Under the pieces are notes generated by a model, which saw nothing but the letters and a program-made list of their open reading frames with translations, was not told the DNA's origin and did not search any database. Positions 1 through 64,000 of a stretch of DNA of 64,000 bases are shown here, piece by piece (position 1 is the stretch's first letter; each line of letters opens with the position of its first letter). The stretch covers positions 1,550,001-1,614,000 of the forward strand of contig OZ037766.1 in NCBI GenBank assembly GCA_964035545.1. The letters are read 5' to 3'. The translations under genes were made by a program, and so were the position numbers. The stretch comes from Bugula neritina (Eukaryota > Animalia > Bryozoa).

Positions 1-309
1 TACATCATACCTAATGCAAGTATTGTATATAGTATCATGTTGTAGTTTGATACGTATACACTTATACAAAGTATATGTGTATACGTCTATAGTTTAATCC
101 TATAACAAATTATCGTAACTCTGTGTAATGGCGTATATGCAGTAATATTACAATAATATAATGACATTATTTTCTACAATAAGACACAATATAATGTAAC
201 TCAACGTAATATAACTATAGCATAGTGGTACAATATAGTGTTTGTATAATAATAATAAAATGCCGGGATATTATTCACTGAAATTAGTAGTTGTGTCCCT
301 TGCTTGTAG

Positions 310-808
310 CAACATGATGACCGGATGAATGACAGGTTTGAGTCAAACTTGGGATCTAGGGGAGGATATAGACATCCTAGAGGGGGTTTTAGAGGTGGAT
401 TTAGAGGAGGTTTCAGAGGGGGTTTCAGGGGTGGATACAGAGGGGGATACAGAGGTAACTTCAGACAGAGTTTCCATGGGCCACCTAAAGAACAGTTTGG
501 AAAATCCTACAAACAAGAGCGTGAGTATGACTTGATGCTTGGCTAGGACTTGAAATTCTGCTGTATATCACTCTTCATTATATTATTTGAGTGCCACTCT
601 AGGCTATACCTATGTATAACTCTGAGCTATACTCAAGTATAACTCTGAGCTATACTCAAGTATTACTCTGCACTATGCTCAAGTATTACTCTGTACTTGT
701 TACTCTTCCACAGGGAACTCAACAACTGACACCTGGAAACACGATAAGTTTGATGAACTGGAAAATGAGTTGGAGAGAAAGACAGAGCCGTCCAGTACGA
801 CAGCCTGA
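310..808 (+). CDS. Last two coding exons (310-520, 714-808) of an RGG-box RNA-binding protein ending in a W-x-H-D-K-F motif (THRAP3/BCLAF1- or CASC3/Btz-like); 5' part lies outside the window
   Basis: AG acceptor at 308-309, GTGAGT donor at 521, CAG acceptor at 711-713. Spliced frame reads ...RGGFRGGFRGGFRGGYRGGYRG...KQERNSTTDTWKHDKFDELENELERKTEPSSTTA*, stop TGA 806-808. Confidence 0.65.
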
Positions 809-816
809 GTCTGCAT

Positions 817-1195
817 TTGATATCTGTACAGCTGTGATTGGAGTTATCATCCCTTTAATATCTGTGCAGCTGTGACTGGAGTTGTCACCCGTTTAATATC
901 TGTACAACTGTGGCTGGAGTTGTCATGCCTTTAATATCTGTGCAGCTGTGACTGGAGTTGTCTTACATTTAATATCTGTGCAGCTGTGACTAGAGTTGTC
1001 ACCCCTTTAATATCTAGACAGCTGTGACTGAAGTTGTCATGCCTTTAATATCTGTACAGCTGTGATTGAAGTTGTCTTACATTTAATATCTGTACAGCTG
1101 TGATTGGAGTTGTTACCCCTTTAATATCTGTAGAGCTGTGACTAGAGTTGTCTTTCATTTAATATCTGTACAGCTGTGACTGGAGTTGTCACACC
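817..1195. repeat. 38-bp minisatellite (~10 units) immediately after the stop codon, in the presumed 3' UTR
   Basis: Unit tttaatatctgt(a/g)cagctgtgactggagttgtcacccc with 38-bp period (e.g. starts at 854 and 892). Confidence 0.9.
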
Positions 1196-2029
1196 TTCTG
1201 TAGATAATCAAACTCTGCTCTACACAAATCAGTCTCAAACAGTAAACTTAGCTGACAGAATTGCTATTATTATAGCTCTAAACTCTAATCAATATGCATA
1301 CTGTGCAATGCTAAAGTTAGATTGATAACCTATCTTATAACTTAATTCTGTTTTCACCTGTATTCTTTCCTGCAAATATAGAATGTTATATTAAAATAGC
1401 TCAAAATGTTGTTGCAGTGCTTCAACCCTGTCTTTGTACGCATGGCCAGGCACATTGGTTCATGTAGGCGGGCATCCACCTTGGTTATCACCTACTGATA
1501 TTGTTAGAATGTTTGTTTAATTGTGTTTTGTTCCCACCCATTGCACTACAGCTTAGCTTGTCATTCTATTGATGTAGCGTTCCCATTCATACCAGCTATT
1601 GTTTGCCGAGAGCTGTGATAATACACAGCCTATCAATAGAACTGATATTAGCTATTAATATCTTCAATCCAAGTGTAAAAGCCAAAAGATCAGTGGAAAT
1701 AGTAGCCAAGTGTACTCTGTAGTAAATGACTTTATATCTTCTTGGAATATCTCTTTATAAGGTATGTAGATTTTATTTTATTTGTAACGAAATTAAGCTT
1801 TAACTGTGACTAAATAAAATATATCACTATTATTGGAGATTTATTTTTGCAATGTTAGTAGTGTAATTAACCATTTCCTATTTAAATAAAGTCATCTAGT
1901 GAGTACTAATTAATTAGTCTTTATAATAACAGCCTCAAAATATGATAACGTTATGCTGGAACAGGTTCTGGCCATGCTGTAAAAATTAGCAAATATTTCT
2001 AAATAAGCTCACTTGAAAAGGAGAAGGGC

Positions 2030-2200
2030 GTAATTGTGACCAGTGGTTAGAGCGATGCATGGTCTAGGATGACTCAGCCTATCTAGCAGGGCCATAGGCG
2101 ATGTCAGGAAGGGCATCTAGGTATTAAATTAAGTTACTTTGAAGGCTCTCAAACCATGTTGCCATGAAAATCCTTACCAATAAGGGTTCTCACAGGGTGG
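2030..2200 (+). mobile_element. Degenerate tRNA-derived SINE-like fragment
   Basis: A-box-like gtgaccagtggttagagcg followed by gatgtcaggaagggcatc; related sequences occur inverted at ~8975-9150 and ~53245-53345. Confidence 0.45.
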
Positions 2201-3010
2201 AGACTTTAGAATATTAGAAAAAGAAAAGTGTTTTGTGATGAATTTGTGTTGATTACACCTCACCCTCACACAGAGCATGGTTCAATACAAATCTTAGTAA
2301 TATATTTTACAACTGACTTGACATTGTTTACTTAAAACTTAGTTGAAGTATTATCTGGGCCAGAATATGTTGTAAGGGTGGAAACCTCATTGCCAGCTAA
2401 TTTACTCTCAGCAAATGGCTAATTTCCTGACCACACTACTACCTCACTACACTACCACCTCACCACACTACTACCTAACTACATTACTATATAACTACAC
2501 TACTACTTCGCCACACCAGTACCATACTGTACCATCATTAGATTTATAGAATTTGCTTCTTTCTCCAGTATAGTCATTCCGGCTTCAAACTTAGGGAAGG
2601 TCTACTATAACAAAGCCCCCCCCCCTGCCCCATTTACAAGTTTTTATATTCTCTTTACACCCAGGCTGTATTACTATACTGGTAATCGAGACTTCACTTT
2701 GAAGGTCGTCTCAAGCTCAGCAAACACAAACCAGACTGGCTGTTACGTGAATCTCTATTTGTAACCAGTAGCTCGTGAATCAACTTGTAGACCTTGTGTT
2801 GTATTACATTGACATTCTGAGTCACTGGTGTAGAACTCTGCGTGTGCTGTGTGTGTAGATGTATTGAAAGTAGAATGTATTGTCAACAATAGCTAGGACA
2901 TTTGGTATGTGGCTGAATGTAATAATACAGTATGCTAAACTGTTTGTTTTAGAGAAATTATATGCTATACTTTATACCTGTTGTAATTGTTAACTTGTAA
3001 ATTGTATGTC

Positions 3011-3012
<2 letters not shown>

Positions 3013-3087
<75 letters not shown>

Positions 3088-3103
3088 ATATGTATATATA
3101 TAT
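3013..3103. repeat. (TA)n microsatellite
   Basis: Near-perfect TA run of about 90 bp. Confidence 0.95.
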
Positions 3104-3105
3104 AG

Positions 3106-6100
3106 ATGCGATGAACATGGAGAGCATAGTTGAGTACACTTACACCACGGAACCGGTATGGCTCTCGGATACAATAGATTTCACTCAGACTGGTATTGAA
3201 ATCAACTTCAAAAAACTCAATGAATTGTGTAAAACAAGGAAGCTGCCTTCCAGAATATGCGTAGTTCTTGAGGGAGAACCTATCAAAGAAAGGGCAGATG
3301 ACGCTCCGTCTACTTCTTCGTCTTCTACTTTACTCACACCTACTGTAGAAGGCCCGCCCACTTCTGCCCTTACAGACACACCCATTTCTGCTGCTGCAGA
3401 CACCCCTACTTTTACTGCTGCAGACACGCCCACTACATCGAAGGAACCATCAGGCACTGTGCTGCCAGCAGGTAAATGCTGTCGCACTGTCTGGTCACTG
3501 AATACAGCTGAGAGATGGATTCAGTTTGCCAGCTGCTTCTGGTTGGAAAACGAATCCATCTTGTCACTTGTAACAAATGTTGAAGAGGCCGTTTAAGTTC
3601 TTCATAAATTAGGTCTGATGAACTACACATGCTTCTGGTCTCAGATTGAGTGCACAGTGTATTGTCTTTGTGTATAGCACTTATTTCTCCTCACATGCCA
3701 AAGAGTCAATTCTTTTCACTGGGCGCACTGGTCGTGATAAAGTATAAAGTATTGCAGCAATTTGTTTCAAATTGTTGTCTTACTTTATTGTTTAGCAAAG
3801 AGCATTCAAATAACTGGCTAATTGAAATTTCTAACATGTCATTTCAGATTACACGTGCTTATTACACGGTGATGCATGTTTCAGAAGATGTTGAAATTGC
3901 CATAAGCAGATGCTTGAGTCTTTTGTTATGTTGGGATGTAAATGTTTTTAGTGTCAACACCAGCTGTGAATGAAGCTACACATCAACAAAAGATGGACAA
4001 ACATGAACCAAAAGAACAAAGCAATGCCGATATACCTGAACTATCTTTATGCACTGTTAGTTTATTTCTAATTATTTCTCTTCTATATAAATGCTTTGGA
4101 ATTTATGTTTGCTTTGGAAAAAGTAGGCAAAATTGTTGTATTTGCTGTAACATCAAGTAAATGTGTACCAGATAACCTTCTCAAATCCTTCATCATATTT
4201 TTGTTTGTTTGTAATCTTATAGATTTTTAAACATTTAATAATAATGGGTGAGCATCAGCTTGTAGTCTATAAGCATCACAATGCTATGCTTATTCCTTTG
4301 TAGATTCAGTCACCTTCTCTAACCAAAGTTCCAACTGAGTCAAAAAAGAAATCATCAGTGAGACGGGCGGAGAGTGTTATTGAAAGAGAGATTAGACTAC
4401 AAAAGGTAACATTTACCTGTACTTATCTGTCTATTCCTACACTTACCTTTCCTTACCTGTTTAACATCCTAATACCTGTACTTACTCTGTAGGAGAGAGA
4501 GAACTCTGTGAAATTGGATCAGCAGCAAGCTATGCAGCAGCGGCAGCAGCGTATGAAAAAGAGGCTGGACAGGGACTACAACTTGGGATACCGAAGTGCC
4601 AGCCCTTCCTCACAGTCTAGTATAGCAGAGAACATTCCAGACGACACTCCGGTTACCACTTTAGACTCAAATTCTAGATCATCTAGTCGTTTATCTGGGG
4701 GCAGACAGAGCCCGGCCCCAACTGTAAATACAGCCAGCTCTGATAGGGTGCCACCTTCTGTGTTGAGGAGCTCATCTTCAGTGAATGTCAGCTCTAAAGA
4801 GGACCTCCAGAGACCAGAGTTTTCCCTTAGTTCAGGTAAGTAACTCGCCTTTTCAGCAGGAAATGATGTAATCTGACCCAGTTAACCTCTTATCATGTAC
4901 ACAATAAGGGGGTTGTTTATCTCATATCAGGAGTTCAACTTTCACCTTTCATATCTAGTAACTTGAGGCTCAGCATATTGTCCATGATTAGATGTTTGAA
5001 GATGTTATCTATATCTCTGCTAGTATTACATAATGTGTAGGTATTCTCCATTAATTAGGTTTTGCTATGAGCTTAGCTGATATGGCTGTATGCTGTTTTA
5101 AGTTGTGACTTTCAAACTACCCCTGGCTGCATTCTACAGATGATAAGTAGTACAATGCTCCCTCTGTATCCCACGGTTCCATTTCTCACGAACCTTCATA
5201 TAGGTCACAAGAAGGGCTTGGACCTCCGGTTTGTGACTTATGTATGTGTGTATAAGAACAAATTGGCCAAATTAAATGGATTTGTGAGTCAAATAGGGTA
5301 TTCTACTATGTCCGGGATTGAGGTTTCAGACACGTAGCTTAGTGAGATGTGGAGGGAGCTTGATTTGAAAAATATTGTTGATTTTAGCCAATAACTCATC
5401 TACAATACACCAGTGCTTTAACTTCACTATGCAGTACATATTATTCATCAGGGGAGATTACTCCAAAAGTATTGTTGGAGCAACGACTCTTGTATAGTCT
5501 GCATAGTATAAAACTGTACACAATTGGTAGTTGTCATCTCGTGTTGTAGGGCGTGACTTATTTAAAGACCGCCTACATTCTAGCAATATGCACAGTGATG
5601 GCACACAAAAGACGACCTTGAACTCGTGAGTAGCTCAATATTGTGATCTGTTGGCAACACCTTTGATGTGCTTGCTACAAGCAGCTATGTACGTAAAGGA
5701 TAATGTTGCATCAAATTTTGCTGAGGAAAGAAATTGGAGTTGACAATAATTGTATTTGCATTGTGATATTTGTTATATTTTATTTATTTAGTATTTCTAA
5801 GGAATTGTATTTATTGCATTGTACAGAGCCTCTTAGGAGGCAGCTGTAAAGGGGAGACTAATCTGTATTACACACGATTCAGTGTTTTCCTGATAGTATA
5901 GTAATCTATAATTCAATAAGTAATTAGTGATGAGAATAGACTGTTTGAATTGTTCTGTAGAAATGGTACTGATACGCCATCAACTAGTTCATCGAGTGAT
6001 ACAGCTAGTGACACTGTGTTTCCAAAGAGAGAGCGAAAAGGTAGACATGTTTAGCCAGATTATTAATGTTATTTTTCCTGTATGGGCGATGTGTTAATGC

Positions 6101-7467
6101 GAATTTGTTGTTTCAAATAGCAATGAGAGCTTAGAGTTTGTCATTTTTATTGGTTTACTATATCCATAATTATACTATAATTTAAATAAATAAATTATAT
6201 GGAATACTTTTCATAAAAAAATTTCAGTAACCTAAAATTTGCAATAGGAAACCTTTGAAGATAAGATTATTTATGTAGTTTCAATAAATAAGTTATAACT
6301 TGTCATATATAGGCTTTTGTTATCAAAACTCCCAATCAATTGAACAAGAAAATTGTCATGTGAAAACAATGTAAACTGTTTTTTAGAAAGTATTGACAGT
6401 AGGTTGGCAGCTGCTTTAGATTTTCTATTTTTACAATGATGAAGGCATGATATTATTTGCATGCGTTGATATCTATTCTTTTCTGTTGCAGGGCCTAATC
6501 TGTTTAAAGAAAAGTCTTTTGACCAAATAGAGCGGGAGTTGTCATCTATTGCTGCTCAAAACAGGTATGTTTACTGTGAATAAATTATATGATTGGATCC
6601 ATAGTCTCGCAATCAATAATTTATAATTTAATGGGAAAATCTTAAAGAGTAACTTGATGTAGTCACACATTTATTATCAGTGCTATAAATAGTTTACTCT
6701 GTTGTTGCAAATCCATATTACAATTTCTGTAAATTCTGTTTTACTATAAATTCGTATCGATTTATTAAAGAAATATTACAGCAATTTGTTATTCTATATG
6801 GAGATTATATTTATTGCATATTGTTATGTTATTAAAAACCAATTATATTATTAATTTGTATGTTATATATTACATTTTCTTTCAATCGGTTGATTACTTC
6901 ATACTATTTTCATGACATAGTCACCCTGTCTATTCAGGTATAGTCAGCTAGATTATTCTGCGTCATTCTCCTTGCCTCTCCTCGTTAAAAAGTTTCTCCC
7001 TTCTCTGATTGTCTGTTGAAATTAAACATTATTTGAGTTGTCTTCTACCGTCCAATCCCTTTGCTCTGAAGCAGTTGTAAGGAATGTGTTTAGAGAAAAT
7101 GAAATGAAAATTTGTGGCAATGACAACTTGAAATATGCTGTTTTTTGCATAACTTTAGAGTTTTGTATTTATAAATGTCTTTAAAATAATTTTGTTGTAC
7201 CCCAATGCTAGCAGCAGCATCAGCAGCAATAGAGGTAGCAGGTGCTATATATAGAACTTTTATTTTCAATTTGTAATTAAGAGTTATGTCCACCATAATA
7301 GTTTTAGGGACATAGTAAAGGCTTACTATACAGTGGGAGATTTTACTGTTGAAATCATATTTTGCTAAACATAGATGCAAAATTAAAAGTTATAACTATT
7401 TGAGGAATATTTCTAGACAAAGAAGAGTGATAGTTTAACATTGCAAGAGGGGTCAACGAAGAAGAAG
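3106..7467 (+). CDS. Uncharacterised multi-exon Ser/Thr-rich protein with an [15 protein letters not shown] motif (reminiscent of MISP/AKAP2-family repeats); both ends uncertain
   Basis: Phase-compatible GT-AG exons 4304-4405, 4493-4835, 5550-5625, 5961-6040 and 6492-6564 give one open frame. Probable further exons at ~3106-3471 and ~7417-7467. Confidence 0.5.
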
Positions 7468-8974
7468 GTAACTCTCAAATTCAAACTACATTGAGAGTTG
7501 CGAGCCCTGCATTATTGCCTATATTTATGGAGTATACACGTTGGTGCTTTGTCTTATCTGTTGAAACTTTACTTTCATGATTGGCAAAATTAATGAGCAT
7601 TTAGTTTAGTTTTATTTATTCACTATAATATATGAATCGTGCGTGCAATGTTAATTATATATTTTTTAGATTATATTTTTGCAAGGCTGTTTATCGTTGC
7701 ATCATATGATGGATCATAATATTATGGTTAGTTTTAATATAGTTTGGTGAACTGGAATAGACCTTTATTTTCTTGCAATAAAATTTGAAAGCAGTATGTG
7801 TAAACTAAATAATTTTGATAAACTCACTCTACTTGAGTGAGACAGCATGACTCATCACAACTCAAAGTCATTGCCTACATTTCGTATTTGTCAATCTGAT
7901 TCTGCTTTAGTAAATATATAGTTGGTTATGAAAGGAAGTTAGTAGAGCAACTAGTAAGTAATAATATAACTGCTTTTTTCATGGACAGAACAATTACTAT
8001 TGATAGACTTTTCATTTTGATAACCTTGACAGTCAAAAGGCTAGGCAGTTGGTACTATATGAATGGTTTATATAATTGTTGAAATATAATGCCAAATCTC
8101 AATGGATTTAGCAGTAATTTCTGGTTCATCCATTCAACGCACAAGCAGCAGGGAGTAGTACATGTGTTACTACAGTTTCATTATCTGTTCAGGAACTTCC
8201 TACTTTAAACTCATTGAAATTAAAACTTCACTTACAATAATTAGCTGATAGGAATGGTGCAATGTTCAAGAATTAGTGACCTCCACACAAGCTTCATGAG
8301 AACAACAGAGTCCTCCATTACACTGTCAACTCTGTACTTTATAAAATACAAAATTACTTCGTTATCAAAGTTGGATAGATTCAGGCTTAACACAGGGTAT
8401 TATGTGTAAAGAGTTATTCCAAGGTTTATGCCTTGTATTGATGCAGTTATGTTTAAAGAATTAAGATATGTTTTAGGCATTGAATGATTAAAAGTTTGCA
8501 TCACACTGCAACTGTGCTGATGCAAAATTTCTATTTCGCTACTCATAGAGTATTGCTGGCTACTTGAAGTATTACTGGATATTTGCTATTAACTTCAAGT
8601 AGCTCTTGAAACACAATAAGCCTCAAATGCCATGCTTCAATAATCTTTCTTTAATTGGTTCGAAATCGAAGATACTGATTGCCTGAGTTCAAGTTAACTA
8701 CCCTATGATTCTGGTTAGAAGGGTTGTTATATAAGTGTGTACGTCCCTTGTTTAAATAGTTTTAATGTCAGGTGTTTATAATTACAAAGATATGAGCTGT
8801 ATTACACTTATTTATTTAGTTGAAATCTAATCTACACCAACTTAGTGGTGATTTCATTCTGTAAGCTAATGTCACAACTTCAAAGTTTCAAATCCTAACT
8901 TGTTGATAACTAGTACATGGTATAATGCTTTGGAGATGACCACAACACAGAAAACCTCACGCTAGTTTATAGAC

Positions 8975-9150
8975 ACTATCCCTGCGAGAACCCCTGATAG
9001 AAAGGGGTTTTTAATAGGGCAAAGGACTTATTCATATGTGGCACAGGAGCAATTATGACTGGATGCCCTTCCTAACATGACCAATGGCCTTTACTGGGGA
9101 TCAAACCCATGACTTCGTGTTTACGTAGACAACACTCTAGCTCCTATAGA
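8975..9150 (-). mobile_element. SINE-like fragment, same family as 2030-2200
   Basis: Reverse complement contains ggccattggtcatgttaggaagggcatccagtcataattgct and ggttctcgcaggga, matching the copy at ~2090-2200. Confidence 0.45.
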
Positions 9151-9711
9151 CATGCAGCACAGAAAGTACTAAATTATAATAAGCATTGTATCAATGAATC
9201 AAGTTTTGTCATTTGTTACAGTATATATATTCAACTTATTTACAGCTATAACTTGTGGAGTAGATTTAAACCATCAGCTGAATATAGAAGCTATTTGCAA
9301 GCAGTGTACTCTTTCTGCAGAAGCACTGAGTACACATTGCATACATAGAGTTATGTTTGTCTACATGTTAGGTGATTAAATACTCTTGTTTAATGAATTA
9401 TTTACTCACAGATATGCATACATTTGTGATAAAAAGGCAATCCATCTTTTGTTTGTGCATCGCTTAGCAACCACAATCAATGGGGATTTTGCACACAAAA
9501 AGTATAGATTACTATTGTAGGTGACAGGAAATGTGGTAATGTGAAGAGAGAGCAAGGACATTTGAATAAACTGTTATATATACATGCAGATAATATTGTA
9601 TATATGCGGCAGCATCAGTCGCGGACAGTGCTGACTTTATAAGCTGTCACACAATCTAACTTCTATTTACTAATTTTATAATATACTATAATATACTTAT
9701 AATATACCAAG

Positions 9712-10878
9712 ATGAATCGGGAGGTATCGAGTATGATGTTTTCATACATGAACAAAAGGTAGGCTGAATACTATATATCTGTACTATATATTTGTAATGC
9801 ATAGAATACTATATAGTTTTATTAAAAGCAGATCAAAACAATGAGCTTCGTGCATTATTATATATTTCAGCTGCTTGAAAATGTCCCCATATTACCACAT
9901 GTATGATATGATATTTTCAAATGAAGCTATGCCTATATATCGCTCACATATGAGTTATAGCAACTAATAGCTTTTATTATAATAATGCGCTTATATACAA
10001 ACTGTTTTAAACTGTTGATTTATGGAATGTATTTTTAATAAAACTAAGTTTTTTTAGGGATTGACTTGGAATTGATTCAAACTTTTAGTTTTCAAACTTA
10101 TCAGGAAAATGAACTTACTTCTTATATAACGCAAACAATCTCTAACTCTAGGACTTTTAGCATATTATAATAATAATAATCTTAACAACATAATATTATA
10201 TGAGCTGTTTTCATGAGTTGTTTATTTACTAAATCTCAGTCACTATCATGAAGCCTGTGTACCAACTCACCAAAGACGGGCCGTGTACGCAGAGCCCAAC
10301 ACTAAGCCAGTAGCTGTACTAGACTATACCAACAGAACTGATGCCGTGAAAGAAGACATCTTGTGGAGACAATGCGTCAGCAAGGAGGAGAAAGCCGTCA
10401 GCAAGTGGGAGGATGAGTGGGGGTTCCTGGTAGAGTACGACAGCAAGGTATGTATCCATTTCTTATATTATATTATATTATATTATATTGTATTGCGTTA
10501 TATCATGTATTATATTATACTTTATTATATCATTTTATATTATGCTACATCTCATCATATTATATTATATTGTAATATAATATATTATACTATATTATAT
10601 TATATTGTATCATATTATGTCATATTGCATTAAATATAATATAATATATTATATAATATTGTTTTACATTTGAATGCATGCAGGGGAATGCAGTGACACC
10701 TGAACAGCTACCTGAATTCCAAAGTCGGTTTGCCAGTGGCCCCGTCCCTAAGACTGTGGCAGGAGTTTACGGCTCAAGAACTCACTCTACAAACACTCAA
10801 AACATGCTTTCACTCGAGAGAGCTTTAGCTGCTCCAAACAGGAAGAAGAAACTCGACAGTGAAATGGTTTGTTACTAA
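9712..10878 (+). CDS. C2orf50: C2orf50 (CIMIP5)-like ciliary microtubule inner protein; exons 9712-9758, 10240-10447, 10684-10878
   Basis: Phase-compatible canonical splice sites. Protein has D-x-LWR...W...WGFLxxYDxxGN...P-x-x-LP...F...VP...GSR...RKKKL, the conserved pattern I recognise from C2orf50. Confidence 0.75.
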
Positions 10879-12395
10879 AAAAAGAATCCAAAGATTTGAA
10901 ACTAAATGACATGCGCAGCAAAGTTCTTCTTATGGTTATCTGCAGCTAGCAAAGTGAATATCTGCATCAAGCTAGTTATTCCGAACCATCAGACAGTCCT
11001 CTGCAGTATCTGGTGCTTGCTCTTGTTTAGAAATGTTTTCTTAGATATTTCCTAATTTTATAATAATTTTCAGTGATGCAGTAGCAGAAATATTTGTGAA
11101 TTGATACATAGAGTTATTTTGGTACAAGTTTTAAACTACTTTTTACAATAATATTTTATATGTTGCAAATTTAATTTGTATAATTTTATATATAAATTTT
11201 GCCCTAGTTTTGATTGATTATTTACATATATAGGTAATATATAGCTATTTTTATATGTATTATTATGTACTGATTACAACTTTTGTTTCATTTGCTGTAT
11301 AAACCATACATTGCAAGGCTATGTATACACAGGAAAGTGTGGTAAGACAACTTCTGTATTTGTACTTCACCCTTATAGCTAACATTTCATTATAAAGTGC
11401 TTTACTTAGATACTTTACTACAGCATATAAGACTATATTATAGACTGCCAACAAATATATTTATAATATCTAATATATATTTTATTGAAGACAACTGGTC
11501 TATTTATAACTGTTTATTGCACATGATGATAATATTGGCTGCAACATCACAACTTATAATACAAAAAGTAATACCATATTTAATATTTTATATGCAATAC
11601 ACCTTTGAACACTTTATCTGGTGGTTGAAAATTTTATTAAGTAAAATTGTGGGAGATATATATAGTTGGAAAATAAAAAAAAACAAATTAATTCAAAAAG
11701 TTATATGAGTGCGTAAATACAAAATTCTTATAAGTTGAAAAATTATTTTTGACTAATTTGTAAAAAATATAAACTAAAAACCTAGACTACACTTATAAAC
11801 AGTTATCTGCCCATACTGCTATGCTACGCACTCTTACAATGACTACTACAACAACCTATGTGTAGGTATGGAAGTTTATTGTCATGCTGGTTTAGAATAG
11901 CATATCTATTAAATGAAATACTGTAATTTACATAACTCAAGCATATAATATATGAAAAATAATGTAATAAAGTAGTAATATAATATAATACAATGTAATA
12001 ATGTTTTATGGCCGATGCTTGAAAATATGGAGCTAGTGGTATATGGCTTAAAAATTAAATTAAGGATTAAAAAAATTGTAAAATTTTGTATTTAACGTTT
12101 CCCGTTCTTATGCCAGTAAAATTTTCTCTATTACGCTTTGTGAAAGAAAGGAGACGAAACTCTAAAGTCACAAACTATATTGCACTAAATGCAAACTCTC
12201 AATATGAATATTGGGACTGTTTATTGCCATAATTTCTCTAATCAAAGAAACGACTCTCATGTACTAACGACAGCGGCAGAACCTACACGCAGCGCTTTTA
12301 GACAGAGGTGGATTGACTTCATTATATTGAGCAGGGAAGACAACTCCAAATGACAGAAACAGTCTTCTAGAAGAAGAGTGTGGGTATTTACAGTA

Positions 12396-15300
12396 TTATG
12401 CGGCATGGTTATAATATACGTCATCTGAACTTTCTACAGATTGTCGATTAGCCGTGGAGTTCATGTTCTGAATTGCCGAAGCATTCATGTAATAGTCCTC
12501 CTCTTGACCATTCGCATAAAGCTCTCCGTCTTGATCGGCGGTGATATTAGAGTTATCTCCTCTGTTGCTATTCACATCCGGCACCATCACTACATAGTTC
12601 TCCCCTGAGTCGTCTTCATCATGGATAGAGACCTGTAGAGATGAGAATTTAGTCTCATCAACTTTAGAATCAGCTTTTAATAAGGTATTTCAAATCAGAT
12701 TTTAAACTGAAACTTTAAAAAAGCAATCAGTAAATGACTAACTGAAGTTATAATGTAAAAAACTGAAAAGATGAAACAGAATGAAAACAAGTCAACTAAC
12801 AAGATAGTAGGCTTTTAAGTAATTCAAAGGAATTTTTGTAAATTGAATTTACTAACCTTTGGCTCTACTTTAGCTGTTTGAAGGGGCACCATGTAGTCCT
12901 CCCCATCATCTTCGTGTGGAGTTATCTCTTCTTTCTGTGGAACTAAGTTTACCTCTTCTTTATGCGGAGCAGAGTTCAGCTCCTCTTTGTGAGGCAGCAG
13001 TGTGTGTGATTTAGGCTTGAGAGACTTTCTCTTCACTCTCAGTTTGATGACAATGAAAACAATGACTAGGACAGCAACCACCGCCACTATAGAGCCGATC
13101 TGGAACAGTCAAGGCATACGTTATGTATATGTTATATATTATTATATTATATATGTCATATATTATTACATATATGTTATATATTATTACATATATGTTA
13201 TATATTATTACATTTATGTTATATATTATTACATATATGTTATATATCATTACAGATATGGCTTATCTAACATCTGTAGAACCTTTCATACCAACAACAA
13301 CTAAAGTATTAAGAAAGACTTCATTCCCCACGTCTAGCTTGGGCTCATTGTAGATGTTGTTTTGGTGTTGGGGTTTACACTGCAATACAGAACAACTATG
13401 CACTTCCTGCATGTGCTTATTCCACAGAACTTGGAGTCTAAAGAGAACCTGCTTTATGTGAAGCTTTGTGACATGTTTTTACACTTTGAAGTGTGGGTTA
13501 TGCAGTTTAGACTTAGTAACCTACAGGTTAGACTTAGCAACCTACAGTTTAGACTTAATAACCTACAGTTTAGACTTAGCAACCTACAGATTAGACTTAG
13601 TAACCTACAGATTAGAACACTGGGCAGTATGGGATGGAAAGGGGAATCATCCCATTTATACATGTTGGATATGAAGCTGTGAAATGAGCCTAATTTGTTT
13701 TGAAGGCAGTAAATCATTCAAGGACTTCAGTTTAAATATAAAAACCAGTCTTTCATTATTCAGAATACACTGAAATAGTATAAAATGAAAACACAGCGCT
13801 ATCATGAATTTACAGTCTTTACAGCAATGTAACAGCTATAATGGTTTGCACTATCTCTCGGTTTTTTGCTGGCATTTAAAATCAATTACTAAAGTACAGC
13901 TGAGTAGATGAAGCTCGTAGGGGTCAACTCAGAGGTCAACAGACTTGGTAAAGTTCCAGTAGAAACAACTTCAGTAGAAGGAAGTTGATGTGGTTTACGC
14001 AGAAAGAAGCTGACCCGAGGTTGATTGGTGCATTGGGAACAAATATCATGTAATAATTACAGGGTGGTTGCTAACCCCAACCCTCCCACTTCCCTGTTGG
14101 TTGGCAGAAACTATACAGCTTTAGCTACTGCAACGAATCAGGAGCTGAAATGTGGACAAACAGGCCCAGTGAAGGAGTCAGAGCAATAGTTACAGCTGCA
14201 AGTAAAGCAGTGTTGGTAAAACTGGTTGTTTTCTTCATAGTACATACTATTGTTTCTAGTCCATTGCCAATTCATGTTTGAATGCTCAGCTCATTGACAT
14301 TCTTAGCTAAAACAACACTTATGTAAACAGTGAGCTCTCCACTAAATACAAGCTAAGCTGTTAGGTGCAGAGATGTAAAGTTTTCCTTAGCCTGAGATTA
14401 TGATTCTAGTTTGACAAATGCTTTATTTTCTATAGTGCCTGTCATGCTATAAAGGTCAGATAAAACTTGGGCTATTAGAGAAGCTGTAGATCTGTACGCA
14501 ACTTGCCAAGAGTTACTCACCACTATGCCTGCGATAGCTCCACCACTGAGAGGTTTTGGTGGCAGAGGGGGGAAGCTTGGCTCTGTTGTAGTATTAGTGG
14601 AGTTGTCATTTCTATCCACAGTAACGAAGGAAATGTTAGTAAAGTTGGTTTCTACAATATCACAATGATTTGTCGTAGAGAAGCTAATAATAAAGTTAGT
14701 GTTGAAAGTAGCCAAGAGAACTCATGATCACAAGAGCTACAAAGAGGGTTAGGGGTTGCGCCTTAATAGTATATAAACATGTTATTTTGTTAAAGCTCCG
14801 TATGAAGGTTCCTTCAAGCTAATTTCTCACAGGCTCAACTCTAAAAAGGCCACTATAATTCTGCAACTTGATAACACCATTGGAGTAATTAGGTAGCATA
14901 GTACATGTTCTGTCAACTCTCATGTCGGGAGTGAGGAAGATAAAACTGAATGAAATGATAAGGATACAACTATAACATGGCAAGTAGATAAAGTATAATT
15001 TCAATTCTAGCACATGTAAGTAGAATAATGAGATGCTATCTTGAGACAATAGAAGCTCTAGTTACAAAAATGACAGCAAAGGAATCACTAACAACACCTG
15101 ATAAATTACATCATCTAATAAGAGTTAATTTATTGTCGAGGTGCAAAATGCAGTTTCTTTTCTTTACAGATAGTATCAATGGAATCAACAGCTCACTAAA
15201 TATCCCATACAAAGAGAGTTAAGACAATTTTGAAGTGGTTACAAAGATGCAGCTTTGTCGAATTATAGTGCTAGCTCTAGCAAAGTTTTGTAGCAGAAAG

Positions 15301-15597
15301 GGCCATTACAAAAGTCATTGTCTCAAATCTAAATTAATATCCACTTTCAGCATTTCAAACTCAAGATAACCTGCATGACATATGTTTACCCAATAGAAGA
15401 ATGTCAGAAAGAGTTCATAAAAATCTCAAGGCTTACGAAATTATACGAATTTAGAACCTACTAATTAACGTCTACGTACCATATTGATATGTCGATGTCG
15501 ATGTCTCTGTTATCGTCACAGTCTGTGCCGATAATTCCAAGATGGCAGTCAGTAAAGCTGCGACTGTGAGATGAGTCATGAAAGATACAAAAGACAT
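12396..15597 (-). CDS. Single-pass type I membrane protein (~242 aa): signal peptide, short Thr-rich glycosylated ectodomain, TM, acidic Tyr-motif cytoplasmic tail; exons 15597-15480, 14651-14521, 13099-12857, 12632-12396
   Basis: All junctions are GT-AG and phase-compatible. N-terminus MSFVSFMTHLTVAALLTAILELSA; TM LSGGAIAGIVIGSIVAVVAVLVIVFIVI followed by KLRVKRK; tail motifs EDYMVP, ENYVVM, ELYANG, EDYYMN, DVYYNH. Confidence 0.7.
13125..13255. repeat. 21-bp intronic tandem repeat
   Basis: Unit tatatgttatatattattaca, ~6 copies. Confidence 0.8.
13503..13615. repeat. 21-bp intronic tandem repeat
   Basis: Unit ttagacttag(t/c)aacctacag(t/a/g), ~5 copies. Confidence 0.85.
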
Positions 15598-16663
15598 CGT
15601 CAGCTGTAGGATCAGAAGATGAAGACTGACTCACAGTTACTACTAAGTGATCACTCTCCTCCGTCTGCTGATTACGTCCACTGCCTGCCTACTAGCCTGT
15701 GCTGCTACTAGCTAGCACGTAATGTGATACTCACAAGTGGTAATGCGATACCTTCACAAGTGTCGCATGCTCTACTGCTAATGACTGACTGATGATTCGT
15801 CTGCATGCAGTGTGTTATTGTATTCCTAACACATGACAGCTTCCTCATTGAGCAACAACAAGCAGCCTCTTTCAGCAAATCCTGCGACAGATAGTACGGG
15901 CTTTGCAAGGTTACCCATAGCACGGGCTTTGTAAGACTGCCCCATTGTTATGCATCAATACCTCTTTTTAACCAAAACTCTTTTTATTTATACATGTAAA
16001 TCAACATTGAAAAATCGGGCAGAAATTCGCAATTTGCTGTGCAGCAAAATTTTCTGGTAGAGCAAAGTAAAACTGGCATATTTTCTACCAACTTTTTTCA
16101 TGATTGTCATTATAAAGTCAGCGGGTTATTAAGTCAGCTACTGGGTATTTGAATAGTCAGCAAACAGGCGAGTGAAAGGGGTTGATACTTTAATAGCCAC
16201 TAAACAAGGCCTTCGCTACAGAATCGGCACTAGAGTTCTTACAACTAATGGCCTATGCGCTCAAGAGTTTAACTCATCAGCCGAGAATCTTGTCAGCTAT
16301 TTTCAGGAGTAAATTTAGCATTGCAGAGGAACAAGAGCATGATTGGCTGAATGATAAATATAGGTTCAGTTTGTTTATAACCAGCTAAAGTGTTGAGAAA
16401 CAATCATGCGATCCTATCGCTAATCACATTCATGACAATCACGTGACAATATGCTAACTAATTGCTTTACTAGAATCGCTGTATACTTGTTTACCCCTTC
16501 TCTTCCGTTCTGTTATACAAAAACCATCGTCATGTTTTTGATTCAAATAAATATTTTATTACCAAATAATTAAATCAGTCAGTCAGTTTGCTCGATAAGT
16601 TAAATCAGCAATCAATATCGTATTTCATAATAAATACTATACACGATGGCAACACATTCAACA

Positions 16664-16677
16664 GGTTATGGGCCCAG
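16664..16677 (+). promoter_or_regulatory. Primer-binding site GGTTATGGGCCCAG (copia-type priming by an initiator tRNA-Met fragment)
   Basis: Directly follows the 5' LTR and matches the well-known copia-clade PBS. Confidence 0.85.
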
Positions 16678-16729
16678 ATGCTTTGTAGCCATCAACTTCT
16701 ACCCTGCGACTTGCTCCACGAGGTAGCTA

Positions 16730-18040
16730 CTAATACTAATCACTCACACTGTACAGTGTCACTCACACTGTACACAATACTACTACTACTCACTGTACAG
16801 TGTCACTCACACTGTACACAGTACTATTACTACTCAGTACTCACTCACTCTACAGTGTCACTCACACGGTACACAATATAAATATTACTACTACTCACTG
16901 TACAATATCACTCACACTGTACACAGTATTACTATTACTCACTGTACAGTATCACTCACTATCATAGTGACTATGCAGTATCGCTCACTGTACACTACCA
17001 CTCACTCACACTGTACACAGTACTATTACTACTCAGTACTCACTCACTCTACAGTGTCACTCACACGGTACACAATATAAATATTACTACTACTCACTGT
17101 ACAATATCACTCACACTGTACACAGTATTACTATTACTCACTGTACAGTATCACTCACTATCATAGTGACTATGCAGTATCGCTCACTGTACACTACCAC
17201 TCACTCACACTGTACACAGTATTACTATTACTCACTGTACAGTATCACTCAGTCACTGTACACAGTACTACTCACTGGGCAGCACTACTCACTTTACATA
17301 GTATTACTCACTGCACAGTATCACTCACTATATAGTACTACTCACTATATAGTACTACACACCGACACACATACCGGTACACACACAGACCGGCACACAC
17401 AGACCGGCACACACAGACCGGAACACACACCGGCACAAAGACCGGAACACACACCGGCACAAAGACCGGAACACACACCGGCACACAGACCGGAACACAC
17501 ACCGGCACACAGACCGGAACACACACCGGCACACAGACCGGAACACACACCGGCACACAGACCGGAACACACACCGGCACACAGACCGGAACACACACCG
17601 GCACAAAGACCGGAACACACACCGGCACAAAGACCGGAACACACACCGGCACAAAGACCGGAACACACACCGGCACAAAGACCGGAACACACACCGGCAC
17701 ACAGACCGGAACACACACCGGCACACAGACCGGAACACACACCGGCACACAGACCGGAACACACACCGGCACACAAACTGGCACACGCGCCGGAACACAC
17801 ACCGGCGCACACGCCAGAACACACACTGACACACACAGACCGAGACACACACCGGCACACAAACCGACACACACACCGGAACACAAACCGACACACACCT
17901 CGAAACACAAACTGGCACACGCACCGGAACACACACCGGCGCACACGCCAGAACACACACTGACACGCACACACTGAAACACACACACTGAAACACACAC
18001 CGGCACACGCACCGTAACACACCGGCACACACACCGGCAC
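16730..18040. repeat. Internal satellite of the Copia element: ACTCAC/TACAG-rich block with a ~200-bp duplication (16730-17355), then a 24-bp minisatellite (~17360-18040)
   Basis: 24-bp unit accggaacacacaccggcaca(c/a)ag repeated ~15 times, then degenerating; ~199-bp period between ~16808 and ~17007. Confidence 0.9.
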
Positions 18041-18044
18041 ACAA

Positions 18045-18335
18045 AACAGCAGAAATGGTACCCAGAATACCATGCCACAAGAACCTGCACAAACATGCGG
18101 AAATGACGCAATGAACGTCATACCACAAGGACCCGCACTAAACAGCAGAAATGGTACTCAGAATACCATACCACAAGAACCTGCACACAAATGCGGAAAT
18201 GACGCAATGAACGTCATGCCACAAGGACCCGCACAAAACAACAGAAATGGTACTCAGAATACCATACCACAAGAACCTGCACAAAAATGCGGAAATGACG
18301 CAATGAACGCCATGCCACAAAGACCTGCACCAGAT
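18045..18335 (+). repeat. 96-bp (32-codon) tandem repeat x3 in the former integrase-RT linker
   Basis: Reads NSRNGTQNT(M/I)PQEPAQ(T/K)CGNDAMNV(I/M)PQGPA three times, then PRKS*RKRKCSTYLQNYD, resembling the copia RRSxRxRxxPxYLxDY linker motif. Confidence 0.75.
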
Positions 18336-18569
18336 CTGGCAAAGGCCACTGATCAATCTGGACCACGTAAATCATAACGGAAACGAAAGTGTTCTACCTA
18401 CCTACAGAACTATGACATAGAAGACACTAACTATGCTTGCCCACTGATGGCAAACATATCACAGTCCACCAAGAAACTGTAAATTCAAGAGATAGAGAAG
18501 CCTAGAAAAGAGCTAAGGACAAGAAAATAAACACTCTACATAATTCAAACAAGGAAAAACCCCTGGTGA

Positions 18570-19200
18570 AAAACCACATAAAACTAGATATGTAGCAAAA
18601 GGATACTGACAAATACAATGAGTTGACTATGATGAAACGTACAGTCCAACCACCAGATTTACATCGATCAGATTGCTGTTACAGAAAGCAGCAAAATAAA
18701 AACAAGAAGATACATCAACGAGATGTTAAAGAGGCGTACCTAAACACGCCAATCAATAAGGAAACCTACCTACAACAGCCTGAAGAGTACAAAGAAACCA
18801 GCAACCAAGGGAAGCTTTCTTGGCGTCCCAACAGATCCATATATATGGCCTCAAACAGAGCAGATGCAATTGGCACCAAACACTTACCACTTTCCTCAAG
18901 GAACAAGGCTTCACACCTGGTGCCGGAGACCCTTGTCTATACTCAAAACAGGACCTTTCAGACCTTGTGCAAAACATTCAAGATAAAACAGAATAACCCT
19001 AACACAGTTTTCACCAACAACCTTGGAGCCATTGCCCTCACTAAGGGACAACCATACTTATAAAAGAGGAGCAAACACATTGACATTAGATTCCACATTG
19101 TCAGAGAGCAAACCACCATAGTATACCAACACATTAGAGGAGCGGAGAACCCTGCCAATGTCATGACTAAGAGCTTGCCTAAAACCAATCACAGAATTGC
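18570..19200 (+). pseudogene. Degenerate, internally deleted Copia reverse transcriptase and RNase H remnant
   Basis: Fragments KTRYVAKGY*Q...VDYDETYSPT, IHQRDVKEAYLNTPINKETYLQQPEEY, SIY-GLKQS-R-W, DPCLY and KRSKHIDIRFHIVRE...ENPANVMTKSL, broken by stops and frameshifts. Confidence 0.9.
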
Positions 19201-22169
19201 CCTGGAGCTACTAGCTATCAAATCACATGCTTGAGGGGGCGTGTTGAGAAACAATCATGCGATCCTATCGCTAATCACATTCATGACAATCACGTGACAA
19301 TATGCTAACTAATTGCTTTACTAGAATCGCTGTATACTTGTTTACCCCTTCTCTTCCGTTCTGTTATACAAAAACCATCGTCATGTTTTTGATTCAAATA
19401 AATATTTTATTACCAAATAATTAAATCAGTCAGTCAGTTTGCTCGATAAGTTAAATCAGCAATCAATATCGTATTTCATAATAAATACTATACACGATGG
19501 CAACACATTCAACATAAAGTTTCTAATAATTCTTTTCTATAGTTTTACAAACTGGTGACGATATTGACATATGTACCAGCTACATGTTTTACCTGCATGT
19601 TTTACCTGCATGTTGTAGAACAAGTTCATTTGTAGTGCAATTAAGGTATTGTCTTCGACTTTTAATTTCTTGCAGCAAAATGCAACCAAACACTGTATTA
19701 ATTGGTATTATAGTATGTAACAAAATACTCTATTAGTATTATATTATGTATAACAGAATATACTATTGCTATTATATATTATACAGCTGGTATTATATGC
19801 TATGTAACACAATAATATGCAGTTGGTATTATGTATTATGTAACAGAATATTATACAGTTGGTATTATTATATTTTTCTGCTAACAGCAATCAAATTTAG
19901 TATAGATTATATGATATGTAGCTATCCATAAACACTAATGAGGAGATAACTCTAACATGTGAATTACATATGAGAATCTGCAGGTAGATGAGGATTGGAA
20001 TGGATCATTGTTGATAGCTTAACAGTCAAATCTCAAATATAACTAAAAATACATGATTTCTAATATAGAAAAACAATGCATGACATGTTTAGAAATTGAA
20101 TACATGAATTATAAGCGTCTTTATTGGTGATTATTAAGGAAACAATATTTCATTTTCAGTGTAAAAATCACTAATTTGTAGAAAATCTATGAAGGCTATT
20201 GAAAAGATCAAAAAGTTTGCTATGCATAAATTTCTCAGGTTTCTGACAGTGTTTGTTTTATTCGAATACCACGCTTTCCTGCTGAGATATTTGGCAGGGA
20301 TTGAAAAATAAACTTTTCAGGTAAAATTGGCCAAAAAGGGTAGATTTTTGTCTATAACTTTGCAAAAAATATTGAAAACTCGAATAAGCAGGTGTTTTGA
20401 GGAACAGGAAGATCTAAAACATGGTTTTTAAATTTTAATTCTAGCACAATTAAGTGAGGTTTTATTTTGCGGGGCTGAATTCTTATAATATACCAATAAT
20501 GTGGCCTCAGCAAGGCAGTGACAGCTAAAAGGTTGCTCTTATTTATCTTGTGTGGACTTGTATTTTGTCAATAAGTAATGGAATTTGGAAAAAACCAACA
20601 TGAAACCCAGAAATGAAATCAAAATGTTTTCAGAAAACAGTACCAGGTGTATAGGAGAGGTTAATGAAAATTTATCACTGAGGTCTACAGGTACTATATC
20701 CACATTTTGGTCAAAAACTTAGCGTTATTGCATGATAATAATTATCAATGCAATGAGGTTTTGCAAACTGTACACCACCATAAGTAACCTTTTATGTTTG
20801 ATTGTATTAATGTCTGGCTCTACATTTAATCATCTTCTAGGTTAACAAATTTGTTCTTTTGGGGTATATTTCCTTGATGTATCTAGTGGAAGCTTATTTT
20901 AAAACCAAGTTAACATACTCTTCTTGGGTGTGGTTTATTGTGTGTAAGGAGCTGTGGTGGTATCTCTTTATGGATTAGACTATAGTACTCTAATAAACTC
21001 CAAATAGGTTTTCAACCACTTTCTGCTTGCCAAAGAGTTATCAGTTCAAATTGCTCTTTACAAGTAACCAACACACATTTTCTGATTTGCAATCTTCCTC
21101 TGTTCTGATCTATTATTCTTTTTCTATGCATGGCAGTGTATTAGTTATTTAAGATTGCATTTGAAGAGCTTTTGTTACCTGCCTCTATCCTTCCATTTTT
21201 TTTGAGATCTTCAGAAATTTTTCGGTACAATTTGGACTTAGTGTCAGAACAAACCTAACTGCAGTTGAGTAAGACTACATTACATTACATTACAGTCAAC
21301 AAGTATGGGACAAGACTGAATATTTACATAGTTTGCAGCAATGCCCAGTCGTCATGTAGCTGGTACGGTATGAAAATAATAGTGAGGTGCACATTTCAAC
21401 ACAGATTTTTTTCAGAAGAATTATAATTCACAATGGCTTTAAATTGCATAAATTTGCATCAGAAGCGCTCTGAGGGCTTTGGCGGCCGGGGCGCTGCCCC
21501 GGACCCCGCCGGCCTGAGAGTATGGTCTAGAATATTTTTGCCACTACATCCCTGATTGCAACTGAAATTGCCATGCAATAAATCACATTTATAATATCGT
21601 TTATATTTGCAAAAAGCAATACATTGTTTTAACTAATGTTAGTCTAGTTCAAGTATGTATGGTAATTGATAGTTTTTACATGGCTGAAATAACCTGCTGC
21701 CGTACTAGCTATCGCTGATCAATTGTTGAAATGTATTTTAAAGTGTAAACATATTGCAATTTGACCAAGATAATCTGGCCAAAAGTGTTGATTTTGTAAG
21801 CAAGAATTAATCAGCATTACGGGAGAACATTTATAACATAGAGTTGTCTTTTCATAACGACTCAAACTTTCACGCAATAGTTTTATAGTATGTACATTAG
21901 TTCGGATGATAGAAAATAGGAGTTGTCTTTTAAATATACTGCTTGGCTCTTTGAGCTCTCAAATTAAACAAATATCATAATTATCTTTTGAAAGCTCAGA
22001 CATCATATTTGTCGCTTAGTAACTCTCGAAGCCTTTCTGTGATGTCACAACATGTGTTTTAAGGCTAATATTGTGTGAAAATATTATATTTTAACTTCTA
22101 ATAGCTCACTTTTCGCACCATTACAATCTTCTTTGACAATCATTGTAGGCATGAAATAGGAGCGCAAGC

Positions 22170-25100
22170 ATGATAGATCATCATAGTCATACTCATAGGG
22201 AGTTAGTAAAAGGAAAAACTATACACGTTTACAGAAATGGAGATTTATTTTTTGACGCCAAATCGATTGTAGTGAATAAAAAGATCGACAGAACTTTCGA
22301 AGCTCTACTGATCAGACTTACAGAAGTTCTTAAACCAGAATTTGGAGCAGTTCGTCATCTTAAGTCTGTAGATGGAGTAACTGAAATCACAAACTTTGAT
22401 CAACTTGAAGCTGGTGCAAGTTACGTTGCATATGGAAAAAAGTTTGTGAACCTTCAGTAAGTCCAAGTGATAATACTAATAGTAATACTAATAGTAATAG
22501 CAATAAATTAAAATATAACTATAAGTTATTAGCTTTAAGTATACTAACCATAATAATGTTTCAATTAATTTTTATTGTATATTTGATATTTAGTTCATAT
22601 TATCATTATAATAAATTTATTTACGTTAGTTTAAAATCTCTATTTGTGATATTCATATTAACTTTAAATTTACCACAAAGATGGCACATTAAATTTGATG
22701 AATAGTCAATAATATTAATTGTTATTAGTTAAATGATTATGAGTAACATTGTTTAACTTTTGTGATTGTCATGATTAGTAGCCAAGAAATTGAGTTAAGC
22801 TTTATAGCTTTGAACTGAATATTAGGTTTTACTAAAAGAAAGGTATAATTGTTTTACATAATAAACAAATGTGTTATTATTATCAGTTTTTTATGGAAAT
22901 GTATTAGGGCTATTAATAAATTTCTTATAGGAATCGTGATCATGGTAACTCTCACTAAAAAATTGAATCTTTTTACTTGTGCATTATTTCAACATTATAA
23001 ATTAAAATTCGTACTAATATTTCTAGAACGAAAAATTATAATAATATGCTCAAGTCATACGATTGATAAGCTTCTAAGTTATAATGTAGTTGTTGTTTTA
23101 TGTTTTTCTTTTAAAATTTAGATACACAGAAATTTCAGCTCGTTTGCATTCACTAGCTCACCCTCCTTTGGTCTCTCCCCGTGAGGTAAGAAATGTAGAT
23201 TTTTAAATTTTGCAATTTTTTAAATGGATATTAAAATATTATTATAATGTAAAATCTTATAAATCATTTGTCTTTGAAACATTTTCAATTTTCAAATAGT
23301 TTAAAACTAATGAATTATTACGAACATAGAAGCAGAAATTTGTAATTTTTCAAATAGTAGTAGCTAGTAAAAATTTGCAGCATGAAAGTTGTCGAACCAC
23401 GAAATACAGCAAACTCAAATTTTAAAGTAAACTTCATTAGTCCTGGTTGAGTAGAAATCCTTATTTCTGTATCTAGCAGGGGAAGTTAACTTAAACATTT
23501 ATTAATTTTACATCAGGGTACTGTCGTAGGACCTGAGGTATGTATGTGATGGCTTTCTTTATTTATGGTTTATACACGCTTCTAGTATTTTCTTTTCCTC
23601 CAATTTCAGCGTTGTTAGGTAACAATGACTACATGACAACTATTTTAGCTTGGTTTTCTTTATGCAGTGTTCACCAACTTTATCTGATACCAAGTTTTTA
23701 AAATATGTATGTCATAGTTTATTACAAGTATCATGTCATAATCATTCATTGCACCCTCTCCATTAAAATAGCATTTTTCTGTTTTCTGGTGAGCTAGAAA
23801 ACTCTACAGCGCATTGAAACAGTACATTGATGCACTCTAATGGAGAATAATTTGAATTGACTTATACAATAAAATACAGTCAATATGAAGTACTTGCACC
23901 TGACCTATCTATGTAGATTTATCTGAGGCAGAAATATATACACCTGCTTGTGTCTCTCAGTGTGACCATAAAAAACTCTGATAACAAACATTGAATATAA
24001 TGAACAATAGTTAGCTTGAGAGCCAACGTGATTTGGAGGTAAAATTATGGGCTGCCACCTAAGAGATTCAGGCCCAACCTTTAGGTTCTTAGTCACATTG
24101 AAGTTCATGTTTCTAGACACATTTTATGCCAATATCCATACATCACATATTTAATGTATGACTATGACTTAATATTCAGCTGTGAACTAGCTGTGGTGTC
24201 TGATGTACGAGATTTTAGTCTGAGAAATAAAAACATTGATTTACACTAAATCCTGTTATACTTTTCTAAACAAGGACTTGATTAATCTTGTTTTCCTTAA
24301 CACTGAGTTAACTTCATTATAAAGATTAGTTACATAATTACAGCTAATGGCATTACTTCTACCTCTGACAATCATAGCAGACAGACTGTGTGCCACCATA
24401 AATCATTTACTGTTTACTTCAGTCAAAGTCTGGTTTGATGAAGTATCTATAATGCTTTCTGAATAGTCAACTAAATTCAATTTTCACTTTTCCAGTGGAT
24501 TATACTGTGTGAACTGAAATGAAACACCGAAACTATATTTTCAGACTATCTTAAATATTTTCTTGTTAAATAGTTATCTCCCTTTTTTATTAACTCAATC
24601 TTTTGGTTGTTGAAGAATCAAGGCTTCCTCTCATCTTCTTTTTTTAGTTACGGAAACTAGTTGTATCGGGAAGAGCAAGGAAAATAGTTCGACATCCTGT
24701 GGTTATTAAGTAAGTATAAGATTGTGAGAAATAACTGGGTTATCTAAATAACCAAATAGAATATTTCAACTTCAACAGGAAAGCAGAAAAAACCCAACAG
24801 CTGTGGTGTATTTTAGTGTGTACGCTAACGGACAGCCCTTCAAATCCGCTAAGAGGGTTCTACTCCAGCCCTGGATACACAAGACGTGGGACAATGTCCT
24901 TGAGCAGATCTCCTCAAAGCTGCCTCACATGAGGGGCGCCATTAGGAGGTGTGTAACTTGTCATTATGTAATATCATTCTGGAACATTCAGCAGCCATTG
25001 TTTTATAATATCAGTAATAGTAACTCCGTACTGTCAGTAGCTGGTGCGCAGTGGCAGTAGCTAGCAAATAGTGTTAGTAGTAACTCTGTACTGTCAGTAG

Positions 25101-28100
25101 CTAGTACATACTGCTAGTAGTCAGTCACAGTCACAGTGACAGTAGCTCATATTTAGTAACGCACATTTTTAGAAGTTAGTAACATTTGACTCATTTCCTT
25201 ACAGATTATACGAACTGGAAACTAAGACTCAAATCTCTCACGGTACTGAGCTCCAAGACCAGCATTACTATGTCGCCACAGGAAGTGAGAAGTTCAAGGA
25301 CTTTGAATATGGACTGAGTCAGACTATGTTTACTCCCAAACAGCAAATGGCCAAGTTTGTTACTACTATTTATCAAAACTTTGTAATTGCCAGTTTTTAG
25401 TTTGTTACTATTAAACGTCATCTTAAATCAGTTTTTAAATTTATGAATTGAAAATAAATTGAAAGAAATGTAAAACTTTTAAAATGATAAAGGTCTAAAA
25501 AATTAATGATTTAACTGTATTCCCATGTGAACTGCATCATTGTTATTTGTAATAAATAAATTAAATGCATTGTCTATCAGCAACAATGGAAACAGCATTG
25601 ATTTCGTTGTTGCCAACAATGAATATATTTTATATTCTGCTGAGTTATTCTTCTGCTTATTTTTGCAGACGATATCCGACTTTACCTCCAATTGAGCCAA
25701 CAGAGCGACAGCAGTAAGTTAATGAGTCATACGTCAGCACTATATAAACACTGATTACTCACAGTCTTGCACTTAGCTTAATTTAACACCTCCTTTTATA
25801 TTGTGTTATTTTCGTACCAACCCTTTGATTATACACCTATAATCTTCATTTGATTTTGCATCTTTAATTTAACAGAGCACTACTAGCTAATTATATAACA
25901 TAAAACTTGAAAAAAACTTAAATTGATGAGAAATTCAATTTTCCATTTTTCTTGTTGAGAGTTAATTAAGTTTGTTTAAGTTACATTTTCATTATGCAAC
26001 TCACAATAAGGTTGTTCTGTTTTCAAATAGTTGAACTCTGGGTAATTGAATGTTGTCAGTAGTTTAATTTGCTGAGATATTTTGCCGAAATAACTTTTCT
26101 CTTAGCAAACTGCTACGTCATGTCAAAGAAATTTGATATGTAAAATATTCATCTGCTATAGTTCAGGCAAATAGAAATAATTCAAATTATTGTATCTTTC
26201 AAACAAATTGAAATTCATAAGGCGTTAAAATCTGCCCAAAGTTAGTTTGTGTTTATTTGTCTAAACAGTTGATTACTATAATCCGAGTCTAGAGTTACCC
26301 TGTTGCTGTTTGATTTAATCCTACGCAAAGTTGAAGTCCTTCAGTCTACCTTAACTCCGCCTATGATGATAGCAACCACTTTAGCACCGATCATAACAAA
26401 AACCTATTTTGTTGGTGAAATCCAAAACTCTCCGTTGATTTGTTAAAGTAAATACTGGCAATTTATTTCAGCAAAATAATAATATTATGTAGACTTCTTA
26501 GTAGTTTTCTTGACCTTGTATTTGCTGCAGTATACTGTGTGATACAACTATTCAATGTCTACTAACTAAGCAGGAGATTCATTAATCATGTTCTTCTATT
26601 ACTTTATGTTTCATTTTCTCTTTCACTCACTAAACCTTTATTATTCTACTACATTAATCTCATGCCATCACTATCAACAAGCTATGACTATCAGTATGAG
26701 TGTCAGTTGCAACTGATACTCATACTCATTCTCACTATCAGTTATACTTTTACTCAAATTGACTAAAAAATATATTCATTTTACTGTGATGTTTTTTATA
26801 TTTTCTTAATAGTGCTGCCATTATTTTATTTCAAGCAGAAGTATTTCTATCGTTTTGTAATAGTGAGAGAGTATTTCTTGTTTCTAGTTGATTGTTGATG
26901 CTTAACTTATATTACATATATTACTTTATATTACCTTATATTACTTACCATTACTTTATATTACCTTATATTACTTACCATTACTTTATATTACATATAT
27001 TACACAATTTTCGTACAATATTGAGGGATTAATTTTTCTAGTAAAAATATGGAGTATTATAGTGGCCTCATAAAAATAATAGGCCATCATGCTATATTTA
27101 ATGATTATAATTATAGTGGCATAACAACATTATAATTAGAAATTTTCATTCCAATACAGAAATAGTTTTGGTTTGAAATATGTCAATAGACTAAATGCAC
27201 TATAGCAGTAAAGTCCTATGCTTTACATGAGTTCGTTATACTATAGATTTTACTAATCATAGTGATGAAGTTATTTAAGTCTTGCTTCAAGAAGTAAAAT
27301 TACCCCTTGACTGTTCACAATGTATTATTGTATTATATTCCACTTCCAACAAGAGCTTGTGAATTGCTATTTCTAATAGAAATACGTCATACAAAGAAAT
27401 TATTTGTTACAAGTTTCTATTTCAATCACTTTATTTCTGCCTTTGATGTTATTCAAAGTTTTTCATCATCAATAAACAATAGTATGTTTGAATTTTCTAC
27501 ACTTTAAAATAAACAGCAGCATTGTTAACGGATATATTAATATATGGAATGTTATAAAGTAATATATATTTTAAAATACTAAATCAATGCATTATATTTG
27601 ATCAATGGATCAAGTTATTGGTTAGAATAGTTACAAGTGATTGACTAAAAGTTATTGACTGGTTATTGATTTATGAATTTATTTGCAGAGCAAAAGAAAA
27701 ACCAAACCAGTCTGCGCCTTCGGAATCTAAAAGAACTTATGAGCCGCACCGTAAGTACTTCCTGTCTGTGAAAATTTGACTCGCTAAAATTATGAGTCAC
27801 TGTTATGGCTGCTTCAGCATTGCCTTACTTCTTATATATTTGCTTCCTATATTAGATTTATTGAGCAAGTACTCTCCAAATAGTACACAACTCCTAAATC
27901 ACTGCACTGTACTACAGTTACTTAGTAAGATTAATTAAATTAATTTATTTTTACAAACAGAATAGCGGCTCCCAGTTTACAATTTATGATAGACCTGATT
28001 ATGCAAGCTTTATAGTATTACTACTAGATTAGAATCTACCCTGTTTATTGACTTGACTTATTGGGGGTAAAGCTACAGGTAAATTATTACATATAATATT

Positions 28101-30972
28101 ACACGGTTGAGTAGAGAAAAACAATGGGTGAAAACCCTGAGGTATATTACACTTCAGTTATTACGTACTGCCTATAGTTATTGATCAGTTGTATACAATA
28201 GGCGTGTGTGTTGACAACAATGGCCCTTAGTTACTGCGTAGTATATACTAAATATTTTGTAGTGCTTAACAATAGAATGCAGAAAATATCACAGCATAGC
28301 AAAATTAGTAAATTTCTTTTCAAATGTTTACCGGAAATAAAAAACAAAATCTAGGTTTTAGCTTTAATTAAGAAAGAATTTATTTTGTATTTATTACTAT
28401 TTCAAATTTTTTAAAAGTGGTCTAATTAATTTGATAGTGAAATAGTAACTGGAAAAAATTGATTTTTTATTATTTGAGACAAGGAGTTGAAAAGGAAACA
28501 ATGTATATAGTTTATGATTTCATGCTAGAAGAAATCTCATTACTTTAGTCTCAGGCCTGTTAATTGAGGTGAATATTTGGGACATTTAAAATCTTGGTGA
28601 CACGAAGAATTTAATCCTTTAAGCTAATATTAGAGTAGTATAATATGTGAATTAATGTGCATAGTATGTTGATTACTTGGTTATGATGCAATATAGTATA
28701 GACATACTATTTAACATTTGTTTAAATGTTAAATAAACTGCCATCTCCTCCCTGAACTATGTTACTGTTGCTATGGTTACCAGTGTTGACTGACACTCTA
28801 ACTTATGCTTGTAGCGCCGCCTAGAAGAGCTGAGCCCAAGGCTGAACCAAAGGTAGTGTACAACATTCACTTCTCTAATGCAATTAAAGCCATTCACAAA
28901 GTTCAAATTTTAAATGAGTTTCAACAATAAGTTTTTTTCTAGCTGAAAACTTTTTAAAGACATGGTATTGTATTTTTAAGTTGTTTTTAAAGAAAACTAC
29001 AGATGCTTGATTAAAATAATTATAGAATTTTTATGCAGATTACTTCTAAACCTTTGCAGTGTTTTGCTTTAGCAATTGTTCTAAAATCATCAAGTTTTCC
29101 ATCCCTAAATTTTATAAGAAGCTTCCATTTTAAAAACTTTGTTATTTTCTCTCAAAATTGTGACACTACATCACAATAATCTGTGTGAAAGTCAGCTAAT
29201 GATAAGGGTGCCTTTGCATCCCCCCTCCCCCCCCCCCCCGTACATTCTATTCCCTTATGATACGTAGGAGGAGAAAGGAGATGATGAAACAAAACAGCAA
29301 AGAGAGTCCTACCCAATCAGTTTTCAAGATACGCATCCAGTGTCGCCCATTGAAGAGAAGAAAACTCCATCTAGCACAACGGTTGGTGCCCAGGAAGAGA
29401 GTAAAAAGGCTCAAGGTAAGGTTTGTCACACTGTGTTTTAAATGAATATAATTTTCATTTGGTTGCTATGGGTTACTTTGATTGTTTGTAATGTTTCTAC
29501 AGATGTGCAATTCAGAGAGGCAGGGTCTCCTTTAGGGAGTCCTAGACGTGCTGACATAGCTGACGGTGAAGAAAATACTAGATCTCGTCATTCCAGTCCA
29601 AAACCTGAAGACACACCAAGGGCTGACACCCCGAAGGTAGAAGACACACCAAGGGCTGACACCCCGAAGGTAGAAGATACACCAAGGGCCGACACCCCGA
29701 AGGTAGAAGATACACCAAGGGCTGACACCCCGAAGGTAGAAGACACACCAAGGGCTGACACCCCGAAAACCGAAGACACACCAAGGGCTGACACCCCAAA
29801 AGTAGAAGAAACTCCAAGGGCTGACACCCCGAAGGTAGAAGATACACCAAGGGCCGACACCCCGAAGGTAGAAGATACACCAAGGGCTGACACCTCAAAA
29901 GTAGAAGACACTCCAAGGGCTGACACTCCAAAAGTAGAAGACACTCCAAGGGCTGACACCCCGAAGGTAGAAGACACACCAAGGGCCGACACCCCGAAGG
30001 TAGAAGATACACCAAGGGTTGACACCCCAAAAGTAGAAGATACTCCAAGGGCTGACACCCCAAAAGTAGAAGATACTCCAAGGGCTGACACCCCAAAAGT
30101 AGAGGACACACCAAGGGCTGACACTCCAAAAGCCGAGGAAACACCTAGGGCTGACACCCCAAAAGTAGAAGAAACACCAAGGGCTGACACCCCAAAAGTA
30201 GAAGAAACACCAAGGGCTGACACCCCAAAAGTAGAGGACACACCGAGGGCTGACACCCCGAAAGTAGAAGAAACACCAAGGGCCGACACCCCAAAAGTAG
30301 AAGACACTCCAAAGGCTGACACCCCGAAGGTAGAAGATACTCCAAGGGCCGACACCCCAAAAGCTGAAGACACACCAAGGGCTGACACCCCAAAAGCAGA
30401 TGAAAACACAAGTGAACATAATCCTACAAATGAAACTGCTAATTCCGTAGCAGATGGGAAAGAGGTGAGTAAGAATTCAGGCTAGTTTACTGTGAAATGG
30501 GACTCTATAGTGGTACCACCGAGTGAGCTTAGTGTATTGTTAGAGGATCATTTGGCGTGACTAGAACATACTAAATTGAGTTTCACGTGATCTCTAAAGT
30601 AACATCTTACTTAGCTCAAGCTTTTCTCTGTTGAGTAATTTGTCAGGTCTATATTTAGGTTTCAGTGCAAGTAGTTATTAGCGGAAAGTAAATTAAATTT
30701 TTTTAATACACTTAGAGCCAGCTTGTTTATGCTGCCTGATTTTTAAACCAACTCTTCATAGGAGAACTTAAACTGGCAGCAATTCATATAATTCAATATT
30801 TTGAAATTATCGAGCATATTTTGCGTAAATTAAACATTATTTAATAATAATGTTCGTAAATTAGCCATTTCTTGCATGAGAATTCAAATATCGTGTTTAA
30901 TAATGTACTTTTGTTTGTTGACAGGATAACATCAATACAGCAAATTCCCAAGCAGTTCCAGTCACATCCCAG
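22170..30972 (+). CDS. DCDC2: Doublecortin domain-containing protein 2-like (two DCX domains plus a long low-complexity tail); terminal exon uncertain (possibly ~31570)
   Basis: Exons 22170-22456, 23122-23185, 24648-24709, 24817-24948, 25205-25354, 25669-25713, 27689-27750, 28815-28852, 29268-29415, 29503-30464, 30925-30972 are phase-compatible. DCX1: KTIHVYRNGDLFF...FGAVRHL...YVAYG. DCX2: VYANGQPF...WDNVLEQI...GAIRRLY...YYVATGSEKFK. Confidence 0.85.
29607..30399 (+). repeat. Coding 33-bp minisatellite, ~24 x E(D/E)TPRADTPKV
   Basis: Direct count in exon 29503-30464; units differ mainly at synonymous positions. Confidence 0.95.
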
Positions 30973-32448
30973 GTACTGTTATTAGATGAATTAAAACTTT
31001 CACATCTGTGTTGTTTATAACTTCATTAAATTTACCCAAATTAATATTTCGCCTTGAAACTATGAAAAAGGAATCAGTCAATCAATTCATTAATCTTTTT
31101 AAATAATAAAATGAAGCAAAAGTATAAAATAGCAATTTGTTGGTAATTCATATGTTTTTCAGACTAAGATTTATCTTCTTTTTATGGAACAAGTAACTTG
31201 TATTCCACACAGTTGACAATTTATACTTTTATATATTCTGTCAGCTTTACACACCTGTATTTAAAAACATGCTTAAAATTTACATTTATTGCTTTAACCG
31301 TAAAAATTTTTAATAAAGCAGTTTTTATGTATCCGTTTTCAATGAAAAAGATCTTTAAAATAATATCATATGAAAACATATTGGAACATGATTGTATGTA
31401 CACTTGTACAGGTGATATACTTAGAAATGTGGTCTAAACGAACTAAAATCATGCAGGCATATGCCAAGCTGTATCCTTGTAATGTGAACATCTTTTTAGT
31501 ATTTCCATCTAGCAACCATTAAAGTCTGAAGATTGCCAAGTGTATACAGTGTTATGTGTTGTGTTTCAGGGTTGATAAGGTCAACATACAGAGGGGCGTC
31601 TTATGAAGGATGTATTTATTGATATTACAAAAGAAGTTATAATTCGGAAGGTTTGGATTCAATGTACGCCACACTTTGAACCTTCACAATATTCTCAACC
31701 TATTCGCTACTAAAAATACTTTATACTCATATTTATAGTCTATGCATTGCTTTTTATTAATCTACTCACAGCATTTCACAGCTTACCTGCTTTCTATTTT
31801 GATATCATGATGATGGCTTTATTATTTCTTATTTAATTATCTTGTAAATTTTTATCTATCTGTTTTTATTTCTGTTTTCACTGTTGTTAGGCTGTGTTCA
31901 TAGATTAAGTGGAGTTGTCATAATAATACTGAGTACCTTGGTCATGTCCTGACTGCTCAGGTAGGGGGTGCTGACCCCGCCCCGTACTAGTAGGAGTTAT
32001 AGAAGACAGGTCTTCCTTATCCTACTACATTTTATTCTTACTTTATTTTATATACTTATTTATAATACGAGAAACATTGTGTTACTTATTTCCGAAATAA
32101 ACACTATGAGCAGCAGCTATACAGGCTCCTATTGGCTAATGTTCACAAATTTGGCAGTGTATGATAGAGAATAACGTATAAAAGATGAATCAATAGCAAT
32201 TAAACGGTAAGTAGCAATTATGTTAAAGCACCTCAAGTCATAAAATAATTTAGTGTAGCAAAATATAGAAACAATAGACAGAAATACTTCAATAAATAAC
32301 TAGCATAGTAGAAGAGTACTTTCTAAGCATTTCCTAGCAAATATAGAAAAAATATACAATTGATCAACAGTCACCTAGCAGAGATTGGCAGCGTTCAGCA
32401 GAGGTTTTATGGGAGGGGGTCATAGCGCCCGCAGTTTGAATGTCTAGA

Positions 32449-52941
<20,493 letters not shown>

Positions 52942-55003
52942 ATCTTATTCTTTAACAAACTCACATTTCACATGTTCTACCAATAAATTTCACAAATGGG
53001 AGACTACATCCTAAAACAATGAAATTAACAATTTATTCAAAAATTCAAAATAAAAACAGCAAATAAATGTAAAAATCTTGCAACAAAATTTGCTAGCATA
53101 TCTTTTTAGTTTCAAACATGAAATCATACATTAAACTCAAGTCTGTTTAAAGTTGCTGTCTATATGTGAAGTCTTAATTTGCAGGCTAAAAACTATGCCT
53201 TTTGCCATGCTGGCCACATGATTTTGATAGTTTCTGCATAAAGCACAGGGGCAATTATGACTGAACGTTGTTTATGACATCACCAATAGCCTTGCAGGAA
53301 TTCAAATTTTGCTTACTAGGTCAGCAGATTAACTAGACCACCGTAGCGGTACTGATTATCCTGACGACAATGTGTAGATGTACCAATGTTTAAATTACAT
53401 GGTGAATAAATTGAGTCACCTTTACAATAAACACCATTGTGGGTGTTGCACCGGACCCAATCTTATCCAATCAAATATCAGAGAAGTCATATATATTAAA
53501 CTGAAACTCATTCTTAAACTCACAAAAATCTGTATTTCATTTCAATTCTTTTACAATTGCAATTGAATAAAACCTGAACTGAAACAAAAGACGTCAAATG
53601 TTTTGTTAAAATTAGTTGAAATTAACATTTTGATTTTAAATAATTTCAACTTCTACAAAATTAATAACAATAATGAATTATGAATAAATTAAAATATCAC
53701 AATAATTACAATAGCTATGGCTACAGGCTACAACCTTAACTAAACAAATATTCTTATACTTATAGTTTTATTTCCAAGTTTAACTGTCTGTATAAGTATC
53801 TGTATTAGTATATCACTATAAGCTCAAGTATACTAATAATTTTATTCATAAATATAATCATAATGTCAATATTAATAATAATAAATTCTAATTTACTGAT
53901 TATCATTATTATAATAACCTTGAAGATAATCATTATCCTAATGTTAATAATAATGATAATGTAAATTAAATATTAAAGTTTAAATTAACATAAACACCTA
54001 GGGCTAGCGGGCTAGTAAGTAGTACTAGTACCAGTTAGTAGTACTAATATTAATAATAGTTATACTAAGTCTAATAGATAATAGCATTTATTTTGATCTT
54101 ACACTTGCAGTTGAAGTTCAATTTCACTTTCACTTTGAGTTAGAGTCAAAGAGTGCAAAAAATAACTTCAACTTAAACTAGGTTTCAAAGTTAAAAATAA
54201 AATTAAATGATCTTAAATTTAATAATTGTCATCCTTCATTTTTAATTTTATGGTTAATAGATGATAATTAATTTTAAAGCCGGAAATTTATATCGTTTAA
54301 AAATAGTTAAATTATTTTATTTGTATAATTGTTTTTGGCATGAGATCAAAACGAAAATGGTTTAGGTTATTTTGTTTTAACACCTTTGCTGGATCAGGTG
54401 TTGCACGATCTTTAGCGAAAAGAGGCTCGATACAAAGCAGGAAATGTCAAAGCGAAACCGAAACTTATTTAACGTTTCTAAAGCCACAGACCTATCGACT
54501 TTTACTATATTATATTAGTTAAAATGAGAGGATTGTGATTAATCTCTTCCGCAACCTTGGTCGTGCCAGATTATTGCAGTGTGGTATATTAAGAGTGTTG
54601 ACTTTAAACCATGAAAAATCATTATGTCGCTAATGGTACCGCGAGTTTATATAAGTTATAAAGGAAAAATTTTGCCACTTTTGTGATTTTATTTTTTTTT
54701 TATATTATGTGTCCATTTTTTTTAGTTTTGTTTATTGGTAAAGTTTTTAAACATATTTTCAATACATATAAAATTTTAAAAATAATTAAAACTTAATCAT
54801 GCACGTAAATACAAAGCTATAAAGTTTAAGCTTCGCTGTGATTACAATGTGAATATGAATTGAATAATGCTTGCAATAACCATTTTACACAAAATACGTT
54901 ACAGTTGCTATAAATGTAAGACTAGTAAATTGGATGCAAATAGGCACGGTAATACTATTTAATTTATGCTATTTTTGAAATTTGTAGTAAATATTCGGCA
55001 TGT

Positions 55004-55690
55004 TGCTATAGATGTATTCAAGTATTATTTCATACTTGACATTTTGTATGCTATACCACTACAATATAATATACTACAGATATAGCATCCTGCTTCCCTG
55101 CAACCTTAGTTAGAGCTTAATATTGTTTTGTATTGAATACTTCCATGTATTCTATCTTTTCCCCATTTATAATATATCTTTTCTTCCATACATAGTGTAT
55201 GCCTACTATATAGAATAGCAGTAACATTAAATAGACACACACTTACAAGGTTATACACCATGATACAGGACATACAACTAATTATTGGAGATGGTACAAC
55301 ATTAGCCCTAAAAGTATACTTCCACATATATGATGTTTCGCAACAGGACTTCTAGCCTAAGGATTATAGCACTTCGCTCTTTAGCTATAAGATACTTATC
55401 ACTTTCGTACCCTTACCTTTTATGTTGAGTGACGGAGCTCTGGCTACAAGAAGTAAGCAGTGAGAGAACCTTCTATCTAAACGTGGCAGCTTTGGTACAG
55501 GATTCCAGATCTCTTGTACACTAGAGTCCGTCGTAAGCAGATGTGACTGAAGAGAAGAATAATACCGGTAAGTGTGATACCAACTATCAACGCGTTATAG
55601 TTATACACATGTAGAATATTCTAATTGTATGCATACCCTGTGTTATATTAGGTACTTAGTAGTTGAAAACCCCCAGTACTCAATATAACA
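55004..55690 (+). repeat. 5' LTR (687 bp)
   Basis: Direct repeat of 62040-62726; the ORF track shows the same 73-aa minus-strand ORF in both copies. Confidence 0.97.
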
Positions 55691-55693
55691 TTT

Positions 55694-55708
55694 TGGAGGA
55701 GGCACTGG
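55694..55708 (+). promoter_or_regulatory. Primer-binding site TGGAGGAGGCACTGG (closest to a tRNA-Cys 3' end)
   Basis: TGG starts 3 nt after the LTR end; the first 12 nt differ at one position from TGGAGGGGGCAC, the complement of a typical eukaryotic tRNA-Cys 3' end. The tRNA assignment is tentative. Confidence 0.55.
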
Positions 55709-56808
55709 CTTTTGCCCAAGGTTGCCCTTGTTAAATATTGTGTCCAGCTTTATATTAATAGCTCTTGACACTTGGTTAACCACCCGTGCGCCAGGGGATA
55801 AAATTATATTGATACTTTAAATAGTGTTGATCAGGCCTCATTTGGCTGTTCACTAATATTTTCCTGTAGGTTTTATATTCGCTGAGCTCATATTTTGCTC
55901 GTGGGTAGACCGTAGAAGTGCTAGGCCGCACTGAGAAAATATTAATTGAAGCCAAAAAGGATCAACTTTTACATATTACCCCAAAACAATATACATCCAC
56001 AGACTAATAGTAATAGAGCGAGAATTCCTATATGTTTAATTTTTCTCTGCTGCTTAAAAGGTGAAAACAAGCCAGTTTTAATTTTTTTAGCCTAGAGATA
56101 ATTAATTGTAGAAGTGAATTACCTCCCTTTGCTAATAGGCTAATTTAGTTGTATAATTGGGTGAGCTGCAGATAAGGTTAACACGCTCCTTATTTAGCAG
56201 TTAATAAATTCCAAACAGATTCAGTCTACGACTGTCTGCTGAGGTATAGGCGCTGACAAGTACTATAATTAATAGTCTTGTCCTAAACATAATTTCTTAT
56301 AATTATCTACAATTTACTTTGCAGTGCATTGCCAATCAGAGCATCACTGAATTGTATATTATATATTTACATATTATACGAATAATACATTGCAGTACTA
56401 AGTATTGCAACACCTGCAGTGCAATCAGTGTATTATAGTACAAAGCATTGTCCTATTACGTATTATAGTACCTAAGTACAACAACTGCCTTACCACATAG
56501 TACGAATAATAAACTAATTAATTACTGTGGTTGACTAAATTTAAATTTTAGACTAGGCTTGAATAGCAGAAATAACTGAATAATTTGTAGTGTACAGAGG
56601 TCATAATAAAGGACTTCCACTAACTTAAAGTACTTAGCTGCAAGCCACACCTTGTCATATATACAGAATAGTACATGCACACATATCCTTGAGTAAGAAA
56701 TAGACACATAATTGTACATTAGCACAAAGTATAAACATTAATAACATTGCAAACAAGTACTGCTGAACTCACTTATTAGTTGGAAATTATAAGTCACGCA
56801 CCAACAAT

Positions 56809-59325
56809 ATGAGCACCGGAACCGTGACCACCGCCACAACTACAGTCACCACTAGTGTTAGTACTATTACGACACCAGGTAGTGCCACAAATGTAGCCAC
56901 GGGCTTAGACACTCCTACTCTCTCACAAGATTCGACAAGAGAAGGAGCTCACGCATTGGTTGAGTTGTCCGAAAGACGACTCCCGATGAACCCGCATGAA
57001 ATTGCAAGATTCTACGAGTTAGAATACAAGAAACTTGTAGAGGAGCAGGAAAAGCAAAAGGATGTATGGAGATATGAGCAAGAGCAATGGCGACAGTATC
57101 AACAAACGAAAGAGCATGAACTGGCGGAACAGTTTCAGCGCCTCGAGGTAGAAAGACAAGAGCAAGCAAGGAGACGGTTCGAGATAGAGGAAAGTTTTGA
57201 AATCCAACGGAGAAAGTTCTATGAGGAACAGAGCGCTGTCCAAGAACAACAGCAAAATGAGTTTCTGGAAAGAGAGCATCGGCTCACAATCCAGCAACAA
57301 AAGTTACAACAACAACTTGAAGATTTTCGGAATCTCACCTTGGGTCAAAGATCTACCAATGATGCAAATGTCATGCCGGAACCAACTCCGCCACCTCGAA
57401 CTCGCCTACCTCCACCAGTTACGCCACGGAAAACAAGTAGAAGGCAACTTCACGAACAACCAGCACCTACACCTACAAATACTACCTTGGAATTCACATC
57501 AAGTTATCCCCACATTGCTAATCAACAATCACCAAAACCTCATAACTCACCAATCCAAAGCTTAGCTGAAACACCATCTGAACACAGCATTGGAGTAGCT
57601 GATGCGAGAAAATTTCACAACTCACCTATTATTCTGAGAGAGCCTCCACAGAACATCAAATTTAAAGGAACTCCTGGTTCCAGCTGGGAGTTATTTCTTG
57701 AAAAATGGGAAAAGAACATAAAAAAACTGCAGCTTAGTGATTATCAGATGGCACAAAACCTTTCAGATGCCCTGGAAGGTGGTGCCTATCAGGTTTTCAA
57801 GGCAGTAGTTGCAAAGGAGCCCACGCTAGCGATTAGTTACAAGAGTCTTCGAGAGAGGTTGTGCAAAGAGTTTGTCGACTCAAGCAAATTAGTGTGGAAC
57901 ATAAAGATGGGGAAGAAAAGCGTACTAGAATATTATGGCGAATTTATGGAAGCTGCCAACACCCAATGGCCTGACCTATCCCTTGAACATAAAGATAGCG
58001 TGCTAGTATCTGCTTTTATTACTGGTCTACGACCAGGATTGAAGAGGCACCTCCTCTCTAAAAACCCCACAACTGTAGAAAGTGCTAGGAAACTTGCACT
58101 TAAGCAAGAAAATGTAGAACATCAGATGGGAGATGACACCCAGAAAATAGTGGCAACAGTAAACTCATCTGACTCAGTTCAAAAGCTAGAAAAAGAGGTA
58201 GAATGGTTGAAAACTTTAGTGCACAACCAAGCTAAAGAGCAACGGCAGCCCCAATACCAACAGCACCAACAACAGAGTCAAGGGTTTGGAATGAGAAATG
58301 ACAGAGGTAGAGGTGGTGGATGGAGAGGAACAACAAACCGAGGAAGAGGACGAGGTAGATACTTCAACCAGGGGAAGCCTCAACCCTACTACCAATCTTC
58401 TCCCCGGTACCCTCACCCACCAGCACAACTTCCTTCCTGCCCACCTCAACCACCCTCTCACCAGCAACCACAACGTAATCAGTGCTCTGGTCAACAGAGC
58501 AAAACCAAAGATTACAGTGGGACGCGACACATCAATGCTATTGAGAGCCTGGAGGGTGATGAATTTGCTGAGGCCCTTCTGACTCAGCCTCCTCAAGATG
58601 ACATAGCTGAGGAATCAGTGAATTCAATTCAAACCTCTCCAAATGAATTCATCTCTGACAGGAAACCCAAAAGAAAAAGAAGCAGAGGACGGGGGACTGG
58701 TTTGTCAACAATGCAAACCTACATGTTGGCACTAGTGGCAATGTGTATGCTGATCAGTGTAGCCGCAGCCACTGCACCAGTAAAAGGCACAGCTCTCCTG
58801 GGGCCAGCGTTGGCCAGTCAGACTCTCACCAGCATACTATCTGTGTTAGTGTTGACAGCAGTAGTGAATGCATTGTCTAACACGACTGTTTTTAACACTA
58901 CACAGAAGGCACAGCCGCAGTATGCCAGGTATCCTTTGGTGTGTAGTTCCAGTGAAGTGAGGCGACCATCTATTCATCAATTGAATCATGACTTCCAATG
59001 TGATCCGACTCCAAGACCCAATAGTACTCATGCGCCAACCCCTGTGAAGGCTACGGTTTACAGAAAAAATGTAGTGGAATGGCGTACAGCAGCCTATCAA
59101 TGCACTAAAATGCTGTACACCATCTCCACACAAATATCACTTTTTACGGACGTGAAAACTAAGAAGGAATCTCACCGGTCACTGCCAGTTAGCCGCAGCG
59201 AATGCGAAAATATGGTACTAGAGAAGAGATGCAATGAAGGTGCCCTATCTGGAAGTGATGGTGCATACACTACAAAAAAACAAAGCTGCAGGATTAGCTT
59301 ATGTTTGGTGCTGCAAGTGGCATGA
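56809..59325 (+). CDS. gag: Gag (coiled coil, Ty3/Gypsy-type capsid, RG-rich nucleocapsid-like region) fused in frame to hydrophobic signal/TM segments and the N-terminal part of the envelope glycoprotein
   Basis: Capsid ~57661-58110: FKG...WELFLEKWE...LEGGAYQVF...YKSLRERLCKEF...SVLEYYGEF...FITGLRPGLK...NPTTVESARKLA. Then RGRGGGWRG...RGRGRGR, basic RKPKRKRSRGR, hydrophobic MLALVAMCMLISVAAA and LTSILSVLVLTAVVNA, and a Cys-rich sequence with N-x-T sequons. Confidence 0.88.
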   Translation: MSTGTVTTATTTVTTSVSTITTPGSATNVATGLDTPTLSQDSTREGAHALVELSERRLPMNPHEIARFYELEYKKLVEEQEKQKDVWRYEQEQWRQYQQTKEHELAEQFQRLEVERQEQARRRFEIEESFEIQRRKFYEEQSAVQEQQQNEFLEREHRLTIQQQKLQQQLEDFRNLTLGQRSTNDANVMPEPTPPPRTRLPPPVTPRKTSRRQLHEQPAPTPTNTTLEFTSSYPHIANQQSPKPHNSPIQSLAETPSEHSIGVADARKFHNSPIILREPPQNIKFKGTPGSSWELFLEKWEKNIKKLQLSDYQMAQNLSDALEGGAYQVFKAVVAKEPTLAISYKSLRERLCKEFVDSSKLVWNIKMGKKSVLEYYGEFMEAANTQWPDLSLEHKDSVLVSAFITGLRPGLKRHLLSKNPTTVESARKLALKQENVEHQMGDDTQKIVATVNSSDSVQKLEKEVEWLKTLVHNQAKEQRQPQYQQHQQQSQGFGMRNDRGRGGGWRGTTNRGRGRGRYFNQGKPQPYYQSSPRYPHPPAQLPSCPPQPPSHQQPQRNQCSGQQSKTKDYSGTRHINAIESLEGDEFAEALLTQPPQDDIAEESVNSIQTSPNEFISDRKPKRKRSRGRGTGLSTMQTYMLALVAMCMLISVAAATAPVKGTALLGPALASQTLTSILSVLVLTAVVNALSNTTVFNTTQKAQPQYARYPLVCSSSEVRRPSIHQLNHDFQCDPTPRPNSTHAPTPVKATVYRKNVVEWRTAAYQCTKMLYTISTQISLFTDVKTKKESHRSLPVSRSECENMVLEKRCNEGALSGSDGAYTTKKQSCRISLCLVLQVA

Positions 59326-60823
59326 CTTTGAAGTGAAACAATGCAGTTATATTTCGGCTTCGGTATACAAGACATTTGGGAAAAGTTCTTTTGAAAGCAC
59401 CGCAGGTGACGTTTCCCATTGCAACTCATACTCTGATGGCTACTGCAAACTCAGAGATCAATCTATGCTGATATGGGAAACAGAACGAGAAGCTAATTGT
59501 CCATACGAGGAGTGGTATGAAGTTGAAGGAAGTTTCCTTGATGGCTATTTTGTTAGTGATCAAGAAGACTTGGCTTTAACTTTCCGCAAGAACCCCTTTG
59601 AGAATATTACCACTTGTGACGGCAAGTCAGGCACAATGTCGGACCAAGGTTTGCTTGTTGTTTTTAATACTTCAGACCTGTTCAACACCACTCTAACGCA
59701 ACACGTTGAAAAGGCTCCTGGACTAGAATGGGACCGCAGGAGTCGTTTGAGTCCAGCATATGCTGTCATGGACGCTATAGCTCAGTCCCTAGAAGTACAG
59801 ATTCTCGGAATCGAATCAAAACTGTATTGGACATCTTATCAATATACCTGTAAAAACATAGTTCAAGTCCTCAAAACCGTAGCTCTACTCGCAGAGCAAC
59901 ATGCGACGAGTACAGCCAGATACTTACTAGGGGTAAGCAATATCCGAGCTGAGTCTGGTCCTGGTTTTCTAAAGATTTACCCATGTACGGAAATAAAAAG
60001 CTACAAAATGCTCCCTATGCCAGAGAATAATTGCACCATGTTTATTCCAGTGGAATTGGAACTCAGTGGGGAAACGCACACTGGTTTCATGGATCCGATG
60101 GATAACATTATTCACACACAAAGTGCACAAGCACCGTGCACATCCAAATCAGCAATTGCATTCCGGATGAACGATGAATTGTTTTGGTATAACCAAGATG
60201 GTACCGTAGAAAAGGTTAATCTTGGAGAAGACCTGAGTTTACCTGGAATTTCTCTAGGTGCACACCCTCTTAAAATCCATGAAACAATCTACAGCCGTGC
60301 CCATCACTTAAGTTGGCCTGACCTGTCAGCACACTCTGACTTGAATGAATTGCTAGCTACTTTGTCAAGACAGAAACAAGTTTTAGAAGCAATGGGAATT
60401 CAATCCAACAGACATGTTTCCTTTAAAAACAATGTCATTGAGTCGAAAGAAAACTTGATAGGGAACTCTTGGTTTGCTTTCCTGTTTGGAGGGCATGTGG
60501 CGAGTGCATTCGAATTGTGGACTTTGATATCCAACTGTTTAGTCACCATATTGTCAATTGCATTGCTAGGTAATTTCCTATATAATCGTTGTTGCCAGCG
60601 AAGGAGAAATATTGTAGCAGCTATCGACATTGAGGACACAGAGAACACATCTGACAATGATGTTGAGGCAGGAGAACAGGATGGGTTCCTGGACGCTTCC
60701 GATCAGACTAGCTTCACAGAATTCGTAGATATGGTAGAGGTGGACACTAGACCAACCCCTAGTGCTCCTTCGCCTGCATCTTCAATTCAGCAATATCGCC
60801 CCCTCTATCCGAAACTGCAATGA
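59234..60823 (+). CDS. env: Remainder of the envelope glycoprotein (class III fusion protein, herpes gB/chuvirus G-like), continuing ORF1 across a +1 break at the A7 run 59274-59280
   Basis: C-x2-Y-x2-G-x-C...IW...CPY module; RRSR furin-type site (59735-59746); long helix followed by ATSTARYLLG...AESGPGFLKIYPC and C-x3-P...TGFMDPMDNII...PC, which parallels the gB domain III/IV pattern; C-terminal TM ~60512-60583 followed by CCQRRR. Confidence 0.8.
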   Translation: MKVPYLEVMVHTLQKNKAAGLAYVWCCKWHDFEVKQCSYISASVYKTFGKSSFESTAGDVSHCNSYSDGYCKLRDQSMLIWETEREANCPYEEWYEVEGSFLDGYFVSDQEDLALTFRKNPFENITTCDGKSGTMSDQGLLVVFNTSDLFNTTLTQHVEKAPGLEWDRRSRLSPAYAVMDAIAQSLEVQILGIESKLYWTSYQYTCKNIVQVLKTVALLAEQHATSTARYLLGVSNIRAESGPGFLKIYPCTEIKSYKMLPMPENNCTMFIPVELELSGETHTGFMDPMDNIIHTQSAQAPCTSKSAIAFRMNDELFWYNQDGTVEKVNLGEDLSLPGISLGAHPLKIHETIYSRAHHLSWPDLSAHSDLNELLATLSRQKQVLEAMGIQSNRHVSFKNNVIESKENLIGNSWFAFLFGGHVASAFELWTLISNCLVTILSIALLGNFLYNRCCQRRRNIVAAIDIEDTENTSDNDVEAGEQDGFLDASDQTSFTEFVDMVEVDTRPTPSAPSPASSIQQYRPLYPKLQ

Positions 60824-61330
60824 CTAGAAGCCGACACACCCAGTACTAGTAGCCGCATTGAAATAGTAGCAGGAATAAATGGTAGTCAATGTAGGAGTGC
60901 ATTAATTGATATCAAAATAGCAGGAAAACCGTATCAAGCATTAGCTGATGCCGGGGCTACGGTGACACTGATGCGCTCTGACATTGCTAAAAGATTGAGT
61001 CTACCATTATATTCAGGTACCTTGACTGCAAAAGGGGTTAACAGCTCTAAGCTTCATATAATAGGACGCACGGCCGCTGAGATTACAATTGGATCAAAAA
61101 TGTTTAAGCAGTGTTTTCATGTAGCTGATGATATTGGCCATGAGGTACTGCTTGGAACTGATTTTCTTAGCAAGCTGGGTGATGTCACCTACAATTTTGC
61201 AAAAGGAGAGTTTCGTTTCTCTGGCGAAACTCTACCCATGGGAGAAACCAACGCACTAACTACTTTTAAAATAAGAACTGTGAATGCAGCCATACCACCA
61301 TATTCTCACCCGATTCATTACTTTACATAA
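60824..61330 (+). CDS. pro: Retroviral-type aspartic protease (retropepsin), in frame with env behind a single UGA
   Basis: Open from 60824 with no ATG upstream of the active site: ...ALIDIKIAGKPYQALADAGATVTLM...AKGVN...IIG...FHV...VLLGTDFL. Confidence 0.85.
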   Translation, partial: LEADTPSTSSRIEIVAGINGSQCRSALIDIKIAGKPYQALADAGATVTLMRSDIAKRLSLPLYSGTLTAKGVNSSKLHIIGRTAAEITIGSKMFKQCFHVADDIGHEVLLGTDFLSKLGDVTYNFAKGEFRFSGETLPMGETNALTTFKIRTVNAAIPPYSHPIHYFT

Positions 61331-62027
61331 TCATGCAGATATACCAGATATACTAATATTTACTGCCATATTAATAATCAAGTTTTTCAACGGAACACAG
61401 GAGTTTTCCTGTTGTACACAGGGGGAGTACTTTAACATTTTTTCAGCATTACAGGTTAACATCTTCTACAGTTTTGGCTTCTTATAAAACAAACTTACTA
61501 AAAATTTCAGAAATCAAATTGACTTTTGATTAAAATAAAATTAAGTAAGCTCTGTATTGGGAAAATTGAATCAAATCAAACGGAATTTTTAAATATTCAA
61601 AGTTGGATAAAATGCGGAGTCGATTGTTATCACCACCTCCTGTGACTTATGTTTATAATATTCATAATTAGTGTATTTTTAGTAAATGTTTACTTATAGC
61701 TAAAGTCTTGTTTTTTTATTTTATCAACAGATAAAGTTCATCAAAAAAAAAATAATGAAAATATGGTTACAAAAAAAGGGAACAATGTAAGAAATGAGTG
61801 AAAAAAAAAAAAGATTATGTGACCAGAAATAAAAAAAAAAATACTCACTCTAATCGATGAACTCACTAGTACTAATAGAATACATATATACAACAGCTAG
61901 TATATATAATTTTCAAATTTTACTCATTTTATTGTGAAAGATTTTTCTTCCTTTTTTATTTCGGAGTAGTAATGCTTAATTGTTTATGCTTTCAACAAGC
62001 ATAAGCCACCGGAGGTGTCTTTCTCTA

Positions 62028-62039
62028 AATTGGGGAGGA
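62028..62039 (+). promoter_or_regulatory. Polypurine tract
   Basis: aattggggagga abuts the TG of the 3' LTR. Confidence 0.75.
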
Positions 62040-62726
62040 TGCTATAGATGTATTCAAGTATTATTTCATACTTGACATTTTGTATGCTATACCACTACAA
62101 TATAATATACTACAGATATAGCATCCTGCTTCCCTGCAACCTTAGTTAGAGCTTAATATTGTTTTGTATTGAATACTTCCATGTATTCTATCTTTTCCCC
62201 ATTTATAATATATCTTTTCTTCCATACATAGTGTATGCCTACTATATAGAATAGCAGTAACATTAAATAGACACACACTTACAAGGTTATACACCATGAT
62301 ACAGGACATACAACTAATTATTGGAGATGGTACAACATTAGCCCTAAAAGTATACTTCCACATATATGATGTTTCGCAACAGGACTTCTAGCCTAAGGAT
62401 TATAGCACTTCGCTCTTTAGCTATAAGATACTTATCACTTTCGTACCCTTACCTTTTATGTTGAGTGACGGAGCTCTGGCTACAAGAAGTAAGCAGTGAG
62501 AGAACCTTCTATCTAAACGTGGCAGCTTTGGTACAGGATTCCAGATCTCTTGTACACTAGAGTCCGTCGTAAGCAGATGTGACTGAAGAGAAGAATAATA
62601 CCGGTAAGTGTGATACCAACTATCAACGCGTTATAGTTATACACATGTAGAATATTCTAATTGTATGCATACCCTGTGTTATATTAGGTACTTAGTAGTT
62701 GAAAACCCCCAGTACTCAATATAACA
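62040..62726 (+). repeat. 3' LTR (687 bp)
   Basis: Direct repeat of 55004-55690. Confidence 0.97.
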
Positions 62727-62729
62727 ATG

Positions 62730-63921
<1,192 letters not shown>

Positions 63922-64000
63922 GCCAAATATTTACTACAAAATTCAAAAATAGCATAAATTAAGTAGTATTAACGTGCCTATTTGCATCCAATTAACTAGT

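What the first reader, a model, noticed from the sequence alone, without database searches (positions are those of the whole stretch)
60821..60827. UGA-CUAG stop-codon readthrough signal joins Env to the protease
Seen: env ends ...CTG CAA TGA CTA GAA GCC, and the next 168 codons stay open in the same frame, encoding the protease with no initiating ATG before its active site. Established: UGA followed by CUAG is among the leakiest termination contexts (alphavirus nsP3/nsP4-type and several animal readthrough genes), and gammaretroviruses make Gag-Pol by readthrough. Inference: readthrough sets the structural-to-enzyme ratio, but here the recoding site follows Env. This implies env sits upstream of the ancestral gag/pol recoding point and that the layout is evolved rather than accidental.
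Basis: partly seen in the sequence, partly recalled or inferred. Interest (0 to 1): 0.85.

Follow-up and report, generated by a model that had tools for sequence, protein, structure and literature searches.

The report
Leaky stop links Env to Pol
In a group of envelope-carrying jumping genes of invertebrates, the copying enzymes lie behind the envelope gene, past a stop codon whose leaky-looking context is kept in six distant families, so they are likely made by ribosomes reading through that stop and would come out attached to the envelope protein's inner tail instead of to the capsid.

Summary
Observation confirmed. CAA-TGA-CTAG at 60818-60827 ends a gag-env frame and opens an in-frame protease frame in a young LTR retrotransposon (55004-62726, identical LTRs). 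All 13 of 14 related loci that reach the junction (five further families, 40-62% Env identity, silent sites saturated) read CAA-TGA-C, then in-frame pol (1289-1312 codons where complete). So the stop is no nonsense mutation. CUAG itself is not conserved: families use UGA-CUA (3 of 6), UGA-CGC (1) and TMV-type CARYYA (2), all known readthrough contexts. Readthrough is the best explanation (about 0.8), untested; no shared stimulatory structure was found. The Gag-Env-Pol layout is published (nematode, bryozoan, flatworm elements); the readthrough site was not found in ten literature searches. New here: the Gln-then-stop end sits after Env in one clade and after protease in its sister clade, and is lost in one nested lineage; Env tails carry late-domain-like motifs in 18 of 20. 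This copy is defective: env frame broken, RT/RNase H/integrase missing, so its own signal is probably idle.

The parts
55000..55003 (.). Target-site duplication, left (ATGT; repeated at 62727-62730)
55004..55690 (+). 5' LTR, 687 nt, TG...CA, 100% identical to the 3' LTR
   Evidence: (blastn)
55694..55705 (+). Primer-binding-site-like stretch starting TGG; tRNA not assigned
   Evidence: sequence; inferred from position
56809..59325 (+). gag plus signal-peptide-like segments plus N-terminal part of env in one frame; capsid domain PF03732 at about 57769-58035; the CCHC zinc knuckle of P0001 is not present in this copy; frame broken near its 3' end
58726..58866 (+). Two hydrophobic segments between Gag and Env, signal-peptide-like
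   Evidence: hydropathy scan; role inferred
59222..60823 (+). Rest of env (class III, gB/nyamivirus-like fusion protein), membrane anchor at about 60497-60590, cytoplasmic tail, stop
   Evidence: fold of relative L001:
60758..60769 (+). PSAP motif in the Env tail (late-domain-like; label recalled)
60806..60817 (+). YPKL (YPxL) motif in the Env tail (late-domain-like; label recalled)
60818..60827 (+). CAA-TGA-CTAG junction: predicted readthrough signal
   Evidence: motif classes
60824..61330 (+). Protease frame, in frame with env; DAGA active site at 60947-60958; similarity to relatives' pol ends at about 61305
61286..61305 (+). Internal deletion point: RT, RNase H and integrase are missing; contigs of other runs stop matching here on both sides
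   Evidence: positions of loose ends
62032..62039 (+). Polypurine tract
   Evidence: sequence
62040..62726 (+). 3' LTR

Best explanation
This is the conserved CAA-UGA-C junction between a fused gag-env frame and an in-frame pol in a Gag-Env-Pol Ty3/gypsy element, and it likely works as a programmed stop-codon readthrough signal that would let a minority of ribosomes continue from the Env cytoplasmic tail into protease, RT, RNase H and integrase. Shown: single gag-env frame in relatives, one in-frame UGA, conserved context, no usable Met before the active site, class III Env fold. Inferred: most ribosomes make Gag-signal peptide-Env and stop, giving Gag and Env 1:1; signal peptidase separates them; the local sequence alone (5' CAA plus 3' CUA, CGC or CARYYA) drives readthrough at a few percent up to about 15-30% by analogy with reporter data; Pol is therefore born on the cytosolic side, tied to the Env tail, and the protease frees it at a hydrophobic site 10-17 codons after the stop. 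The window's copy is a recently inserted defective copy in which the signal is probably idle.
For: 13 of 14 loci reach the junction and all 13 read CAA-TGA-C; they fall into 5 families, 6 with the window. Pol is in the same frame as the stop in 6 of 6 families, 1289-1312 codons in the 7 loci where it is complete, order PR-RT-RH-IN in the 3 scanned. Fourfold sites between families are at 0.18-0.34 identity, i.e. saturated, in all 15 env pairs. CAA is 1.1-3.0% of codons and only 28-69% of Gln codons (product over six about 0.004, by hand); codons starting with C are 18-21%; CARYYA is 0.1-0.5% of codon pairs yet follows the stop in 2 of 6 families. All six 3' contexts are listed readthrough contexts: UGA-CUA, CARYYA also after UGA (PMC3542737), UGACGC in two alphaviruses and CAA-UGA-CGG in VEEV (PMC13517186), UGA-CUAG and about 15% for CARYYA in reporters (PMC4132726). 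No Met before the active site in 5 of 6; in L003 it lies 6 codons before it. Env-ending homologues end in Gln in 10 of 16 close ones and 17 of 39 overall against 4.6% background. One nested lineage (P0012, 3 cluster members) has Gag-Env-Pol with no stop, so the fusion protein can exist. Within the window's family, run X1 (all 7 variant places listed) and record 25 of run X3 (all 10 differences listed) show no change at 60821-60827.
Against: No direct test: no raw RNA reads, ribosome footprints or peptides. No shared 3' stimulatory structure: z-scores of the 150 nt after the stop were -1.64 to +0.93 in 6 of 6; at 230 nt only L007 stood out (z -4.15) while its sister L009 did not (+1.54) and the window did not (-0.70) (for all six, cruder shuffle). 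No clear excess of silent-site conservation after the stop between L007 and L009 (9 of 14 against 0.45 overall, not among the top 10 of 159 windows). 6 of 16 close homologues end in other residues (F, H, Y, S, E, S), with DNA unseen. The six families are related, so they are not six independent origins. All loci come from one metagenome collection; viral and prokaryote collections gave none. In Tca2 a similar gag-UGA-pol junction failed to drive readthrough in a reporter (PMC2194720, abstract). For several divergent contigs not all differences were listed (30 rows cut), so they say nothing about the stop.
Confidence: 0.8

Rival explanations
1. Pol is made from a spliced RNA that joins gag to an acceptor just after the stop, removing env and giving an ordinary Gag-Pol; TGAC would then be a branch point.
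For: YAG sites lie within 4-40 nt of the stop in all six families; L001 and L003 each have a good donor-like site in matching phase upstream of env. TGAC resembles a branch-point core (recalled). Insect errantiviruses splice to express env (recalled).
Against: Acceptor positions and phases differ between families, no pyrimidine tract (T 5-29%), no donor-like site in L010, and the L001 donor lies inside the signal-peptide region. Splicing does not explain CAA, CARYYA or the shared frame. Two contigs of run X11 (RNA only by guess) cross the junction with no joint, a weak hint.
Confidence: 0.08
2. Pol is translated on its own, from an internal promoter or by non-AUG or internal initiation after the stop, as was partly seen for Tca2.
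For: Near-cognate codons (ATA, ATT, ATC) lie before the active site in 6 of 6. The Tca2 junction holds a minor promoter (abstract).
Against: Does not need the frame to match env, nor CAA-UGA-C; the near-cognate codons are Ile codons of conserved protein motifs at varying positions. P0012 is a plain fusion.
Confidence: 0.06
3. The UGA is bypassed by another recoding route, such as A-to-I editing of the codon or a dedicated suppressor tRNA, and the context matters less.
For: Would also keep the frame and the UGA; L007 can fold a long hairpin near the stop.
Against: No shared double-stranded structure over the stop; contexts match ribosomal readthrough motifs exactly; none of the long frames uses TGA internally.
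Confidence: 0.04
4. The TGA is a chance nonsense mutation in a decayed single Gag-Env-Pol frame.
For: This copy is defective elsewhere, and open Gag-Env-Pol frames exist in relatives (P0012 and 12 more distant proteins).
Against: Same stop and context in 13 of 13 loci and 6 of 6 families with saturated silent sites. Among 45 listed members of three clusters none extends past the Env tail.
Confidence: 0.01

Closest known systems
GAG-ENV-POL errantiviruses with HSV/gB-type ENV of Bryozoa, Nematoda and Platyhelminthes (Chary and Hayashi, eLife, PMC13524379)
   Same: Ty3/gypsy pol order, env between gag and pol, gB-type Env, LTRs. Env rows Cpal_errantivirus_4 to 6 in their Supplementary file 2 share motifs with these proteins by eye.
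   Different: The paper's main text has no 'readthrough', 'read-through' or 'frameshift' and does not discuss how pol is expressed, nor a fused Gag-Env ('fused', 'single ORF' 0 hits). Its figures could not be read. The window's copy lacks RT and integrase.
Nematode endogenous retroviruses (NERVs; Sacco et al. 2022, J Gen Virol, doi 10.1099/jgv.0.001739)
   Same: env before pol (as cited in PMC13524379); nyamivirus-like glycoprotein (recalled; our model's best viral match is a Nyavirus glycoprotein).
   Different: Recalled as one continuous gag-env-pro-pol frame with no stop. Paper not held, so this is unverified.
Type II (UGA-CUA/CGG; alphavirus nsP3/nsP4) and type I (CARYYA; TMV) readthrough signals
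   Same: Stop identity, 3' context and often a 5' CAA; enzyme downstream of the stop; some lineages replace the stop by a sense codon.
   Different: Here both classes alternate at one homologous site; no shared extended stem-loop found; the upstream protein is a membrane glycoprotein. One review states that type I is absent from animal viruses, another lists it for Providence virus.
Gammaretrovirus and epsilonretrovirus Gag-Pol readthrough
   Same: In-frame stop sets the ratio of structural protein to protease and polymerase.
   Different: They use UAG plus a purine and a pseudoknot or stem-loop, directly after Gag.
SIRE1 (soybean Ty1/copia) pol-stop-env suppression; Tca2 gag-UGA-pol
   Same: LTR retrotransposons with a single in-frame stop between genes.
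   Different: SIRE1 reads through from pol into env, the opposite order; Tca2 has no env and its junction alone did not drive readthrough.

Membership tests
Ty3/gypsy LTR retrotransposon (Metaviridae) | LTRs with TG...CA ends, target-site duplication, PBS and polypurine tract | tested here: met
   687-nt identical LTRs, 4-nt duplication, TGG-starting PBS-like stretch, purine tract; tRNA not assigned
Ty3/gypsy LTR retrotransposon (Metaviridae) | pol order PR-RT-RH-IN | tested here: met
   Met in relatives L003, L009, L010 and P0012. The window's copy keeps only PR
Ty3/gypsy LTR retrotransposon (Metaviridae) | RT phylogeny inside Ty3/gypsy | not tested
   No reference RT set on hand; the window has no RT
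GAG-ENV-POL errantivirus, HSV/gB-type | Gene order gag, env, pol | tested here: met
GAG-ENV-POL errantivirus, HSV/gB-type | Env of class III (gB-like) fold | tested here: met
   Model of relative L001's Env, mean pLDDT 82.8: best PDB matches herpesvirus gB, E 2e-18, TM-scores only 0.27-0.46; best viral model Nyavirus glycoprotein, E 2.5e-27
GAG-ENV-POL errantivirus, HSV/gB-type | Belongs to the bryozoan C2b Env group | tested here: inconclusive
   Resemblance by eye to supplement rows; not aligned; cysteine bridges not mapped; host not determined
GAG-ENV-POL errantivirus, HSV/gB-type | Intact three-gene element | tested here: not met
   For this copy: env frame broken, RT/RH/IN missing. It is a defective derivative
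Type II readthrough signal | UGA followed by CUA or CGG | tested here: met
   Window, L007/L008, L009 have UGA-CUA; L001 family has UGA-CGC, a listed alphavirus variant
Type II readthrough signal | Extended 3' stem-loop (usual, not obligatory for UGA-CUA) | tested here: not met
   Window z -0.09 and -0.70; only L007 at 230 nt, z -4.15
Type I readthrough signal | CARYYA directly after the stop | tested here: met
   In L003-L006 and L010-L012, after UGA; not in the window
Programmed stop-codon readthrough (any type) | Measured readthrough above background and a fusion protein | not testable with these tools
   Needs reporter, ribosome profiling or proteomics
Type III (gammaretrovirus) readthrough signal | UAG followed by a purine and a pseudoknot | tested here: not met
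   Stop is UGA followed by C in 6 of 6; pseudoknots were not searched for

The most novel reading that the evidence does not exclude
These elements use an assembly logic not described for retroelements: Gag and Env are one polyprotein split at a signal peptide, Pol reaches the particle as a readthrough extension of the Env cytoplasmic tail with no Gag-Pol fusion at all, and the Env tail, not Gag, carries the budding (late-domain) motifs and a protease-type site just behind the membrane anchor. The leaky CAA-stop signal is a movable throttle: after Env in one clade, after protease in the sister clade, lost in a third, and swapping between type I and type II contexts at one site.
Probability: 0.4. 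Interest if true: 0.8.

Novelty: new variant of a known kind. Interest (0 to 1): 0.62.

Why it matters
It gives a testable answer to how the recently described Gag-Env-Pol retroelements keep their enzymes scarce when env sits in the middle of the genome. If right, Pol is tied to a membrane glycoprotein's tail instead of to capsid, which changes how such particles must package their enzymes. The families are also a natural series of readthrough contexts at one homologous site (CUAG, CUAU, CGC, two CARYYA forms, sense codon), including a plant-virus-type motif in animal retroelements. The window's own copy is ordinary decay and adds little.

Tried and rejected
No whole genome is held for this window, so copies in the same assembly could not be counted. 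Viral and prokaryote contig scans found no relatives. No RNA holder is on record among 19 listed runs; this says nothing on expression. Read laying used contigs only, so depth is no copy number. First fold of Env with 6 sequences was unusable (pLDDT 40.9); sequence search of PDB found nothing relevant. Downstream RNA structure: not found as a shared feature; one search gave no answer. Silent-site conservation scan L007 against L009: no outlier at the junction. Splice-site scan: no consistent pair. Frameshift at the junction rejected: frames -1 and +1 after the stop close within 0-57 codons while frame 0 stays open. UGA as an ordinary sense codon of the host rejected: it occurs once in frames of over 2000 codons. 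L014 does not reach the junction and was dropped; L012 has a frame change in the env tail but the same junction as L010. P0009 ends just after the membrane anchor and was left out of the end-residue count. The tree is the quick version, 33 hand-picked rows, no test of clades, outer branches long and unreliable. Literature: searches (one search failed); Sacco 2022 and Havecker and Voytas 2003 are not held. Earlier scan notes: nothing by sequence or place, one unrelated note by words.

Full report
Observation. The window reads CTG CAA TGA CTA GAA GCC with TGA at 60821-60823. The same frame stays open for 168 codons and encodes a retroviral-type aspartic protease, with DAGA at codon 42 and the first Met at codon 50. 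TGACTAG occurs 8 times in the window on both strands, so the motif alone proves nothing.

The element. The junction lies in an LTR retrotransposon at 55004-62726 with 687-nt LTRs that are 100% identical, a 4-nt target-site duplication, a PBS-like stretch and a purine tract: a very recent insertion. Gag (PF03732) runs in one frame through two hydrophobic segments into the envelope protein. In this copy the frame is broken between 59222 and 59325; contigs of all four runs laid differ from the window at that break, so it is private to this copy or its assembly. After the protease, likeness to relatives' pol ends at about 61305, where contigs of other runs also stop matching; RT, RNase H and integrase are missing. 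The copy was therefore moved in trans (inferred) and its own signal is probably idle. No genome is held; the host is an animal with AT-rich, minisatellite-filled introns and was not identified.

Relatives, DNA. A scan of metagenome contigs gave 14 loci. Thirteen reach the junction and all 13 read CAA-TGA-C. They form five families: CAA TGA CGC (L001, L002, L013), CAA TGA CAA TCA (L003-L006), CAA TGA CTA TAT (L007, L008; and separately L009), CAA TGA CAA CCA (L010-L012). Pol follows in the frame of the stop, 1289-1312 codons in the seven loci where it is complete, in Ty3/gypsy order in the three scanned. Env identity between the six families is 40-62% and fourfold sites are at 0.18-0.34, which is saturation. 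CAA makes up 1.1-3.0% of codons and 28-69% of Gln codons; CARYYA 0.1-0.5% of codon pairs. So selection acts on the nucleotides around the stop. No Met precedes the active site in 5 of 6 families; in L003 it is 6 codons before it. Within the window's own family, run X1 (7 of 7 variant places listed) and one X3 contig (10 of 10 differences listed) are unchanged at 60821-60827; for other contigs the list was cut.

Match to known signals. UGA-CUA and UGA-CGG define type II, CARYYA type I, which also works after UGA; gammaretroviruses use UAG-G with a pseudoknot (PMC3542737, passages and Table 5). UGACGC occurs in two alphaviruses, VEEV has CAA-UGA-CGG, and a 3' structure is only conditionally needed for UGA-CUA (PMC13517186, passages). 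UGA-CUAG needs about 12 nt of 3' sequence and no structure; CARYYA gave about 15% in the same reporter (PMC4132726, passages). All six families thus carry a listed context, but not the same one: CUAG is in 1 of 6. I found no shared downstream structure: z -1.64 to +0.93 at 150 nt in 6 of 6; at 230 nt L007 reached -4.15, its sister L009 +1.54, the window -0.70. Silent sites of L007 and L009 show no outlier after the stop.

Relatives, protein. Word searches gave 13 and 14 long homologues, 17 distinct; a profile search gave 813 hits, the best 150 listed. Of proteins ending 50-180 residues after the membrane anchor, 10 of 16 close ones and 17 of 39 overall end in Gln, against 4.6% background. Five end within 45 residues of the protease, three of them in Gln (P0016, P0080, P0125); 13 run open into RT or integrase. 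In a quick tree of 33 chosen rows, the Env-then-Gln forms are spread through one clade of 18 rows (support 98), the protease-then-Gln forms are its sister clade of 3 rows (98), and the open P0012 is nested beside an Env-Gln form (99). Inferred: the post-Env stop is old in this clade, was lost in P0012, and an equivalent stop may sit after the protease in the sister clade. DNA was not seen for these, so their stop codons and what follows are unknown; the sister clade could also be enzyme-less families.

Env and its tail. A model of L001's Env from 60 sequences (pLDDT 82.8) matches herpesvirus gB in PDB and, best of all, a nyamivirus glycoprotein among viral models; TM-scores are low (0.46 at most), as expected for a hinged class III protein (inference). 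18 of 20 tails hold P[ST]AP (10), PPxY (7) or YPxL (14); shuffles give 0.2-0.6 on average, at most 4. Calling these late-domain motifs is recalled knowledge and their role is untested; the 20 rows are related. A hydrophobic motif of the type [VI]-A-x-[VI] recurs in Gag, just behind the Env anchor (9 of 14 proteins by a loose pattern) and 10-17 codons after the stop; I read it as the protease site, by inference only.

Mechanism. Most likely (0.8) one RNA makes Gag-signal peptide-Env, and a minority of ribosomes read through the UGA into Pol. Because Env's tail faces the cytosol and Gag would be cut off at the signal peptide, Pol would be tied to Env, not Gag. Rivals: splicing of gag to pol (0.08; no consistent sites), separate initiation (0.06; cf. 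Tca2, PMC2194720, abstract only), other bypass (0.04), nonsense mutation (0.01).

What is known. GAG-ENV-POL elements with gB-type Env are described for Nematoda, Bryozoa and Platyhelminthes (PMC13524379; I saw abstract, passages, the first part of the Discussion and the Bryozoa rows of Supplementary files 1 and 2; figures not readable). Three bryozoan Env rows look like this clade by eye. That text does not mention readthrough. Sacco et al. 2022 could not be read and may bear on novelty; my memory of a continuous frame there is unverified. SIRE1 uses stop suppression from pol into env (seen only as cited in PMC2829016). Ten searches of the held library found no paper on readthrough from env into pol; subscription journals and Repbase-type annotations are not covered.

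Verdict. Real and conserved; a new variant of known kinds (known layout, known signal classes, unreported combination and position). Interest 0.62.

Noticed in passing
P0016 cluster: A 23-member family encodes Gag-Env-protease in one frame of 1393 aa ending in Gln-Gln right after the protease; either the readthrough stop has moved behind the protease or the family lacks RT.
   Followed up: partly
P0003, P0004, P0007, P0008, P0011, P0014, P0076 C-termini: These Env tails share a terminal [FW]P[ST][YFL] motif and several end in residues other than Gln; their junction may use another recoding route.
   Followed up: no
L007:3785-3990: A long, stable predicted hairpin starts about 18 nt after the stop (z -4.15), like alphavirus stimulators, but is not predicted in the sister family L009.
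   Followed up: partly
window 58726-58866 and P0001 aa 669-718: Two hydrophobic segments in tandem between Gag and Env where most families have one; the topology is unexplained.
   Followed up: no
window about 58480-58530: The CCHC zinc knuckle present in P0001 is not recognisable in this copy's Gag.
   Followed up: no
window 54921-55003 and 63918-64000: An 83-nt or longer inverted repeat (94%) flanks the element and the AT-rich microsatellite behind it; the element may have inserted into a MITE-like repeat.
   Followed up: no
window 34888-35409 (-), 50292-52639 (-): Host exons on the minus strand, one with a PX domain; looks like a class II PI3-kinase-type gene (recalled resemblance), with many minisatellites in introns.
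   Followed up: partly
window 29442-30485 (+): 347-codon frame with a hydrophobic N-terminus and about 24 copies of an 11-residue repeat (33-nt unit); no Pfam match. May be only a minisatellite.
   Followed up: partly
window 18596-19063 (+): Fragment of a Ty1/copia-type reverse transcriptase (RVT_2, below cut-off).
   Followed up: partly
P0002 aa 575-680: Three tandem copies of a segment holding the putative protease-site motif, between Gag and the signal peptide.
   Followed up: no

Follow-up and report, generated by a model that had tools for sequence, protein, structure and literature searches.

Conserved late-domain motifs in the cytoplasmic tail of the gB-type Env of a Gag-Env-Pol LTR element

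The window, i.e. the whole 64-kb stretch of DNA that was analysed, contains a 7.7-kb LTR element of the Ty3/gypsy type (55004-62726), which is arranged in the order Gag, herpes-gB-like Env, stop (UGA-CUAG) and protease. The cytoplasmic tail of its Env ends with two late-domain motifs, PSAP and LYPKL. Such motifs are not chance matches and are conserved in its Env clade against a variable tail background. The predicted cytosolic Env tail probably serves like a p6 in budding, with TSG101 and ALIX as its predicted partners and NEDD4 as a further one in relatives, and Pol would be attached to it by readthrough. The budding role is proposed from the identity of the motifs and their conservation.

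The element and the end of its Env tail

Both motifs are located in ORF 59222-60823 (+ strand), whose C-terminus reads RPTPSAPSPASSIQQYRPLYPKLQ ahead of the stop codon TGA at 60821-60823. The original prediction of this pair at the end of the Env tail is thus confirmed (Table 1). The tail comprises 80 residues after the hydrophobic segment at aa 435-453, and PSAP and LYPKL lie 60-80 residues past this segment, on its predicted cytosolic side. Shuffling the 80-aa tail 200,000 times produced both motifs at once in 3 cases, a post hoc figure; their conservation among relatives, described below, carries more weight. P[TS]AP, YPxL and PPxY are all absent from the Gag part in the window, and the PPxY portion of the common tail form has been lost in this copy. 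Cytosolic exposure is predicted from the placement of the motifs after the transmembrane segment and before the protease; it is complicated by the two upstream hydrophobic segments, which would invert the topology if both span the membrane. Such a pair precedes the ectodomain in the window and in P0008, and the other relatives have one segment or none above the threshold. A contig from run X8 skips about 44 nt between the two hydrophobic segments. A loose IVAAID-like pattern is present in 11/22 tails of the larger clade described below, a count for which no null was computed, and words resembling IVAAID flank the Gag NC.

Table 1. Features of the LTR element, in window coordinates
Feature	Position	Strand	Basis or remark
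Target-site duplication ATGT, 4 nt	55000-55003 (left), 62727-62730 (right)		
5' LTR, TG...CA, 687 nt	55004-55690	+	100% identical to 3' LTR
Primer-binding-site-like sequence, starts TGG	55694-55708	+	3 nt past 5' LTR; putative role
Gag part of ORF1	56809-58707	+	RG-rich region, without CCHC knuckle
Capsid-like Retrotrans_gag domain in Gag	about 57769-58035	+	Pfam PF03732, E 1.9e-5
Two tandem hydrophobic, signal-like segments at Gag/Env boundary	58708-58893	+	Kyte-Doolittle scan
gB-type (class III) Env ectodomain, predicted	58894-60523	+	spread over ORF1 and ORF2
Predicted transmembrane segment of Env	60524-60580	+	hydrophobicity
Putative viral-protease site IVAAID	60611-60631	+	about tail residue 10; candidate role
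Variable acidic stretch of cytoplasmic tail	60632-60757	+	aligns poorly among relatives
PSAP, TSG101-type late-domain motif	60758-60769	+	motif match
YRPL, YxxL word overlapping LYPKL	60794-60805	+	its tyrosine corresponds to that of PPxY in relatives
LYPKL, ALIX-type late-domain motif	60803-60817	+	motif match; one residue ahead of TGA
CAA-TGA-CTAG stop, readthrough-prone context	60818-60827	+	in frame with protease
Retroviral-type aspartic protease	60824-61330	+	PF13975, E 8.5e-13
Polypurine-tract-like sequence	62030-62039	+	putative role, from sequence
3' LTR, TG...CA, 687 nt	62040-62726	+	

The Env in the window matches PF24664 (Monjiviricetes_fusion) with an E-value of 2.8e-6 and 26 bits, barely below the curated cut-off of 27 bits, and the relatives P0001 and P0008 score above this cut-off. 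A profile of the Env family built from 90 sequences matches herpesvirus gB chains in PDB, with a best E-value of 6e-15. Env has the predicted features of a gB-type class III protein, including a signal and a transmembrane segment. LTRs with the duplication, a Gag capsid domain and env between gag and pol are found in the window, while a full PR-RT-RNase H-IN Pol and uninterrupted reading frames are missing from this copy. A frame break interrupts env near 59270, within an A-run, where the tblastn alignment with P0008 switches frame. Since contigs from 4/4 runs differ from the window at about this position, the break looks private to the window copy or to the assembly. Similarity to the Pol of a relative stops at 61306 in tblastn, and no RT, RNase H or integrase was detected anywhere in the 64-kb window. 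The window copy is therefore a deleted, non-autonomous derivative with a broken env frame, and it would rely on an intact family member for RT and integrase. A contig ends at 61305, beside the endpoint of the Pol similarity. RT, RNase H and integrase are missing from 61306-62039 despite the identical LTRs, the target-site duplication, the primer site and the polypurine tract, and the Pol-less copy either was inserted recently in an already deleted form or lost this part soon after insertion.

The surroundings of the element were also inspected. Likely host exons were found on the minus strand at 51935-52639 and 50295-50930, and the first of them contains several NPF repeats. These repeats are ligands of EH domains, and the gene that precedes the element may thus encode an endocytic adaptor. 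No Pfam match was obtained for three frames of the window that lie outside the element. Long low-complexity tandem arrays and a (TA)n-rich block immediately 3' of the 3' LTR occupy 46800-49600, 16900-18200, 29440-30480 and 62730-63900 and produce spurious long frames.

Relatives of the element and conservation of the motifs

Intact layouts were found in relatives. The proteins P0008-P0012 contain Gag and Env in single frames of 1305-1374 aa, and P0013 is a single frame of 2602 aa comprising Gag, Env, tail, PR, RT, RNase H and IN, with no stop before Pol. Two loci (L001 and L002) encode P0008; in both the Env terminates with CAA-TGA-C and Pol follows in frame, with a Pol frame of 1290 aa in L002. 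The motifs had originally been assigned to Env rather than to Gag. This stands for the window, where Gag is devoid of them, but not as an opposition between two proteins, because Gag and Env share one frame in the relatives P0008-P0013 and the tail is therefore also the C-terminus of a Gag-containing polyprotein. About 700 Env residues separate the NC from the motifs in the Gag-Env frames of relatives.

In mammals, UGA_CUAG is known as a signal prone to readthrough (PMC9841425), and the TGA of the window element may likewise be read through. RNA folding past the stop was unremarkable for the window (z 0.24) and revealed weak structure in L001 (z -2.1), and we claim no stimulatory hairpin after the stop. 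A scan of viral contigs using the Pol of a relative gave no match. The Gag of the window is RG-rich at 58240-58530 and has no CCHC knuckle, in contrast to the CCHC or CCHC-like knuckle of 8/8 full-length relatives. In the window (58531-58630) and in P0008-P0014, an EFAEALLTQPP-like peptide is flanked on both sides by VN[AS][IV]-like words downstream of the NC; a similar peptide was found in 7/8 full-length relatives and may be a spacer excised by the protease.

Conservation was assessed from a starting set of 160 proteins (one list being the best 150 of 851) together with the window frame. A transmembrane segment could be located in 91/161 sequences, seven of which were dropped with too short an ectodomain or tail, and a quick tree was constructed from the ectodomain and transmembrane segment of the remaining 84. 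Among the matches listed, the window falls in a clade of 15 rows (support 97) nested in a clade of 22 rows (support 87), and its nearest row in the Env tree is 55% identical. Motifs were scored in the first 150 residues past the membrane and compared with 1000 composition-preserving shuffles. P[TS]AP was found in 9/15 tails of the smaller clade (shuffled mean 0.19), [LIVFM]YPxL in 12/15 (0.07), PPxY in 6/15 (0.56) and any of the three in 15/15 (1.14). The observed counts were matched in 0/1000 shuffles, which ignore shared descent, and the search profile took in tail columns. With the window excluded the counts are 8/14, 11/14 and 6/14 for P[TS]AP, YPxL and PPxY respectively, and shuffles are still never that high. 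Chance matches in a proline-rich, disordered tail might be expected, as the motifs are short and the tails rich in P, S and Y. This explanation is hardly credible and was rejected, because the composition-preserving shuffles never reach the counts, even without the window.

The three late-domain classes share one short stretch and substitute for one another across the tails. P[TS]AP and YPxL occur together in just 6/15 tails of the smaller clade; P0002, P0006 and P0009 have P[TS]AP only, and P0012-P0014 have YPxL and PPxY. The common form of the tail is P-[PA]-Y-x-P-[LI]-Y-P-x-L, with P[TS]AP located 10 to 25 residues upstream of YPxL at varying spacings (10, 16 and 25 residues). The residue ahead of the YPxL tyrosine is L or I in 20/22 instances, and upstream of YPxL there is a Y at -4 in 15/22 and a P at -6 in 16/22. 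Non-conservation of the motifs in relatives had been named as one result that would count against the original prediction, and what we observed is their persistence, at varying spacing, in divergent tails. In the 22-row clade a motif is present in 20 tails, P0015 and P0025 being without any, and none of the 22 ectodomains contains any of the three. Of the seven fragments left out of the tree, four (P0054, P0097, P0124 and P0138) contain YPxL as well. Nine Gag parts yielded one P[TS]AP, one YPxL and three PPxY, which is inside the shuffle range; the PSAP of P0013 is located in Gag. Outside the clade, where transmembrane positions were assigned automatically, 11/62 tails carry any motif (P[TS]AP 4, YPxL 4, PPxY 5) and 0/62 combine P[TS]AP with YPxL. 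Thus most such elements manage without late domains, as 51/62 distant Env tails have no motif.

Variants within the same family were also listed. The acidic tail has four synonymous and ten non-synonymous variants among those listed. Among the at least 40 variants listed, low-depth contigs show two stops within the tail and, once, a phenylalanine in place of the leucine preceding YPKL, while PSAP and the stop with its next four bases have no listed change. The 12 nt of PSAP have 0 listed changes versus about 0.8 expected (40 listed changes in 581 nt), and these within-family numbers are too small for selection on the motifs to be assessed. Past the stop, at 60828-61060, 8/11 listed variants are synonymous versus 4/14 in the acidic tail, which fits a translated protease in the family.

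Proposed role in budding, alternative readings and possible origin of the tail

Budding driven from the glycoprotein tail, one of two explanations originally offered, is the best reading of the motifs, as judged from sequence. Gag would remain cytosolic, an internal signal would thread Env into the ER, and the transmembrane segment would bring the tail back to the cytosol. One frame would supply Gag and Env at 1:1, with the tail lining the inside of the bud. TSG101 would be the partner of PSAP and ALIX that of LYPxL, and a NEDD4-type ligase would recognise the PPxY of relatives; ESCRT recruited by the tail would then release enveloped particles. Some ribosomes would pass the UGA to produce Env-tail-Pol and so package the enzymes. 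This topology would account for the Gag-Env-Pol order, since Pol is needed in the cytosol and the tail leads the chain back there. A later cut by the protease close to the membrane would set a p6-like peptide free from the tail. In murine leukaemia virus (MLV), cleavage of the R peptide arms fusion, and by analogy cleavage of the tail might arm fusion here.

We suggest more tentatively, at somewhat less than even chances, that this clade of invertebrate Ty3/gypsy retroviruses makes its particle from one membrane-threaded Gag-Env polyprotein, with the whole late-assembly module transferred to the inner tail of the fusogen and budding driven by Env instead of Gag. If true, this module would comprise up to three late-domain classes, packaging of Pol by readthrough and tail cleavage that arms fusion. 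The conserved late-domain cassette in itself points to candidate host partners and is indirect evidence of selection on these elements for enveloped particles that leave the cell. Late domains are usually found in Gag, matrix or other internal proteins, a rule that would be widened by their placement on Env.

The motifs could be real ESCRT or NEDD4 ligands that sort Env to multivesicular bodies or exosomes, or clear the fusogen from the surface, rather than cutting a bud neck. They do lie on the tail of a membrane protein, and such tails are the usual site of sorting signals. The 51 distant tails that have no motif also agree with a sorting role, as does NS3 of Bluetongue virus, a membrane glycoprotein that links late domains to vesicle traffic (PMC4452911). 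We consider this explanation unlikely, because Gag motifs are not above chance, which would leave the element with no other recognisable late domain, and because the three classes together form the pattern of viral budding proteins (PMC3705266). The conserved tyrosines might instead be YxxPhi signals for the clathrin adaptors AP-1 and AP-2, as in retroviral Env, and the late-domain match would then be incidental. YPKL and the overlapping YRPL both fit this pattern, the second tyrosine four residues upstream recurs in the 15/22 instances noted above, and the Env tails of MLV and MPMV bind clathrin adaptors through tyrosine motifs (PMC1592117). However, generic YxxPhi is scarcely enriched in the tails (12/15 versus a shuffled mean of 8.9, a count reached by 69/1000 shuffles), whereas the hydrophobic-YPxL form is strongly enriched (12/15 versus 0.07), and P[TS]AP and PPxY would be left unexplained. 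As the sole account this is quite improbable, but YxxPhi may be a second role of the tail.

The other explanation originally offered concerns the origin of the tail and is compatible with the budding reading. The env would have been inserted in gag between the NC and an older p6-like peptide, and the tail would be Gag-derived. Its positional part fits: CA and NC are followed by signal, Env, tail, stop and protease, 8/8 full-length relatives have a CCHC or CCHC-like knuckle ahead of the Env signal, and on both sides of the env block there are similar putative protease sites with acidic stretches behind them. An insertion ahead of an older p6 should have left env-less relatives whose NC-protease interval holds late domains. 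We therefore scored the 155 residues before the protease in 59 Gag-Pol proteins, nearest by RT and without an Env-profile match. These gave the insertion no support, with P[TS]AP in 1/59, hydrophobic-YPxL in 1/59 and PPxY in 3/59, near shuffle levels; the comparison is weak, because the search yielded no env-less protein near enough to be a sister (RT at most 46% identical, on a long branch). The lone YPxL among the 59 belongs to P0233, and P0233 and two others do carry an Env Pfam family. On balance an insertion of this kind seems doubtful. P0233 (LYPNL) and P0253 (PSAP and two PPxY) are Gag-Env-Pol proteins with an RT distant from the clade and carry these late-domain-like words immediately ahead of the protease, a hint that such motifs were gained more than once.

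Comparison with known systems

Chary and Hayashi (PMC13524379) report GAG-ENV-POL elements with a gB-type Env in nematodes, bryozoans and flatworms; this paper surveys 1512 env-carrying Ty3/gypsy elements of invertebrates and cites Sacco et al. 2022 for the nematode elements. The element in the window resembles those described there in its LTRs, its predicted gB-type Env with signal and transmembrane segment, and its env between gag and pol. The likeness is one of layout, not of tree placement, and the window copy differs from the published elements in being without RT, RNase H and integrase. It further departs from that description in the tail of its clade, with conserved late-domain motifs and a readthrough-type stop; the main text of PMC13524379 has no mention of late domain, ESCRT, budding, cytoplasmic or readthrough. 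Late domains in the Env tail of a retroelement were not found in the open-licence literature searched, where PMC12440569 deals with another lineage. Thus the GAG-ENV-POL layout is already published, and the late domains of the tail are apparently new within that literature.

In HIV-1 p6, Rous sarcoma virus p2b and foamy virus, such motifs are described in Gag (PMC3705266, PMC8402826). The p6 of HIV-1 Gag (PTAP, YPXL) shares with the window element the motif classes, their order and the place just before the protease, and p2b of Rous sarcoma virus (PPPY, LYPSL) shares the motif classes and the place. With its leucine ahead of the tyrosine, LYPSL of Rous sarcoma virus (PMC3705266) also resembles our tails, where L or I precedes the YPxL tyrosine. 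The motifs of both viruses are in Gag, whereas those of the window element are beyond the transmembrane segment on a glycoprotein. Moreover, lentiviral p6 directly follows the NC and a spacer in Gag, a placement that the window element does not share, and its likeness to p6 may be taken as analogy, not homology.

Glycoproteins also have a part in particle release elsewhere. NS3 of Bluetongue virus bears late-domain motifs on a membrane glycoprotein and aids non-lytic exit (PMC4452911), but it is a non-structural protein of a non-enveloped virus and neither a fusogen nor part of a Gag polyprotein. Particle release in foamy viruses is likewise glycoprotein-dependent (PMC3705266). They differ from the window element in having the PSAP late domain in Gag and Env as a separate gene. 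The alphavirus structural polyprotein contains capsid, internal signal and glycoprotein in one frame, as proposed here for Gag and Env, but alphaviruses have no reverse transcription and their glycoprotein tail is not followed by Pol.

Follow-up and report, generated by a model that had tools for sequence, protein, structure and literature searches.

Retroelements with the gene order GAG-ENV-POL and a gB-type envelope protein have been published for Bryozoa, Nematoda and Platyhelminthes (Chary and Hayashi, PMC13524379). The bryozoan errantiviruses of this kind are described there as multi-copy elements of about 12 kb, and the ten bryozoan elements listed come from three other species. LTR elements that move without a pol of their own are also on record. 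Non-autonomous Athila elements carry gag and env, lack pol and are moved in trans (PMC2410132); plant TR-GAG elements are devoid of replication enzymes and still insert (PMC4350172); and most new insertions of the cattle D-type ERVK are defective copies complemented in trans (PMC10924933).

The window (the whole stretch of DNA analysed, 64,000 nucleotides of Bugula neritina) contains an LTR-bounded element at 55004-62726 on the + strand. It is read here, with a probability of roughly 0.85, as a gag-env-protease LTR element that lacks RT, RNase H and integrase at one sharp junction, likely a deletion derivative of a bryozoan GAG-ENV-POL errantivirus and likely integrated recently through the enzymes of a full-length relative. 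LTRs, primer-binding site, polypurine tract and target duplication are all four present, and the features are as follows.

55000..55003, + strand: left target-site duplication ATGT, from the sequence.
55004..55690, + strand: 5′ LTR, 687 bp, TG...CA, from its identity to the 3′ LTR and run X1 contigs arriving from other flanks.
55694..55711, + strand: probable primer-binding site, beginning TGG, 3 nt past the LTR.
55712..56808, + strand: AT-rich, non-coding 5′ leader, with no Pfam match in three frames and no pol signal.
56809..58725, + strand: gag section of the gag-env frame, which opens with ATG at 56809 and includes a capsid-like domain at about 57770-58035.
58726..58866, + strand: two hydrophobic segments joining gag and env, from a hydropathy scan.
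58867..60823, + strand: class III (gB-type) env, with ectodomain, membrane anchor at about 60524-60580 and cytoplasmic tail.
60818..60827, + strand: env stop in the readthrough-type context CAA TGA CTAG, in frame with protease, from the sequence.
60824..61305, + strand: aspartic protease and start of the protease-RT linker, the sole part of pol retained, from Pfam and P0013 homology.
61297..61305, + strand: deletion junction, a 9-nt microhomology common to both sides, where run contigs leave or enter.
61306..62029, + strand: 3′ AT-rich stretch, most likely the rest of the parent's 3′ non-coding region.
62030..62039, + strand: polypurine tract GGGGAGGA, directly preceding the 3′ LTR.
62040..62726, + strand: 3′ LTR, an exact match to the 5′ LTR.
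62727..62730, + strand: right target-site duplication ATGT, with a TA microsatellite next.

Exact alignment of the two LTRs gives 0 differences over 687 bp, and ATGT is found on both sides of the element, as the preliminary description had reported. This bounds LTR divergence at less than about 0.44%, to be read in the knowledge that identical LTRs in an assembly can arise from polishing. LTR ends in run X1 join other flanks, and five contigs of that run enter the 5′ LTR out of such flanks. In the related locus L010 a TGG-starting site likewise lies directly behind the LTR. No tRNA genes were found in the window.

The element sits between a high-copy repeat and a TA microsatellite. Its left flank (54558-55003) is the very high-copy repeat, with an X1 depth of about 130,000 compared with 91 just to the left, and at 54904-54918, 98 nt upstream of the LTR left boundary, lies a 15-nt near copy (1 mismatch) of the boundary sequence, possibly by chance. 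Exons with PI3-kinase, PIK accessory and PX domains at 34891-52639 on the minus strand suggest a class II PI3-kinase gene; should the open frames at 50295-52639 be the first exons of that gene, gene and element would stand head to head, with the element about 2.4 kb upstream. Many minisatellite arrays with 12-42 nt units occur at 17290-51512, mostly among the kinase exons. The window also contains a copia-type RT fragment (RVT_2, E 2e-6) at 18596-19060, a doublecortin-domain exon at 22155-22457 and an LLC1-domain exon at 10217-10630.

The coding span (56809-61330, about 4.5 kb) comprises gag, a class III env and protease, the last being the start of pol, and is colinear with P0013, a 2,602-aa gag-env-pol protein. 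The span is interrupted twice, by a frameshift in env (near 59270-59290) and by an in-frame TGA that parts env from protease, in agreement with the almost intact coding sequence first described. The gag part matches Pfam Retrotrans_gag (E 1.9e-5) and is 53% identical to P0001 across 211 aa. The hydrophobic segments that follow are likely an internal signal sequence; by eye two are also present in P0001, other relatives seemingly having one. The env matches Monjiviricetes_fusion (PF24664, E 3e-6) at 26 bits, just below the cut-off of 27, and the best Foldseek matches of its predicted structure are all herpesvirus gB (E 5e-9), on a low-confidence model (pLDDT 53, TM about 0.2-0.3). Both comparisons place it among the class III, gB-type proteins. 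At the env break, contigs of all four runs compared differ from the window at full depth, so the break either belongs to this copy only or results from misassembly. The protease (Pfam gag-asp_proteas, E 8e-13) has the active-site motif D-A-G at 60947-60955 instead of D-S/T-G, as do P0013, P0019 and P0023.

Gene order, gB-type env and LTRs are those of the bryozoan GAG-ENV-POL errantiviruses (Ty3/gypsy, Bryozoa_C2b, PMC13524379), and by eye the env closely resembles, cysteines included, the Cryptosula rows Cpal_errantivirus_4, 5 and 6 (PMC13524379, supplement 3). The Ty3/gypsy pol order PR-RT-RH-IN, present in P0019, P0023 and P0013, is not found in the window's element, which is a defective derivative and not an intact member of the errantivirus group. 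With that qualification it likely belongs to the published bryozoan elements.

A search with the env among longer proteins gave 16 matches at 34-52% identity. Most are Gag-Env fusions of 1,001-1,374 aa; P0013 is a single Gag-Env-PR-RT-RH-IN protein. At the nucleotide level, pol lies behind env in 13 of 14 related loci, the 14th ending too early, and in the seven loci that have an unbroken env and extend as far as the pol stop, env is followed by a complete pol frame of 1,289-1,312 codons. In 12 of the 14 (L001-L011 and L013), belonging to five families 44-64% alike, env ends in CAA TGA C with pol next in frame; in the two remaining loci env is broken or cut, and P0013 has no stop between env and pol. 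The UGACUA(G) context is a described leaky stop, a type II readthrough signal (PMC13517186). Among the contexts of alphaviruses with type II readthrough (UGA CUA, UGA CGG; PMC13517186), UGA CUA recurs in the window and in two related families; a further family has CAA UGA CGC, near the VEEV context CAA UGA CGG, and two more have UGA CAA, which falls outside the classic hexamers. Unlike in the alphaviruses described there (PMC13517186), the stop here separates env from pol in a retroelement. In the 107 nt behind the env stop no unusually stable stimulatory RNA structure was found (z -1.5 to +1.2). Given the conserved CAA TGA C with pol in frame, the leaky stop and the stopless P0013, Pol is likely produced by readthrough, as an extension that prolongs the Env cytoplasmic tail of a Gag-Env membrane polyprotein.

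The Env tail of the window contains PSAP (60758-60769) and YPKL (60806-60817). Counted over the window and 14 of the 16 matches (truncated P0010 and fused P0013 were excluded), YPxL occurs in 13 of 15 tails, P[ST]AP in 8 of 15 and PPxY in 7 of 15, compared with 0 in 5,850 aa of ectodomain, a control unmatched in proline content and drawn, like the tails, from related sequences. These match retroviral late-domain motifs, and budding may be driven by Env rather than by Gag. In the literature we found no report of env-stop readthrough or Env-tail late domains in such elements; Sacco et al. 2022, on a nematode, may cover pol expression. The main text of PMC13524379 makes no mention of non-autonomous elements, readthrough, frameshifting, late domains or ESCRT.

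In another family, P0026 and P0167 have protease and linker fused in frame to the C-terminal tail of Pol, without RT, RNase H or integrase, and four contigs from ENA and Logan carry this deletion. P0026 came from a protease search, an ascertainment that favours protease-retaining deletions.

No signal of RT, RNase H or integrase was found in the window's element. Pfam on six frames of the 3′ stretch returns no pol family (the one hit is DUF5677, E 0.04), and no other pol of the same family was found elsewhere in the window. A profile built from eight close Pol proteins scores at best -3.7 bits against the stretch, within the range of shuffled sequence (mean -4.9, 95th percentile -2.3, maximum 0.1; 195 of 200 shuffles scored); the protease, as a control, scores 175 bits. 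The absence of these enzymes noted in the preliminary description is thus confirmed. The same description had seen in FKVG and KVHQ possible remnants of a decayed integrase, for which it proposed an integrase profile check. Both motifs are there, but they lie in different frames, 138 nt apart, whereas in five of the eight close Pol proteins their counterparts share one frame, 54 codons apart, with KL(I/V)KRW between. Loose forms of the two motifs appear in 15.5% and 23.8% of shuffles, and both together in 4%; the profile score is at chance level, and tblastx of the stretch with the related loci gives no match at E<1. The 3′ stretch as a decayed integrase is ruled out by Pfam, by the Pol profile with its shuffles and by tblastx.

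The stretch is better accounted for as non-coding sequence. Its AT-rich, stop-riddled character and length of about 700 bp were correctly described: 61331-62039 is 709 bp of 27.5% GC, compared with 44% in the coding part, and across 61306-62039 the longest stop-free run in any frame is at most 59 codons. The protease frame comes to its end within the first 25 nt of the stretch (stop at 61328-61330). Full-length L010 has 1,660 nt of non-coding sequence of 35% GC ahead of its own polypurine tract, and in other runs the stretch occurs at a depth similar to that of the coding part. From the non-coding length of L010 and the run contigs, it is most likely native non-coding sequence. A blastn comparison of the stretch, LTR and leader with the 14 related loci found nothing, and no second source of the stretch was found within the window.

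The boundary between protease linker and 3′ stretch is abrupt. The element is partly present in 20 runs from six studies, none of them on record as an RNA run, so the set says nothing about expression; contigs of six runs were compared with the window. Contigs of X3 and X8 diverge from the window at 61305 and continue in other letters, and variant contigs in X13 and X8 diverge at 61286 and 61289. From the other side, contigs in three runs (X1, X13 and X8) come out of other letters and join the 3′ stretch at 61297. No contig bridging the junction is present among the contigs listed. Two gaps were not counted as evidence: X13 has no cover at 61518-61776, and the 3′ stretch is missing from X3.

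The letters beyond 61305 in the diverging contigs are inferred to be pol from their position, P0013 and P0021. Homology to P0013 by tblastn runs from 59300 to 61306 and ends inside the protease-RT linker. P0021, which carries the NCBI label Bugula neritina, is 84-88% identical to the env tail and protease of the window and continues past protease into linker and RT-proximal sequence that aligns to the Pol of relatives at 42-62%, which makes a bryozoan host of that group likely; its internal gaps, possibly introns called by the gene predictor, were not scored as deletions. A full Pol protein of the same family was not found, the closest being 58%, 53% and 50%. The search for further proteins with the junction-derived end, over 83 candidates, gave three matches, none of them aligned across more than 73% of the query, and no relative was found in viral contigs. 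Measured from LTR start to LTR start, L010 is 10,457 nt long and the window's element 7,036. With breakpoints that overlap by 9 nt and a difference of 3.4 kb from L010, the loss probably amounted to about 3.4 kb or more in one step. A sharp deletion relative to near-identical copies, as at 61297-61305, is half of what the preliminary description had set against its own reading of a replicating pol-less lineage; the other half is that no further pol-less copy exists, and here one run probably carries the same junction, on indirect evidence.

In X1, kilobase-long contigs inside the element stand at about 6-7 times flank depth and the LTR about three times higher again; contig depth is no copy number, and the family is read as small or low-copy and recently active. 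The window copy differs from six long X1 contigs at 52 of 5,108 bases (about 1.0%), mostly by transitions. With 0 differences in 687 bp of LTR, these internal differences must have accumulated before the insertion (otherwise P about 1e-6). Among the rows listed (40 of 677 and 40 of 83), 15 of 27 coding differences fall on third positions (P 0.014), an excess that shows constraint on the family, not on pol-less copies. Several differences private to the window are single bases in short runs, the env break included, so some assembly error is likely.

X1 also provides a signal at the junction itself. Its protease contig stops exactly at 61305 with no loose letters, and the bin 61259-61295 holds an extra 870 depth-bases that cannot sit at 61289-61290. 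By depth arithmetic, this hints at a junction-bearing contig with a depth of about 174 of 415; just upstream, the copy behind it would be 3 bases longer or shorter than the window's. No extra depth of this kind is present in X13, and no junction appears among the contigs listed for X8 and X3. Rare variants are lost from run contigs, and the window may itself stem from X1.

We give just short of even odds to the pol-less form being an established non-autonomous subfamily, in which the deletion is older and intact gag-env copies have spread in trans to several loci. The X1 contig end with its extra depth, an internal divergence older than the insertion, the parallel in-frame loss of RT, RNase H and integrase in the family of P0026 and P0167, and the Athila precedent (PMC2410132) all point this way. 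The X1 signal is, however, arithmetic and not a listed contig, and the depth could come from this same locus; X13, X8 and X3 offer no counterpart; the window's env carries a frameshift, provided that the break is genuine; P0026 came out of a protease search; and the third-position excess describes the family.

Somewhat less than an even chance, or at best about the same, is given to a single event that left a one-off, dead-end copy, the deletion having occurred in its own round of reverse transcription or later by microhomology-mediated repair in the chromosome. A sharp 9-nt microhomology junction against near-identical copies fits such an event, identical LTRs and a clean target duplication would arise equally, pol stands behind env in nearly all related loci, and no junction signal is seen in X13, X8 or X3 among the contigs listed. 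A one-off is harder to square with X1, whose contigs fork at exactly this base in what would be a slightly different copy, and the silence of the other runs weighs little since metagenome and run contigs collapse minority forms.

It is improbable that pol is missing through misassembly, by a collapse or a wrong join in a multi-copy repeat. The family is multi-copy and the window shows private single-base differences in short runs, the env break among them, but a natural microhomology of 9 nt lies at the junction, the target duplication is undamaged, transition-rich variants are peculiar to the copy, and the X1 contig breaks at the same base. An old lineage of structural genes with a decayed integrase remnant and a pol-only partner, the bipartite system suggested in the preliminary description, is very improbable even with gag, env and protease largely intact and LTRs identical, for close Pol relatives score no better than chance on the 3′ stretch, sequence runs on beyond protease in copies of 96-99% identity and so leaves no time for decay, and the relatives are complete single gag-env-pol elements, with P0021 and same-family contigs likewise continuing past protease. 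In searches directed at other targets, no pol-only element came to light. The other part of that description stands: a copy without pol and with 0 of 687 LTR differences is non-autonomous and recent, and any integration of it would have needed the RT and integrase of a pol-bearing element.

For the deletion derivative favoured here, the following origin is proposed. About 3.4 kb would have been lost by a jump between two 9-nt repeats, from the protease-RT linker to the 3′ non-coding region, most simply as a template switch during reverse transcription. Template switching at a short repeat would account for such a junction most simply; chromosomal microhomology repair is the alternative. Because the short RNA retained LTRs, primer site and polypurine tract, it could be packaged, copied and integrated by the Pol of full-length copies. 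The family would make one Gag-Env membrane polyprotein, and Pol through occasional readthrough of the env stop, so that the short element would yield only Gag-Env and Gag-Env-protease. It is unlikely, though worth setting out, that the whole of a broader scheme holds, in which Pol is a readthrough extension of an Env tail with budding motifs, and replicating derivatives with pol cut directly after protease arise repeatedly, spread in trans with a self-processing Gag-Env coat and act as structural partners or defective-interfering competitors of full-length elements.

As a single deleted copy the element is ordinary, internal deletions and trans-mobilised defective LTR elements being well documented. 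Were the junction to turn up at several loci together with an intact gag-env, it would be an animal counterpart of the pol-less Athila elements, whose paper is reportedly by Marco and Marin, with a viral fusogen. The side findings are possibly worth more: the stop CAA-UGA-C, conserved across five families where env gives way to pol, and the late-domain-like motifs of Env tails suggest how such a gene order sets the Pol-to-Gag ratio, packages Pol and buds. With identical LTRs indicating a recently active family, these questions are testable in a living bryozoan.

Compared with known systems, the window copy differs from the errantiviruses of PMC13524379 in being without RT, RNase H and integrase, a lack that it shares with Athila (PMC2410132). 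The pol-less Athila families are multi-copy and long-lived, with purifying selection demonstrated (PMC2410132), whereas the form seen here is represented by one copy; the window's element, in turn, retains protease, and a class III fusogen serves as its env, in a position between gag and pol. TR-GAG elements have gag only (PMC4350172) and the D-type ERVK has no intact frame (PMC10924933), in contrast to the gag, env and protease of the window copy. By analogy, the element would work as Athila, TR-GAG and defective ERVK do, and pol-less elements moved in trans are in this sense already known.
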